A stretch of DNA of 64,000 nucleotides. Origin: an uncultured Pseudomonadota bacterium. GTDB taxonomy: Bacteria; Myxococcota_A; Polyangia; Fen-1088. Position numbers and translations under genes: made by a program. The stretch lies in NCBI GenBank assembly GCA_963847705.1, contig CAWKBC010000014.1, positions 192,001 to 256,000 of the forward strand. Direction: 5' to 3'. Below, one piece after another: positions 1 through 64,000 of the stretch. Within the stretch, counting starts at the first letter, position 1; each line of letters opens with the position of its first letter. Below the pieces are notes generated by a model that was not told where the DNA came from, did no database searches, and saw only the letters and a program-made list of their open reading frames with translations.

Positions 1-1
1 G

Positions 2-805
2 CTCGGTCAGGCTGGTGAACCGGCGCTCCTCCGGATCGACGTCAAGCCTGCCGGCGCCGGCGCGGTGGCCGTCCGCGTCGGCGCACGGAGCCGGATCGTC
101 GCGCTGAACGAGCGAACCGGTGCCGGCGCCGCGCGCGTCGTCGCTCTGGTTATCGCCGAGATCCTGAACAGTGGCGTCGAGACGCCCCCCGCTGGCGAAA
201 CGCCAACTACCGCCGATGCGAAACGCGCGATCCAGGCGCCCAGCCGGACGGCCTCCGGCACGGTCGTGCCGCACCCCACGCTCGCTGCCACCGGGGAGCC
301 GACCGCCGCGCCAGAATGGAAGTCGCGTCTCTGCTTGACGAGCGGCGCCGCCAAGGGGACAGGCGACGAGGAGCTCCTGGCCGGGACCCTCGACGTCGAT
401 CTGACGATGGCGTTCGGCCACGGTCGACTGCGGCTCGCGCCGTCGGCGGGCCTCACGATCATGCCGACGCGCAACGCGGGGACGCTCGATCAGGTTTCGT
501 TCCTGGCGGTGAGCGGGCGTCTGCTGGGTGGCGCGACCTTCGGCCCGCTCGACTTCCTAGGCGGTCCCGTCGTCTCGCGCTACAGCATCGGCGGGGCCAC
601 GCCCCATGGCGGGCTCCTTGTCGGAGCCGAAGGGGTGGCCCGCCTGGCGGCGCCGTTGTCGGACCGGTTCCGCCTCGTCGCTGCGGCGCGGGTCGACGGG
701 TTTGCGGATCGCGTCCGGGTCTTCTGGGTCGACGGTCGGGCCTACGCGACGCCGCGGGTGGAGTTGGGCGTCGGCGTCGGATTGGCCTGGGAATGGGCGT
801 CATGA
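2..805 (+). CDS. Putative outer-membrane protein (5' partial), first gene of an OMP-ECF-FecR module
   Basis: Frame is open from position 2. C-terminus has amphipathic beta-strands ending ELGVGVGLAWEWAS. Stop overlaps the next start (ATGA 802-805). Similar to 15535-16491. Confidence 0.6.
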   Translation, partial: LGQAGEPALLRIDVKPAGAGAVAVRVGARSRIVALNERTGAGAARVVALVIAEILNSGVETPPAGETPTTADAKRAIQAPSRTASGTVVPHPTLAATGEPTAAPEWKSRLCLTSGAAKGTGDEELLAGTLDVDLTMAFGHGRLRLAPSAGLTIMPTRNAGTLDQVSFLAVSGRLLGGATFGPLDFLGGPVVSRYSIGGATPHGGLLVGAEGVARLAAPLSDRFRLVAAARVDGFADRVRVFWVDGRAYATPRVELGVGVGLAWEWAS

Positions 806-1410
806 CCCGGTCGTCCGCTTCCCCTCGCCAGTCGACCGCGGAAGCGGCGGCTAAAGACGCCGGCCTCGTTGACGCGGCGGCGCGCGGCGATCGGCGAGCG
901 TTCGCAGAGCTCTACCGACGGCACCTCGACTCGGTCTACGCGCGTCTCACGCGTGTGATCGGCCCGGCACCCGAGCGCGAAGATCTGGTCCAGCAGATCT
1001 TCCTCGACGTCTACCGGGCTTTGACGCGATTCCGGGGCGATTCCGCGTTCTCGACTTTCCTGCACCGAATCGTCCTCAACGTCGCCTGCGAGCACCTCGA
1101 GCGCCGGCGGCGTGGGCGCGGGCGCAGCGAACCGCTCGGAGCCCGACAGATCGAAACCCTCATCGCGCCGGACGCCTCGCCCGAGCAAAGGGCGCGCCAG
1201 CGCGAGGAGCTGGCCCGTCTGTTCAGGTTCCTCGAGGTGCTTTCGCCCAAACGGCGTGCGGCCTTCGTCCTGGTGGCGATCGAGTCTCTGCCGATCGAGG
1301 AGGCGGCGCGGCTGCTGGACGCCAAACCGGCGGCGATCAAGCAGCGTGTCCTCGAGGCGCGCCGGGAGCTGGCGCGCGCGCTCGACCGCGCGCATGAGGA
1401 GACGACATGA
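802..1410 (+). CDS. ECF RNA polymerase sigma factor
   Basis: Sigma2 motifs (AFAELYRRH, EDLVQQIF, FSTFLHRI) and sigma4 (LSPKRRAAFVLVAIE...EAARLL). ATG 802 overlaps the upstream TGA. Confidence 0.92.
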   Translation: MTRSSASPRQSTAEAAAKDAGLVDAAARGDRRAFAELYRRHLDSVYARLTRVIGPAPEREDLVQQIFLDVYRALTRFRGDSAFSTFLHRIVLNVACEHLERRRRGRGRSEPLGARQIETLIAPDASPEQRARQREELARLFRFLEVLSPKRRAAFVLVAIESLPIEEAARLLDAKPAAIKQRVLEARRELARALDRAHEETT

Positions 1411-2567
1411 AGCCCGACGAGCACGACGCCCGTATCGAGACGGAGATTACCGGTCCGCTGCGAGAGGCGCACTCGGCGCTCGACGAGCTTCACCGCGCCC
1501 GGCTGTCTTTCGCCATCGAGACAACGCTCGACCGCGAGGACAAGGCGATGGCGGCGGGCCGTGCGTCGCGCGTCCGGCGTCGGCGCGTCTGGCTATCAGC
1601 GTCGGGGATCGCCGCCGCGATCGTGGTCGGGGCGGTGTTCTTGACACGCGGACCGCATGCGCCGCCGCGGACCGGCGCGCCCGTGGCGAGCGCTCCTGAA
1701 ACCCGGGCGCCGCCCTTGTTGGTCCCCTACCACGGGGCGGGCGAGCGGGTCCCGGCACCGTCCCCCACGACGAGCCTGCTGGCGCTGGCCGGCGAGAGGG
1801 TGCGTGCCACCGTCGGCACACGCGTGCGCCTTACGCTCGTGGGTCCAGGCCGGGTATCAGTTCTGCCTGCGGCCCGGGTGGGCGACGTCGAGCTAGCGCT
1901 GAACGAAGGACGCCTCCTGGTAGACTACGACGGACACGCGGGGGGCATGCTGAGTGTCGGGTCGCCCGGGGCCGTCACCACGGTCGTTGGAACGCTTTTC
2001 GCCGTCGAGGCGACCGGATCGTCAAGTCGCGTCGCCGTGGCGCGGGGACGGGTTCGGACCACCGACAGCACCGGACACCTCTGGCAGGTCGCCGCAGGCG
2101 ACAGCTGGACCAGCGCCGACGGTCGGTTGGCTCCCATCTCCGACGAGCTCGCCGCGGCCCTCGTGCGCCACGAGGCGGACTGGACGACGGTGCCGCCCGT
2201 CGCGCACCCCGACGAGCCGATCGAGCCTTTGCCGCCGGCGGTGCGTCCGAGCGTGCACCCACGGCGGCAGGTCAAACTGGACGCTCTTTACGCCAAGGCC
2301 GAAGCGGCCATGCGCGCCCACGCGATCGCCGAAGCGTGCCGGATTCTTGAGACCATCGTCGATCGCGATCGCAACGGCCCGCTCGGTGAAACGGCCTTGC
2401 TCGACCTGGCTCGGCTGGCGCTCGCTGACGGCGACCGGGTGGAGGCGCGCCGCGCCCTCGCCCGCCTGCCACCTCGCCTCGCCGATCCGGCCCTGGCCGA
2501 GACCGCCAGCCATCTCCGTTGCCGTGCCGAGCGCGTACTCGACGACGGCGATAGCTGCGGGTTTTGA
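1407..2567 (+). CDS. FecR-domain anti-sigma factor with C-terminal TPR-like domain
   Basis: Single TM helix, FecR motif (VTTVVGTLFAVE...SRVAVARGRVR), helical C-terminus. ATGA-coupled to the sigma gene. Confidence 0.8.
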   Translation: MKPDEHDARIETEITGPLREAHSALDELHRARLSFAIETTLDREDKAMAAGRASRVRRRRVWLSASGIAAAIVVGAVFLTRGPHAPPRTGAPVASAPETRAPPLLVPYHGAGERVPAPSPTTSLLALAGERVRATVGTRVRLTLVGPGRVSVLPAARVGDVELALNEGRLLVDYDGHAGGMLSVGSPGAVTTVVGTLFAVEATGSSSRVAVARGRVRTTDSTGHLWQVAAGDSWTSADGRLAPISDELAAALVRHEADWTTVPPVAHPDEPIEPLPPAVRPSVHPRRQVKLDALYAKAEAAMRAHAIAEACRILETIVDRDRNGPLGETALLDLARLALADGDRVEARRALARLPPRLADPALAETASHLRCRAERVLDDGDSCGF

Positions 2568-2878
2568 ACCAGAATCGCACTCAGGAGGGCGACGGGTCCG
2601 GCCTCGGAATCTTGGTGAACCGGCTGGTCCAATCAGCTTCTTCCCACTCAAGTGCAGGAAAAGCGGACCGGCGCCCCAGTTGCCGGGTGCTGGTCGGCCT
2701 CCTTCCTGCCGGGACTGTCCTGGAAAGCCACGTCGGGCGGCGCCCTTCGTCGGCGCGAAGGGGGAGAAGGGCACCACGTGCCGAGATAAATTCGACGATG
2801 CTTGCTTAGCACTTCGGGGGCCTCGTGCGTCGTGGAGGGTAAATGCTCGCGCGTGCTGCGCGGCTAAGAGGAGAAAAC

Positions 2879-4000
2879 ATGTCCTTTCATCGTTTCGTCG
2901 CGACGTCCGCGCTGGCTCTTGCCCTCGCCCACACCGCCGCCTGTGGCCAACTCTCGGGAGACACCGGCTCCCCCTCCACGCTCACCACCATTCACGGGAC
3001 CATCACTTCCAATTCCACGTCGGCGCCTGCGTCGCTGGCCACGGCCATCGTCTGGGAAGAGATGTCACCGGACGGGACCCTTCATGAGGCCGCCGACAGC
3101 GTGCCTGTGTCCGGGACCTTTCCGGCGTCCTTCAGCATCGCCCTCACCGGGCTCCCCCCCGCGAGCGCGATGCTCGACTTCGCCACCTTTGGGGGCACTC
3201 CTGGGAGCCCCTCCGCCACCGGCGTGCATGTCGCGGTGGGACTCGTGGTGGCGTACGACGACCGCAACGGTAACGGCCAGCTGGATCTCGTCGACGCGAG
3301 CGCATCGCATTACATCGACGAGATCGAGGGTGTGGGCGACCGGTACATCGTCTACCTCGACAGGTCCGTCCCTGCGACGCTCGTGACGAGTCCCGAGTTT
3401 GACGCACTGGGCATCGACGGCTCGATGCCACAGGAGGGCTACAATCTGGTACTTCCGCAGTCCAACTATTGCTTCGCGAACGCCGACGCGGGCGCGGCGG
3501 GAACGTGCACGAGGGGCATCATGTGGGAGCCCATGAAGACCGCCGTCACTATTCCCCTGGGAACGGCCACGGTGATTTTTCCCACGGACCTGCAGGAGCT
3601 GATGTGCTCCTCGGGGCCGAACGGCGACCAGATGGTCGTTGGCGCCCAATCGACGATTTCGGTCGCGGATTTTTCTGGGGCGCTCCCCTCGGCCGACGAT
3701 CCGAACGTGGACTGTTTGGACCTCAACAACTTCCAGTACATCTCGTCTTGCACGACGAGCCCGGCCGGGGTTTGCCAGCAGGTGAACACCGTATGTACCC
3801 AACCGACGATCGTGACACTCGATCCCGCGGGGGGCTCGCCCATCACGCCGCCCGCCAACTGGCCGTGCCCCGCGCAGACGCCGCCGCCTTCCGCCTATCT
3901 GAGCTGGTTGGCAGCGAGAGGGTCGGGGACGGTCAGCGGCGGCGGCGGTGGCGGCTCGAGCGGGTCCGGCTCCGGCGGAACAGGGACGAGCTCGAACTGA
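2879..4000 (+). CDS. Lipoprotein of unknown function with Ca-binding-like motif and Cys-rich C-terminus
   Basis: GAGGAG RBS, lipobox TAAC, motif YDDRNGNGQLD, several Cys, Gly/Ser tail. Confidence 0.75.
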   Translation: MSFHRFVATSALALALAHTAACGQLSGDTGSPSTLTTIHGTITSNSTSAPASLATAIVWEEMSPDGTLHEAADSVPVSGTFPASFSIALTGLPPASAMLDFATFGGTPGSPSATGVHVAVGLVVAYDDRNGNGQLDLVDASASHYIDEIEGVGDRYIVYLDRSVPATLVTSPEFDALGIDGSMPQEGYNLVLPQSNYCFANADAGAAGTCTRGIMWEPMKTAVTIPLGTATVIFPTDLQELMCSSGPNGDQMVVGAQSTISVADFSGALPSADDPNVDCLDLNNFQYISSCTTSPAGVCQQVNTVCTQPTIVTLDPAGGSPITPPANWPCPAQTPPPSAYLSWLAARGSGTVSGGGGGGSSGSGSGGTGTSSN

Positions 4001-4024
4001 ATCCGTCGCCCGGCTTGATAGTCC

Positions 4025-4534
4025 ATGCCGACCGACGACGGAGCAGACTTGACCAACGAGGAGCTGGCCGAGCTCTATCGCCGGTACGGGTTCTTGCTTC
4101 GTCGTCGTTGCCGCATGCTCTTACGCGACGAAGCCCTCGCCGAGGACGCCTTGCAGACCGCCTTCGTGAAGATCATCGAATCGCGCGCAGCGCTGGCGCG
4201 CGCCGACAACCGGCTGGCCTGGATGTATCGGGTCGTGGACCGTTGCAGCTTTGACCTGCTGCGCCGCCGCCGCGTGCGGCGCGCCGAGCCGATCGACCAG
4301 CACTCGGACAGGACGGCTGCCGCCCCGGGGGTCGACCTGGAGGCGCGCAACGCCGTGCTTCGCATCCTCAGCGAGCTCACCGAGTCTGAGTTTGAGGTCG
4401 CTGTGCTGTCCTACGTCGACGGGGTGCCCCAGACCGAGATCGCGTCGGCTTTGGGCCTCTCCCGGCCGACAATTTGGAAACGTCTGCTTTCCATACGCGA
4501 GCGGGCAGCTCGTTTGCTCGAGGTGACGCCATGA
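4025..4534 (+). CDS. ECF RNA polymerase sigma factor
   Basis: LAELYRRY, AEDALQTAF, WMYRV, and HTH EIASALGLSRPTI. Confidence 0.9.
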   Translation: MPTDDGADLTNEELAELYRRYGFLLRRRCRMLLRDEALAEDALQTAFVKIIESRAALARADNRLAWMYRVVDRCSFDLLRRRRVRRAEPIDQHSDRTAAAPGVDLEARNAVLRILSELTESEFEVAVLSYVDGVPQTEIASALGLSRPTIWKRLLSIRERAARLLEVTP

Positions 4535-5250
4535 ACGATCTCCCGAACCACCACCACCCCACGGGTGCTCGGCTGGACGCCGTCATCACAGGGGACGCCG
4601 ACCCCCGCGCGGCAGCGCACGTCGCATCCTGCGCCGAGTGCGCGGCCTACGTCGAGCGTCTCCGCCAGGGGGCGGAGAGCTTCGCCGCGGCCCCGCGCCC
4701 CAGCCCCGAGGCATTCGTGCAGGCCGTCGTCCGTCGGCGGGCAGGAGAGGGGGCGCGTCAGGCGCGGTCGCGTTGGATCGGCGCGACGACCTCCGGGCTG
4801 GCCCTCGCGGCGTGCGTCGTGATCCTCGCGCATGCGCGGCCGATCACCGCGCCACCAAACGACGTCCCAGTGGTGGCGCCGGGACCGGGGCCGATCCGGT
4901 TCAAAGGGGGATCTCAGGTGGCCGTGATCGTCGAGCGGCGCGGAGGGCAGTCGCGCGAGCTGGGGGCTCTGAGCGTCGCGCCCGGCGATCGGATCCGAGT
5001 CGAGATTGCGCTCGACCACGACGATGACGTAGAAGCCGGCGTGCTCGCCGGCGACGGCACCTGGGTTGCGCTCCAGCCGGCCACGCACCTCGGTGCGGGG
5101 ACGCACTTCTCGGCGGGAGCGGTTGCCTTTGACCAGCATGTTGACGAAGGTTGGGTCGTCGTCGGGCCCCCCGATGCGGTCGCGCGGGCGCGCGCAACGC
5201 GGGACCTCTCCGGCGTCCACGCCATCCGCATCCACCCGGCTACCCCGTGA
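4531..5250 (+). CDS. Zinc-binding (zf-HC2/ZAS) transmembrane anti-sigma factor with periplasmic domain
   Basis: HxxxCxxC (HVASCAEC), one TM helix, C-terminal beta-rich domain. ATGA overlap with the sigma gene. Confidence 0.8.
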   Translation: MNDLPNHHHPTGARLDAVITGDADPRAAAHVASCAECAAYVERLRQGAESFAAAPRPSPEAFVQAVVRRRAGEGARQARSRWIGATTSGLALAACVVILAHARPITAPPNDVPVVAPGPGPIRFKGGSQVAVIVERRGGQSRELGALSVAPGDRIRVEIALDHDDDVEAGVLAGDGTWVALQPATHLGAGTHFSAGAVAFDQHVDEGWVVVGPPDAVARARATRDLSGVHAIRIHPATP

Positions 5251-6815
5251 AACGAGCCAACCTCGCGCTGGGCTTGGCGCTCCTCGTCGCCCTGGCTGCA
5301 CCGGAGGTGCTGGCGGCACCGGTTCGCATCCTCATCGCGGTCGGCGCGCCGACGGGGCTCTCGGACGATCAGACTCTTGTGCACCCCCGGGACGACGCGC
5401 GCGGCGTCGCGGAGGTACTGACCGCGCTCGGCGGAGTGTCTCCACGAGAGGCGCTGCTCGTCCCCGATGCGCGGGTCGCTTCCGTCCGGGCGGCCTTTGA
5501 TCGTGCCGAGGCGATTGCTCGCGGTCACGCTGCTGCGGAGGTGACGTTCGTCTTCTACTTCAGCGGCCACGGTGACCACGAGGCGCTCCATCTCTCGGGA
5601 GAGACGCTCTCGCTGGACGAGCTGCGCGCCCGTGTCGAACGCATGCCGGTGGCACTTCGCCTCGTGATCATCGACGCCTGCCGCGTGAGCAGAGATCGCG
5701 CGAAGGGAATGACGATGGAGCCCGGCTTCGCCATTTCCCTCGCTCCCGTACCGTCGGCGTCGGGTATGGCCTGGCTCTTCGCCTCGAGCGACGGAGAGGT
5801 GGCGCAGGAGTCCGACGAGATCGGCGGGGCGCTCTTCTCGCATTTCTGGACGACGGGTCTCCGGGGCGCGGCCGACGCCGACGGTGACGGACGCGTCACG
5901 CTGCAGGAGTCGTTCGACTTCGCGTACGCGCAGACGCTCCTGCGGTCGGCGCGCTCGGGCGCGGTGCTGCAAAGGCCGCAGGAAAAGCTCGATCTCAGTG
6001 TGGCGGGTCCGGTGGTTCTCACTCAGCTGGCCGCGCAGCGTTCAACGCTCGTGCTCCCGGCCGACCGGGACGCCCTTTACCTCGTGTACGGCATTGCCTC
6101 GCACGCGCTCGAGGCCGAGCTGTTCGGGAGCCCGGATCGATCCACCTCCCTCGCGCTCCCCGCCGGGCGTTACCTCGTGCAACGCCGCTTCGCCGGGACC
6201 GGGGCCGCGACGGAGGTGCTTCTCACGCCGGGAGGCGTCCGCACGCTGGAGCCGGGGACCCTTCACCCCTTCGAACCCCAAGCGCTCGCGCGCAAGAGCG
6301 AGCTCGTGGTGAGCCCGTGGAGCCTGACCTTGAGCGACGGCGTTGTTGCGGGGAGCGCGATTCTCTGTGGGCGACGAAGCCATACTCGAGGTCGAGCGGC
6401 GCTGGGCGAGCTTTGGCGTCGCCGTGCGAGCGCTCGGGGGTTGGGGGAGAACGCGACCCCGGCGAACCAAGTCTACGAAACGACGCTCGGGGGCGAAGCG
6501 GGGCTCGTCCGTATCCTGTCGCTGGGCGCGCGGGTAGACATGCGTCTCGGCGTCGACGCGCGCGCGGAATACATCCGGCAACAGGTAGAACGGAAGGATG
6601 CGGCCATGGTTGAAACGGTCGGATACCCGGGCATCATGTATTTCAATGGGAGCGCTTGGGGTGGAGGGCTCCACGCTGACGCCCGATACCAGCTCTCGAC
6701 CACCTTCCATCTCGTGGCCGCGGTGAAGGGCTTGGCGCTGGGGACGCCGACCGCCATGGGGCTCCAGGCGCGACTCTCTTTCGGCGCGTACCTAGGAATC
6801 GGCGCGTCGTTCTGA
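5247..6815 (+). CDS. Secreted caspase-family (peptidase C14) protease with C-terminal beta-barrel-like region
   Basis: Signal peptide, catalytic YFSGHG and IIDACR, DADGDGRVTLQE motif, terminal Phe (GIGASF). GTGA overlap with the anti-sigma. Confidence 0.88.
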   Translation: MKRANLALGLALLVALAAPEVLAAPVRILIAVGAPTGLSDDQTLVHPRDDARGVAEVLTALGGVSPREALLVPDARVASVRAAFDRAEAIARGHAAAEVTFVFYFSGHGDHEALHLSGETLSLDELRARVERMPVALRLVIIDACRVSRDRAKGMTMEPGFAISLAPVPSASGMAWLFASSDGEVAQESDEIGGALFSHFWTTGLRGAADADGDGRVTLQESFDFAYAQTLLRSARSGAVLQRPQEKLDLSVAGPVVLTQLAAQRSTLVLPADRDALYLVYGIASHALEAELFGSPDRSTSLALPAGRYLVQRRFAGTGAATEVLLTPGGVRTLEPGTLHPFEPQALARKSELVVSPWSLTLSDGVVAGSAILCGRRSHTRGRAALGELWRRRASARGLGENATPANQVYETTLGGEAGLVRILSLGARVDMRLGVDARAEYIRQQVERKDAAMVETVGYPGIMYFNGSAWGGGLHADARYQLSTTFHLVAAVKGLALGTPTAMGLQARLSFGAYLGIGASF

Positions 6816-7125
6816 GCCGCCGCTCAGCAGAGCGCGGATTCATCAACTGATCCCAGGTGCCGGCACAGGCGATCTGAGGTAGTAACAGAGATCAAGCGCT
6901 TGACCTCACGGCAGCCCATCGTCTGCCCTACGGCGGCCAGGTACTCGGATCTCCGACCGAGCCAGCCGTGACTCTCATCACGTCCCCTTCTGGGACGGAT
7001 GGCTCCAGGATCTTGGAGGCCGACCTGCCAGCGCGTTGCATGTCGATCTTTGATGAGTCGAATTTTGATGATCGGAGGGGGCCTGCCGCACGAACATCCT
7101 GTCGCATATCAGGCGAAGGAGATCC

Positions 7126-7695
7126 ATGACACGTCCAATTTCGCGGTTCGTTACTGTCGTTGGCGTCACTGCAGTGCTCGCGGTCGCTTTGCTCGCCCCG
7201 GGTTGTGGCGGCTCGAGCTCCAGCAACGACGGCGGCGGAACAGGCGGCGAAACCTCGTCGACCGGCGGGACGCCTGGAGCCGGCAAGGCCGGCAATAGCG
7301 GTCACACGGGAGGAACGTCTGGCGCGACGGGGGGAAACAAGGGTACCGGCACCGGCGGGAACAACGGAACGGGCACTGCCGGGACCAACGGCAGCGGCGG
7401 TCAGGGGTTCTTCGGCGGCGGCGGCAACGGCTTCTTCGGCGGCGGCGCCAACGGCTTCTTCGGCGGCGGCGGCGCCAATGGCTTCTTCGGCGGCGGCGGC
7501 GCCAATGGCTTCTTCGGCGGCGGCGGCGCCAATGGCTTCTTCGGTGGCGGCGGCGCCAACGGCTTCTTCGGTGGCGGCGGCGCCAACGGCTTCTTCGGTG
7601 GCGGCGGTGCCAACGGCTTCTTCGGTGGCGGCGGTGCCAACGGCTTCTTCGGTGGCGGCGGTGCCAACGGCTTCTTCGGTGGCGGCGGCGGCTAG
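7126..7695 (+). CDS. Gly-rich lipoprotein ending in 11 GFF-containing repeats (consensus GGGGANGFF)
   Basis: AAGGAG RBS, hydrophobic signal with APGC lipobox-like site. Variation among the 27-nt units is synonymous in this frame. Confidence 0.8.
   Translation: MTRPISRFVTVVGVTAVLAVALLAPGCGGSSSSNDGGGTGGETSSTGGTPGAGKAGNSGHTGGTSGATGGNKGTGTGGNNGTGTAGTNGSGGQGFFGGGGNGFFGGGANGFFGGGGANGFFGGGGANGFFGGGGANGFFGGGGANGFFGGGGANGFFGGGGANGFFGGGGANGFFGGGGANGFFGGGGG
7405..7692 (+). repeat. Coding tandem repeat, 27-nt unit (first two units 24 nt), 11 units
   Basis: Unit ggcttcttcggYggcggcggYgccaaY; 11 ttcttc cores between 7408 and 7677. Confidence 0.95.
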
Positions 7696-7761
7696 TTCGT
7701 AGCCCGACACTCCCAGCGTCCCCATTGGCTGAACCATTGCTGGCGGCCCACCGGCGCTGGT

Positions 7762-9369
7762 GTGGATAATCGCCTGGCAGTGCGATTCGACGCTCTCCGA
7801 GACAGATATCTGACCATCGATCCGCGAGGATTGGGCGCGGGCCGTATCTCGCTCGCGACAGTCCTACTCCTCGATCTCGTTCGCCGGTTCCCGCTCGTCA
7901 CTCTCTGGTACTCGAATCAAGGACTGTTGCCCAACCACACCGTGTTGTGGCGGCCACCGTTTCCCTACGTTTTCTCGTTGTTCTTCACAGCGTCGCGCCC
8001 CACCGAGGCTCTACTCGGATTTGGGCTCTGCGGCGCTGCCTACGTCATGCTGCTCGTGGGCAACCGGACGCGACTGGCCCACATGGCGAGCTTGCTCGCA
8101 GTCCTCAGTCTTCACGGACGCGTCCTCTTCATCCAGAACAGCGGGGACGTGGTCCTGGTTGAAATCTGTCTTTGGACGCTGTTTCTACCTCTCGGCAGAC
8201 GATATTCGGTCGATTCGTTGCGCACTCGTCTTCGACTGAAACCCGGGCTCGACGTTTCGGACGTCTTCCTGGAGGGCACGGCTCCCCCAGATCGGACGCC
8301 GGTCGTTTCGTTGGCAGTGCTTGCCCTCGTCGCCCAGTTGGCCGTGATTTACCTCCTCAACGCTATTCAAAAGGATGGTCGCACCTGGCGAGATGGCAGC
8401 GCGGTCCACTACGTCCTCTACTACGCCAACGTAGTCACCCCGCTCGGGGTCCTCGCTCGCAGCTGGATCACGCCCCGCGCCTCCCAGCTTCTCACCTGGT
8501 CGAGCAGGTTTACAGAAGTGGTTCTTCCCTTCTTGCTCCTGGCGCCCGTTGCTCAGCGATCGGCGCGCCGGCTGGCTATTGCGCTCGTGGTGGCGTTACA
8601 CGGTGCTTTCGGCCTATTCCTCAACCTCGGAATCTTCGTGCCAGCCATGCTGGTTTTCACGCCCTTCCTGATGACGGCGCCCGATTGGGATCGGATCGAA
8701 CGTTGGTGGGCGACGAGAGGCTTCACCAGGGGCACCCGCGGAATGCTCGCGCAGGCGCTCACCGCCCTCGAACGGCGAGGTCTATTGCGGCTGACGACGC
8801 CCGCCCCCGAGACTCCGTCGCGTAGGGCGGCAACGCGGACCCGCTGGGGGCTCCTGGGCGAAGGAGCGGTGTTTGCCCTGATGACGTTCGCGACCGTCGG
8901 GGTCATAGTCGACAATTCCGCGGTCACGCACGTCCCCGCATCGCTGGAACCACGAGTGGTTTACGCCATTCGGGTCTACCTACAGATGTTCCAATCCTGG
9001 TCGCTGTTTGCACCCGACGTCCCCACGAGCGAGGGCACCGTAGCTGTCGATGCCGTGACCGCCGAGGGCCGCCATGTCGATCCGCTCAACGAAGAGCTCT
9101 CGCCGGGTGCCGCCTGGCCGGGCGATGCGATCCCTTCGCGGTTGGGGAACAACGGCTTCGCTTCAGCCTACCTCCTACGGCTCCCGAATCGCCCGGAGTA
9201 TTTTACGGCGCTCGGAGAATGGTTGCTGCGGTATCCCGATCGCACGAGGCGGGACGCGGACCGAATCGTATCCTTCCGGGTGCTCACACTGGAACAGGAC
9301 GATCCTGCGCCTGGCCGTTATTCGGCGGGCACTCTGCAAGCGAAAGTCTTGTTTCGATACCCCAACTGA
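7762..9369 (+). CDS. HTTM-domain (SdpB / vitamin K-dependent carboxylase-like) polytopic membrane protein with SdpA-like C-terminal motif
   Basis: Multiple TM helices, NSGDVVL, YLLNAIQKDGRTWRDGSAV, and C-terminal QSWSLFAPD. Confidence 0.75.
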   Translation: MDNRLAVRFDALRDRYLTIDPRGLGAGRISLATVLLLDLVRRFPLVTLWYSNQGLLPNHTVLWRPPFPYVFSLFFTASRPTEALLGFGLCGAAYVMLLVGNRTRLAHMASLLAVLSLHGRVLFIQNSGDVVLVEICLWTLFLPLGRRYSVDSLRTRLRLKPGLDVSDVFLEGTAPPDRTPVVSLAVLALVAQLAVIYLLNAIQKDGRTWRDGSAVHYVLYYANVVTPLGVLARSWITPRASQLLTWSSRFTEVVLPFLLLAPVAQRSARRLAIALVVALHGAFGLFLNLGIFVPAMLVFTPFLMTAPDWDRIERWWATRGFTRGTRGMLAQALTALERRGLLRLTTPAPETPSRRAATRTRWGLLGEGAVFALMTFATVGVIVDNSAVTHVPASLEPRVVYAIRVYLQMFQSWSLFAPDVPTSEGTVAVDAVTAEGRHVDPLNEELSPGAAWPGDAIPSRLGNNGFASAYLLRLPNRPEYFTALGEWLLRYPDRTRRDADRIVSFRVLTLEQDDPAPGRYSAGTLQAKVLFRYPN

Positions 9370-9535
9370 GAGAGCCCGCCGCGCCGCCACCATCGCAAGC
9401 GTGGCTGAGCGGCGACCGGACGATCAGCAGAGCGGACGGCGATCGGCGCCACGCACGGCGTTCCGCGCGTGGCGGCGGGAATGGCAAACAGGAGGGGCGC
9501 GTACCTTCGAGAGCAGGAGCCCCGGGCCGCTCCAG

Positions 9536-10066
9536 CTAGCGTCCTCCGTTAGCGAACCGAATGCCTTCCCAGATTTGGGCGAGCGCCTGCTGGATCAAAT
9601 TCAAAGCCTGAACCCGATAGCCTCCTTTGTCGGCCCTGGCCTCCCTGAGCTGCCGTCGCGCCTCGCGCAGCTCCACCACGGCTTGCGCCATGTTCGGCTG
9701 CCTCTCCGCGCCGGGCACGTTTTGATCAACCGGCTCGGGCAGCGCGGGACCTTGCGCCATACCGACCTCAGTCGGGTGTCCCGCTGCGTACCGCATGCCT
9801 TCGTCCACAGCGCCCATTGCCTGGCGAACCAGCTGGATCGCACGCTCTCGATGACCGCCTTTGTTCGGGCTCGCCCTCTGAAGCGAGGCGTCTGCCCGCT
9901 GTAGTGCCGCGAACGCGGCTTGCATCTTCGGCTGTCCGCGGTCGGCAGCCATCGGCACGCCCGGACTCGTCGGGGGCGGGGGCGGGGGCGCGACGGCGCA
10001 GGAACAGAGCACGCCGCAAGAAAGGAGTACGGTAGCGATGAATGGTCTCACTCTGAACACCTCCAT
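9536..10066 (-). CDS. Small lipoprotein with two copies of a helical-hairpin domain
   Basis: LCSC lipobox, poly-Pro linker, duplicated QPxM...KGG(H/Y)RxxAxxLxxQA...EG motif. Start is uncertain. Confidence 0.7.
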   Translation of the reverse strand: MEVFRVRPFIATVLLSCGVLCSCAVAPPPPPPTSPGVPMAADRGQPKMQAAFAALQRADASLQRASPNKGGHRERAIQLVRQAMGAVDEGMRYAAGHPTEVGMAQGPALPEPVDQNVPGAERQPNMAQAVVELREARRQLREARADKGGYRVQALNLIQQALAQIWEGIRFANGGR

Positions 10067-10263
10067 GACAGTTGGCGACGCCACTTTCGGCCGGGCTGTG
10101 GATGGTGTCAGTGCCAGGCGTCACGAGGCGAGGCTCGTGGGTCGCAGCACGCTGGCTTTGTCACGAAGGGTTTGCATTTCGCTCGCCGAGGCGAGTGACC
10201 AACGGATCGTTCGAAGATCGGGGTTTGGCGAACCACAGATGATCTTTGGCCGATGTCGGCCAG

Positions 10264-12420
10264 TCAGGGCGTAGCGTCCCCCATCGTGTAGCTCGTCGCG
10301 ATCGCGCCGTTCGTTCCTTGCCCGTGGAGAAAGGATCTCACGTAGTCCACGGTCACGTTCGCCGGAGAGACCGTGACGCGCAGGTGGCCCGAGTTGGCGA
10401 TCATCTGCGCCCCCGCATAGTCCGTGGGATTGGTGGAGAAACCCATGTCGTAGCTGGCGTTCGCGGCCATGGGCATCTCCTGATAGACGATGCCATCCAG
10501 TGACTCTTTCGCGAAGACGTGGTCGTGGGCGTGGAAGAACGCGGTTACGTTATTTTGCGCCATCAGTTGATGGACCGGCAGCGCCCAGCCCGGTCGGTTG
10601 GTGTCGAAGGTCCAGGTCGTTCCATCGGTGTCATAGCCGCCCCATTCGCAATACTTGGCGCCCAGGACCCCGCCTCGACCGTAGTCGTCGATGCCTCCGG
10701 CCACGTGGTGCGCGAAGACGAACTTGTACTTCGCGCTGCTTGTCTGAAGCGTTTGCTGCAACCAGAGATACTGCTGTTGTCCCAGCGTCCAATCCCACCG
10801 GGTCCCCACGACCGCGTTGCTGATGTCGCCGCCCTCGGTACCCGCGTAGGGTTTGTGTGTCGTGTACCAGTAGGGCTCGATCGCCACAAACAGAGCATCG
10901 CCCCACTCGAAGGCGTAGTAATCCCCTCGCAGCTGATCTCCAGTGATGTAAGCTGCGTTGGCGGACGTATCGGTGTTCCCGGTGTAGAAGCCGTCGGGCT
11001 CGGGATTGAGAAAGAATTGTTTGCGGGCGTTGGCGTTGAGAACGGGCAGGGAATCCGCGACGCTCGTGGCCACATCTGCGTACCAGCCCTCTTCTCGCTC
11101 GTGGTTGCCGAGCACCAGGAAGACCGGCGTCGAGTGCGCGGCGAGATCGAAGACCGCCAGCTGGTTCACGTACTTCGTGGCAACGGTCGCGGCGGTCTCG
11201 GTGACGTCGTCATTGCTGATGGTATCACCGAGGTCCAGCAAGAAATCGTTCTGCTCGGCGAGGATGTTCTGCATGGTCGTGCGGTAAAGCGTGTCGTCAT
11301 AAAACTCCGGATCTCCCTGGTGTGAATCGGCCTGCACGGCGAATGTGAACGTTTGTCCCCGCGCGCGCTGGGTGTGGAAAGTGTGCTCGCCGCCGGCGGT
11401 GAGGGCGCTCGACGATCCGGTGGGCCGCGACAGCAGCCGGTAGTAGTAGGCCGTGTCGGGTATGAGGCCGCTCACCAGCACCTCGGCGAAGCCATCCGCG
11501 AAGGACGTCACGGTGGTCGCTCCAGAGTAAACGCCCGAGGTCGTGCCGTACTCGACGGCCGCGTCGAGCGCCTGGGTCGCGATGGCTTTGACCGTCACGG
11601 ATTGATCGGTCGGGCGTCCGAGGAACTCTGTAGAGACCCAGGTCAGGCTCGACGGTTGGCTGGACCCCGCGGCTCCCCCGCTCCCACCGATCATGCCCCC
11701 CAGTCCGTTGTTCGACCCGTCGCCCCCCTCGGCACTGCCGTCCGCGCCGACGGCTCCATCCATTCGTCGAAGTCCTCCCATTCCACCGTCGCGAACTTCC
11801 CCGCCGATCCCGGCGATCCCCCCGCTGCCCTCGGCTTTGACTCCGCCCGGACCCCCGCTTCCGGCCATCATGCTGGCCATGCCACCGAGCGAGCCACCCA
11901 AACCGCCCGCTCCTTCGCCGGCGCTTCCCGGTGTTCTGCCGCCGGCGCTGCCCGCTGCGCCGCCGTTCCCGCCAGGGGAACCGGCACTCGCTGCGCCTCC
12001 ACCCGCGCCGGCGCCAACGGCCGAATCAAGGTGGATCGGAATCGCAGTACAGGACGGGGCCAGGGTCACCGTCGTCGAAGTCGGCGCCAAGGGAGGCCCT
12101 TCGCCGATGACGGGGGTCACGATGACGGTCACAAGGCTTCCCGGAACGTACCTGCTGAAGCTCAGCGCAAGCGAGTCCGTCGTCCGTCCCGGTGCGCGCG
12201 TCACCGAGAAGGCCTGGCCCATCATCCCGTCAAGCTGGGTCTGCACGGTCAGGGCGTTGGCATTTACCGCTGCCCCGGAAAACGTGAAGGACAAGAGGAC
12301 TGTGCCCGGGGCACATTTGTTCGTCGTCTGGCACCCCGCCTCGACCAGCAGGAGCGCGGTCAGGGCGATCAGACTCCCTCTGAATCCGCGCAGCCTGGGC
12401 GCGCGCATTTCAGAGCTCAC
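10264..12420 (-). CDS. Lipoprotein metallophosphoesterase (purple acid phosphatase-like) with FN3-type domain
   Basis: EAGC lipobox, Gly linker, metal motifs DSH, DLGD, GNHE, AHH and HAHDH. Confidence 0.85.
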   Translation of the reverse strand: MSSEMRAPRLRGFRGSLIALTALLLVEAGCQTTNKCAPGTVLLSFTFSGAAVNANALTVQTQLDGMMGQAFSVTRAPGRTTDSLALSFSRYVPGSLVTVIVTPVIGEGPPLAPTSTTVTLAPSCTAIPIHLDSAVGAGAGGGAASAGSPGGNGGAAGSAGGRTPGSAGEGAGGLGGSLGGMASMMAGSGGPGGVKAEGSGGIAGIGGEVRDGGMGGLRRMDGAVGADGSAEGGDGSNNGLGGMIGGSGGAAGSSQPSSLTWVSTEFLGRPTDQSVTVKAIATQALDAAVEYGTTSGVYSGATTVTSFADGFAEVLVSGLIPDTAYYYRLLSRPTGSSSALTAGGEHTFHTQRARGQTFTFAVQADSHQGDPEFYDDTLYRTTMQNILAEQNDFLLDLGDTISNDDVTETAATVATKYVNQLAVFDLAAHSTPVFLVLGNHEREEGWYADVATSVADSLPVLNANARKQFFLNPEPDGFYTGNTDTSANAAYITGDQLRGDYYAFEWGDALFVAIEPYWYTTHKPYAGTEGGDISNAVVGTRWDWTLGQQQYLWLQQTLQTSSAKYKFVFAHHVAGGIDDYGRGGVLGAKYCEWGGYDTDGTTWTFDTNRPGWALPVHQLMAQNNVTAFFHAHDHVFAKESLDGIVYQEMPMAANASYDMGFSTNPTDYAGAQMIANSGHLRVTVSPANVTVDYVRSFLHGQGTNGAIATSYTMGDATP

Positions 12421-12898
12421 TGTGGGTTCCGAGCGTTGGCGTCGGATTCTTGGTGGAGGACTCTGCGGCGACGATCAAGACCGTCAGACCGATGGCGACG
12501 AAGACGCCAAATCCCATCAACGACCACCTCTGTCGAGAAGCGCGATCACGGGCGGGCTCCGAGGGCAACTGCCCCGGTGAGGCCGGTGAGGTGAGCGTCG
12601 CCCCTCGAGCCGCCGTTCCGGGTGGTTGCGAGGCGAGCGTTGGCGGCGAAAGGGGCGCCGGTGGCTGCGTCGGCGGCGGCGCGTGGATCGACGTCGCGGA
12701 CGGGCTCAAGGGAGATTCCGGAATAGTGATAACGACGGCCTGTGAATCCCCGTCCCTGGGTGCGTCGGCGACCGAACCATCCATGGACACGGCCGGCATC
12801 TGCGGCGAATCAGCGGCCTGCGCGCCCATCGTCGGTGAGGCGATCGCCGACGCAAAGACGAGCAGAGGCACGACCGACGGTGTTCGAGAGACTTTCAT
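12410..12898 (-). CDS. Hypothetical secreted Pro-rich protein with C-terminal TM helix
   Basis: Signal peptide (AQA), Pro-rich linker, hydrophobic C-terminal helix. Overlaps the start of the phosphoesterase. Confidence 0.6.
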   Translation of the reverse strand: MKVSRTPSVVPLLVFASAIASPTMGAQAADSPQMPAVSMDGSVADAPRDGDSQAVVITIPESPLSPSATSIHAPPPTQPPAPLSPPTLASQPPGTAARGATLTSPASPGQLPSEPARDRASRQRWSLMGFGVFVAIGLTVLIVAAESSTKNPTPTLGTHSEL

Positions 12899-13310
12899 GC
12901 ATCGCCTTGGTGTGTGTTCGCCAATCGCGCTCCCCCTCCGAGCCGCGGCCCCGCGGAGAACGCCACCAGCCCCGATCGGTTTGTCACGTCAGATTCCGAC
13001 GTGAGTGCCGCAGCTCCGACGATCTCGTCAATCGTCCTGGCGCGCGTCCGTGGCGGCTCGAGGCCTGCGCTTCTTGACCTGACGGCGGGGCGCAAAGACA
13101 TCGCACTTCGCGCGACGGTTGCCGTTGAGCCACGGGTGTCCGTGGGCCCGATCACCGTTCGCGGTCAAAAGGATTCTCGAGACCCCGGTCGTTCTATCGC
13201 GTGCGGTACTTGAGCTCGCAGAGGGTCGCGATCCGATTGCGGCCCAAGCACTCGCGTGACCACAGACTGACCTCGATCTCGCAGAGATGATTCGCGGGGG
13301 CCCAGGCCCG

Positions 13311-14909
13311 TTACGGCTTGCTGCTGCAGGCGGCGTGCAACCGAACCGCCGAGCCGTGCTTCGGATAGCGCCGCTCGAGCTCCGCCAGCAGGGCCTGCGC
13401 CGCCGGGCACCCGCCGCGCACCACCGCCAGAGCCGTCTCGGCTCCGAGCGCGTCGGCATCGTGCGCCGAGGCCGGGAACCGGCGCCGGAAATCGGCCAGA
13501 CACAGCTCCGCCTCCGTGGCGGTCTGCTTGGCCAGCACCCGGCAGCGCAAGTAATCCTTGGGCTCCTCCAGGGACGGCGTGTCGACCGCGGCCAGATCGC
13601 GCAGCGCCGCGTCCCCGGAGCCGGCGGTCTCTTCCATGAGCGCCAGCTCGTATCGCGCGGCCGCCGTTGCGGACTCGCGCGGGAACCGCTCCACCAGGCT
13701 CCGCAACGTACGCAGCGCGAGCCCCGTGTCGCCCGCCGCCCGTGCTGCATCTGCCTCACGGAACAGGGTTTGCGCGGTCATTTCCTCGGGCGGGGCGAAC
13801 GCAGGAGGCTCGGTCGACTCGGCGCTTGCTCGTGCGAGCAGCGAACGCGGACCGGCTGGAGTGGCAGCGCGCACCGGCGGCTCAGACGCCGGGCGGGTCG
13901 GTTCCTGCGCCGGCTCCGTCGAGGGGGGCGGGAATGGATCCGCCGGCGGCGCCGCTCCGCTTGCCGGCGCCGACAGCCGGACGGCGACGTGCGACTCGAC
14001 GAGTATCCAGGCCGGCGCCGACGCGATTCGCCGCCTCCCGACCCAGACGCCGGCCCCCGCCGGCGCCTCGATGACGGACAGGGGAACGGTGGCCCCACGC
14101 GGCGGCGGTGTCCGCTCGTGCTCAAACAGCGCCTCGGCGAGCGCGGGCGCGATCTCGTCCGGCTCTGGCAGCGTCGTCAGCCAGCTCTGGCCGGCCGCGA
14201 TCTCCCGAGACGCGCGTGGCGGGGCGCCCGAGGGGCCGGGGGAGGTGCCCACCCGCACCCGGCCGTGCGCGACCGCCACCCGACTCGCGCCGCCAACCAC
14301 CTCGACGGAGAACAGCGTTCCGACGACGTCGGTGACGGCCCCCGGCGAAACGATCTGCAGGCGCCGGCCGGTGCCGCCTTCGAGTGACGCCAGCAGCCGC
14401 CCTCGATCCAGGTGGACCACCGTTTGCCCGCTGCCGGTCGCGCGCTCGGACCAGGCGCGCGCCGGCCCCTTCAGGGTGATCGCGATGGCGTCGCCCAGCG
14501 ACGCGCGCACCAGCCACCCCGCCGGGACCTCCAGGCGCGAGGCCGGTTGCTCCAGAAGCTCCGGCATGGTGGCGGCTCCCGCGCCCTCCGTCGGCGCGAC
14601 GACGTAGGGTTCGAACTGGGGCGCCGGCTCGGGGCCGCCCGCGACAGGCGATCGGCCGGCCGTCACGACGGTGCGCGCGGCCAGCACGGCGCCAGCGGCG
14701 GCACCCACCGCCAGCAGCGCGGCCGCTCGCCGGAGCGCGCGCCGGTGGCCCCGCCCCGGCTGGCGTTCCAGCTCGGCGCTGAGGCGGGTCTCGGCCCGCG
14801 ACCGCGTGATCTCGTCGAAGGGCGATTCGATGCGCGCGAGCGCGTCGCAGAGCCTGTCCAGCTCCTCGCGCTCGACGGCGCCGGCCTCGGGGTCTCGGCC
14901 CCGGCTCAC
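13311..14909 (-). CDS. FecR-domain anti-sigma factor with PEGA-like and TPR-like domains
   Basis: SPGAVTDVVGTLFSVE...SRVAVAHGRVR and a TPR-like tail with YLRCR. GTGA overlap at 14906-14909. Paralog of 1407-2567. Confidence 0.8.
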   Translation of the reverse strand: MSRGRDPEAGAVEREELDRLCDALARIESPFDEITRSRAETRLSAELERQPGRGHRRALRRAAALLAVGAAAGAVLAARTVVTAGRSPVAGGPEPAPQFEPYVVAPTEGAGAATMPELLEQPASRLEVPAGWLVRASLGDAIAITLKGPARAWSERATGSGQTVVHLDRGRLLASLEGGTGRRLQIVSPGAVTDVVGTLFSVEVVGGASRVAVAHGRVRVGTSPGPSGAPPRASREIAAGQSWLTTLPEPDEIAPALAEALFEHERTPPPRGATVPLSVIEAPAGAGVWVGRRRIASAPAWILVESHVAVRLSAPASGAAPPADPFPPPSTEPAQEPTRPASEPPVRAATPAGPRSLLARASAESTEPPAFAPPEEMTAQTLFREADAARAAGDTGLALRTLRSLVERFPRESATAAARYELALMEETAGSGDAALRDLAAVDTPSLEEPKDYLRCRVLAKQTATEAELCLADFRRRFPASAHDADALGAETALAVVRGGCPAAQALLAELERRYPKHGSAVRLHAACSSKP

Positions 14910-15538
14910 GACGTCCCCTCCACCGGCCGCACCTCGCCCGCCTCCGCGGCCAGGCGGGCCATCAGATCGCGACGCGCGTGCAGCGCCCGTTGCTTGACCG
15001 CGCCTTCCCGGTCGCCGATCAGCTCCGCGGCCTCGGCCAGGGAGCACCCCTCGACGGCGACCAGGACGAAGGCGATCCGCTTCTTAGGCGACAGCTGGTC
15101 CAGCAGCGCGAGCAGCCGGGCCAGATCCGCACGCGCGGCGACCTGATCTTCCAGCGCGGGGCCGAGCTGCTCGACCAGCGCCGCCGCGTCGAGCGGGCCC
15201 TCGTTTTCGGCGGCGCGATGGCGCCCGCGCAAGTGATCGTAAGAAATGTTCACCGCGATACGATGAAGATAGGTCGAGAGCTTCGCCTCGTTGCGATAGC
15301 CGGGCAACCCGCGATGGAGGGCCATGAACACCTTCTGGACCAGGTCGTCGCGCTCGGCGACTGGGCCCACCAGGCGCGTGATGCGCGTCCTCACGGCGTC
15401 CGCGTGGCGGCGGAAGAGGCGGGCGAACGCGGCGCCGTCACCGAGGCGCGCCGCGGCTATCAGCGCCGCGTCGTCGGCTTCCGAGCCGCGATGCGGGTTG
15501 ACGGCCCTCGCCGGTGCCAGGCGGCCACGGATCCTCAC
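14906..15538 (-). CDS. ECF RNA polymerase sigma factor
   Basis: AFARLFRRH, DDLVQKVF, STYLHRI, LSPKKRIAFVLVAVE. Paralog of 802-1410. Confidence 0.92.
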   Translation of the reverse strand: MRIRGRLAPARAVNPHRGSEADDAALIAAARLGDGAAFARLFRRHADAVRTRITRLVGPVAERDDLVQKVFMALHRGLPGYRNEAKLSTYLHRIAVNISYDHLRGRHRAAENEGPLDAAALVEQLGPALEDQVAARADLARLLALLDQLSPKKRIAFVLVAVEGCSLAEAAELIGDREGAVKQRALHARRDLMARLAAEAGEVRPVEGTS

Positions 15539-16491
15539 GGCCCCAACACCGCCTCGGCAACGACGGCGACGTACGGCGCCAGCTGCGGACTCGAATAGGC
15601 CGTGTTGAAGGTAAGCGTCGACAGCTCCGTGCGCCGGGCGAAGTAATCGAAGCCCCCCATCAGCAAGCCCCGGAAGCGGCCGGCGATCGGAAACTTGGCG
15701 GCCAGGAAGGGGCCCACCAGGGGCGTCACTTCCGTGTAGATCTCCTTGGTCGTGACGCGATACACGGCAACGCCGGCGCGGACACCGGCCATCACGACTC
15801 TATTCTGGATCGCCAGCACCAGCCGGAGGGGCGTGGCATCGTAGTTGACCGTCGCAGACTCGTTCGTCCCAGAATCCGGGTGGCGCACGATCCCGTGATC
15901 CCAGCCGACCTCCAGGCCGATCCGCAGCCAATTGCGAGTCCAGGCAGCGCCAACGGTGCCGGAGACCATCCAGGGATCGGGGCCTTGTGCGCCGCGGGCC
16001 CCGGCGAGCGCGAGGTGCACGCTCCAGGGCCCGTCGAGCTCCGCTCTCTGCGCGGACGGACGCCCGGGGACGCGCACCTCCTCCACCACCCCCGCCGCCG
16101 GGACCGGATCCGGCATCGAACTCGCCGTCGCCGTCGCCGATACCTCGGGCACCTCCGGCCCCGGCTGCAGCAGATCGAGCACGTTGAGGGCGACCGTCCG
16201 CACGGCAGGGTAGTCCCAGGCGACAATCGCGATCCGGCGCGACAGGGAACCGACCCGCACGACCGCTCCAACCGCCTCCAGCGTGACGTCGATCGGGACG
16301 GCTGGCTGGGCGCGCCCCGCCAGCACGTCCTCGATCGCGGCGCGAACGTCGGCGGCCAGCTGCGGCGGCAAGTCCACGCCCGGGGCTTGATGGACGTCGA
16401 TCGGCTCGCCCGCCTTGGCAACCGAGATCGCCGCCGTCAGGCCAGCGAGGACGCCTCCGAGAACGATGTTGCGAATCGACGCTTTCACCAT
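15535..16491 (-). CDS. Putative outer-membrane protein (signal peptide, alpha/beta domain, beta-barrel-like C-terminus)
   Basis: Signal peptide (AKA). VRVGSLSRRI...VRTVALNVLDLL matches VRVGARSRIV...ARVVALVIAEIL in 2-805. Overlaps the sigma start. Confidence 0.65.
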   Translation of the reverse strand: MVKASIRNIVLGGVLAGLTAAISVAKAGEPIDVHQAPGVDLPPQLAADVRAAIEDVLAGRAQPAVPIDVTLEAVGAVVRVGSLSRRIAIVAWDYPAVRTVALNVLDLLQPGPEVPEVSATATASSMPDPVPAAGVVEEVRVPGRPSAQRAELDGPWSVHLALAGARGAQGPDPWMVSGTVGAAWTRNWLRIGLEVGWDHGIVRHPDSGTNESATVNYDATPLRLVLAIQNRVVMAGVRAGVAVYRVTTKEIYTEVTPLVGPFLAAKFPIAGRFRGLLMGGFDYFARRTELSTLTFNTAYSSPQLAPYVAVVAEAVLGP

Positions 16492-16611
16492 GGTGGGTCG
16501 CTCAATGGATTGGACGATCGCACGGGCTCGGAGGGAAAACCGACCTCGATTTTTTCCCCAATCGGGGCCACCGTCGTCTCACAAGGGGAGCATTTCGCCA
16601 CCGGAGCCACC

Positions 16612-17487
16612 ATGACCCTTCGCCCCTTGCTGTTGCTGCCGTTGCTGGCCATCGCCGCCTGCGAGACCCAGAAGAAGCCGCTCACCGGGTACGACAGTCC
16701 GCCGCCCGGGATCCTCCTCGGCGACACGGGGGCGGCGCTGCTGTTGTGGCCGATCTTCGACCTGCCCCCAGGGGATCAGAACTTCGAGCCCCTGCTCAAC
16801 GGTGAGGGGACAGTGATCCCCACCTCCACGGCTGAGGGCTTCAACAACTACGACTACGACATGTTCCCCCTGAAGGGCTGGACGGGGGGCTTCATGACGG
16901 GGCTCGGCTGGTTCCCGGCCGGCACCTACGTCGTCGACCTCGTCGACGAGAACACCGGCCAGAGCTGGGGCCAGTCGGCGCCGCTGCCCGTCCCCCTGTC
17001 CGACCCCTCGGGCCAGCTTCCGACCGTGATGTTCACCCATTTCGACGACCAGGTCGGCTCGTGGTACATGGATCCCACGACGCAGGACTCGGACCCGGCG
17101 ACGGACGAGATCACGGTGACCAACCTGCTCCAGGAAGACGTGGTCGTGCAACGCTGTCAGATGACGGCCGCCGGCCCGACCTCCTGCACTTCGGTCGGCA
17201 CCGTCTCGCCGGGAGCCGACCTCTCCACCGTCGAAACGTTGGCGACCTCGTCCAGCGCCGACTACCAAGCCCTCTTCGTCCAGCTGGCGAGCGATGCCAG
17301 CCAGTCCTACGAGCGCGACCTGGTCCAGGGAACCAGCACCTCGTTCCCACCGGCCTGCGAGATAGAGCGGATCCTGGTCCACGGCGAGCGTCCGCTCCCG
17401 CCGGGCTACAGCGCGACCGGCTACAGCGGGTTCGCCATGTCCTCCTGTTATGGATATGGGAAGGGACCCTTAACCAGCAGCCCGTGA
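16612..17487 (+). CDS. Acidic lipoprotein of unknown function
   Basis: GGAG RBS, MTLRPLLLLPLLAIAAC lipobox. Divergent from ECF module 2. Confidence 0.75.
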   Translation: MTLRPLLLLPLLAIAACETQKKPLTGYDSPPPGILLGDTGAALLLWPIFDLPPGDQNFEPLLNGEGTVIPTSTAEGFNNYDYDMFPLKGWTGGFMTGLGWFPAGTYVVDLVDENTGQSWGQSAPLPVPLSDPSGQLPTVMFTHFDDQVGSWYMDPTTQDSDPATDEITVTNLLQEDVVVQRCQMTAAGPTSCTSVGTVSPGADLSTVETLATSSSADYQALFVQLASDASQSYERDLVQGTSTSFPPACEIERILVHGERPLPPGYSATGYSGFAMSSCYGYGKGPLTSSP

Positions 17488-17708
17488 TCTCTCCGCATCG
17501 GCGGCAACAGCCTCCCCCATGGGTTTCGATCCGCGCGGCGGGTGGGTGGGTGGGTGGGACAAGTCGGGCCGGCGCGCAGGCTGACCTCCTCAACCGCGTT
17601 GCGAACGGTAAGCCCGACGACGATTGACGGCGCGCCATGGCCGAGAATTGCCTGATTCCGAATCTTTGCTCAATTGGCGGCGTTCCCTGGTCGATGCAGG
17701 AGGGTCGC

Positions 17709-18830
17709 GTGGGGACGTCGGTGTCGTCGTTCGAGATCAAGACCGAACGGTTCGGGCGCTACCTGCTGCTCGCGCTGGCGACGACGCTCGGCTGCCGCGG
17801 CTCGACCGAGGTCCCCGAGGCGGGGGCGATCTTGGTGCGCGCCCATCTGGCGCCCGGCGCGCCGATGCCGGACGAGTTGAGGCTCTTCGTCTACGACGAC
17901 ACCGGGATCCTCTGGCACGACGTCCGCACCCCGTCGGAGGGGCCGCTGGTGGCCGAAAGCGCGACTCTCCTCGGGACGATCCTGATCAATCCGGGGACCA
18001 CGGTGGGTGATCTCCGAATCGACGTGCACGGGCTCGCGGACGGAAGCCTGGTCGACGAGGCGACGCTGGTCATCGCGCCGGACGCGCGCGGGCAAGGGAC
18101 ATTCGATCTGACGCTCTCCGGGGCGCTCCCCTCGGACACCGACGGCGACGGCGTCCCCGATCCAGTCGATGACTGCCCGACCGTTCCCGATCCGGACCAG
18201 ACCGGCTGTCGCGCCGACGGCGGGTCGGCGGACGCGGCCCCCACGCGGAGAGACGCCGGGCCCGACGCGCCGGCGCGGGCGGGAGAGGGAGGCACCGCCG
18301 GTGGCGGCGCGGCCGGCGCGACGGGCGGTGCGGCGGGCGGTGCGGCGGGCGGTGCGGCGGGAAGGACAGGACAAACCGGCACGGGCGGCACGGCAGGGCA
18401 ATCGGGTGCGGGCGGCGGGGCGGGACGGACCGGACAAACGGGCGCAGGCGGCGCGGCGGGCGGCGCGGCGGGCGACGCGACGGGCGGCGCGGCGGGAAGG
18501 ATCGGACAACCCGGCGCGGGCGGAGCGGCGGGACACGGCGGCGCCGGCGGCGCGACGGGCGGAGCGGCGGGACACGCAGAGGGCGGCGGCGGGTCGGGCG
18601 GTGCGGGCAAGCTCCCCCAGGGCGCCGCCTGCAGCAACGCCAGTGCTTGCGCCACCGGCTTTTGCAAGGACGGCGCGTGCTGCGACACCGCCTGCACCGA
18701 GGCGTGCAACAGCTGCGCGAGCGGCACCTGCACCGAGGTGACCAATGCCCCCGACGATCCCGAATGCCCCGAGCCGCTCTTCGCATGCAACAAGAGGGGC
18801 CAGTGCGTCATCTCGCTCTCATCCGACTGA
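17709..18830 (+). CDS. Lipoprotein with Ig-like domain, thrombospondin type 3 repeat, Gly-rich linker and Cys-rich C-terminal domain
   Basis: AGGAGG RBS before GTG, TLGC lipobox, DTDGDGVPDPVDDCP, and C-terminal CxxxxxCxxGxCxDGxCCxxxC. Confidence 0.75.
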   Translation: MGTSVSSFEIKTERFGRYLLLALATTLGCRGSTEVPEAGAILVRAHLAPGAPMPDELRLFVYDDTGILWHDVRTPSEGPLVAESATLLGTILINPGTTVGDLRIDVHGLADGSLVDEATLVIAPDARGQGTFDLTLSGALPSDTDGDGVPDPVDDCPTVPDPDQTGCRADGGSADAAPTRRDAGPDAPARAGEGGTAGGGAAGATGGAAGGAAGGAAGRTGQTGTGGTAGQSGAGGGAGRTGQTGAGGAAGGAAGDATGGAAGRIGQPGAGGAAGHGGAGGATGGAAGHAEGGGGSGGAGKLPQGAACSNASACATGFCKDGACCDTACTEACNSCASGTCTEVTNAPDDPECPEPLFACNKRGQCVISLSSD

Positions 18831-18859
18831 CGGCGCGCTGAGCTCCGGCGGCGCGGCGG

Positions 18860-20299
18860 TCAGACTTCGGGCACGGCGACCTTGTGCTGGCTGACGTTGT
18901 CGCCGTCGTCGGGCTTCAGGGTTCGGAACAGGATCGTCGAGAGGACCGTCAGCCCGCCGAGAGCCAGACAGGCCCAGTGGATGCCGTGGACGATCTGGCG
19001 AGGCATGGCGTGGAACCGATCGGGGATGAAGACGGCCACGGCCAGGGACGCCGAGGCGACGCCGAAGCTCAACGACAGCTGCTGGCTGGTGCTGGCGATC
19101 GTGCTGGCCATGCTGGCGTCGCTGTCGAGCACATCGGCGTAGGTGAGCGTGTTCATGCTGGTGTACTGGAACGAGGAGAAGAACCCGAAGCAGAAGGTCT
19201 GCGCGACGATCACCCAGAGCGGCGTGCGCGGTCCCACCAGCGCGAAGAGCCCGATCAGCAGGCCAATCGCGATCGTGTTGGTGAGGAGCACGCGCCGGTA
19301 TCCGAAGCGGCGCAGGAGGCGGGGCATCGCCAGGCGCAGGCTCATCGCCGCCAGCGACTGCGGCAAAATGAGCAACCCCGACTCGACGGCGCTGTATCCG
19401 AGCCCGACCTGGAAGAGCAGCGGCAGGAGAAACGGCAGGCCGCCGACCCCCAGGCGCGTCAGGAAGGCTCCGCCGATCGCCGTCCGCAACGTGCGAATGC
19501 GCAGCAGCGCCAGGCGCAGCAGCGGATTGGGCACGGTGGTCGCGTGGCGCGCATAGGCCAGCAGCAACGCCGCGGAGAGCGCCAGCAGGCCGCCGATCTC
19601 GGTCGGGCGCAGGCGGTGCTCGCCGAAGACCTCGAGGACATAGGACAGGAGCGCGATCCCGCAGCCAAAGAGGGCCAGTCCCACGTAGTCGAGCTTCTCG
19701 ACGCGCTCGGCGCGATAGTCGGGCAGGTGCCGGTGGATCAGGAACAGGCCGAGCAGGCCGAACGGCACGTTGAGAAGAAAGATCAGCCGCCAGTGGAAGT
19801 ACCGGACGATCAACCCGCCGGCCAGCGGGCCCAGCATCGGTCCGATCAGCGATGGGATCGCGACGAAGGCCATCGCGCGGACCAGCTCGGAGCGCGCGAA
19901 GGTCCGGACCATGGTGAGCCGGCCCACCGGCACCATCATCGCGCCTCCCATCCCTTGCAGGATTCGAAACGCGATCAGCAGGCGGAGGTCGGTCGAGATC
20001 CCGCAAAGGATCGACCCCAGCGTGAAGATCCCGATCGCCGATGAAAACACCCGCCGGGTCCCGAACCGATCGGCGACCCAACCGCTCACCGGAATGAAGA
20101 CCGCGAGGCTGAGGGTATAGCTCGACAACACCGACTTCATGCTGAGCGGCGCGATTCCCAGCGCGGTCGCGATGGTCGGCACGGCGGTGTTCAGGATCGT
20201 GGTGTCGAGCGACTCCATGAAGAACGCCACCGCGACCAGCCAGGGGACCAGGGCCTTGGAATCCCCGCTGGCCTGCGAAGTGGTAGTAGGGACGCTCAT
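18860..20299 (-). CDS. MFS drug:H+ antiporter, DHA2 (EmrB/QacA, HsrA/MdtD-like)
   Basis: FMESLDTTILNTA, GWVADRFGTRR, WRLIFLLNVP, about 14 TM helices. Confidence 0.9.
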   Translation of the reverse strand: MSVPTTTSQASGDSKALVPWLVAVAFFMESLDTTILNTAVPTIATALGIAPLSMKSVLSSYTLSLAVFIPVSGWVADRFGTRRVFSSAIGIFTLGSILCGISTDLRLLIAFRILQGMGGAMMVPVGRLTMVRTFARSELVRAMAFVAIPSLIGPMLGPLAGGLIVRYFHWRLIFLLNVPFGLLGLFLIHRHLPDYRAERVEKLDYVGLALFGCGIALLSYVLEVFGEHRLRPTEIGGLLALSAALLLAYARHATTVPNPLLRLALLRIRTLRTAIGGAFLTRLGVGGLPFLLPLLFQVGLGYSAVESGLLILPQSLAAMSLRLAMPRLLRRFGYRRVLLTNTIAIGLLIGLFALVGPRTPLWVIVAQTFCFGFFSSFQYTSMNTLTYADVLDSDASMASTIASTSQQLSLSFGVASASLAVAVFIPDRFHAMPRQIVHGIHWACLALGGLTVLSTILFRTLKPDDGDNVSQHKVAVPEV

Positions 20300-20432
20300 C
20301 CGACCGCGATACCAGGAATTGCGTGAGGACAGGAAGAAAAGGCCGCCTGGCGAGCCCGTTCGACGGCTTCCCGGACCCACCCGACGTCGCCGAGACGGCC
20401 TGGCGAGCAACCGCCGCGCCGCCCTCCGCCGC

Positions 20433-20672
20433 TCAATGAGCGCCGAGGAGCGGCGACGGCCAGGACGGGCGCGACGGACGCTTGCGCGGCTGGCGCTCCG
20501 CTGGATGCGTGAAGATCTGCCCGAACAGCTCGAGCGGAACGGCGAAGGCGCCCACCGTGGTCCCGACCAGCTCGACCACGACGCTGTCGTCCTTGATGTC
20601 GCGGACATTCACCTGGACCCCGCGATCACTCTCCCAACACTCGTTCTTGTCAGGCCTGTCGGGATGGCTCAT
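20433..20672 (-). CDS. Small hypothetical protein, possibly leaderless
   Basis: 79 aa with globular beta-rich composition. TACACT lies 6 nt upstream of the ATG. Confidence 0.45.
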   Translation of the reverse strand: MSHPDRPDKNECWESDRGVQVNVRDIKDDSVVVELVGTTVGAFAVPLELFGQIFTHPAERQPRKRPSRPSWPSPLLGAH

Positions 20673-21015
20673 AGGGCAAGTGTAAGCCTCATACTGAGCG
20701 GGGTAGGACCCTTTCGCCCGCAGCGAGCGTGCTTAAAGCGCGGCGCCGCGAGCTCCGGCTGGATGAGGCGCTGGCCCTGGTTCAGCCAGGGCCAAGCTCA
20801 TGCGACGCGTGCGAGAGCTGGTCACCGACGACGATCCGGGAAGTGACCGCACAGCCAGTTTCAGGAAGCGGTTCCGGTGCGGCCACCCTGGCTCGGATCG
20901 CCGATCGGCCGATGCCAGGCAACCCATCAGAGGGTCCGCTGCAGGATTCCGTGGACCTTGGGCGAACATCTCGAAATAGTCGGGCCTGCTTTCGTTGTGT
21001 CAAAGAGGAGTCACG

Positions 21016-22842
21016 ATGCCCGCAGCGCCGGCCAAGAACGATGGGATGGGGAGCCTGCTCTACCCGAGCGGCGCGTGCCGCTTTCGGGTCTGGGCACCGT
21101 TTGCCAAGAGCGTGAAGGTCGAGGGGGATTTTACGGGGTGGGGCCCCGCCGGCGCCGTCGATCTCAATTCGGAGGGCAACGGAAATTGGTCCGGCGAGAT
21201 CCCCGGGGTGAAGGCGCTTCAGCTCTACAAGTACCTGATCGAGAATGTGGGTGGCCCGGGGAACGACGACTCCCACGTGTGGGAGCAGGCCGACGCGCGC
21301 GCGTTGCAGGTGGAGAGCTCGAACTTCGCGTCGGCGAGCTACGTGATCGCTCCCTTCGATCAATCTCGCCGGCCGGCGTTCAGCACGCCCCGCTTCGAGA
21401 ACTTCTCGCTCTACCAGCTCCACGTGGGCTCGTTCGCGGGACTGAACGACCGGGCGCCGCCGATGACCGGCCGAACCGCGAAGTTCTCTGACGTCGTCGC
21501 CAAGCTCTCTTACATCCGTGGGCTCGGGTTCAACGGGGTGGCTCTGCTTCCGATCGGCGAGGTCAAGGGTGACATCGGGGGGGTCGGGGAGGGCTACGGA
21601 ACCTGCGACATGTTTGCGCCTGAAGATCTGTATGGAACCACCAAGGACACCGCCGTCGCGGATCTGCTGGCGCTGGTCGACGCCGCCCACGTCGCCGGCT
21701 TGGCCGTGATCTTCGACGTCGTCTATGGTCACTCGGCGACCAATGACAACCGTTACTGGACCTACGACGGCAACCAGTACGGAGCCAATCAGGGCGGTGA
21801 GTATTTCGACCGTGGGAACTACAACACGGGCTTTGGGGCGGGATTTGCTTTTTGGCAGCGAGAAATTAAGGACTTCTTCCTCGACAACGCGCGGATGTTC
21901 CTGCGCGACTATCGCGGCGACGGGTTGCGGTTCGACGCCATTCAACTGGTGCAACCGGACGCCATTCAGGATCTCGCCGGAGCGTTGCAAGCGGAGTTTC
22001 CCGACAAGTACCTGATCGCCGAATACAACCCCGGGGACAGCAACGCCTGGGGGCCGTCGATGGACCCTTTCACGGGTCTGCACTTCGACGCCACCTGGGA
22101 TCTGGCCGGTCCGTACCAGGCGTACGCCGCGCTCAATGGCGCGGGCCCCGTCGACAACCTGCTCACGCTCATCGGCGATTTCCAAAATCCCGCGCCTTGG
22201 TGCTCGGTGCGATACCTGGCTGGATCACACGATCGGATCTTCAACGACGGCACCGACATCGAGAGACGCTACCTGGTCGAGCGCTTCGGTGGTCGGACCA
22301 ACGGCTGGGCTCTGGCCAAGGCGCGGTTGGCCTGGGCGCTGACCGTGACGCTGCCCGGAACGCCCATGCTGTTCATGGGGACCGAGGGTCACCTCGACGG
22401 ATTCTGGAACCCCGACCTCGTCAACGGCGTCGACCGCCGTGTCGACTGGAGCAAGATGGGAGATCCGACCGGCGCTCCGATGCAGCGCATGGTGGGCGAC
22501 ATCAACAACCTCCGGTGGCAACATCCCGCCCTGCGCTCGCCGGCGGGGAACGTCACCCACGTCGACCGGCAGGGGCAGGTCGTGGCGTTCAAGCGTTACA
22601 CGCTCGACGGCGATCTGCTGCTCGTGGTGGTGAATGTCAGTGACAACCAGTGGGCCTTCCACGACTACGGCGTCCTCATGGGCGGCGAGGCGGGCACCTG
22701 GACGGAGGTCTTCAACTCGCAGGCGCCCGAATATGGCGGCATCGACAGCACCGGGAACTTCGCAGAGTTTCTCACCGTCTCGGATGGCAAGCTGTTCTTG
22801 AACCTGCCTCGGTGGTCGGTCGTGGTGTTCCGGAAGACCTGA
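21016..22842 (+). CDS. GH13 alpha-amylase family protein with CBM48 (branching enzyme / trehalohydrolase-like)
   Basis: FRVWAPFA, YQLHVGSF, DVVYGH, and catalytic RFDA, IAEY, SHDR. GAGGAG RBS. Confidence 0.88.
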   Translation: MPAAPAKNDGMGSLLYPSGACRFRVWAPFAKSVKVEGDFTGWGPAGAVDLNSEGNGNWSGEIPGVKALQLYKYLIENVGGPGNDDSHVWEQADARALQVESSNFASASYVIAPFDQSRRPAFSTPRFENFSLYQLHVGSFAGLNDRAPPMTGRTAKFSDVVAKLSYIRGLGFNGVALLPIGEVKGDIGGVGEGYGTCDMFAPEDLYGTTKDTAVADLLALVDAAHVAGLAVIFDVVYGHSATNDNRYWTYDGNQYGANQGGEYFDRGNYNTGFGAGFAFWQREIKDFFLDNARMFLRDYRGDGLRFDAIQLVQPDAIQDLAGALQAEFPDKYLIAEYNPGDSNAWGPSMDPFTGLHFDATWDLAGPYQAYAALNGAGPVDNLLTLIGDFQNPAPWCSVRYLAGSHDRIFNDGTDIERRYLVERFGGRTNGWALAKARLAWALTVTLPGTPMLFMGTEGHLDGFWNPDLVNGVDRRVDWSKMGDPTGAPMQRMVGDINNLRWQHPALRSPAGNVTHVDRQGQVVAFKRYTLDGDLLLVVVNVSDNQWAFHDYGVLMGGEAGTWTEVFNSQAPEYGGIDSTGNFAEFLTVSDGKLFLNLPRWSVVVFRKT

Positions 22843-22872
22843 CATGGATGAGACGCGCCAATGAGGTGCCGG

Positions 22873-23460
22873 TCACCTCGACGAGACGGCCTGGCAGACG
22901 CCAGCCACGCAGGGTTGGCCCTGCGCGCAGGTGAGGTGGCAGCTCCCGCAATCGTTGCTGTCGCTGTTCAGATCGGCGCAGGCCGGTGGGATGTTGCCCA
23001 GCGCGGCGCACAGGGTGTTGCCAGGAGGGCATTCACATGCGCCATTCGTGCAGGTCTCACCGCTCAAGCAAGCGTTGCCGCAGCCGCCGCAGTCGTTGCT
23101 GTCGCTGTTCAGATCGGCGCAGAGCTCCTGGAGACCGACCGTCGCCGGGCACCTGGTGTGACCGGCGGGACAGATGCAAACGCCATTCAGGCAGCTCTCG
23201 CCGACCAAACATGCCTGCGTGCATTGAGCTGAGGCGGCCGAGCCTCCCGGGCCCGAGACACCGGTGGTGCCCACCCCGCGCGTGGCTCCTGCGCCAGTCG
23301 TCTCCCCTGCCCCGCCCGCACCCGACGGTCCCTGCCCAGTGGCACCCGCGCCGGCCGCAGCGTCCGCGCCGGTCGACTGAGCACCTCCGCAACCTTGCAT
23401 CATCGCGGCCACGACCAAGATCGACATTCCGACGCCGACCAATGAGGTCCTTGACCACAT
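22873..23460 (-). CDS. Cys-rich repeat lipoprotein (Stig1-like / myxobacterial Cys-rich type)
   Basis: MQGC lipobox, Gly linker, two CADLNSDSNDCGxCxxxC repeats. Confidence 0.75.
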   Translation of the reverse strand: MWSRTSLVGVGMSILVVAAMMQGCGGAQSTGADAAAGAGATGQGPSGAGGAGETTGAGATRGVGTTGVSGPGGSAASAQCTQACLVGESCLNGVCICPAGHTRCPATVGLQELCADLNSDSNDCGGCGNACLSGETCTNGACECPPGNTLCAALGNIPPACADLNSDSNDCGSCHLTCAQGQPCVAGVCQAVSSR

Positions 23461-23617
23461 GCCCGCCCTCTGGTTCTCCACCCGGAAGGTAGCGACCATT
23501 CACTTGCCAGCACAGTGGGTCGCGCGCGAAACGATTTCGCTGCCGCTCCTCGCCGCATTCCGCAGAGTGGGAAATCGGCGCTATCTTTGAGCGCGACCCG
23601 ACGGTCGAGGAGCGCCC

Positions 23618-24661
23618 ATGGTCACGGGATTGGTGCTGCAGGGTGGGGGAGCGCTGGGGGCCTTCGAGCTCGGCGTGATCGAGTGGTTGCTCGACCAGGA
23701 GATCTCGCTCGACGTCGTCTCGGGGGTGTCGATCGGGGCCGTGAACGCCGCCGTGCTGGCGGGGAGCAAGCATGGGGATCCGCGGAAGGATCTCCGCGGG
23801 CTGTGGGCCGACCTGACCACGCCGGCGCTGCCGCCGCCGCTGGATCTCGCGAATGGGCAGGTGTCGCTTTTCGGCAACCCGGGGATGTATGCCCCGCGCG
23901 TCGACTACCTGGATCTGTGGCGGTGGACCAGCTTCTACGAGACGGGGCCGCTCCGGGCGACCCTCTCCAGGTACGTGGACTTCGAGAAGCTGAAACCCGG
24001 CGCCACCCACTCGCCGCAGCTGATCCTCAGCGCCACGAACCTGGCCTCCGGCAGGCTCGATCGCTTCGACAGCCGGAAGATGGCGGTGACGGCGGAGCAC
24101 GTCGTCGCCAGCAGCAGCCTGCCGCCCGCCTTTCCGATGACCACCGCGGCAGGCCCGACGCCGGGGGGGCCCCCGATCCCGTACTGGGACGGCGGGTTGT
24201 TCGACAACACGCCGCTCTCCAAGGTCATCGACGCGCTGGAGGATCGCCAAGACGATCCGGACAAGACCATGTACGTGGTCAACCTTTTCCCCTCGAGTGC
24301 CCCCCTGCCGCGGAACATGTCCGAGGTGCTGAACCGGATCACCACCCTGGCGTTCAGCAACCGGACGGAGAAGGACCTCCAGCGGGCACACCGAACCACC
24401 AAGATCATCCAGCTCGTCGACGAGCTCGACCGGATGATGATTGCGCACCCCGAGTTGGAGCAGCTCAAAGCTCACCCCGGTTACCGGGCAGTGAAGGAGC
24501 GCAAGCGGCCGATCCGGATCATCCAGATCACCAACACCGACGTCACCGGCCCGTCCGATTTCTCACCTGAAGCGATCGCGGACCGCCGCCGCCGTGGCTA
24601 CGCCGCGGCCGCCGCGTCCCCCGAGACAACAGCTCCCGCTCCGGACCTTCGCTTTCGATGA
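23618..24661 (+). CDS. Patatin-like phospholipase
   Basis: GGGALG, GVSIG and DGG motifs. AGGAG RBS. Confidence 0.92.
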   Translation: MVTGLVLQGGGALGAFELGVIEWLLDQEISLDVVSGVSIGAVNAAVLAGSKHGDPRKDLRGLWADLTTPALPPPLDLANGQVSLFGNPGMYAPRVDYLDLWRWTSFYETGPLRATLSRYVDFEKLKPGATHSPQLILSATNLASGRLDRFDSRKMAVTAEHVVASSSLPPAFPMTTAAGPTPGGPPIPYWDGGLFDNTPLSKVIDALEDRQDDPDKTMYVVNLFPSSAPLPRNMSEVLNRITTLAFSNRTEKDLQRAHRTTKIIQLVDELDRMMIAHPELEQLKAHPGYRAVKERKRPIRIIQITNTDVTGPSDFSPEAIADRRRRGYAAAAASPETTAPAPDLRFR

Positions 24662-24674
24662 CGCTTGATCGTGT

Positions 24675-26927
24675 TTGACAGACACTCAGTGTGTTCTCTC
24701 GACCGCGCCCGCAATGGCTTCCAGGAACTCGGAGCCCCCCTCGGCACCTGCTCAGAGCCCAAGTCGGGCTGCTAGACTGGTCGGCGTGCGCGAGCGCTGG
24801 TCTTCGATCGACCTCACGCTCGTCTTGGTGTTCGTCGCCCTGCCGCTGCGAGCCGCGGCCGCGGAGCAGCCGCAGCTCTCTCCCCGGATCGATCCGGCCA
24901 GCGTCGTCCTCTACCCCGACCAGGGACGGCTCGAGCTCACGGGTGACCATCTGCTGGGGTTGCGGCTGCGCTGGGAGGCCGCGCACGTCAACGGAGCGCC
25001 CGTCACCGGAGCGCCCGTCGGTGGCGGGCCGGTCAGCGGAGCGCCCGTCAGCGGAGCAGACGTCTGCCTCGAGCCGACGCCCGCCGGAAAGCACGAGCAC
25101 TGTGCCTTTTCGATCCCCCGCACCCTGCCGCCGGACGCGGAGTTTGCCTGGGCGCCGGTCCTGTCGTTCGGGGCTGTCGGCGCGGCGGCCGAACAGACAG
25201 CGGGCTTCGCGCCGCTGCGCCCCGCGCGGGTGGTGCTGGATCGAATCTTCCCCGCTTCCGCGACCGCCGTCGATCTGAGCGCCGACGTGGGACGGATCCC
25301 GCTGGCGCATCCGGAGGCGGTCGCGGCGATCGACTGCGGCCAGGCGCGTTGCGAGCTCGATGAGGGCGCGGTCCAGGTCCGCGCCATCTCCGCGGCGGTC
25401 ACGGCGTTGACGATGCACGTCCACCTCGCGCCCCACTACGTTCTTCTCCGCAACGACTCCGCCGACAACACGATCACGCAGACCATCGCGGTGCTCCACT
25501 GCCCCGCCGAGATCGTCTCGGGCGCGCCGCTCCGGAGAGCGGACGCCACCAACGTGCTGGTCCGGCTGGGGGGCCGTTGCGGCGGCGATCAGCGCGAGCT
25601 GCGGTGGAGCGCCAACGGCGAGCCTGCCACGGTGGTCCGGACGGCCAAGGAGGGCGAGTCGTTGTTGGTTCTCCTGGCGGTCGGTGATCTCGAAGATGCG
25701 ACGCTGACCCTGACGGCGACCCGGCCGGAGGCGGACGGATCCGTGGTGGCGGTCGCTCACGCCTCCACCCGCCCTGCCCCGCTCGCCCGCGCGACCCTCG
25801 AGCTGCCGGGGTACGGGCCGATCGACTTCATCCCCACCAACCGGGACGTGGAGGTCCACGTCGCGCCCGTGGGAAATCACGCCTACCTCGTTCCGTTGCC
25901 CGAGGAGGGCGCCTATCGTGTCACCGCGGACCCGAAGGGCCCGGGTGTTCGGGGCGAAGACAGCGTCGGCGGCTTCGTCGCGCTCCGTTTCGGTTACCGC
26001 GTGGAGGGACTTCCGCCGCCGTTCGCGGCGACCGACCTGGCCGTGCTGACCGAATCGCTCCAGCGCCCGATCCGCGAGGCCAGCATCCCGGCGCCGATCG
26101 GCCCCTCGGCGCTGGGGCCGAATCCCCTGGTGGATCTGCTCTGCACCGACGAGCACGGCAACCTGGAGCGGATCCCGCCGGGGAAGCGGACCTCGATCCC
26201 TTTCGCGCGCCGGGATGGCTGCCGGGTGGTCATTCATCGCGAACGCTTCAAGCCCGAGGACGGCACGCAGGATCTCAACGTCGAGATCGACGTGACGAAG
26301 GTGGACGACAGCCCGCGCGCGGACGCCCACGTCACCGAGCGCATGGTGCTTCGTCCCGGCCCGGAGAGCCGCATCTTCTGGATTCGAGGCGTCAAGGGGC
26401 AGTTCGATCGCGTCACGGTGCGGATCGCCCACGTGGCCGACGACGCCCGCTACGTCGGCGGGAGCGAAACGCGGACCTCCCTGCCCGCCGTGCAGTGGAC
26501 GCTGGTCGTGGGCGAAGGCCGGATTCGGTTCTACGCCACCGCCGCCATCCCCACCGGCCTCTTTCACATCACCGCGCCGAGCGGCGTGTTGAGCCTCAAC
26601 TTCGGCGTGGTGTCGCGCCTGACCTGGCTCGATCAGGAGGGCCACGAGGGGCTGCTCGGGCTGGAGCTGGGCGCGATGGGGGTGGGACTGGCGTCGACGC
26701 CGGCTTTTCCGACCACGCTGGCCGTGCTGGGAGGCGTGGGGGTGAGCATCCCCATCGGGAACCGCGGCGAGCCCACCCAGGCGGCGGTCAACCTGCACGC
26801 CTGGGTCGCCTACGAGCTCCGCGCCGACTACACGTATGTGTCAGGAACCTCGACGCTCACGGCCAGCCACTGGTCGCTCCTCTTTGGACCGAGCATCACA
26901 ATTGGCAACGTCGGAACGAACCTGTGA
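24675..26927 (+). CDS. Large secreted / outer-membrane hypothetical protein
   Basis: Signal-like hydrophobic stretch, beta-rich domains with Cys pairs, amphipathic beta C-terminus. Start is uncertain (ATG 24713 possible). Confidence 0.65.
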   Translation: MTDTQCVLSTAPAMASRNSEPPSAPAQSPSRAARLVGVRERWSSIDLTLVLVFVALPLRAAAAEQPQLSPRIDPASVVLYPDQGRLELTGDHLLGLRLRWEAAHVNGAPVTGAPVGGGPVSGAPVSGADVCLEPTPAGKHEHCAFSIPRTLPPDAEFAWAPVLSFGAVGAAAEQTAGFAPLRPARVVLDRIFPASATAVDLSADVGRIPLAHPEAVAAIDCGQARCELDEGAVQVRAISAAVTALTMHVHLAPHYVLLRNDSADNTITQTIAVLHCPAEIVSGAPLRRADATNVLVRLGGRCGGDQRELRWSANGEPATVVRTAKEGESLLVLLAVGDLEDATLTLTATRPEADGSVVAVAHASTRPAPLARATLELPGYGPIDFIPTNRDVEVHVAPVGNHAYLVPLPEEGAYRVTADPKGPGVRGEDSVGGFVALRFGYRVEGLPPPFAATDLAVLTESLQRPIREASIPAPIGPSALGPNPLVDLLCTDEHGNLERIPPGKRTSIPFARRDGCRVVIHRERFKPEDGTQDLNVEIDVTKVDDSPRADAHVTERMVLRPGPESRIFWIRGVKGQFDRVTVRIAHVADDARYVGGSETRTSLPAVQWTLVVGEGRIRFYATAAIPTGLFHITAPSGVLSLNFGVVSRLTWLDQEGHEGLLGLELGAMGVGLASTPAFPTTLAVLGGVGVSIPIGNRGEPTQAAVNLHAWVAYELRADYTYVSGTSTLTASHWSLLFGPSITIGNVGTNL

Positions 26928-27974
26928 TCTCGGCGGCCGTGTCGGCGTCCAGGAGCTTCTCGTAATCGACAGATACTCGTCGGCCATGCGTTGCGCGGTG
27001 AACCGTTCTTCGAACGAGGCGCGGCAGAGCCGGCGCGGCAGGGCCAGCGCGCGCTGGACGGCGTCGACCGCTTCGTCGACGTTCTCGACGACGAAGCCTG
27101 AGACGCCGTCGACGATGACCTCCGGCACCGAGCCCCGCGCGAACGCGACCACCGGAGTTCCGCAGGCCATCGCCTCGATCATCACCAGACCGAAGGGCTC
27201 CGGCCATTCGACGGGAAAGAGGACCACCGCGGCCTCGCCCAGGAACCGGTCCTTCTCCGGCTCGTCGATCTCGCCCAGGAACTCGATCAGGGGATCATCG
27301 AGGAGCGGCTTGATCCTCGACGCGAAGTACTCCTCGTCGACCTTGTCGACCTTGGCCGCCATCTTGAGCAACATCCCGGTGCGTTTGGCAATTTCGATCG
27401 CGCGTTCGACCCCCTTCTCCGGCGACATGCGGCCCAAGAAGGCCAGGTACTGCCCTCGGTCGGCCCGAAACGAGAGCAGGTCCGGCGGCAGTCCGTTGTG
27501 GACGGTGCCTTGCCAGGCCGCGAACTCCACCGGAGTCCGCTGGGCGTCCGAGATCGACACCAGCGGTTCATCGGCAAACGTTCGGTAGAGCGGCAGCAGA
27601 TCGGGAATATCCAGCCGGCCGTGCATCGTGCTGACGTGCGGGGTTCCCAGGCGGCGCATGACCGGGAAATGCGGATGGCCGACGTGGAAGTGGATGACGT
27701 CGAACTCGGCCTCGCGGCGTGCGACCTCCTCGACCATGCGCATGTGATGCGCAAACGGATCGACGCAGCGGCTCTCGAATCTCAGGGCGCGCGGCACACA
27801 AGCCACGAGATTGGCCCTGGTCACGGAGTCGCCGCTGGCGAACAGGGTCACCTCGTGACCGTCGTTGACCAGCTCCTCGGTGAGAAACGAGACCACCCGT
27901 TCCGTTCCACCATAGAGCTTGGGCGGGACACTCTCGGTGAGTGGGGACACTTGAGCAACTCGTAGCGGACGCAT
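26896..27974 (-). CDS. Glycosyltransferase family 4 (frameshift near 26964)
   Basis: VPPKLYGGTERVV, GRMSPEKG, EPFGLVMIEAMACG. The natural end YEKLLDA...QL continues in another frame to the stop at 26896. Confidence 0.88.
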
Positions 27975-28142
27975 GCGTTATGGATGATAAGCACCTCGGG
28001 GCGATCCGCGACCGTCGACGAGCGATCGAACGCATCGGAGCCGGTCAAGCCTCGGCCAGCAGCAAACCGGCTGCCACCAGACTCGGGAGCGTTGCCAGCT
28101 TGCGGCCTCTCCAAGCGGGCCTTATCCGATAGGGCGTCGACA

Positions 28143-29426
28143 ATGGACGGAGCCGGAGGTCGTTTCAGATCGGGGGCCTCGCTCCGGCTCCTGGTGAGGC
28201 GCGACTTCGGGCTGCTGTGGGTGGGCGAGACGATCTCCCAGGTCGGCGACAGCCTCAACCGTGTCGCGCTGCTCTGGTTCGTCTATCAGATCAGCCGCTC
28301 GACGTTGCACACGTCACTGGTCGGCGTCGTCCAGACGCTGCCTCCGTTCTTGCTCGGGCCCTTGATCGGAGCCTATCTCGACAAGCTCCGAAAGCGGCCG
28401 GTGCTGATCGCGGTCAGCCTGGCCCGCGCCCTTCTGGTATCGATGATTCCCCTCCTGCACGCGGCGCACCTGCTCCGGTTCTGGCTGCTCTACCTGATCG
28501 TCCTCATCCTCTCGGTCGTCGGGACCGCCGCCGGCCCCGCTCTGCTGACCGCGGTGCCGCTTCTGGTCGCTCCGGCCGACCTCGCCGCGGCGAACGCGCT
28601 GATCCAGGGCACCGCCACGCTCGGCGTGCTGGTCGGCCCGGCGGTGGCCGGGCTGGGCATCTCCCTCTTCGGCATCTCGAAGGTGCTCTATCTCGACGCC
28701 GCGAGCTTCGTCGCCTTCACGGTGTGCGTCGGGCTGGCGCGCATCCCCGAAGGAGTCTCCGGCCACCGCCTGCCCTGGCGCCTCCGAGAGCTCGCCGATG
28801 ACCTGCGCGCCGGCGTCGTCTTCCTGCTTCGCGGACAGACGGGAATCCTCTCCCTCACGCTGGTCGCCGCGGTCCAGAACTTCGGCGCGAGCGCCTTCAT
28901 CGTTCTCTTGCCCGCCTTCGTCCACGAGGAGTTCCTGGCGGGCTCACTGTGGCTGGGGACGCTCTGGTCGGCGCTGGGCCTGGGCATGCTGCTGGCGACC
29001 CTGTCGATTGCGCTCCTGGGGGCGCATCGCATCTTGAGACTGCTGCGCCTCGCCCTCCTGGCGCTGGTCATCGGCGGCCTGTCGATCGCCGCGCTCCGTT
29101 TCGTCAAGGTGAAGCTGGCGGCCGCTTCCTTGATGGTCCTCATCGGCTGGAGCTCGGCGGCCTTCAACCCGGTGATCATTTCGATTGTTCAGCGCTCCAC
29201 GCCCGTCGAGCTGCGCGCCCGCATCTTGACCACCTTCAACAGCGCGAACATGGCGGCGGTCGCGGCCGGGATGTTGATCTTTGGATGGGCCGCCGAGCAT
29301 GTGAGCAGTGCTGTCACCATGTTCGGAATCGGCGCCGTCCTCCTGCTGAGCGCGGTCGCGCTCGGGACGCTGATGCGCGTCCAGGCCACGCGCCAGCTCG
29401 TCGAGAGACTGGCCGGGCTCCCCTGA
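28143..29426 (+). CDS. MFS transporter (DHA3/EntS-like)
   Basis: RDFGLLWVGETISQVGD, GAYLDKLRKR, about 12 TM helices. Confidence 0.85.
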   Translation: MDGAGGRFRSGASLRLLVRRDFGLLWVGETISQVGDSLNRVALLWFVYQISRSTLHTSLVGVVQTLPPFLLGPLIGAYLDKLRKRPVLIAVSLARALLVSMIPLLHAAHLLRFWLLYLIVLILSVVGTAAGPALLTAVPLLVAPADLAAANALIQGTATLGVLVGPAVAGLGISLFGISKVLYLDAASFVAFTVCVGLARIPEGVSGHRLPWRLRELADDLRAGVVFLLRGQTGILSLTLVAAVQNFGASAFIVLLPAFVHEEFLAGSLWLGTLWSALGLGMLLATLSIALLGAHRILRLLRLALLALVIGGLSIAALRFVKVKLAAASLMVLIGWSSAAFNPVIISIVQRSTPVELRARILTTFNSANMAAVAAGMLIFGWAAEHVSSAVTMFGIGAVLLLSAVALGTLMRVQATRQLVERLAGLP

Positions 29427-29642
29427 CCGAGAGCCGCGCCTCAGGATCGCGCGGAATGTCTGGCCGGGATTTCGGGTTGTGGAGTGTGGATGGTGGGTGT
29501 GCCGCATGCGACGTCGCAGAGGATCGGAGAGCGTATTTTGGCGAGCGGCCGAGTGGTCGGCTGTGATGGTCGCGCTCGGTTGGTTGTTCGTCTGGACGTG
29601 GGCGGAGAACAGACGAAGCGGTCGGGCCTAGGGCCGAAGGTG

Positions 29643-31997
29643 TCAGGCAGCCCGTTCCGCGGTGATGTCATGATGCTCGGCCGCCGCCCGCCAGGCGGGC
29701 AGGAGATCTTTTATCAGCACTTCGTGCCAGGTCGGCGCATGCACCAGCGACCACGCGTGGGCGTCGCGGCCCATCGCCGCCGTCCGTTGGGGGTCGCGCA
29801 GCAACTCGGCCAGTGCCTCCGCCCACGCTCGTGGCGTCACCTCGCGCGCGACAAGCCCCGTCTTGCCCTCGACGACGAACCGCTCGCTCCCGCTGCCCGC
29901 CGTGACCACCAGAGGCAGGCCAGAGCTGGTCGCCTCGAGGACGGCGTTCGACAGCTCCTCGACGACCGCCGGTTGAGCGCAGACGTCTGCGGAGGCGTAG
30001 ACGCGCGCCAGCGTAGCGGGGGCGAGCACGCCCGGGCAGGTGACGCGATCGCCGAGCAGCGCCATCACCTCGTCGCGATCCGCGCCCTTGCCCGCGCAAA
30101 AGAGGTGCAGATCGGCCCCCTCATCGATGAGCTGGCGAACCGCGCGCGCCAGCACGAGCACGTTCTTGATGGCGTCCAGGCGGCCCACGGAGATCACCAC
30201 CCGTCGACCGGACGGGATCCCAAAGGTGGTCGACAGCCAGGCGCGGTCGCGCCGAGACGGGTTGAAGAGATCGCGCTCGATCCCTCGGCGGAGGAGGCCC
30301 ACCCGTTCGGGCCCGAGCAGGGCAGCGAGCCGCGCGCGGTCGTCGGCGCGCGACGCAAGGACGAAGGCGCAGCGGCGGTGGTGGTCGTCGAGCAGGCGTT
30401 GCATGTGCGCCTCGGCGGCCCGGGCGACGGCCCAGCGGTCGAGGAGCAGCCGCGACAGCCGACCCGGACCGGCGAGGTGCTTGACGGTGGCGGCGGTGAA
30501 CACCCGCGTGTAGTAGGGCGTCGAGGTGTGCACCGAGCTGGTGAGGGGAATGCCGTGCCAGCGTGACACCCGCGCGGCCGTGCGTGCCGCAGCGAACGTC
30601 CCGTCGGTGGTGTGGATGACGTCGTAGCCCCGCAGCCGCGACGTCAGCAACGGATTGTGGGGCGCCAGATCGGTGTGGTCAGGGATGTTGGACAGAAACG
30701 GGAGGTGGGCGCTGCTGAACAGCGGCGGATGAATCTGGTAGCGGACATGGGGACCGAGCGGGTGCGTCGCGTTCCGATCGCCCAAAAAATGAACCGTCAG
30801 ATCGATCCCCTCGCCGGCCTCGGCCGCCGCCGCCGCCAGCCGCTCCCAGGTTTTGACGTGACCTCCTGCCGTCGGGCTCCAGTAGAGGTCGACGAGCACG
30901 CCGACACGCAGGCGCGGCGCGCGGCGCATGACCGTCAGGGTCGGCGAGGTGACTGCGCGTTCCACCCGGCGTCTCTCCTTCCTGTAACGCCTCGACCAGA
31001 AGGTAGCGATGGAGTGCCGCTCCGCAATCATCCAGACGATGATGGCCGGGGCGCCGACCAGCAGCTCGCGCCCGCGCTTGACGACCCCCAGCGCCAACGC
31101 CGCCGAACCGGTGACGCCGAAGGCGGCGCCCACGGCCACCAGCGCCCCCTCCTGCACGCCGATGCCGCCTGGGACCACGAACGCCGCGCCCCGCGCCGAC
31201 GCGGCCAGGCTCTCGATGGCCAGCGCCGCCACCCAGCCGATCGGTCGCCCGAGCAAGCGAAGGACCATCCAGGTTTCGAAGATCTGGGCCAGCCAGGCCG
31301 CCAGGTGCCAGATGGCGCTGGTCAGCAGCGCGCGGGGCCGACGCCGGATCGAGCGCAACGACCGATCGATGGCGGCGCCGCCGATCCTCAGCCGGTCCGC
31401 GACGCGGCCGTGCAGGTGCAGGGGCAGCGCCGTGAGCAGCCGCCCCACGCCGACGCGGGCGACCACGATCAGCAGCGCGGCGAAGCCGGCTCCGATAGCG
31501 ATCACCAGCGCCAGCCACCCGAGGTGTCTGCGCGCCGACGCAGCAGACGCGGCGCCGAAGATCAGCGCGGCCGCGCCCAGGAAGGTGAACAGCACCTGGG
31601 TGAAGGCGCCGACGGCGACGTCAGCGACCATCGCCGCGGTCGCCTCGCTGGCCGGAACGCCGCCCGCGGTCAGCAGGCGGGCGCGCGCGAAGTCGCCGCC
31701 CACCTGGGCGGCCGGCAAGAGTGAGTTCACCGCCTCGCCAATCCAACGCAGCCGCAGCGTGGCCGCCCAACCCAGCCGCCGCTTCTCGAGCAACGCCCCC
31801 CAGGCGGCCGCGTTCAGCTCGACCGGAATGATCCGGTACAGCGAGGCAGCCAGCAGCGCCCATCCGCCTCCGGCGCTCAGGATCGTCAGCACGTCGGCCG
31901 TGCGCGACCGAACGGCTATGAAGATCAACAGCGCCAGCCCGAGCAGGCCGCCCAGAGCGACGATCCGGTACTTGCGGGATCTCAGATCCCCGTTCAT
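29643..31997 (-). CDS. HpnL / lysylphosphatidylglycerol-synthase-type flippase domain fused to a GT4 glycosyltransferase
   Basis: WIGEAVNSLLPAAQVGGD and FVVPGGIGVQEG, followed by GT4 motifs VGRL...KN and EELSNAVLEA. Confidence 0.78.
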   Translation of the reverse strand: MNGDLRSRKYRIVALGGLLGLALLIFIAVRSRTADVLTILSAGGGWALLAASLYRIIPVELNAAAWGALLEKRRLGWAATLRLRWIGEAVNSLLPAAQVGGDFARARLLTAGGVPASEATAAMVADVAVGAFTQVLFTFLGAAALIFGAASAASARRHLGWLALVIAIGAGFAALLIVVARVGVGRLLTALPLHLHGRVADRLRIGGAAIDRSLRSIRRRPRALLTSAIWHLAAWLAQIFETWMVLRLLGRPIGWVAALAIESLAASARGAAFVVPGGIGVQEGALVAVGAAFGVTGSAALALGVVKRGRELLVGAPAIIVWMIAERHSIATFWSRRYRKERRRVERAVTSPTLTVMRRAPRLRVGVLVDLYWSPTAGGHVKTWERLAAAAAEAGEGIDLTVHFLGDRNATHPLGPHVRYQIHPPLFSSAHLPFLSNIPDHTDLAPHNPLLTSRLRGYDVIHTTDGTFAAARTAARVSRWHGIPLTSSVHTSTPYYTRVFTAATVKHLAGPGRLSRLLLDRWAVARAAEAHMQRLLDDHHRRCAFVLASRADDRARLAALLGPERVGLLRRGIERDLFNPSRRDRAWLSTTFGIPSGRRVVISVGRLDAIKNVLVLARAVRQLIDEGADLHLFCAGKGADRDEVMALLGDRVTCPGVLAPATLARVYASADVCAQPAVVEELSNAVLEATSSGLPLVVTAGSGSERFVVEGKTGLVAREVTPRAWAEALAELLRDPQRTAAMGRDAHAWSLVHAPTWHEVLIKDLLPAWRAAAEHHDITAERAA

Positions 31998-33172
31998 CAG
32001 TAGGGATACCCGAGCATGACGTAGGCCCTCACGCCTTCGCCGCCGTAGGCCACATCGACCCGACCGAGGATGTCCGGGTGAATCCAGGCGCGCAGACCAG
32101 CTCCCCCCGCGACGCGCACGTGCGACCAGGGCGTCGTTCCATCGCCATAGACTTGACCCACCGAAACGAACGGATCAAACCGCCAGTCGGTCACAACACC
32201 GAAGAGGTGGGTCCGAAACAGCCTCAGGCGTTGTTCGGCCTCGACCTCCCACGCGCCCATGTCGATGAACCGGTCTTCCTGGAACCCGCGAAAGAGGTCC
32301 TCTCCACCGAGGCTCGCCTGGTCGTAGAACGGCACGTCCGTGCCGAAGACCTGCATCCAGTAAATGCGCGCCGCTCCTTGCAAGAACGAAAGCTCGGGTA
32401 CGAGCCCGCGCGCGGTCCAGCCGAGCTGGGCGAAGCGGCCGACGCCGCTGATGCCCTGGGACACGTTGCCGGTGAGCTCCGTCGCGAACCCGGCCGGCGA
32501 GTAGTCGCCGAGCGGGCGCGTGTCGAAGCGGATGGAGAATCCGCCGCGAACGAAGGCCGAGCCGCCGAGCCCGGGCGCGTCGGGGTAGAGGTCCTGGGTC
32601 TCGGGCAAGCCTGAGATGGCGTGCCGCTCCGGGCGATCCCCCCGCACCTCACCGTAGAGCCCCACGTTGAGGTTCGAGGTCACGTTCCACCCGACGCGCG
32701 CGTTCGCCGTCGCGTAGAGCCGTGTGTAGCTCGACTCCCCTGACTCGGGCGTGTCGGGGCCGAGGCCGAAGTATCGGAAGAACAGATTGCGCCGCACGCG
32801 CAGGTCCAGGTTCAGGGTCAGGTGGTGTGGCGTGCGCCGGTCATCGTCGTACTCGAACCAGAGCGAACGATTGATGACCGTGCTCGCCGAGACGATGAAG
32901 TGCCACGACCGCAACAGCGCCAGGTACCGGTAGAAACGAAACGTTCCGGTGAGGTGCGCGGAGCTGTTCCAGCTGACGCTCGGCGCGGTGATGGAGGTGA
33001 CCCAGTCATCCTCCGACCGCATGATAACGGGCAGAAAGCCGTAAGTGTTGCCCTCGTTGGGAGCGGTCGTGTACATCGGCAACGGGAAGAAGCGCGTCCC
33101 GGCCGCGGCCGGCCCGCCCGCCATGGCCAGGCTCGCGGCGAGCAACGCGACCGCGCCACGCCAGGGACTCAC
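31997..33172 (-). CDS. Omp85/BamA-family outer-membrane beta-barrel without POTRA domains
   Basis: Signal peptide, LGG...FRGF (VRGY-like), GAGLR, terminal LGYPY. TGATG overlap with the next gene. Confidence 0.75.
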   Translation of the reverse strand: MSPWRGAVALLAASLAMAGGPAAAGTRFFPLPMYTTAPNEGNTYGFLPVIMRSEDDWVTSITAPSVSWNSSAHLTGTFRFYRYLALLRSWHFIVSASTVINRSLWFEYDDDRRTPHHLTLNLDLRVRRNLFFRYFGLGPDTPESGESSYTRLYATANARVGWNVTSNLNVGLYGEVRGDRPERHAISGLPETQDLYPDAPGLGGSAFVRGGFSIRFDTRPLGDYSPAGFATELTGNVSQGISGVGRFAQLGWTARGLVPELSFLQGAARIYWMQVFGTDVPFYDQASLGGEDLFRGFQEDRFIDMGAWEVEAEQRLRLFRTHLFGVVTDWRFDPFVSVGQVYGDGTTPWSHVRVAGGAGLRAWIHPDILGRVDVAYGGEGVRAYVMLGYPY

Positions 33173-33355
33173 GCCAGTGCCGGCCGCATCGGGTCTGCGG
33201 TTGTGACCCGGTCGCGATCAGTCGGTGCGACCATGGTCTTCGATCCCCGATGCCATACAGTCACCTGGTGTTTTGTCGACCGGGCCCCTCCGTTGAAGGA
33301 CACGGAAGCAGACGTCAACAACGAAGGAGAGGATGGGGACGAAAGGGCGCGCCGG

Positions 33356-33472
33356 AAGACGGCGTCGCCTTCAAGACGGCGTCGCCTTCAAGACGGCGTC
33401 GCCTTCAAGACGGCGTCGCCTTCAAGACGGCGTCGCCTTCAAGACGGCGCCGCCTTCAAGACGACGCCGTCA
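33356..33472. repeat. Intergenic 17-bp tandem repeat (AAGACGGCGTCGCCTTC), 6 copies plus a degenerate partial
   Basis: Five identical units from 33356, a sixth with one substitution, then a partial unit. Confidence 0.95.
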
Positions 33473-34826
33473 CACGACGAGAGCGCTGTCGGTCCTGATC
33501 GCCAGGAGGCTCAGCACCTCCGACGCCGCCCGCAGGCCGCTCACGTACGCCGCCTGCACCGTTTCGGCGATCGTCGATGTGGTGGTGGCCGCGCCCGCCC
33601 AGAACAGCGCCCCGGTGTCGGGAGCGGCGAGGCCGCCCCGGGCCCCACGACCGCCGGGACGCGTGAACGTGTAGCCCCCGCGGGCGAACGGATCCGTGCT
33701 CCAGTCGATGCGGCGGGATCCGAGCAGCAGGCGGCCGGGGTTCACCTTGGGGAAGAGCCGTGCGAGAATCCGCCAGCACGACGGCCACGGCCTCGTCCTC
33801 CGGCAACAGCGAGAGATGGGCGGCCCGCGGACCCGTGCAGTAGGCGGTGAGCACCGCCGGTGCTCGCCGGTCGCTGCCGAGGGATGGCCAGTAGAGAGTG
33901 ACCGGCCCGGCGCCGCAGCTCAAGTTCGTGAGCCAGCTCGGCCAGAAGGGCTCGCTGAAACGGAGGAGGAGCTTCAGGACCGGCCCCATCACGAGATCCG
34001 CAAACGCCCGCCGTTTGCTCTCGGGCAGCTGCGGCACGAACTCGACGGCGCCCGAGGCGAGCACGCCGAGCGGCAGTGTGGCGATGGCGGCGCGTGCGGA
34101 GAGCGTTCGCCCGTCAGCCGCGGCCACGGTCACGCCATCCGGCGCCCAGCGCACGCTCGCGACCGGGAATCGGTGGAGGACGTCGAGCCCGCGCGCGATG
34201 TGGTCCACCAGGCGATCGTAGCCGCTCGTGATGTGATGAAAGGATCCCGTGTAAAGGTCGAGGACCCGATCCTCGAGCAAGCCCAGCACACCAATCTCGT
34301 CGGTGATGCCGGGGAGGTGCGCCGTGAAGACCATCTCCGCCAGCATCCGGCCGCGGCCGCGGTAGCGGTGATGGTCGATGAAGTCGCGCGCGGACATGTC
34401 CGGCGCGCGGGCGCGGGCGAGGTGACGGAGGATCGGGAAAGCGGACCAGGCGCCAGGCTGCAGGAGGAACCACGGCAGCGTGCGGGTGCGCCCCCCGAGG
34501 TTGAACATGCTGCGGAGGGTGAGCGCGCATCTGCGCACGGCCAGCCGCGCGGCGCGGATCTCTGGCCACGTCTCGGCGTTGGCCGTGTGCACGAACTCCG
34601 CGCCCCCCTCCACCGGGTGGTCACAGAAGTCGCGCACCGTGTGCACCCGCCCACCCGTCCGGTCGCGCGCCTCGACCACCGTCACCGAAATCCCCTGGCG
34701 CGCGAGCTCACGCGCTGCCGTCAGGCCGGCCACTCCGGCGCCGATCACCAGCACGTCGTTCGAGGTTTCCCACCGACGACCCCGTCCTGCGAGGCGGGAC
34801 ACACCTTCTGCCCCAGGAAGCTTCAT
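33470..34826 (-). CDS. Flavin-dependent amine oxidase-family oxidoreductase (frameshift near 33767)
   Basis: VIGAGVAGL, EARDRTGGR, GAEFVH. The C-terminal DWSTDPFARGGY...FWAG lies in the 33470-33745 frame. Confidence 0.85.
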
Positions 34827-35118
34827 GTTCGTCTCCCAACCTCGCGCGCGAAGGGACCGCCGCCACGATCCTTTCTACAGTCCTCCGGCGCAGCTCCGAA
34901 TGCCCGCGTCCAGCCCGAAAGGGTCGGTGCGAGGGAGCCACTGTCGAGCAAGCGCCCAACGAGTCGTGACCAGACAGAGCACCAGCAGCGCAAACAACCG
35001 AACCAGGCTCATGACTGCAAGTTGGCGACGTCGGCGTTCGCGGGCAAGCGACCCGCCCGCCAATACAATGGAGGCTGCAGTGATCGCCGTCGCCTCGGGC
35101 CCGACGTCGCTCCGCTCA

Positions 35119-36141
35119 TCATGGGGCGACGACCGACGAGCTCACACGCACCGCGTGGCCCGGGGCGTAGTCGTGCTCGATGAACCAGCTCACGGCGCGT
35201 TCAAACGCCGGCTCGATCGGGCTCTGGGGGAACCCCAGCTCGCGGACCGCCTTGCTGGCGTCGAAGAACATCACCGACTTCGACATCCGCACGCCGTCGA
35301 TCGGAACGCGTGGGTCGCGACCCAACCATCGAGAGACCGGCTCCTCGAGGTGCGCGATGGCCAGCGGAATCCAGTGCGGCAATTTGAGGCGCGGCGGCCG
35401 CCTCCCCGTCAACCGGCCCAGCAGCTCGAGCATCTGCTGGAGGGTGAGGTTCACCGAGCCGAGGATGTAGCTCTGCCCGGGGCGTCCCCGCTCGGCGGCC
35501 AGGAGGTGTCCCAGCGCCACGTCGCGCACGTCGACCAGGTTGAGGCCGGTGTCGACGTAGGCGGGAAGTCGTCCCTTGAGGAAGTCGACCACGATTCTTC
35601 CGGTCGGGGTCGGCCTGGCGTCCCGCTCGCCGATCGGCGTCGACGGGCTCACCACCACGATGGGGAGGCCACGGTCGATCCAGCTCTCCACCTCCCGCTC
35701 GGCCAGGAACTTGCTGCGCTTGTAGTCGCCGACCATGTCCTCGAGCTGCGCCCGGGCGTTCTCGTTGGCGGGCCTGGGGCCCCCGAGCGCGAGCGTTCCG
35801 ACGGAGCTGGTGTAGACAATCCGCCTGACGCCCAGCTCGGCGGCGAGCTCCAGCACGTTTCGCGTACCGTCGACGTTGCTGCGGTAGATCTCGGCGGGAT
35901 CTCGAGCGTAGAGGCGGTAGTCCGCGGCGCAGTGAAACACCAGCTCCGCGCCGGTCATCGCCCGCCGCAGAGACTCCCGGTCGGTGAGATCGCCGACAGC
36001 CCACTCGATCGGCAGATCCTCCAGATCGGCGTGGTGACTGGTCGGCCGGCACAGACAGCAGAGGCTGTCGTTGCGTGCCACGAGAGCGCGCGCCACGTGC
36101 GATCCAATGAACCCCGTCGCCCCGGTCAAAAACACCCGCAT
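35119..36141 (-). CDS. hpnA: Hopanoid-associated sugar epimerase (extended SDR)
   Basis: TGATGFIG, FHCAADYRL, YKRSK, PTPTGRIV, YVDTGLNLVDVRDVA. Confidence 0.85.
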   Translation of the reverse strand: MRVFLTGATGFIGSHVARALVARNDSLCCLCRPTSHHADLEDLPIEWAVGDLTDRESLRRAMTGAELVFHCAADYRLYARDPAEIYRSNVDGTRNVLELAAELGVRRIVYTSSVGTLALGGPRPANENARAQLEDMVGDYKRSKFLAEREVESWIDRGLPIVVVSPSTPIGERDARPTPTGRIVVDFLKGRLPAYVDTGLNLVDVRDVALGHLLAAERGRPGQSYILGSVNLTLQQMLELLGRLTGRRPPRLKLPHWIPLAIAHLEEPVSRWLGRDPRVPIDGVRMSKSVMFFDASKAVRELGFPQSPIEPAFERAVSWFIEHDYAPGHAVRVSSSVVAP

Positions 36142-36220
36142 CGGCGCCACACCCCGTTCCTGGTTAGGTTAAGAACGGGCCCGGACGCGACAACGTACGG
36201 AGATTCTGGATCTGGGAGCG

Positions 36221-37135
36221 TCAGTCGGCGCTCGATGCCCCGAACAGGTCGGAGCTGCGCGGAGCGAGATCACGCGCGACTTCAGCGGCGACCTCGGCGA
36301 CCTCGCTGCGTGACAGCTTTGCGCCCAGGCCCCGCGTCGCCAGGATTCGCAGGTTTGATCGGGCCAGCCCGGCGATGAAGGCGTTGAAGGTGACGAGCCC
36401 TGGCGCCGTTCCGGCGCGGCGCAAGAGCTCGACATACTCTTCGGCCCTGGTCAGAGCTTGGCCGGTCAGCTCGAGCACCGCGTGGAGCTCGACGTCGCTG
36501 GGAACGTAGACGCGCCCTTCCGCCGCATCGCGGGGAGCATCCTTGAGGATGTTCACCAGCTGCAGCCCCTCGCCGAAGCTCGCAGCGCGGTTGCGAAGCT
36601 CCTCTGCAAAAGGGGCCAGCTCGGCCCGGTCGAAGAGGTAGAGCTCGGTCAGCATTTCGCCGACGATTCCGGCGACCGAATAGCAGTAGTCGCGGAGATC
36701 CTCGAGGTCAGACAGGGTGAGCCGGTTTCTCTCGTCGGAGCGCCGGACGAACTGCCGCATGCCGTCGACGCTGCGGATGAGGTGCCGCCGAACGGCCACC
36801 CGGGCGGGGAGCGGCAGCGTGCCGAAGTCACGCAGCACCAGCGGCATCCTTGCCAACAGCTCTCGGTAGCCGGCGTGTTCGAGGGGCGGCTGGCGCAGGC
36901 ACTCGGCGGCCAACCCTTCGGCGGCGGTCGGGTCCTGGTCGAGCAGCTCGACGAAGCGACCGAGGGCCTCCAGCCGACGCTCGCGCGTCCAGAGGACAGC
37001 ATCCTCGAAGGTGTCGGCTATCCGGAACAGCAAGTAGGCGATGCCGACTTGATTGCGCGTTGGTTCAGGCAGGAGCGGGATGGCCAACGCGAAGGTCCGA
37101 CTCGTCCGTTGCAGCAGGTCGTCAATGACTGACAT
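36221..37135 (-). CDS. Squalene synthase-type head-to-head prenyltransferase
   Basis: SRTFALAI, YLLFRIADTFED, YCYSVAGIVG, GLQLVNILKD. Confidence 0.85.
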   Translation of the reverse strand: MSVIDDLLQRTSRTFALAIPLLPEPTRNQVGIAYLLFRIADTFEDAVLWTRERRLEALGRFVELLDQDPTAAEGLAAECLRQPPLEHAGYRELLARMPLVLRDFGTLPLPARVAVRRHLIRSVDGMRQFVRRSDERNRLTLSDLEDLRDYCYSVAGIVGEMLTELYLFDRAELAPFAEELRNRAASFGEGLQLVNILKDAPRDAAEGRVYVPSDVELHAVLELTGQALTRAEEYVELLRRAGTAPGLVTFNAFIAGLARSNLRILATRGLGAKLSRSEVAEVAAEVARDLAPRSSDLFGASSAD

Positions 37136-37203
37136 GGGGAAAAGGCTAAGGCTGCCCTTGCGGAGCACAACCCGAGTGCCCCCTTGTCTGCGATGGGGGC
37201 TCG

Positions 37204-39945
37204 ATGGGCACAACCGTGAGCGGATCGTCCGGAGAACAGAGGCCAAGCAACGCCGCGCCGTCGCGGCCAGTCAATTGGTGCTGCCCCCATGTTCGATGGC
37301 GCCGATGTTCAACGTCGATTGCGATGATGATCGCGCTGGCCCAGATCTCTCGCGCGTCGGCGGCGGACGCGCCGGCGGCCTTCAAGCCGCCACGCCTGAT
37401 TCATTTCGCGGAAGCGGTCCTTCCGCCGGCTCCGGCCGCGCGGCGTGAGGGAGAGGTCGTCCTCTCGATCGACGTGGACGAGACGGGCAAGGTCGGCGCG
37501 GTCGAGGTGACCAAGCCCGCGGGCGGCGAAGGCGGCGAGGTGCTCGACCGGGCGGCCGCCGCGGCAGCTCGCCAATTTGTTTTCGCGCCGGGAGAGGCCG
37601 ACGGACATCCGGTTCCGGTGCGAATTACGTATAGCTATCGTTTCGTGCTCAAGCCCGATCTGCGTCCACTGCCTCCTGCAGCCCCCAACGGGGGGCCGTC
37701 TCCGCACGGCCCGGCCGTCCCGCTGTCGGGGCTGGTGCGCCGGCGCGGCGATCGCACGGCCGTCGCTGGCGCGGTCGCGCTGGTCTCGGTCGCGCCGGGG
37801 GACGAGCGGCGGGCCGTCACCGACGGGCAGGGACGATTCTCCTTCGCCGCGCTCCCCGTGGGCGAGCACAAGCTGGCGCTGCGGGGCGCGGCGATACTCC
37901 CCGTCGACATCACCGTCGCGCTGCACGAAGGGAAGTCCACCGAGCTCAGCCTGTTCGTCGACGTCAAGGAGCGCTACGCCTCCACCGTGCGGGGACAGCG
38001 GGCCGTCGTCGAGACGGTCGAGCAGACCCTCACCACCGCGGAGATCCAGCGCATCCCTGGCACCCAGGGCGACACGCTGAAGGCTGTCCAGAACCTCCCC
38101 GGTGTCGCGCGTGCGCCGTTCGGGATCGGCCTCTTGCCGGTCTGGGGCTCCGCGCCGGCCGACACGCGCGTCTACATCGACGGCGTGAACGTGCCCGTCC
38201 TCTACCACTTCGGCGGCCTCCGCTCGACCGTGAACAGCGAGATGATCGCGGGGCTCACCTTCGTCCCCGGCGGCTATCAGGCCGACCATGGGCTGGGCCT
38301 CGGCGGGATCGTCGACGTCGACACCCGCCGGCCTCGCACCGACGGGCTGCACGGCTACGCGCAGATGGACCTGCTCGACGGCTCGCTCATGCTCGAAGGT
38401 CCGATCAGCAAGACGCTGTCGTTCGCGGTGGCCGGGCGGCGGAGCTGGATCGACGTCACCTTGCCGCTCTTCACCACCAGCACCTTTCAGCTCTCACCGG
38501 TCTACTACGACTATCAGGCGCGCCTCTCCTGGCGCCCCTCCGGGCGGGACGTGGTCGACCTGTTCTTGTTTGGTTCGGACGACCGACTCAGCCTGCTGGC
38601 GCGGGTCAAGAACGACGCCCTCGACGCCGCCGTCGACTCGCACACCTTCTTTCACCGGGCCGTCCTCAGCTGGGCGCACCGGTTCGATCGCGGGCGGACG
38701 CTCTCGGTCACCTCGTCGGTCGGCTACGACGCCCCCTTCGGGCTGGGAGTGGCGTTCGGCCAGACGCCGAGCTCGCTCGACGAGCGCGCCTTCGCTTACG
38801 CCACGCGCGCTGTCGGCCGCTGGCCGATCACCAGCACGCTGCGGCTCGACGGAGGCGTCGACTTCGAAGGAAATCGCTGGCAGGTCGACCGCGCCGGCTC
38901 GCCCGCGATGGTCACCGATCTGGTGGGCGGCACCGGCGCCGGGGGCCTGGGCGCCAACGGCGGTTTCAGCGGCGCGGGCAGCGGCTACGCCATCGACAAC
39001 CTGACGCTCTACACCAACAACGTGGCGCCGTTCGTGACCGCAACGCTGACCTTCTTCGATCACCGCCTCACCGTCACCCCGCAATTTCGGCTGCAGGTCA
39101 TGACCTTCGCCGGCTACCAGGGGATGCCGGCGTCGTTCGCCCGGGGGTTCGTCTCGCCCGAGCCGCGCCTGGCGCTGCGCTATCAGCTCACCCCGCGCGT
39201 GGCGCTCAAAGGCGCCGTGGGTCTCTACGCTCAGCCACCGGATCCGACGGCGTTCTCGCGCGACTTCGGCAATCCGAACGTCGTCCCCGAGCGGGGCACG
39301 CAGTATGTCGTCGGCGCCGAAGGCGAGCTTCTGCCTGGCCTGACCGCCGAGATCGCCCTGTTCTGGAAGAACCTGCGCGATCTGGTGGTCGCGGGAGAAA
39401 ACCCCGGCGACCCGCTGCTGGTCAACGACGGCCTCGGGCGCGCCTACGGCGGCGAGATCCTCATTCGCCAGAACCTGGGCAAGCGCCTCTTCGGCTGGCT
39501 GGCCTACACCCTGTCGCGGAGCGAACGGAAGGACCATCCGGATCAGAGCTGGTATCCGTTCGAGTTCGACCAGACGAACATCCTCACCGCGATGCTCAGC
39601 TACTTCCTGCCGCGGGGGTTCGAGGTGGGCGCCCGCTATCGCTACGTGACCGGGGATCCCTACACCCCGGTGACCGGATCGTTCTACGACTCGGTCTCCA
39701 ACAGCTACACGCCGCTCGCCGGCCCCACGAACAGCGCGCGCCTCGGTCCCTTCAGCCAGCTCGACCTGCGCGTCGACAAGGTCTTCACCTTTGACCGCTG
39801 GCGCCTCTCATTCTACCTCGACGTTCAGAACGTGCTGCGCGCCGACAACCCGGAGGCGGTCGGCTACAACTTCAACTACACGATCGCGCATCCCATCACG
39901 GGCTTGCCGTTGCTGCCGATTCTGGGGATCCGGGGGGACTTCTGA
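37204..39945 (+). CDS. TonB-dependent receptor with N-terminal TonB_C and carboxypeptidase-regulatory-like domains
   Basis: TonB_C (VVLSIDVDETGKV...FAPG), plug (VQNLPGV, YIDGV..P..YHFGG), terminal GIRGDF. Start is uncertain. Confidence 0.88.
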   Translation: MGTTVSGSSGEQRPSNAAPSRPVNWCCPHVRWRRCSTSIAMMIALAQISRASAADAPAAFKPPRLIHFAEAVLPPAPAARREGEVVLSIDVDETGKVGAVEVTKPAGGEGGEVLDRAAAAAARQFVFAPGEADGHPVPVRITYSYRFVLKPDLRPLPPAAPNGGPSPHGPAVPLSGLVRRRGDRTAVAGAVALVSVAPGDERRAVTDGQGRFSFAALPVGEHKLALRGAAILPVDITVALHEGKSTELSLFVDVKERYASTVRGQRAVVETVEQTLTTAEIQRIPGTQGDTLKAVQNLPGVARAPFGIGLLPVWGSAPADTRVYIDGVNVPVLYHFGGLRSTVNSEMIAGLTFVPGGYQADHGLGLGGIVDVDTRRPRTDGLHGYAQMDLLDGSLMLEGPISKTLSFAVAGRRSWIDVTLPLFTTSTFQLSPVYYDYQARLSWRPSGRDVVDLFLFGSDDRLSLLARVKNDALDAAVDSHTFFHRAVLSWAHRFDRGRTLSVTSSVGYDAPFGLGVAFGQTPSSLDERAFAYATRAVGRWPITSTLRLDGGVDFEGNRWQVDRAGSPAMVTDLVGGTGAGGLGANGGFSGAGSGYAIDNLTLYTNNVAPFVTATLTFFDHRLTVTPQFRLQVMTFAGYQGMPASFARGFVSPEPRLALRYQLTPRVALKGAVGLYAQPPDPTAFSRDFGNPNVVPERGTQYVVGAEGELLPGLTAEIALFWKNLRDLVVAGENPGDPLLVNDGLGRAYGGEILIRQNLGKRLFGWLAYTLSRSERKDHPDQSWYPFEFDQTNILTAMLSYFLPRGFEVGARYRYVTGDPYTPVTGSFYDSVSNSYTPLAGPTNSARLGPFSQLDLRVDKVFTFDRWRLSFYLDVQNVLRADNPEAVGYNFNYTIAHPITGLPLLPILGIRGDF

Positions 39946-40787
39946 TGTCGCCGTCGCGGATTCTGGTTTCTGTGTGGGGCGCCGGCTGCCTCCTCTTCGG
40001 GCTCGGCGGATGCCAGAGCTTTTCCGATCCACCGGTCAGCTTCGTCGCCGGGCTGCGGGTGCTGGGCATCAAGGCCGAGCCACCGCAGATCGCCCCGAGT
40101 GCGAGCACGACGGTGACCGCGCTGGTGGTCGACACCGACGGCGGAACGCCCGCTGCTTCCTGGAGCCAGTGCCTCCTGCCGCCGTTGCCAGGGCAGACGG
40201 TCAACACCGACTGCGTCGAGGGGTTGGCGGGGGCGGAGCTGCAGCCGATCGGCGACGGTCTGACGATCCCCTTCGTGATGCCGGAGGTGACCGCTGCCTC
40301 GCTGGGCACCCCCGACGCGACCGGCGGCGTCTATCTGCCGCTGGTGGCGGCGGTCAACGCGAGTTCGCAGGCGCTCACCGCCGTCTACCGGCTGCGCTTC
40401 GCCGACGCGACACCGGCCAACACCAATCCCACCATCGCCGACGTCTTCTCCGTCGACGCGGCCGGCACGATGTCGGCGCTCGACACGTCGGCGCCGACGG
40501 CGGTGCACTCCGGCGGAGCGCTCAGCCTGACGGTGACCTTCACGCCCGGCAGCGCCCAGAGCTACGTCGCCCCCGACGGGACGTTGACGACCGAAACGCT
40601 CACCACCTCGTGGTTCTGCACCGCCGGCGATCTGAGCTTCGAGAAGACCAGCGCGACCCAGCCGGTCACCGTGCTGCACCTCGATCAGCGCTTGCCGTCG
40701 TCCGGCGCGCAGATCGATCTCTACGCCGTCGCCCACGATGAACGCGGCGGCACCGACTTCGCACATCGCACCCTGCTGCTCCAGTAA
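39945..40787 (+). CDS. Lipoprotein associated with the TonB receptor
   Basis: LGGC lipobox, RVLGIKAEPP, DERGG. TGATG overlap with the receptor gene. Confidence 0.75.
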   Translation: MSPSRILVSVWGAGCLLFGLGGCQSFSDPPVSFVAGLRVLGIKAEPPQIAPSASTTVTALVVDTDGGTPAASWSQCLLPPLPGQTVNTDCVEGLAGAELQPIGDGLTIPFVMPEVTAASLGTPDATGGVYLPLVAAVNASSQALTAVYRLRFADATPANTNPTIADVFSVDAAGTMSALDTSAPTAVHSGGALSLTVTFTPGSAQSYVAPDGTLTTETLTTSWFCTAGDLSFEKTSATQPVTVLHLDQRLPSSGAQIDLYAVAHDERGGTDFAHRTLLLQ

Positions 40788-40810
40788 GAAAGGAAAAGGA
40801 AGTAACGAAG

Positions 40811-41422
40811 ATGGATGTTTCGGGAAGGTTCCTCGCGTTCACGCTGCACGGCGCCGGATGGGTGCTCTGGCTGCTGATCGCTCTCAGCGTCATCAGCATG
40901 GCCGTGATGCTCGAACGGCTCTGGTATTTTCGAGCTCACCGGGTCTGCCGGCGCGATCTGGCGGCGGAGATTCGGAGGCTGCTTCGGGAGTGCGACGATC
41001 GCGAGGAGGTCGGACCAGCCGCGCCGCTGGAGATGACGGCCGCGATCGAGGGAGCCAAGACGCGCGAGCGCCTGCGGCTCGAGCGGCGACTGCCCTTCCT
41101 GGCCACACTCGGCTCCAACGGCCCGTTCGTCGGTCTCTTCGGGACGGTGCTGGGGATCATCAAGGCCTTTCACGATCTGGCGGGCACCCAGGGGACGGCC
41201 GGCGCGGGCGCCTCGACCGTGATGGCGGGGATCTCGGAGGCGCTGGTGGCCACGGCGATCGGTCTCTTGGTCGCCATCCCCGCTGTCGTCGCCTTCAACT
41301 ACTTCAGCCGCCGGGTCCGGGTGCGGATGGCGGAGGTCGACTGGATGGCGCACCTGGCGGCAGAGGACGTCCAGGCCGGCTGGGCGCGGACCGACGAATT
41401 GCCCTTGCGGCGGAGCGCCTGA
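40811..41422 (+). CDS. exbB: MotA/TolQ/ExbB proton channel protein
   Basis: LATLGSNGPFVGLFGTVLGII and GISEALVATAIGLLVAIPA. Confidence 0.88.
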   Translation: MDVSGRFLAFTLHGAGWVLWLLIALSVISMAVMLERLWYFRAHRVCRRDLAAEIRRLLRECDDREEVGPAAPLEMTAAIEGAKTRERLRLERRLPFLATLGSNGPFVGLFGTVLGIIKAFHDLAGTQGTAGAGASTVMAGISEALVATAIGLLVAIPAVVAFNYFSRRVRVRMAEVDWMAHLAAEDVQAGWARTDELPLRRSA

Positions 41423-41865
41423 TGGCGGCCGGAGGTCCCGATCGCGACGACGGGTGCGGGGGCAGCGGTGGGATGTTCGCCGCCATCAACGTCACCCCGA
41501 TGGTCGACGTGACGCTGGTGCTGCTGGTCATCTTCATGGTGGCCGCGCCGCTCATCGTCGCCAACCCGTCGATCAAGGTGGCGCTCCCCAAGGCGACGAC
41601 CGCCGACGAGACCAAGCGCTCCACGCTGGCCCTCACGCTGGAGCGCGAATCAGCCGGTGGCTACAAGCTCTACCGCGACGGCCAACCGACCGATGAGCGG
41701 GCCGTGCGGGCGCTGGTGCCCGGATTGTTGAAGAGCGATCCCGAGCTGCAGGCGATCGTCGCGGCGGATCGGGGGATCGCCTACGGCGACGTCATGCACG
41801 TGGTCGACGTCATCAAGGCGCTCGGCGTGACGAAGTTCGCGCTCAACACGCAGTCGGGTCCGTAG
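41422..41865 (+). CDS. exbD: ExbD/TolR biopolymer transport protein
   Basis: INVTPMVDVTLVLLVIFMV and AADRGIAYGDVMHVVD. Confidence 0.9.
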   Translation: MAAGGPDRDDGCGGSGGMFAAINVTPMVDVTLVLLVIFMVAAPLIVANPSIKVALPKATTADETKRSTLALTLERESAGGYKLYRDGQPTDERAVRALVPGLLKSDPELQAIVAADRGIAYGDVMHVVDVIKALGVTKFALNTQSGP

Positions 41866-41869
41866 GGAG

Positions 41870-42661
41870 TTGTCGGTGTCTCGCCGGGCCGATCTGGTCA
41901 CCCTGGTGGTGGCGGTCGTCGTTCATGTCGGCTTCGCGGTCGCGATCGCGCGCGAGCATGTCGGCAAGCGGCCCGCCACCAGCACGGTCGAGCTGGACTT
42001 CACGAAGCCAGCGCCGCCGCTCGCTGCCGCCCATCCGCCGGCGGGGGCCGGGCCGTCGCACGCGGCTGCCGCCGTATCGAAGCCCCGGCGCCAGCTGGCG
42101 CTGCGCGCCCGACCCGCGCCCGCGAGCCACCCGGCTCCGGAGGCGGCCCCACCGGCGGCTGCGCCGACGCCGACGCCGCAAAAGCCGGTCTTCGCCGTGT
42201 CGATGGCGTCGACGAGCGAGATCGCCACGGGGGTCGCGGTTCCCTCGGGCGGGACCGCGGCGGCCGGCTCGCCCCGACCGGGAGGCGCAGCGACGGGGCG
42301 CGCGGGCGGGACCGGGACCGGAGCCTCCGGTGACGGCGAGGGCGCCTACCAGCCGGCGTCGGAGTCGGACGTTGCCACCATGCCGGAGGTCGACACCGAT
42401 GCTTGCGGCAGGAGCATCGCCTACCCGGACGAGGCCACGCAGGCGGGGATCGAAGGGGACGTCCGCCTGCGCGTCGCGCTCACTCCCGAGGGGCACGTCT
42501 ACGCGGTCCACGTCCTCTCGGGACTCGGGCACGGGCTCGACCGCGCCGCCACCGAGGCGCTCAAGCACCGCTGCCGCTTCTCGCCGGCCATCGGCAAGGG
42601 CGGAAAGCCCGTGGCCTTCGTGATCCAGTCCTACACGTTCCACTTTCAACTTCCGCGCTGA
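41870..42661 (+). CDS. tonB: TonB energy transducer
   Basis: N-terminal TM helix with His, Pro/Ala linker, YPDEATQAGIEGDVRL...FSPA. Confidence 0.85.
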   Translation: MSVSRRADLVTLVVAVVVHVGFAVAIAREHVGKRPATSTVELDFTKPAPPLAAAHPPAGAGPSHAAAAVSKPRRQLALRARPAPASHPAPEAAPPAAAPTPTPQKPVFAVSMASTSEIATGVAVPSGGTAAAGSPRPGGAATGRAGGTGTGASGDGEGAYQPASESDVATMPEVDTDACGRSIAYPDEATQAGIEGDVRLRVALTPEGHVYAVHVLSGLGHGLDRAATEALKHRCRFSPAIGKGGKPVAFVIQSYTFHFQLPR

Positions 42662-42820
42662 GCGGCGAGCGTGTTCGTCGACTCGGCGACGGACTTGACC
42701 TGATGTGCAGCTCGACGCTCCGCGCGGAGATCGAAGCAGAGCGCGGGCGGCGCCTCGATTTCGTTCCGGCGCGCGGATGACGGTCATCGCGCGACGAGCA
42801 CATCGCGACGGGCTCGCCCC

Positions 42821-42851
42821 CGTCGCCGAAGGGCCCGAGCCTTCGGCGACG
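42821..42851. terminator. Hairpin between convergent genes
   Basis: CGTCGCCGAAGG-N7-CCTTCGGCGACG, a perfect 12-bp stem. Confidence 0.6.
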
Positions 42852-42862
42852 CTGTTCGACTG

Positions 42863-44830
42863 CTACTGGAAGGTGATGTTGGAGACGTACTGGTTGATGT
42901 CCCAGGTCGCGTCGGTGTCGGTCTTGCTGGTCACCGCGTTGCCCTGAACCGTGAAGCCGCTGAAATGGACCCCGTTGACGTTCACGGTTGAATTCAGCCC
43001 ATGTAGCTGAATCGTCTGCTTGACGTTGGCGGACACGTTCGTGAAGTAGGTGTCCTTGGCGATGGACGTGTTGGGAGCCACGCGCCAGGTCGGCGCCTGA
43101 TCTTCTTCGATGTCGATCAGCATGCTGTCGGCGGCCTCGATCCTGATGTTTTCGAACGTGGTGCCCGAAATCAACGCCGTGTCATTGGCGTCGATGGCCA
43201 GCGCGCGTCCGGCCTTCACGATGTCGATGTCGTTGAACACGATCCCGGTCATGGTCGGGTTCGTCGTGGTTCCGAAGGTCTTCGTGCCGATCTTGCAGCC
43301 GCCCGAGTTGCTGTAGAGCACCGACTTCTGATACGTGATGTTCGAGCTGTTCATGTTCGCCTCTTGCTCGGTCTTGGGCGACAAGTTGTCGTCCCCGCTG
43401 TAGACGAACGTGTTGAAGACGGTGCAATTGTTGGACGCGTCGATGTCGATGCCGTCCGTCTGGTTGTAGGTCGTCGTGGTGGGCCGGCGGTTGATCACCT
43501 TGTAGTTCTGGATCGTGACCTGCGAGCTCATGTAGGCGAGCGTGTTCCAGAAGACCGGGTCCCGGACCAGGATCCCGTCGACCGTCACCTTGGTGCTCGA
43601 GTCGATTCTGAGCACGTTGATCTTGAAGGCCGGCGTGTCGTTGCTGCCGGCGTTGATCTTGGTCCCCTCGCCGTCGATCACCCCGCGGCCGAGGATGTTG
43701 GTGTTGGTGACATTGTAGAGGTGGACCACCCCGTGCTGGGTGCTCTCGACCGCCGGCGTGCCGGTCACCGCGTAGTCTGACGTGCTGGTCGAACCGTCGA
43801 GGATGGCGCCCGCAGCGAGGTACAAGGTCATGTTGCTCTTCAGGGAGAGCTCGCCGGTCTTGTACCGACCCGGCGGGACGTAAAGGATGTTCTGCGTTGC
43901 CCCGGAGGCGGCGTTGATCGCAGACTGAATCTTCGAGGTCACGACAGTCCCGCCCGTGTTGTCGACGGTGTAATCCGCGAGATTCTTCACGTTGGCGTCG
44001 CCCAGCTTGGGCGGATTCGTCTCCTGGGCATCGATGAGAATGAACAGCAGATCCTGATTGGGGATCTGCAAGATCAGGTAGTTGGGGCCGCTGGTGAATG
44101 TGAGGGTGTTGCCGCTCTTCGTCACGGCGATATTTTGGCTCTTGGGGCTCAGCGTATAAGAGGAGAAACTCGAGCTGAGGGTCACGGCCACGGTCGCCGT
44201 GCATCCGGTCGCCACCGCGAAGTTGGCGTAGTGCACCTGCATCTCCGGGGAGAACTTGGTCAGCTTCTCCACGAACTGTGAGGCGCCGTTGGCCGTCACC
44301 GTGTAAAGCGGGCTCACCGTCGCGCCGGGCAAGGTCGGATAGGTCGTGACGGCGCCAGCCGACGAACAGCTCACAGTCGCGCCCCCCGCCCCGCCGGTGC
44401 CGATCGCGCCGCCGGTCGCCGAAGAGCCGGCCACGCCGCTGTTGCCGCCGGTGTGCGTGGCTCCGCCCATCCCGCCGGTCGCCGAGGTCCCGCCCGTTCC
44501 GGTGGCTCCACCGGTGGCAGATCCGCCGCTTCCCCCAGTCGCCGAGGCTCCGCCTGTTCCGGTGGTCCCGCCCGTGTGGGTGGCTCCGCCAGCTCCTCCG
44601 GTCGATACGGCTCCGCCCGTTCCGGTGGTCCCGCCCGTCTGCGTGGCTCCGCCGGTTCCCGAGGAAGTGCCGCCTGTGCCGGTCGTCCCGCCCGTCTGCG
44701 CGGTGGTTCCGCCGGTCCCGACGCCGCCGCCGGTCCCGTCTCCAGCGCCGGTCCCCGAAGAGCACCCGAATGCGCCCCCGAGCGAGAGCGTCGCAGCAAG
44801 ACCGAATGACACGAGCGATAGATGTCTCAT
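42863..44830 (-). CDS. Pectin-lyase-fold glycoside hydrolase lipoprotein (GH28-like)
   Basis: AFGC lipobox, GTGG tether, LYVPPGRY, GRGVIDGEG, NQTDGIDID, GDDN. Confidence 0.8.
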   Translation of the reverse strand: MRHLSLVSFGLAATLSLGGAFGCSSGTGAGDGTGGGVGTGGTTAQTGGTTGTGGTSSGTGGATQTGGTTGTGGAVSTGGAGGATHTGGTTGTGGASATGGSGGSATGGATGTGGTSATGGMGGATHTGGNSGVAGSSATGGAIGTGGAGGATVSCSSAGAVTTYPTLPGATVSPLYTVTANGASQFVEKLTKFSPEMQVHYANFAVATGCTATVAVTLSSSFSSYTLSPKSQNIAVTKSGNTLTFTSGPNYLILQIPNQDLLFILIDAQETNPPKLGDANVKNLADYTVDNTGGTVVTSKIQSAINAASGATQNILYVPPGRYKTGELSLKSNMTLYLAAGAILDGSTSTSDYAVTGTPAVESTQHGVVHLYNVTNTNILGRGVIDGEGTKINAGSNDTPAFKINVLRIDSSTKVTVDGILVRDPVFWNTLAYMSSQVTIQNYKVINRRPTTTTYNQTDGIDIDASNNCTVFNTFVYSGDDNLSPKTEQEANMNSSNITYQKSVLYSNSGGCKIGTKTFGTTTNPTMTGIVFNDIDIVKAGRALAIDANDTALISGTTFENIRIEAADSMLIDIEEDQAPTWRVAPNTSIAKDTYFTNVSANVKQTIQLHGLNSTVNVNGVHFSGFTVQGNAVTSKTDTDATWDINQYVSNITFQ

Positions 44831-45066
44831 CTTTTCTCCTTGAACCTCTCCGCCGAGCGCGCGAACCACCTTGGCGCGTTCCGTTCCAACAGCTCGGCCG
44901 TTTTGGCCGGCATTTCTCTCCGCCTCTATTCCCAGGCAGAGGGAAATGGATCCCCTCCCGGAAGGCCCGGGAGGCGACCCGCGCAAAAAGGCTCACGAGA
45001 CGCGAAAACAGTGACGCGCGGCGGCGAACGCGCGCTCGCGCCGCCTCTCGCGCGTACCCCTCCTGT

Positions 45067-46931
45067 TTACCGCTTGGGGGGGAGCAGATCGGTGATCGTG
45101 CCGTCGGCGATCTCGGCGGCGAAGAAGATCGTCTCGGAGAGCGTCGGGTGGGCGTGGATGGTGAGGCTCAGGTCCTCCGCGTCGGCGCCCATCTCGAGCG
45201 CCAGCACGGTCTCCGCGATCAGCTCGCCCGCGTTGATGCCGACGATGCCGGCGCCCAGGACCTGCTTGCTCTCCTTGGAGAAGAGGACCTTGGTGAGGCC
45301 TTCCTCGCGCCCCATGCCGAGCGCGCGGCCGCTGGCGCCCCAGTTGAACACCGCCTTGTCGTAGGCGATCGCCTTTGGCCTTCGCCTCGGTCTCGGTCAG
45401 CCCCATCCAGGCGACCTCGGGATCGGTGTAGGCCACGCTGGGGATCGTGCGGGCCTCCCAGACGTGGTGGCTCATCCCGGCGATCACCTCGGCGGCCAGC
45501 TTCGCCTCGTGGGTCGCCTTGTGGGCCAGCATCGGATCGCCGACGATGTCGCCGATGGCGAAGATGTGCGGCACGTTGGTGCGCATCTGGTTGTCGACGG
45601 GGATGAAGCCGCGCTCGTTGACGTTCACGCCGGCCTTGTCGGCGGCGATGTTCTTTCCGTTCGGGCGGCGCCCCACGGCCAGCAGCACGCGATCGTAGAT
45701 CTCGGGCGCCGGCGGGGGTGACTGCGGCGTCGGCGCTCTCGAAGGTGGCGCGCATCCCCTCGGGCAGCGCCTCCAGCTTCGAGACCTTGGTCTTCAGCAA
45801 GATCTTCTCGTAGCGCTTCTCGATGCGGCGCGAGAGCGGACGCACGATGTCGGGATCGGCGGTGGCGATCAGGCGGTCGAGGAACTCGACCACCGTGACC
45901 TTGGCGCCGAGCGCGTCGTACACGGTGGCCATCTCCAGGCCGATGATGCCGCCGCCGATGATCAAGAGGCGCTTCGGGACCTCGGTCAGCTCGAGCGCGC
46001 CGGTGGAATCCATCAGCCGCTTGTCGTCGTAGGGAAAGCCGGGGATGCGAGCCGACTGCGATCCGGCGGCGATGATGCAGTGGTCGAACGAGACCGTCTT
46101 GATGCCGTCCTTGGTCTCCACCGCCAGCAGATGCGGCGACGCGAACTGGCCCCGCCCCTCGACGACGGTCACCTTGCGCGCCTTGGCCAGGACGCCGAGG
46201 CCGCTGGTCAGCTTGGTGACGACGCCGTCCTTGAACTTGCGCAGCCCCTCGAGATCGATCTTCGGTTTGCCGAACGACAGCCCGAGGTGGCTCCCCTCAT
46301 CCGCGTCGGTGATCACCTTGGCGGCGTGCAGCAGCGCCTTCGACGGGATGCAACCGACGTTCAGGCAGACGCCGCCGATGCGCGGGTAGCGCTCGACCAG
46401 GACGACCTTCTTGCCGAGATCCGCGGCGCGAAACGCGGCGGTGTAACCGCCGGGACCGGAGCCGAGCACCAGCACGTCAGCGTGAAAGGTCGCGTCGGGG
46501 TGCTTCGCGGCGCCCGTCCCCGGCGCCACCGCCGGGGCGGACGTCGCTCCAGCCGCATGGGCAGGTGCTGGTGGAGCTGCGGGCTTGGCAGGAGCGGCGG
46601 ACGGCGCGGCCGCGGCCGGCGATTCCTTCTGGCCCGAGCTGGCGGGTGGGCCGCTCTCGGGCTTGGGCGCCGGAGCCGACGCCGCGGCGGCATCCGCCAC
46701 CTCGAGCGTCACGATGATGGAGCCCTTCGAGACCCGATCGCCGATCTTCACCTTCAGCTCTTTGATCGTCCCGGGCATCGGCGCGGGGACCTCGACGGTC
46801 GCCTTGTCCGACTCGAGTGTGACGAGCGCGGCGTCCTTGGCGACGACGTCGCCCGGCTTCACGAAGATCTCGATGACCGGGATGTTCTTGAAGTCCCCGA
46901 TGTCGGGGACGGGAATCTCGCGGGTGGCCAT
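45067..46931 (-). CDS. lpdA: Dihydrolipoamide dehydrogenase with N-terminal lipoyl domain (two frameshifts, near 45716 and 45370)
   Basis: ESDKAT, GSGPGG, CLNVGC, GGGIIG, then HAHPTLSE in later frames. Confidence 0.93.
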
Positions 46932-46934
46932 GGG

Positions 46935-48281
46935 CTAGAGCATGACCCGGCGGATGTCCGCGATCACCTGCCCAAGATAGCTGGTGAACCGCGCCGCCAG
47001 CGCGCCGTCGACGACGCGATGGTCGTAGCTGAGCGACAGCGGCAGCATGGTGCGCGGCGCGAACTCCTTGCCGTTCCAGACCGGTTTCACCGCCGACCGG
47101 GAGACGCCCAGGATGGCGACCTCGGGCGCGTTGATGATGGGGGTGAAGGCGGTGCCGCCGATCCCGCCCAGCGACGAGATGGTGAAGGTCGCGCCCTGGA
47201 TGTCGTTCGGGCCGAGCTTGCCGTCGCGCGCCTTGGCCGCCAGCTCCGTGGTCTCCTGGGCGATCGCCAGGATCCCCTTCTTGTCGGCGTCCTTGATCAC
47301 CGGCACCACCAGGCCTTGCGGCGTGTCGGCGGCGAAGCCGATGTTCCAGTACTGCTTGACGATCAGGTTGTCACCGTCGAGCGAGCTGTTGAGCGTGGGG
47401 TACTTCTTCAGCGCCGCGACGACCGCCTTCATCAGGAAGGCGAGCGGCGAGACCTTCACCCCGGCCTTGGCGTTCTCCTCGTTGACGTGCGCGCGGAACG
47501 ACTCGAGCTCGGTGATGTCGGCCTCGTCGAACTGCGTGACGTGCGGGATCATCACCCAGTTGCGCGCCAGCCCCGGCGCCGAGATCTTCTGGATGCGCGT
47601 GCGGGGCTGAGTCTCGATCGGTCCGAACTTGGCGAAGTCGACCTTGGGCCAGGGGGGCAGGCCCAGATCCGCGAGTCCGCCTCCACCTGCCCCGCGCGCG
47701 CTCACGCCGCCGGAGATCGCCTGCTTGACGAAGGAATGGATGTCCTCCTTGAGGATTCGGCTCTTGGGGCCTGACCCGGTCACCTGAGCGAGCGGCACGC
47801 CCAGCTCGCGCGCGAACCGGCGCACACCCGGGCTCGCGTGGGCGATGGTCCCGGGCGACTCCGACGGCGCGGCCGCGACGGCCGGAGCGGGTGCGGGCGC
47901 CGCGGGCACGACGACCGTGGGCTCGACGGCTTTCGGTGACGCCGGAGCAGGCGCCGCTGTCACGGGGGCGGCCGTCGCCGTCGCCGTCGCCGTCGCCGTC
48001 TTGGCCTTCCCGTTGCCGTTGGTCACCGCCGGCGCGGCGCCGTTGCTCCCTTCGAGCAAGGCCACCAGCGTCCCGGCGCTCACCTTGTCGCCGATCTTCA
48101 CCTTCAGCTCGGAGATCACGCCCGCAGCGGGCGCCGGCACCTCCAGCGTCGCCTTGTCGCTCTCGAGAACCAGCAGCGAATCGTCCTTCTGGACGGTGTC
48201 GCCCTGTTTGACGAGGAGCTGGATGACGGGGATGTCTTTGAAATCCCCAATGTTTGGAACCTTTACTTCAGTGGCGGCCAA
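46935..48281 (-). CDS. aceF: Dihydrolipoamide acetyltransferase (PDH E2), single lipoyl domain
   Basis: ESDKAT, ASPGVRRFARELGV, DHRVVDGA. Confidence 0.95.
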   Translation of the reverse strand: MAATEVKVPNIGDFKDIPVIQLLVKQGDTVQKDDSLLVLESDKATLEVPAPAAGVISELKVKIGDKVSAGTLVALLEGSNGAAPAVTNGNGKAKTATATATATAAPVTAAPAPASPKAVEPTVVVPAAPAPAPAVAAAPSESPGTIAHASPGVRRFARELGVPLAQVTGSGPKSRILKEDIHSFVKQAISGGVSARGAGGGGLADLGLPPWPKVDFAKFGPIETQPRTRIQKISAPGLARNWVMIPHVTQFDEADITELESFRAHVNEENAKAGVKVSPLAFLMKAVVAALKKYPTLNSSLDGDNLIVKQYWNIGFAADTPQGLVVPVIKDADKKGILAIAQETTELAAKARDGKLGPNDIQGATFTISSLGGIGGTAFTPIINAPEVAILGVSRSAVKPVWNGKEFAPRTMLPLSLSYDHRVVDGALAARFTSYLGQVIADIRRVML

Positions 48282-48354
48282 GCGTCTCTCCTCGAATCGT
48301 GATGGACGGTGCTCATGTCGCGGTCGTCGCCGTTGCCTCTTTTAAAAGCGCCCC

Positions 48355-51021
<2,667 letters not shown>

Positions 51022-51162
51022 GAAGTCGGTACTTTACGCGAAAGTTTGCCAAAACGGTGTGGCTCAGTCGCGGGGGAACCCACTTCGCCGAAGTGAAACA
51101 TTTCCCGCCCCTTTTTGAGGCCGGCGCGGAGGGCTGCGGGTGGCCCAATGGCCACCACTCGG

Positions 51163-52869
51163 CTACTGGCTGGTCAGCGGCGGGGAAGACCAGCTCACGT
51201 CGCTGGTCAGAGTCGGCGCGGTGGTCGACCAGGGCACCCACTTGGCCAGATCGGCGGTCCCGGCCGGCTGCGGCTCCATTCGACCGTCCGGGGCGGCCGT
51301 CTTGGTGAGGTGGCCCCGGATGGCCCTTTGAAGCGGGGGACCCTGGGTCGTCGGGTAGAACGTACAGTGGTTCTGCGGGTCGGTCGGGTTGCCGCCGTTG
51401 TAGCCGACGTTCGCCCCGATGCCGAGCGCCTGATACACGACCTGGGCGGCATCGGTGGCCGCGTGCTGGCAGGTCGCGCACAGCTCGCCAATCCGAGAGT
51501 TGTCCAGGACCAGCAGTCCGCGCGGCGCGTGCATGGCGGCCAGGGAGTGGGTATCCCCCGGGATGGTGTCCACCTTGTTGATGTACGTGCTCTCGAAGGC
51601 GCTCCCGAACCACCCCACCTCGGTGCTGACGGCGTTGGAGAGGGACTGCGCCGGATTCCCGTTCGGCCCCTTGGGCTGGGTGTTCACGATTCGCATCGCC
51701 GACACGCCGGCGGTGCCGGACTCCTGCGGAATCCCCAGCGCGATTCGCTCGTCGAACGCGCCGACGGTGAAGGCGCCCTTGCCGTCCCGGGAGCAGCCGG
51801 TCACGGCGACCGCCGTGGGATCGATGATGTTGTTTCGCCCGGCGGCCTTCTCCGAGATCAACACGTCGATGACGCGGCTGAAGCCCCAGGCCCAGCCAAT
51901 CTGAGAGCTGACGCCGGTGCTCGTGCCATAGAGGTTCGTGAAGAGGCCCGTCCTGCTCGACTCGCTCATCATGCCTTGGTTGTCGTAGGTCCCGGTGGCA
52001 ACGCCCTCCGCGCTGACGGTGCCGGGATCCAGGCTCGAGCCGCCGAGGCCGATGATGATGGGAGCCGGCATCTTGGCGCCGCTCGGAATGCTGATCGGCA
52101 CGCTGAAGTCGATGCTCTTGCTGCCCAGCACGGCGTGCACCTTGATGGCGGTGGTGCTCACCGACCCGGTGACCGAGTCTGGCGCGCCCGGCTTCGCACC
52201 GAAAATGTACTTCTCGACGACCGCCTTCATCTCGGCTCGGCGGCATTTCCAGTCCGATCGCTTGGACATGGTTGTTCCGTCGAGCTTGGTGAACAGGTTC
52301 GGCAGCTGACCGCTGATGCTCACGTCCGCGGGCGTCGCGACCGTGCAGTCGGACCCGTAAAACTCGACGAAGTTGGGATTGTAGACCGCGGCGCCCGAGC
52401 TGCCGCCGGTGCTCGTCGCCGACCCACCGGTCCCCGCGCCGCCGCTGCTGCCGGCGACCGACGAGCCGCCGAGGCCCGTTCCGCCCGTCGCGGAACCACC
52501 GGTGCCCGTCGTCTTGCCGCCGGCGCCTCCGGTTCCCGTCGCCGAGCCGCCGGTGCCAGAGCCGCCGGTGCCAGAGCCGCCGGTGCCCGAGCCCCCGGTG
52601 CCGGAGCCGCCCGTGCCGGCCGTCCTGCCGCCTGTGCCGCTGGTCGAGCCTCCCGTTCCCGGAGCCCCGCCGGTGCTCGTCCCCCCCGTGCCCGTCGTCG
52701 CCCCGCCCGTGCCCGTGTCGCCGCCCTGAGTTCCAGGGCTCGAGGAGCAGGCGGTGGCCAGCGCCGCAGCGATTGCCAGGAGCCGCATGGCAGGCAGAGC
52801 AGGTCGGCCGCCCGCGCGTGGTGAGTGAACGGACGACCGGAGATCCGAAGCGACTGGGTGCTGTGCCAT
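51163..52869 (-). CDS. Glucuronoyl esterase (CE15) lipoprotein
   Basis: ATAC lipobox, GTGG tether, GCSRDGKGA nucleophile motif, PQESG, DTHSL. Confidence 0.88.
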   Translation of the reverse strand: MAQHPVASDLRSSVHSPRAGGRPALPAMRLLAIAAALATACSSSPGTQGGDTGTGGATTGTGGTSTGGAPGTGGSTSGTGGRTAGTGGSGTGGSGTGGSGTGGSGTGGSATGTGGAGGKTTGTGGSATGGTGLGGSSVAGSSGGAGTGGSATSTGGSSGAAVYNPNFVEFYGSDCTVATPADVSISGQLPNLFTKLDGTTMSKRSDWKCRRAEMKAVVEKYIFGAKPGAPDSVTGSVSTTAIKVHAVLGSKSIDFSVPISIPSGAKMPAPIIIGLGGSSLDPGTVSAEGVATGTYDNQGMMSESSRTGLFTNLYGTSTGVSSQIGWAWGFSRVIDVLISEKAAGRNNIIDPTAVAVTGCSRDGKGAFTVGAFDERIALGIPQESGTAGVSAMRIVNTQPKGPNGNPAQSLSNAVSTEVGWFGSAFESTYINKVDTIPGDTHSLAAMHAPRGLLVLDNSRIGELCATCQHAATDAAQVVYQALGIGANVGYNGGNPTDPQNHCTFYPTTQGPPLQRAIRGHLTKTAAPDGRMEPQPAGTADLAKWVPWSTTAPTLTSDVSWSSPPLTSQ

Positions 52870-53078
52870 GGCGATTCTCCTTAACGAGCGCGATCGGACG
52901 CGGGGGACTATCACCCAAGTCCCGGAAACCCCCGTTCGGCTCACCGCCTGCCGAAAATGAGAAGAGTCCGCCAAAAACAAGAGAAGTAACGGCGATATCC
53001 GGAAGACCGCACGGACGAGCGGCCAGGGTGTGACGCTTCGAAGCCGGGCCTGGAATCCGCCGGCAGCGGGGCCTTGCC

Positions 53079-53147
53079 TTGACAGCCCAATTGCCGGCTG
53101 ACACACTCACGTGCGCGTTGGTATCCTTAAATCTAGATACAAGGATA
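53079..53147 (+). promoter_or_regulatory. Sigma70-like ahcY promoter with downstream operator-like palindrome
   Basis: TTGACA (53079)-N17-CACACT (53102). GTATC-N10-GATAC at 53121-53140, overlapping TATCCTT/AAGGATA. Confidence 0.6.
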
Positions 53148-53200
53148 ACTGCGCGCAACCCAGGAAACCCCAGCGCTTCGCGCGTCGAGGAGAACAGCCC

Positions 53201-54670
<1,470 letters not shown>

Positions 54671-54689
54671 GCGGCTCTCTCTCCGCATG

Positions 54690-54727
54690 ACGGGAGCTCC
54701 GGGCGACGCCTCGGGGTTCCCGTTTTT
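54690..54727 (+). terminator. Rho-independent terminator after ahcY
   Basis: ACGGGAGCTCCG...CGGGGTTCCCGT stem (with G-U pairs) followed by a T tract. Confidence 0.7.
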
Positions 54728-54836
54728 GCGTGCAGGGATTCGCCTGTCAGTTTCCCGGCGGCGTGATCCGCCGCCAGCAAGCCACCGAAAACCTGGCTTG
54801 CTCCCCGCGCGCTCGCTCCGATACGCTGTGACTCCC

Positions 54837-56321
54837 ATGCCCGCGTCTCTTTCGGATCGGCGGCCCCCGAGGACACCCCTTTTGGCGCGCTCTCTCTGCG
54901 CAACCCTCGCGTTGCTCGCGGTGGACGCGGGTGCCGCGGGCGGGTGTTCGAAGGAGAAAGAGTCGCTGGTGATCGTCGCGCTCACCTCCGCAGACGCCAA
55001 TGCGGCGATGGCGGGCACGGTCGCGCTGTCGGTCGCGAGCGTGACCCAGACCTTCGCTCCCCCGGCCGGGCTCACGCTGACGCCCGTCAGCTTCGGCGTC
55101 TACGTCCCCTCGAGCGCCATCGGCAGTCTCCCGGTTTCCGCCAGTGCGATGGGCGGCGGCTTCTGCTTCTCGGGATCGACGACGGCGTCGGTTCTTTCCG
55201 CCGGCTCGACGGTCACCGTCCCGCTCGCGCTGACGGCGACGCCCGGCTGCACCGGAGGCGGCGGCACCGCCGGCACCGGCGGAACCACGGGCACCGGCGG
55301 CATGGGGGCCGCGGGCGGCGGTGGGTCCGTCACGCCACCGTCGCTCACGGCCTGCACCGAGTACGATCACAACGACGTCAATGATCCCACCTGCGACGAC
55401 GACGCCGGGATCAGCAACTGGGAGCTCTGGTCGCTGGCGTTCTCGCCCGACGGCCGCCTGCTCGCCACCGCGGGCGACGATGGTCGGGTCAAGATCTGGA
55501 ACTTCGACGGCCACACGTTGACCGCCTCCGGGCACGTCATCTCGACCAACGGGCAGACCTACGTCGCCTTCTCGCCCGACGGCGCGACGCTGGTGGCGGG
55601 CTCCAACGGCAAGCTCGCCACGTACAGCACCGCCAACTGGGCGTTGGGGCCCGCCTTTACCGGCGTGACCGGGCAGGTCCGCGGCGTGGCGGTGACCGCC
55701 GATAGCCAGCGGATCGTGACGATCGACGGCGACGACAATTTCTACGTCCATACGCTCGTCAGCGGCGGCAAGCCGGTCAGCTACCCGATCCCTGTCTACC
55801 CGCTCAGCCTGTCACTCCAGGCGGGCTCGAGCGCCACGAAGATCGTCGCGGCGGTCGGCTTCGACACGGGACGTGCCGGGACGTTCGAGGTCTCCGGCTC
55901 GACGATCACGATGCCGTCGGGCTTCACCGTGGAAACCAGCACCAGCGTCGACGTGCTGACCGCCGCCTTCGCCCCCACTGGCACCCTGCTGGCCATGGGG
56001 GACGACGATGGCCAGCTCCAGTTCTGGGCCAACCCCGTCAGCACCACCACCACCAGCGGCGCGGCGTTGATGTTCGCGACCAAGGGCAACGCGAACGGCG
56101 TCAACGGGCTCGCCTGGTCGCGCGATGGCGCGTACCTCGCAATCGCCGCCGGCAGCCCGTTCGCGTACGGGTCGACCAGCATCTACGCGTACCCGGCGCG
56201 AACCCAGTACGCCGTGGTCATCCCCACCTACTATCCGGTTTCGGTCGCCTTCTCGCCGAGCGGCAGCGCGCTCGCCATCGGCGAGGTGACCTGCGGCAAA
56301 GTCATGCTCTGCGCTGACTGA
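54837..56321 (+). CDS. WD40 beta-propeller lipoprotein
   Basis: AGGC lipobox, Ig-like domain, Gly linker, WSLAFSPDGRLLATAGDDGRVKIWNF repeats. Confidence 0.85.
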   Translation: MPASLSDRRPPRTPLLARSLCATLALLAVDAGAAGGCSKEKESLVIVALTSADANAAMAGTVALSVASVTQTFAPPAGLTLTPVSFGVYVPSSAIGSLPVSASAMGGGFCFSGSTTASVLSAGSTVTVPLALTATPGCTGGGGTAGTGGTTGTGGMGAAGGGGSVTPPSLTACTEYDHNDVNDPTCDDDAGISNWELWSLAFSPDGRLLATAGDDGRVKIWNFDGHTLTASGHVISTNGQTYVAFSPDGATLVAGSNGKLATYSTANWALGPAFTGVTGQVRGVAVTADSQRIVTIDGDDNFYVHTLVSGGKPVSYPIPVYPLSLSLQAGSSATKIVAAVGFDTGRAGTFEVSGSTITMPSGFTVETSTSVDVLTAAFAPTGTLLAMGDDDGQLQFWANPVSTTTTSGAALMFATKGNANGVNGLAWSRDGAYLAIAAGSPFAYGSTSIYAYPARTQYAVVIPTYYPVSVAFSPSGSALAIGEVTCGKVMLCAD

Positions 56322-56379
56322 CCGCGGGCGCGAGGCGCGCACCCGAGCGGCCGCCGCCAGTCAGCACCGAGACGACACG

Positions 56380-56409
56380 CCTCACCCCGCCGCCACCGAC
56401 GGGGTGAGG
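56380..56409. terminator. Hairpin between convergent genes
   Basis: CCTCACCCCG...CGGGGTGAGG stem. Confidence 0.55.
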
Positions 56410-56422
56410 GGATCATGAACGC

Positions 56423-57463
56423 TTACTGCAGGCACATGAGCGTGGCGCCATCCAGCTTGACGCCGCCGTCCTCCTTGGTGCCGCCGTCGACCTTGTCATC
56501 GGCGGCGCAGGGGTACTCGACCGCGGGTGGGGCGGGGAAGTTCGAGGCCCACGCCGAGGAGGTGGCGCGGTATTCGGTGACGGCCAGGGCCGAGAGGGAC
56601 TCGAGGTAGCGCCCCAGTTTCGCCGCGTAGTTGCCGGTCGGCTCCCCGTTCGCGTTGAGATCCGGCGTCGGGAGGCTCGGCAGGTGAGCGAACGGGAACG
56701 CGTACAGCGTGTACGAGTAGCTGTCCAGGGTCAGGCTGCAGCTGAAGCGAGGGTCGCCCTTGGGGAACGGGTTCGGGCAGGGCGGGAAGTAGCCGTAGTT
56801 GTTCCGCTGGGACCACTGGAGAGCCCCGGAGATGTCCGTCGAGTGATAGCCCGTCGCCGAGCTCGTGCTCAGATGCGTGGTCGCGGCCGGGATATCCCAC
56901 ATCGCCCAGTGGTACCCGTGCTGGATATTGATGTCGGTCTCCGGGGTGGTGGAGGTGGTCTGCGCCAGGAGGGAGATGTCCTTGAGCACGATCGCGTAGC
57001 TCATGGTTCCCGCGGGGGCCCCGGACCAGGTGAGGTTCGGGTTCGTGCCCGTTCCAAAGTCATGACCGTCGCAGGTCATGTTGGCGGGGAGCGCTCCGCA
57101 ATAGGCGAAGTCCGGGCTGCTGAGCGTGAGACCAGCGGCCCCGCCCGCACCGCCCGCGCCAGCGTTGCCTTGATTCACCGACGGGATGGCCGTGCACGAG
57201 TTGTTCGGCGTGACGGGGGGAGCTCCTGCCGTGCAGCCCGCGCCAGCCGCACCGCCCGCGGCGCCACCAATTCCACCCGCCCCCGCGGAGCCGCCGCCGC
57301 CGCCCGCAGCGGGTGCACCACCGGCCGCACCGCCGGAGCCGGCCTTACCGCCCGCGCCCGTCGTGCCGCCGGTGCCCGATGTACCGCTTGATGACGAACA
57401 AGCCCCCATTGAAAATCCGCCAACGACAAACGCGCCAGCAACCAACCACGACGCTCTCTTCAT
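56423..57463 (-). CDS. YbhB/YbcL (PEBP / RKIP-like) lipoprotein, divergent
   Basis: MGAC lipobox, LTLSSPDF, TCDG, NPNLTWSGAPAGT.SYAIV, HWAMWDIP. Confidence 0.8.
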   Translation of the reverse strand: MKRASWLVAGAFVVGGFSMGACSSSSGTSGTGGTTGAGGKAGSGGAAGGAPAAGGGGGSAGAGGIGGAAGGAAGAGCTAGAPPVTPNNSCTAIPSVNQGNAGAGGAGGAAGLTLSSPDFAYCGALPANMTCDGHDFGTGTNPNLTWSGAPAGTMSYAIVLKDISLLAQTTSTTPETDINIQHGYHWAMWDIPAATTHLSTSSATGYHSTDISGALQWSQRNNYGYFPPCPNPFPKGDPRFSCSLTLDSYSYTLYAFPFAHLPSLPTPDLNANGEPTGNYAAKLGRYLESLSALAVTEYRATSSAWASNFPAPPAVEYPCAADDKVDGGTKEDGGVKLDGATLMCLQ

Positions 57464-57849
57464 TTGATATCCCCCTTTTCGACAAATCGAACGATCACGT
57501 CTCGCCCGAAAACTTCTGTACAACAAAATTGCGCGCGCCGCGACTGACAACGGCGCAACGACAGCGGGATTTGCGCGTGATTTATCCGAGGAGAAATCCA
57601 CTCAATTGTGGTTTTCCGTCTTCTGCTTTCTTTGGGTCAGCGCTCATGATTTCCGGAATGGAATTCCAAGGACTCGGCCCTCTCCACGCCCCCATTGCCA
57701 ATGCTTGTTTCGTCTTTGTCCGCGCGCAGGACAAACGGCCAGCTTGAGCTCTTTACAAACGGAGCCGCGTTTGTTTCTTCCGGCCGGATCTCCGGAGGGG
57801 AAGGATCTCCGGAGGGAAAACGTGCCCGCGGCCTGGTCACCGGACCGAC

Positions 57850-57916
57850 GTCGATCCCGCCCTCGGCGGCGCGGCCTGGTCGGTCGATCCTGCCCTCGGC
57901 GGCGCGGCCTGGTCGG
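57850..57916. repeat. 33-bp tandem duplication, 2 copies
   Basis: GTCGATCC(C/T)GCCCTCGGCGGCGCGGCCTGGTCG starting at 57850 and 57883. Confidence 0.85.
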
Positions 57917-57946
57917 CGGATTCCCGCACCGGCGCTCGACGCTCGT

Positions 57947-59668
57947 CTAATGCAGCGGGACGGGCGCCAGCTGGTGCTGCTCGGCGAAGCGGGTGGTCAC
58001 GAAGACCGTGGCCAGCGGGTCGGCGAAGACGCAGCGCCAGCGCGGATCGTGGCTGAGAATCTCGGCCGCGCGTCCCAGCGGCCCGCGCTCGATCAAGATG
58101 GCGGGGATCTCGTCGGGCCGCCCGTAGTCGATCCCCAGCGCGGTTTCCCAGCTGAGGTCGTTGTTCCACAGCCGGCGGATCGCGGTCAGATAGCGTTCGA
58201 AGGTCTCTTGCGTGTTGACCTCCAACCGGGGATCCATGAACTGCTTGTGCCGAGGCGCGCCGTGCGCGATGCAGACGGCGGCCTGGCTGATGTTGTAGGC
58301 GGCGATGCGGTCGGGGAGATCCGGTCGTGCCAGGAACGCGCAGGCGTCGTGCGCGAACCAGCGGGGCCGCTCGCCCAATCCCACCCGACGCCCTTCGCCT
58401 GACCAGGCGTAGAGCCCGCCCGACACGGTGGCCAAACCCAGCGCCCCCACGGCGGCGAGCAGGACGGCGTTTGGCGCGGGCCAACGGCGATCGCCCGAGG
58501 TCTCCGCATTGTTCCGGCCTTCGAAGTCTCGCGAGCGTTTGCCCGAGGGAGCTCGCCGGCGCGCCTTCTTCGTGGGAACGGCGGCGGCCAGCGGCCGCGC
58601 TGCCAGGGCATCGTCGAAGTTCCAGGTGGTGACCAGCACGGCGATCACCCCGCAAAGGGCGCTGTTGCGGGTGGCCCGCCAGGCCAGATAGACGCCGGCG
58701 GCGAAGATCACCAGGCGAAAGAGGCGCAGCTCGGCGCGGCGCGCGCAGAGGACGAAGCTGACCAAACCGAGGACGACGATGGCGAAGTAGGCCAGCAAAT
58801 AGGGGTTCCAGATCCCGGCGGCGGCGATGAAGTCACCCGCGGTCTTCAGCTCGCCGATGGCGGCGCGGTAGAGGGCGGCGTTGCCAAGCGTGTGGAACTG
58901 TTCGAAGGGCAAGCTGAAGGCTTTGGCCCCGTAGGGGCTGACCAGGCAGGCGAGCAGGGACGAGAGGACGACGACGACGAACGTGCGCGCCGGTGGACGA
59001 TCGGCGCGCCGCTCGGGTGGTCGCAGCCGCTCGACCGCCCATTCCGCCCCGTACGCCAGGAGCACCAACGGACCGAGCACGAAGAACCCGTGGCAATTGA
59101 CCCACAACACCTGAAGGATCGGCACCAGCCAGAGCCCGCGCGGTGCCCGCGGGGCGCGCGCCAGCAGCACCAGATCGGCGGTGAGCAGCAGCAGCGAGGC
59201 GGCCTCCGGCCGTTCGGAGAGGCGCCCGGAGACCATCAACACGCCCGGCAGCCACGCCAGAGCCCAGGGCCAGACACGATGACCCGGCCGCCGCCCCAGC
59301 ATGGACAGGGCGACGATGCCGGCGCCCGCCGTCGCTTTGAGCAGCACCAGCGCCGACACCCCGCCCGCGCGGTAGAGCAGCGCCAATCCAACCTGGTACA
59401 GCCAGTAGACGTCGATCCAGGGCCGCGTGGCGTTGGTGTACGTGAAGAGGTCGAGGCGCGGGACCGCGTGGGTTTCGAGAATGAGCTGGCCCGCGCGCAG
59501 GTGCCACCACACGTCGAAGTCGGCCACCGGGAAGCAGCCCAGCAAGAACGCCAGGGCGGGCAACGCGGCCAGCAAGGCCCGGCGCCAAGGCTCCGGGCGG
59601 TCAACCTGCGGGGTCGCTCTAGCCGTGGGCATGGCCCTCCTGGCCGACCTGGTGCCGGCCTTGGTCAT
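57947..59668 (-). CDS. Polytopic membrane protein, probable GT-C fold glycosyltransferase
   Basis: ADFDVWWHLRAG after TM1, RPE, LWVNCHGFF, FMDPRLEV, many TM helices. Confidence 0.65.
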   Translation of the reverse strand: MTKAGTRSARRAMPTARATPQVDRPEPWRRALLAALPALAFLLGCFPVADFDVWWHLRAGQLILETHAVPRLDLFTYTNATRPWIDVYWLYQVGLALLYRAGGVSALVLLKATAGAGIVALSMLGRRPGHRVWPWALAWLPGVLMVSGRLSERPEAASLLLLTADLVLLARAPRAPRGLWLVPILQVLWVNCHGFFVLGPLVLLAYGAEWAVERLRPPERRADRPPARTFVVVVLSSLLACLVSPYGAKAFSLPFEQFHTLGNAALYRAAIGELKTAGDFIAAAGIWNPYLLAYFAIVVLGLVSFVLCARRAELRLFRLVIFAAGVYLAWRATRNSALCGVIAVLVTTWNFDDALAARPLAAAVPTKKARRRAPSGKRSRDFEGRNNAETSGDRRWPAPNAVLLAAVGALGLATVSGGLYAWSGEGRRVGLGERPRWFAHDACAFLARPDLPDRIAAYNISQAAVCIAHGAPRHKQFMDPRLEVNTQETFERYLTAIRRLWNNDLSWETALGIDYGRPDEIPAILIERGPLGRAAEILSHDPRWRCVFADPLATVFVTTRFAEQHQLAPVPLH

Positions 59669-59798
59669 GGCCTGCTCGGTGCCCCGGCGCGATGACCACC
59701 GCCACCACTTTGCAGCGTTTCATCCGTCGCAGCGACCATAGCACCAGTGCCGAGCCGGGCCTTGCGAGCTGCGAAGACGTGATCAACTTCGCGCGTGT

Positions 59799-60911
59799 TT
59801 GCCAGCCGCGATAAATACGTCCGCCGCCTGCGCGCTCTGCCTCCTTCTGGCGATCGCCGCCTGCGGACAAGGCACGGCCTCCGGCTCGGGTCCCGCCGGG
59901 CCGCCTCCCATGCCGGTGCAGATCGAGGCCGTCAAGTCGGTCCCCCTGCGCGACGCCACCGAGTACGTGGGCGTCCTGCGCTCCCGGCAGTCGGTGCAAA
60001 TCCAGCCGCTCGTCGAGGGTCATGTTTCCAAGATTCTGGTCACCTCGGGCAATGACGCTCGGCCACGCGACCCGTTGATCGACATCGATCCGTCGCGCCA
60101 GCGCGCCGCCGTCAACAGCCAGCAGGCCCTCCACAAGGCGAACGTCGCCGCCCTCGACCTGGCGCGCAAACAGTTCGCGCGCATCGATCGCCTCTTCAAG
60201 CGAGGCGCCGCCACCCGCCAGGACTTCGACCAGGCTCAAAACGGGCTGCAACAGGCGGAGGCAAACGCGAGCGCGACCGAAGCGCAGACGCAGGCGCAGA
60301 CGGTCGAGCTCCACTATTACCGGGTCGCGGCGCCGGTGGGCGGGACCGTCGGCGACATCCCGGTGCGGGTCGGCGACCTGGTGACGACGCAGACGCTGCT
60401 CACCACGCTGGACGACAACAGCACCCTGGAGGTCTACATCGACGTGCCAGTGGAGCGGGCGGCGACCTTGAAGCTGGGGACGCGCGTCGAGATCGTCGAC
60501 GCCGACGGCGGCGTCGTGGCGCCGAGCGAGGTCAGCTTCGTCTCGCCGCGCGCCGACCCCGCAACCCAGATGGTCCTGGTCAAGGCGAACGTGGACAACC
60601 AGGCCGGTCGGTTGCGCGCGGCGCAGTTCGTGCGCGCCCGGATCGTCTGGCGCCAGCACGACGGGCCCGTGGTGCCGGTGCTCTCGGTGCAGCGACGCGC
60701 CGGGCAGGCGTTCGTCTGGGTGGTGAACGGAACGGAGGGCGCCCTCACGGCAGCATTGCGGGTCGTCCAGATCGGGCCGATCGAGGGGCAGAGCTATCCG
60801 GTCACCGGCGGGCTGCAGGTGGGCGACCGAATCGTCGCCTCTGGCGTGCAGAAGCTCCGCCCCGGAGCGCGCATCGCCCCGCTCCCGCCCGCGGCGAAGG
60901 GTGGCGGCTAG
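59799..60911 (+). CDS. RND efflux periplasmic adaptor (MFP), lipoprotein
   Basis: IAAC lipobox, VQIQPLVEGHV, coiled hairpin, VAAPVGGTVG, GLQVGDRIV. Confidence 0.92.
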   Translation: MPAAINTSAACALCLLLAIAACGQGTASGSGPAGPPPMPVQIEAVKSVPLRDATEYVGVLRSRQSVQIQPLVEGHVSKILVTSGNDARPRDPLIDIDPSRQRAAVNSQQALHKANVAALDLARKQFARIDRLFKRGAATRQDFDQAQNGLQQAEANASATEAQTQAQTVELHYYRVAAPVGGTVGDIPVRVGDLVTTQTLLTTLDDNSTLEVYIDVPVERAATLKLGTRVEIVDADGGVVAPSEVSFVSPRADPATQMVLVKANVDNQAGRLRAAQFVRARIVWRQHDGPVVPVLSVQRRAGQAFVWVVNGTEGALTAALRVVQIGPIEGQSYPVTGGLQVGDRIVASGVQKLRPGARIAPLPPAAKGGG

Positions 60912-60915
60912 TGAT

Positions 60916-61130
60916 TCGCGTGAGGGAGGACGAGCTTCGCTCGTCCGAGCTCGTCGCGAGGGGCGCGGGACCCCCTGGGGGTCCGGCTCGCGTGAGGGAG
61001 GACGAGCTTCGCTCGTCCGAGCTCGTCGCCGGGGGCGCGGGACCCCTCAGGGGTCCGGCTCGCGTGAGGGAGGACGAGCTTCGCTCGTCCGAGCTCGTCG
61101 CCGGGGGCGCGGGACCCCTTGGGGGTCCCG
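60916..61130. repeat. Three tandem 72-bp units, each with two GC-rich hairpins (REP/BIME-like)
   Basis: Units start at 60916, 60988 and 61060. Hairpins GGACGAGC-TTC-GCTCGTCC and GGACCCC-N3-GGGGTCC. Confidence 0.92.
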
Positions 61131-61136
61131 ACTAAG

Positions 61137-64000
61137 ATGTTCGCAGAGTTTTTCATCAAGCGTCCGATCTTCGCGTCGGTGTGCGCGATCGTCATCGTGC
61201 TGGGGGGGGCGGTGAGCATCCCGACGCTGCCCATCGCCCAGTACCCCGAGCTGGCGGCGCCGCAGGTCCAGGTGCAGAGCGTCTACGTCGGCGCGAGCGC
61301 GCGGGCGGTGGAGTCGGCCGTCACCACGCCGCTCGAGCAGCAGATCAACGGCGCCGAAGGGATGCGCTACCTCACCTCGACCAGCGGCAGCGACGGCACC
61401 AGCAGCATCACCGCCACCTTCGACGTCGGGCGGGACAAGGATCTGGCGGCCGTGGAGGTGCAGAACCGGGTCAACACCGCGCTGCCCCGGCTCCCCGCCG
61501 AGGTGAAGAACACCGGGGTCACGGTCCTCAAGACCTCCCCCGCAATCGTGATCGCGGCGGGCTTTTATTCCGACGACAACTCGCTCAGCAACATCTTCAT
61601 CAGCAACTACCTGGATCTCTACGTGCGCGACGAGATCAAGCGCATCCCCGGCACGGCCGACGTGACGATCTTCGGCGAGCGCAAGTACGCCATGCGTCTC
61701 TGGCTCGATCCGGTGCGGCTCACCGCCCGTGGGCTGACCGCCTCCGACGTGGTGGCGGCGCTGCGCGAGCAGAACGCCATCATCGCGGCGGGCCAGGTCG
61801 GCCGCCCCCCGGCGCCGGCGGGGCAGACCTTCCAGATCAGCGTCAGCGTGGCCGGGCGGCTGACCGATCCACACGAGTTCGAGCAGCTGGTGCTCAAGCG
61901 CACCGCCAACGGCGGGCTGGTGCTGCTGCGCGACGTCGGCACCGCGGAGCTGGGGGCCGAAGACTATTCTCTGAACCTCCGCTTCGACGGCCGCGACGCC
62001 GTCGGGTTTGGGGTGTTTCAACAGCCCGACGCCAACGCCCTGCAGCTGGAGGCCGCCATCCGGGCGACGCTGAGCCGCCTGGCCGTCACCTTTCCGCCCT
62101 CGATGAAGTACGAGATCGCCTTCAATCCGACCACCGCGGTGCGCGAATCGATCCGCGAGGTGGTGAAGACCCTGCTCGAGGCGATCGTGCTGGTCATCGT
62201 GGTCATCTTCCTGTTCCTCCAGGACTGGCGCGCCACCGTCATTCCCGCCGTCACCATCCCGGTGTCGCTGGTCGGGACCTTCACCTTCATCAAGGCGTTC
62301 GGATTTTCGATCAACACGCTCACGTTGTTCGGGATCGTTCTGGCCACCGGGTTGGTGGTCGACGACGCCATCGTCGTGGTCGAGAACATCGCCCGCAACC
62401 TCGGCGAGACGCGGGGCGACGCACACGCCGCCGCCACCCGGGCGATGGGCGAGGTGGCGGGTGCGGTGATCGCCACCTCGCTGGTGCTGATCGCGGTGTT
62501 CGTACCGGTGGCGTTTCTCTCCGGCACGACCGGGCGCCTCTATCGACAGTTCTCACTGACCATCGCGTTCTCCGTCGCCATCTCGGCCTTCAACGCGCTG
62601 ACGCTGTCGCCCGCGCTGGCCGCCCTCTTGCTGCGCGCCGAGCGGGAGCATCACTTCGCGCTCTTCCGCTGGTTCAACCGCGGGTTCGACGCCACCCGCG
62701 AGCACTACCGTCGCGCGCTCGGGTGGCTGCTTCACCATCTCCGGTGGGTGGGCGCCGCCTTCGTGGCCGGCCTGGCCCTGACCTTCCTGGTGTTCCGCCT
62801 GGTTCCCACCGGGTTCGTCCCCGACGAAGATCAGAATTATTTCATCGTGCAGATGATCGGGCCACAGGGCGCGTCGCTCGACTACATGACCACCGTTGCC
62901 AAGCAGGTGGAGGCGCGGCTCAAGAGCCGAGACGAGGTCCGGCACGTCTTCTCGGTGCTGGGGTTCAACTTCGCCGGCAACAGCGCCAACCGCGCCATCA
63001 TCTTCGCCAGCCTGTCGCCGGTCGGGGAGCGCGCAGGGAGCGCACATTCCGCCCAGGCGGTGATCGCCGACATGCAGCGAAAGCTGGGCGCGATCACGGG
63101 CGCGATCGTGGTCCCCTTCCTGCCGCCGCCGATCCAGGGGCAGGGCTCGACGGGCGGCTTCACCTTCGAGCTGCTCGACAAGGGCGGCGGCACCGATTTC
63201 AGCACACTGGCCGAAGCGAGCCAGGGGCTGACCGCCGAGGCGATGCGCAGCGGTCGGATCGGTGGCCTCTTCTCCACCTTCAGCGTCGACGATCCCCAGC
63301 TGCAGGTGACGATCGATCGTGAGAAGGCCAAGAGCATCGGCGTGTCGATCGGTCAGGTCGCCGACGCGCTCGGCGTTTACCTCGGGTCACAGTACGTGAA
63401 CGACTTCGACTTCGGCCCCCGCGGCTACCGCGTCTACGCGCAGGCCGCGGCCGCCTACCGCGATCAGCCGCGCGACATCGGCGAGCTCTACGTCCGGTCG
63501 GAGGCCGGCGCGCTCGTCTCGCTCGACAATCTGGTGCGCGTGAAGACCGGCTCGGGCCCGCCGGTGATCAGCCACTACAACCTGTACCGCTCCATCGAGC
63601 TGGCAGGGACGCCGACGCCGGGCACCTCCAGCGGCCAGGCCATCACCGCCATGGAGACGGCGGCGCACAACGTGCTGCCCGCCGACCTGGGCTTCGAATG
63701 GTCCGGGATCTCCTGGGAAGAGGTGCGCGCCGGAAGCCAGGCGCTGGTGATCTTCGCCCTGGGCCTGACCTTCGTGTTCCTGGTGCTCTCGGCCCAGTAC
63801 GAGAGCTTCACGCTGCCGTTCATCATCATCCTCGCCGTACCGCTGGCGCTCCTGGGAGCGCTGGTCGCCCAGAAGCTGCGGGGGCTGAGCAACGACGTCT
63901 TCTGCCAGATCGGTCTGCTGATGCTGATCGGTCTGGCCAGCAAGAACGCGATCCTGATCGTCGAGTTCGCCGAGCAGCTGCGCGCCAAGGGCGGCTCCGC
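61137..64000 (+). CDS. RND efflux permease, HAE1/AcrB family (3' partial)
   Basis: MFAEFFIKRPIFA, LPIAQYP, GLVVDDAIVVVEN, KNAILIVEFA. Frame runs off the window. Confidence 0.95.
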   Translation, partial: MFAEFFIKRPIFASVCAIVIVLGGAVSIPTLPIAQYPELAAPQVQVQSVYVGASARAVESAVTTPLEQQINGAEGMRYLTSTSGSDGTSSITATFDVGRDKDLAAVEVQNRVNTALPRLPAEVKNTGVTVLKTSPAIVIAAGFYSDDNSLSNIFISNYLDLYVRDEIKRIPGTADVTIFGERKYAMRLWLDPVRLTARGLTASDVVAALREQNAIIAAGQVGRPPAPAGQTFQISVSVAGRLTDPHEFEQLVLKRTANGGLVLLRDVGTAELGAEDYSLNLRFDGRDAVGFGVFQQPDANALQLEAAIRATLSRLAVTFPPSMKYEIAFNPTTAVRESIREVVKTLLEAIVLVIVVIFLFLQDWRATVIPAVTIPVSLVGTFTFIKAFGFSINTLTLFGIVLATGLVVDDAIVVVENIARNLGETRGDAHAAATRAMGEVAGAVIATSLVLIAVFVPVAFLSGTTGRLYRQFSLTIAFSVAISAFNALTLSPALAALLLRAEREHHFALFRWFNRGFDATREHYRRALGWLLHHLRWVGAAFVAGLALTFLVFRLVPTGFVPDEDQNYFIVQMIGPQGASLDYMTTVAKQVEARLKSRDEVRHVFSVLGFNFAGNSANRAIIFASLSPVGERAGSAHSAQAVIADMQRKLGAITGAIVVPFLPPPIQGQGSTGGFTFELLDKGGGTDFSTLAEASQGLTAEAMRSGRIGGLFSTFSVDDPQLQVTIDREKAKSIGVSIGQVADALGVYLGSQYVNDFDFGPRGYRVYAQAAAAYRDQPRDIGELYVRSEAGALVSLDNLVRVKTGSGPPVISHYNLYRSIELAGTPTPGTSSGQAITAMETAAHNVLPADLGFEWSGISWEEVRAGSQALVIFALGLTFVFLVLSAQYESFTLPFIIILAVPLALLGALVAQKLRGLSNDVFCQIGLLMLIGLASKNAILIVEFAEQLRAKGGS

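Follow-up and report, generated by a model that had tools for sequence, protein, structure and literature searches.

A conserved myxobacterial operon that couples an ECF sigma factor and zinc-finger anti-sigma factor to a predicted outer-membrane caspase with a shared candidate cleavage motif

A four-gene unit found in the window (the whole 64,000-nt stretch of DNA analysed here) is conserved across myxobacteria, as judged by sequence comparison, and encodes in order a lipoprotein, an ECF sigma factor, a zinc-finger single-pass anti-sigma factor and an exported C14 protease. The best clue to its mechanism is a Lys/Arg-Gly motif that recurs in the anti-sigma factor and in the protease. On balance, sequence and structural models favour the protease being a self-processing site-1 protease that would cut the anti-sigma factor after Lys125, freeing the ECF sigma factor.

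The four ORFs lie on the + strand, the last three being joined by 4-nt overlaps (ATGA, GTGA; Table 1). Two other start codons, TTG 5151 for the protease and ATG 2843 for the lipoprotein, were dropped in favour of 5247 and 2879 on the basis of overlap, ribosome-binding site and homologue starts. Neither an intrinsic terminator nor an upstream sigma-70 promoter was found at the operon. The association of these genes, read as an operon in the initial annotation, recurred in a synteny survey in which an ECF and anti-sigma gene stood beside the protease gene in 65 of 80 related loci, and adjoined it in 49 of the 56 loci with at least 3 kb on both sides; the exact gene order of the window was kept in 20/80. 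Protease and lipoprotein genes with no detected ECF or anti-sigma gene occurred at 7/80 loci, six of which, all in one clade, had ~5.9 kb of upstream sequence present. All four caspase genes found in the window's own genome adjoin an ECF gene and a gene for the same anti-sigma type. Mantel correlations among 67 loci (r 0.41–0.45) indicate co-inheritance only.

Table 1. Positions in the window of the genes, predicted domains and candidate sites of the four-gene unit.
Feature	Position	Strand	Basis or conservation
ECF-type promoter-like motif (-35 TTAGCA, 16 nt, -10 CGTC)	2806..2831	+	47 nt before lipoprotein start
Cys-rich lipoprotein, 373 aa, unnamed myxobacterial family	2879..4000	+	homologue alignment
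ECF sigma factor, 169 aa, sigma2 + sigma4 only	4025..4534	+	PF04542, PF08281, TIGR02937
Anti-sigma factor, 239 aa: zinc-finger ASD, one TM helix, disordered linker, periplasmic beta-sandwich (DUF4384-like)	4531..5250	+	AF2 pLDDT 87.5
Predicted zinc ligands H9, H30, C34, C37	4555..4641	+	H30/C34/C37 invariant in 24 close homologues; 54/71 across loci
Predicted TM helix, anti-sigma residues ~82-100	4774..4830	+	hydropathy scan; long helix in model
K125-G126 of anti-sigma, candidate site-1 cleavage site, end of disordered periplasmic linker	4903..4908	+	71 loci
Exported C14 protease, 522 aa	5247..6815	+	PF00656 + AlphaFold2 model + structure matches
Catalytic His108 (SGH108G)	5568..5570	+	113/113 aligned homologues; 83/83 across loci
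Catalytic Cys145 (DAC145)	5679..5681	+	113/113 aligned homologues; 83/83 across loci
K153-G154 of protease (site 1), candidate self-processing site, loop after catalytic Cys	5703..5708	+	83 loci
EF-hand-like loop D210-x-D/N212-x-D214...E221, candidate Ca2+ site	5874..5909	+	inferred
K350-S351 of protease (site 2), candidate release site where soluble part joins barrel	6294..6299	+	113 homologues
Off-frame patch, barrel strands 2-3 (residues ~373-399)	6361..6447	+	two compensating single-base indels

The protease matched the Peptidase C14 profile PF00656 with 40.3 bits (cut-off 21.4), and its AlphaFold2 model (pLDDT 90) comprised a signal peptide (1–23), a caspase domain (24–260), a beta-sandwich (~266–342) and an eight-stranded barrel (358–522). 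By VIA structure matching it resembled caspase-7 (Z 22.3, rmsd 2.6, 195 aligned) and metacaspase 4 (Z 22.2), and the best Foldseek matches were to MALT1 caspase-Ig3; by sequence alone, the PDB yielded no more than a weak match to a metacaspase (E 0.049). The intact His-Cys dyad (SGHG, DAC) reported in the initial annotation was recovered and is invariant in 113/113 homologues, as are the acidic residues D50, D143 and E188. The latter three putatively form the S1 pocket, an assignment made from motif position rather than from residue-level structural alignment. Their invariance fits the basic-P1 specificity reported for para-, meta- and orthocaspases (PMC8283722). The protease and the MALT1 paracaspase have in common a caspase domain followed by a beta-sandwich, an expected basic P1, for which MALT1 shows Arg specificity (10.1101/2022.09.29.510036), and a proposed role in signalling rather than death; MALT1 differs in sharing only ~11% identity, in being eukaryotic and cytosolic and in having no barrel. 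Residues D210, D214 and E221 of the EF-hand-like loop are conserved in 83/83 loci, and a calcium-binding protein appeared as a weak HMM match (E 0.6).

Export and a barrel-like C-terminus ending in Phe had also been proposed for this protein, and each of these features held up on comparison with homologues or models. A hydrophobic A-x-A leader was detected heuristically in 104 of the 109 homologues with a leader of at least 15 aa, AlphaFold2 gave eight C-terminal strands matching NspA and OmpA (Foldseek 1p4t, E 7e-7, TMt 0.71), and the terminal Phe is present in 92/113 homologues. The protein combines eight amphipathic strands, a C-terminal aromatic residue and a signal peptide, strands 2–3 being off-frame in this copy. 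Eight-stranded barrels of the OmpA type have both termini in the periplasm, so that the caspase domain would face this compartment; the enzyme is predicted to be held at the outer membrane through the barrel, on the periplasmic side.

The off-frame patch, which the initial annotation missed, results from a one-base insertion near 6361 and a one-base deletion near 6435–6447, so that ~27 barrel residues are misread. The indels are probably an assembly error, since close relatives are without them: related contigs X1 and X7 have neither and X3 is without the first. The relative at locus L084, with 93% identity in the protease, is intact. On C27, a second caspase, paralogous to this one, seems to be divided over two frames as well, which suggests indel errors in this assembly. 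A real double frameshift would instead block barrel assembly and leave the switch dead or altered in this strain, independently of the family mechanism. This is consistent with no compared contig being identical to the window and with the replaced segment having no strand-like alternation, but we consider it quite unlikely given that G runs occur at the position of the second indel, that relatives only a few percent different are without both indels and that the C27 paralogue shows a similar split.

The ECF sigma factor, which has only sigma2 and sigma4 and is shorter than the ~200 aa limit used for this group, scored above cut-off with PF04542 (32.4 bits), PF08281 (34.8 bits) and TIGR02937 (64.3 vs 42.9). 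The anti-sigma factor had been described as a membrane zinc protein, in agreement with an H9-x20-H30-x3-C34-x2-C37 arrangement of predicted ligands, fitting the ZAS pattern H/C-x20-23-HxxxCxxC, followed by a single hydrophobic helix at ~82–100. The zf-HC2 profile (PF13490) matched 26/94 family members and the DUF4384 profile (PF14326) matched 20/94 aligned relatives at E 0.01 or better, the window protein matching neither. Zinc/DUF4384 anti-sigma factors are described for the ECF25 group (PMC7826278). The periplasmic part is modelled as a 110-residue beta-sandwich, for which Foldseek returned nothing at E 0.001 or better and weak beta-sandwich matches only; no FecR match was found among the 94 anti-sigma factors.

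The lipoprotein placed at the head of the operon by the initial annotation is borne out by Cys22, the lipidation residue, which is invariant in 32/32 aligned sequences and follows a hydrophobic leader, with G23 conserved at 90% or more. The residue at position -3 in this copy is a non-canonical Thr. The protein further contains a YxDxNGNGxLD EF-hand-like motif, a C-terminal WPC and a Gly/Ser tail. Pfam gave no informative match for 32 members, and the ESM Atlas returned unnamed Myxococcota clusters only.

The interval 2570–2878, proposed earlier to hold the promoter, does contain a promoter-like motif, a variant of the clade motif TTTACA-N16/17-[CG]GTC that is kept in three further loci (L084, L089 and L090). 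The clade motif was found at 20/25 loci of the window clade and at 0/20 others (shuffle mean 0.1). The exact pattern is single-copy in the window's own genome (0.77 expected by chance), occurs once each in genomes G021 and G023, at the operon, and once each in five other genomes, at the operon in three. The operon appears to be preceded by a clade-specific, promoter-like ECF-type element, which may serve autoregulation. No wider regulon was found by exact-pattern search of these genomes.

In the anti-sigma factor, the Lys/Arg-Gly motif lies in a linker of pLDDT ~50 between the TM helix and the folded domain. Across 71 loci the first position is K in 63, R in 7 and M in 1 and the second is G in 71/71, giving [K/R]G in 70/71, and this Gly is the sole invariant column in the 94-sequence alignment. 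Site 1 of the protease is similarly conserved across 83 loci (K 81, R 1, L 1; G 83/83; [K/R]G 82/83), and residues 155–169 behind it have pLDDT under 50. At site 2, K350 is present in 113/113 homologues, followed by G351 in 106/113 and S351 in 7/113; the window subclade has K-S instead of K-G, and G is found in 68/83 across loci. With this substitution and the weaker conservation, the predicted release from the barrel is less secure here. A candidate cleavage site common to protease and anti-sigma factor supports site-1 cleavage, at the level of sequence; the initial annotation's proposal of a signal-sensing, outer-membrane-anchored caspase that cuts the anti-sigma factor is supported in part. 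Two further patterns were set aside: covariation of K/R at site 2 with the anti-sigma factor (Fisher p 0.02), since a quick tree accounts for the Arg variant by ~3 changes only, and KG in lipoproteins (19/42, anywhere in the protein), which forms no conserved column and is absent from the window lipoprotein.

The motif might be coincidental or structural, K-G being short and Gly often beginning a strand-turn, while protease and lipoprotein would simply be what a conventional ECF/anti-sigma pair expresses; the putative ECF promoter does precede both genes. This seems improbable, since the most conserved feature of the anti-sigma factors is nearly absent from controls. Specifically, in the window's own genome, KG follows the TM helix in 1/35 TM proteins from other ECF-adjacent genes ([KR]G in 8/35), and in 30 loci found by DUF4384 alone [K/R]G was present in 7/8 cassette members, vs KG in 1/22 non-cassette proteins.

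In the 69 pairs compared, just one anti-sigma factor is non-basic at this position (Met, locus L022), and its partner is the one protease that has a non-basic residue, Leu, at site 1. The L022 protease keeps its acidic pocket residues with both P1 candidates non-basic, so that docking or a shifted site fits as well as cleavage. The K-G loop of the anti-sigma factor could accordingly be a pseudo-substrate or docking motif that restrains the protease or couples both membranes, the protease cutting other envelope proteins (in remodelling or death) and the sigma factor being released by another site-1 protease. There is a precedent in Haliangium ochraceum PCi, both cut by and inhibitory to PCaspase (10.1101/2023.06.23.546230), owing to which an inhibitory or docking role is also compatible with a substrate-like loop, and the clade with protease and lipoprotein but no ECF pair detected nearby points the same way. 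We nevertheless regard this reading as unlikely, because the motif lies in disordered linker sequence at which cutting would detach the complete domain, a requirement of site-1 cleavage, and because it mirrors the loop site of the protease itself. Alternatively, all three sites, being in exposed linkers, may act as bait: a Lys/Arg-specific protease of outside origin (predator, prey, phage or a stressed cell) would activate the zymogen or cut the anti-sigma factor directly, making the unit a protease alarm in which the caspase only amplifies. PCaspase, a C14 zymogen activated by cleavage, does require a second protease, SAVED-CHAT (10.1101/2023.06.23.546230). Such an arrangement is doubtful here, as the invariant acidic caspase residues predict self-sufficient cutting of these sites and the conserved unit, as defined by its four profiles, includes no second protease.

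Under the favoured site-1 reading, the starting features, namely export signal, barrel, intact dyad, D50/D143/E188 and conserved K-G sites, are present in sequence and model. The caspase would be periplasmic and held at the outer membrane by its eight-stranded barrel. An envelope signal, plausibly received via the lipoprotein or Ca2+, would cause the protease to cut itself at K153-G154 and possibly also at K350, where a cut would loosen the protease from the barrel and bring the inner membrane within reach. Cleavage at K125-G126 would then shed the periplasmic domain of the anti-sigma factor, an RseP-type protease would finish it, and the ECF would transcribe its own operon from the promoter at 2806–2831, giving positive feedback, no outputs other than the lipoprotein and the protease being detected. 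RseP-like M50 proteases are present in the genome. Regulation of RseA by DegS and RseP proceeds by site-1 then site-2 proteolysis, the site-1 enzyme there being an inner-membrane serine protease. The logic, also summarised in PMC11506125, is alike, whereas the site-1 enzyme here would be an outer-membrane cysteine caspase; in Myxococcus xanthus, the substrate of RseP is an anti-sigma factor stripped of its periplasmic domain (PMC11506125).

Operons combining sigma-70 factors and metacaspases have been reported from M. xanthus DK1622, which has four such operons with a caspase homologue, and from Anaeromyxobacter, Haliangium, Sorangium, Ralstonia and Fibrobacter (Asplund-Samuelsson 2012, PMC3501461). 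With the same pairing and with taxa matching the surveyed loci, these very probably belong to the window family. Section 13 of that account and literature searches agree with the earlier statement that such clusters are annotated in myxobacteria with no demonstrated mechanism, and in the passages compared here the account is silent on an anti-sigma factor, barrel, topology, cleavage motif, promoter and mechanism. A possible connection with the M. xanthus act operon was dropped, as the literature search gave no supporting paper. The DdvS/DdvA system of M. xanthus likewise comprises an ECF and a zinc-finger single-pass anti-sigma factor, and there the initial cut, in a linker, is proposed to come from a periplasmic domain of the caspase family, with RseP acting next (PMC11506125). 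However, DdvA carries a TPR-CHAT domain with an incomplete active site fused to the anti-sigma factor and controls a defence island (PMC11506125), whereas the window anti-sigma factor bears the beta-sandwich in place of such a fusion and the C14 enzyme is separate, on a predicted outer-membrane barrel. Cleavage of a sigma inhibitor or sigma-linked proteins by a caspase-family protease, as proposed here, is also found in type III-E Csx29/Csx30/CASP-sigma (PMC10028731) and in H. ochraceum SAVED-CHAT/PCaspase/PCc-sigma/PCi (10.1101/2023.06.23.546230); both differ in having CRISPR or cyclic-nucleotide triggers, and the accounts of them drawn on here describe no export signal or membrane tether. 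FecA-FecR-FecI resembles the unit in co-encoding an outer-membrane protein with an ECF and an anti-sigma factor, but the window unit has no TonB-dependent receptor and no FecR domain, its outer-membrane partner being an eight-stranded barrel.

Tentatively, and with slightly less than even confidence, the family may represent a distinct myxobacterial class of trans-envelope signalling, in which a paracaspase-like zymogen tethered beneath the outer membrane relies on a single Lys-Gly code at three steps (self-activation, barrel release and anti-sigma shedding), firing an ECF loop that amplifies itself and for which a variable lipoprotein serves as sensor. The characterised bacterial caspase-family proteases in the literature compared here have roles in anti-phage defence; if the proposal is true, a bacterial caspase would be a dedicated signalling site-1 protease, not a defence or death enzyme, and a new kind of site-1 protease with MALT1-like domain order. 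The predicted sites make the 2012 observation open to single-mutation tests using a tractable laboratory strain, and the unit would offer a compact protease-gated transcription switch. The widespread myxobacterial caspase family, with four copies in this genome, would thereby gain a role in envelope signalling.

The synteny survey called for in the initial annotation covered the best 80 of 305 confirmed relatives, drawing on a GTDB scan over 31 of the 64 parts of the collection, with neighbouring genes called using profiles built in this analysis. Both an ECF sigma factor and an anti-sigma accompanied the protease in 65 of these 80 loci (49 of the 56 having at least 3 kb on each side), with ECF, anti-sigma and protease consecutive in 48/80, the exact four-gene order of the window in 20/80 and the lipoprotein last in 14/80. 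In seven of the 80 the protease and lipoprotein were the only members detected; six loci of one such clade (L034, L043, L045, L046, L047 and L068) showed no ECF or anti-sigma in about 5.9 kb upstream, and their close kin L037 and L040 do carry both. The window's own genome has four cassettes and 57 ORFs matching the ECF profile, at least 39 of them followed by a transmembrane (TM) protein. Named homologues belonged to Polyangia, and labelled runs with related DNA came mostly from soil or peat metagenomes. The system is real and conserved; within the genus the unit is patchy, since the window's lipoprotein was found in 2 of 24 same-genus genomes (68–95% complete), with identical gene order in both. 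Plain co-regulation of the protease with the ECF/anti-sigma pair is one rival reading of this arrangement.

The proposed four-gene operon was borne out as tightly coupled ORFs, with 4-base overlaps joining ECF, anti-sigma and protease. The gene said to encode a lipoprotein at its head does belong to a lipoprotein family, unnamed, in which Cys22 is invariant, several cysteines are conserved and an EF-hand-like motif is present; in a rough test, another lipobox protein directly followed the protease in 9 of the 39 loci lacking this family. The window's clade is represented by 25 loci (24 placed there by a quick tree plus L031, too short for it), and 20 of them have a TTTACA-N16/18-[CG]GTC type motif ahead of their first gene, against 0/20 loci outside the clade. 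The count of 20 is partly circular because the pattern was derived from the same loci; shuffled sequences gave about 0.1 matches. The window's variant is retained in its three closest loci, and exact-pattern genome scans for the motif found no wider regulon.

Features of the operon and its surroundings (window coordinates; residues for protein regions)
Feature	Position	Strand	Evidence or remark
ECF sigma factor, flanking pair	799-1410	+	within 65-2567; preceded by an ORF with barrel-like C-terminal strands
FecR-TPR anti-sigma, flanking pair	1407-2567	+	within 65-2567
Promoter-like motif TTAGCA-N16-CGTC	2806-2831		variant of clade motif
Lipoprotein	2879-4000	+	ORF, first gene of operon; no Pfam or NCBIfam match reaching cut-off
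ECF sigma factor	4025-4534	+	Pfam/NCBIfam sigma2 and sigma4, above cut-off
Anti-sigma	4531-5250	+	ORF; no Pfam or NCBIfam match reaching cut-off
Anti-sigma, N-terminal helical domain with H9, H30, C34, C37			model
Anti-sigma, long helix containing TM segment			model
Anti-sigma, disordered linker	residues about 102-127		model
Anti-sigma, beta-sandwich	residues 129-236		model
C14 protease	5247-6815	+	Pfam C14 domain, 40.3 bits vs cut-off 21.4
Protease, leader helix then caspase domain	residues 24-260 (caspase)		AlphaFold2
Protease, small beta-sandwich	residues about 266-342		AlphaFold2
Protease, eight C-terminal strands	residues 358-521		AlphaFold2
Probable lipoprotein	7126-7695	+	27-nt repeat, 10.4 copies at 7414-7690, encoding a Gly-rich 9-mer containing Phe-Phe
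HTTM / SdpB-like membrane protein	7762-9369	+	weak matches under cut-off
Exported metallophosphoesterase (PhoD / purple acid phosphatase-like)	10264-12420	-	long Gly-rich linker
Second flanking pair	13311-about 15800	-	FecR-TPR anti-sigma 13311-15047 behind another ECF

The protease was modelled with AlphaFold2 (mean pLDDT 90) on an alignment of 113 homologues taken from the best 120 of 717 matches. MALT1 caspase-Ig3 was the top Foldseek match, with NspA (E 7e-7, TMt 0.71) and OmpA ranked lower, and VIA aligned residues 22–261 with caspases 3/7 and metacaspase 4 at Z about 22. The His-Cys dyad noted earlier (H108, C145) proved invariant together with D50, D143 and E188 (113/113). The signal peptide and barrel-like C-terminus ending in Phe also held, as 104 of 109 leaders passed a simple signal-peptide test and the final residue was Phe in 92/113. 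By analogy with OmpA, whose 8-stranded barrel has both ends in the periplasm, the N-terminal caspase domain would face that compartment.

Residues about 373–399 of the window's protease differ from all 29 closest homologues listed, with which the +1 frame agrees. An extra base at 6361 was absent from the related contigs X1, X3 and X7 (four runs compared, none of the contigs identical to the window), and a G missing near 6435 was present in X1 and X7, X3 ending too close and X8 not reaching this position. A paralogous cassette on contig C27 of the same genome (L091:3642-9286) encodes a large lipoprotein, an ECF, a KG-bearing anti-sigma and a caspase whose C-terminus is rich in repeats and whose gene is apparently broken over two frames. 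Because of these related contigs and the frame-split paralogue, the patch is likely an assembly error. The protease gene is also in two ORFs, broken near the barrel start, in L031 (Labilithrix luteola DSM 27648) and L089 (genome G021).

The claimed membrane zinc anti-sigma is supported by its predicted structure (pLDDT 87.5), in which the helical domain bearing the putative zinc ligands precedes the TM helix; 26 of 94 aligned members matched zf-HC2 and 20/94 DUF4384. Its K125-G126 resembles two candidate cleavage sites in the protease itself, K153-G154 after Cys145 (site 1) and K350-S351 (K-G in most relatives) before the barrel (site 2); K153-G154 and K350 were invariant among the 113 homologues, site 2 reading K-S in the window's subclade (7/113). 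Across 83 loci, the anti-sigma column was K 63, R 7 and M 1 with G next in 71/71 anti-sigmas, protease site 1 K 81, R 1 and L 1 (G 83) and site 2 K 66 and R 11 (G 68). The anti-sigma profile includes the motif, which may bias its count, and two outside controls were therefore added. Among 39 own-genome ECF-adjacent TM proteins, KG occurred within 50 residues after the helix in 4/4 cassette members and 1/35 others ([KR]G in 8/35); neither flanking FecR-TPR anti-sigma has KG after its TM helix. A DUF4384-only search of 121 genomes gave 51 matches, 30 with loci: [K/R]G stood at the anti-sigma site in 7 of 8 cassette proteins, and among the 22 others KG lay within 45 residues in 1 and [KR]G in 6.

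In 69 anti-sigma/protease pairs the basic residue was lost, on either side, only in locus L022 (4330-6681), a natural variant with hydrophobic residues in their place, Met in the anti-sigma and Leu at protease site 1; L079 has Arg at both. The L022 double loss is a single event and argues in both directions, because the acidic residues are retained; a rival reading makes the K-G loop an inhibitor or docking element. Another takes the unit as an alarm for an external protease. We consider it more likely than not that the cassette protease is itself the site-1 protease for the anti-sigma, triggering sigma release and feedback. A trigger would induce self-cleavage at K153, perhaps also K350, the activated protease would cut the anti-sigma at K125, an RseP-type protease would make the second cut (M50 protease genes are found in the genome) and the freed sigma would feed back positively on its own operon. 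Support for this scheme comes from the anatomy, the conservation and the controls, each cleavage step being a prediction. The lipoprotein may be sensor, cofactor or output.

Basic P1 specificity is supported in the available text of PMC8283722 and 10.1101/2022.09.29.510036, and precedents from defence, in which a protease of the caspase family acts on a sigma inhibitor or an effector, are given in that of PMC11506125, PMC10028731, 10.1101/2023.06.23.546230 and 10.1101/2025.11.14.688446. The accessible part of the supplement of PMC7826278 places zinc/DUF4384 anti-sigmas under ECF25, the word "caspase" being absent from it. As the initial annotation stated, such clusters are annotated in myxobacteria: according to the available portion of PMC3501461, which gives no mechanism, M. 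xanthus has four sigma-70/metacaspase operons and other genera have comparable ones. A literature search, with subscription journals mostly outside its scope, found no published account of the proposed mechanism. Catalogued in 2012, with its mechanism absent from the literature found, the system would be a RIP-controlled ECF.
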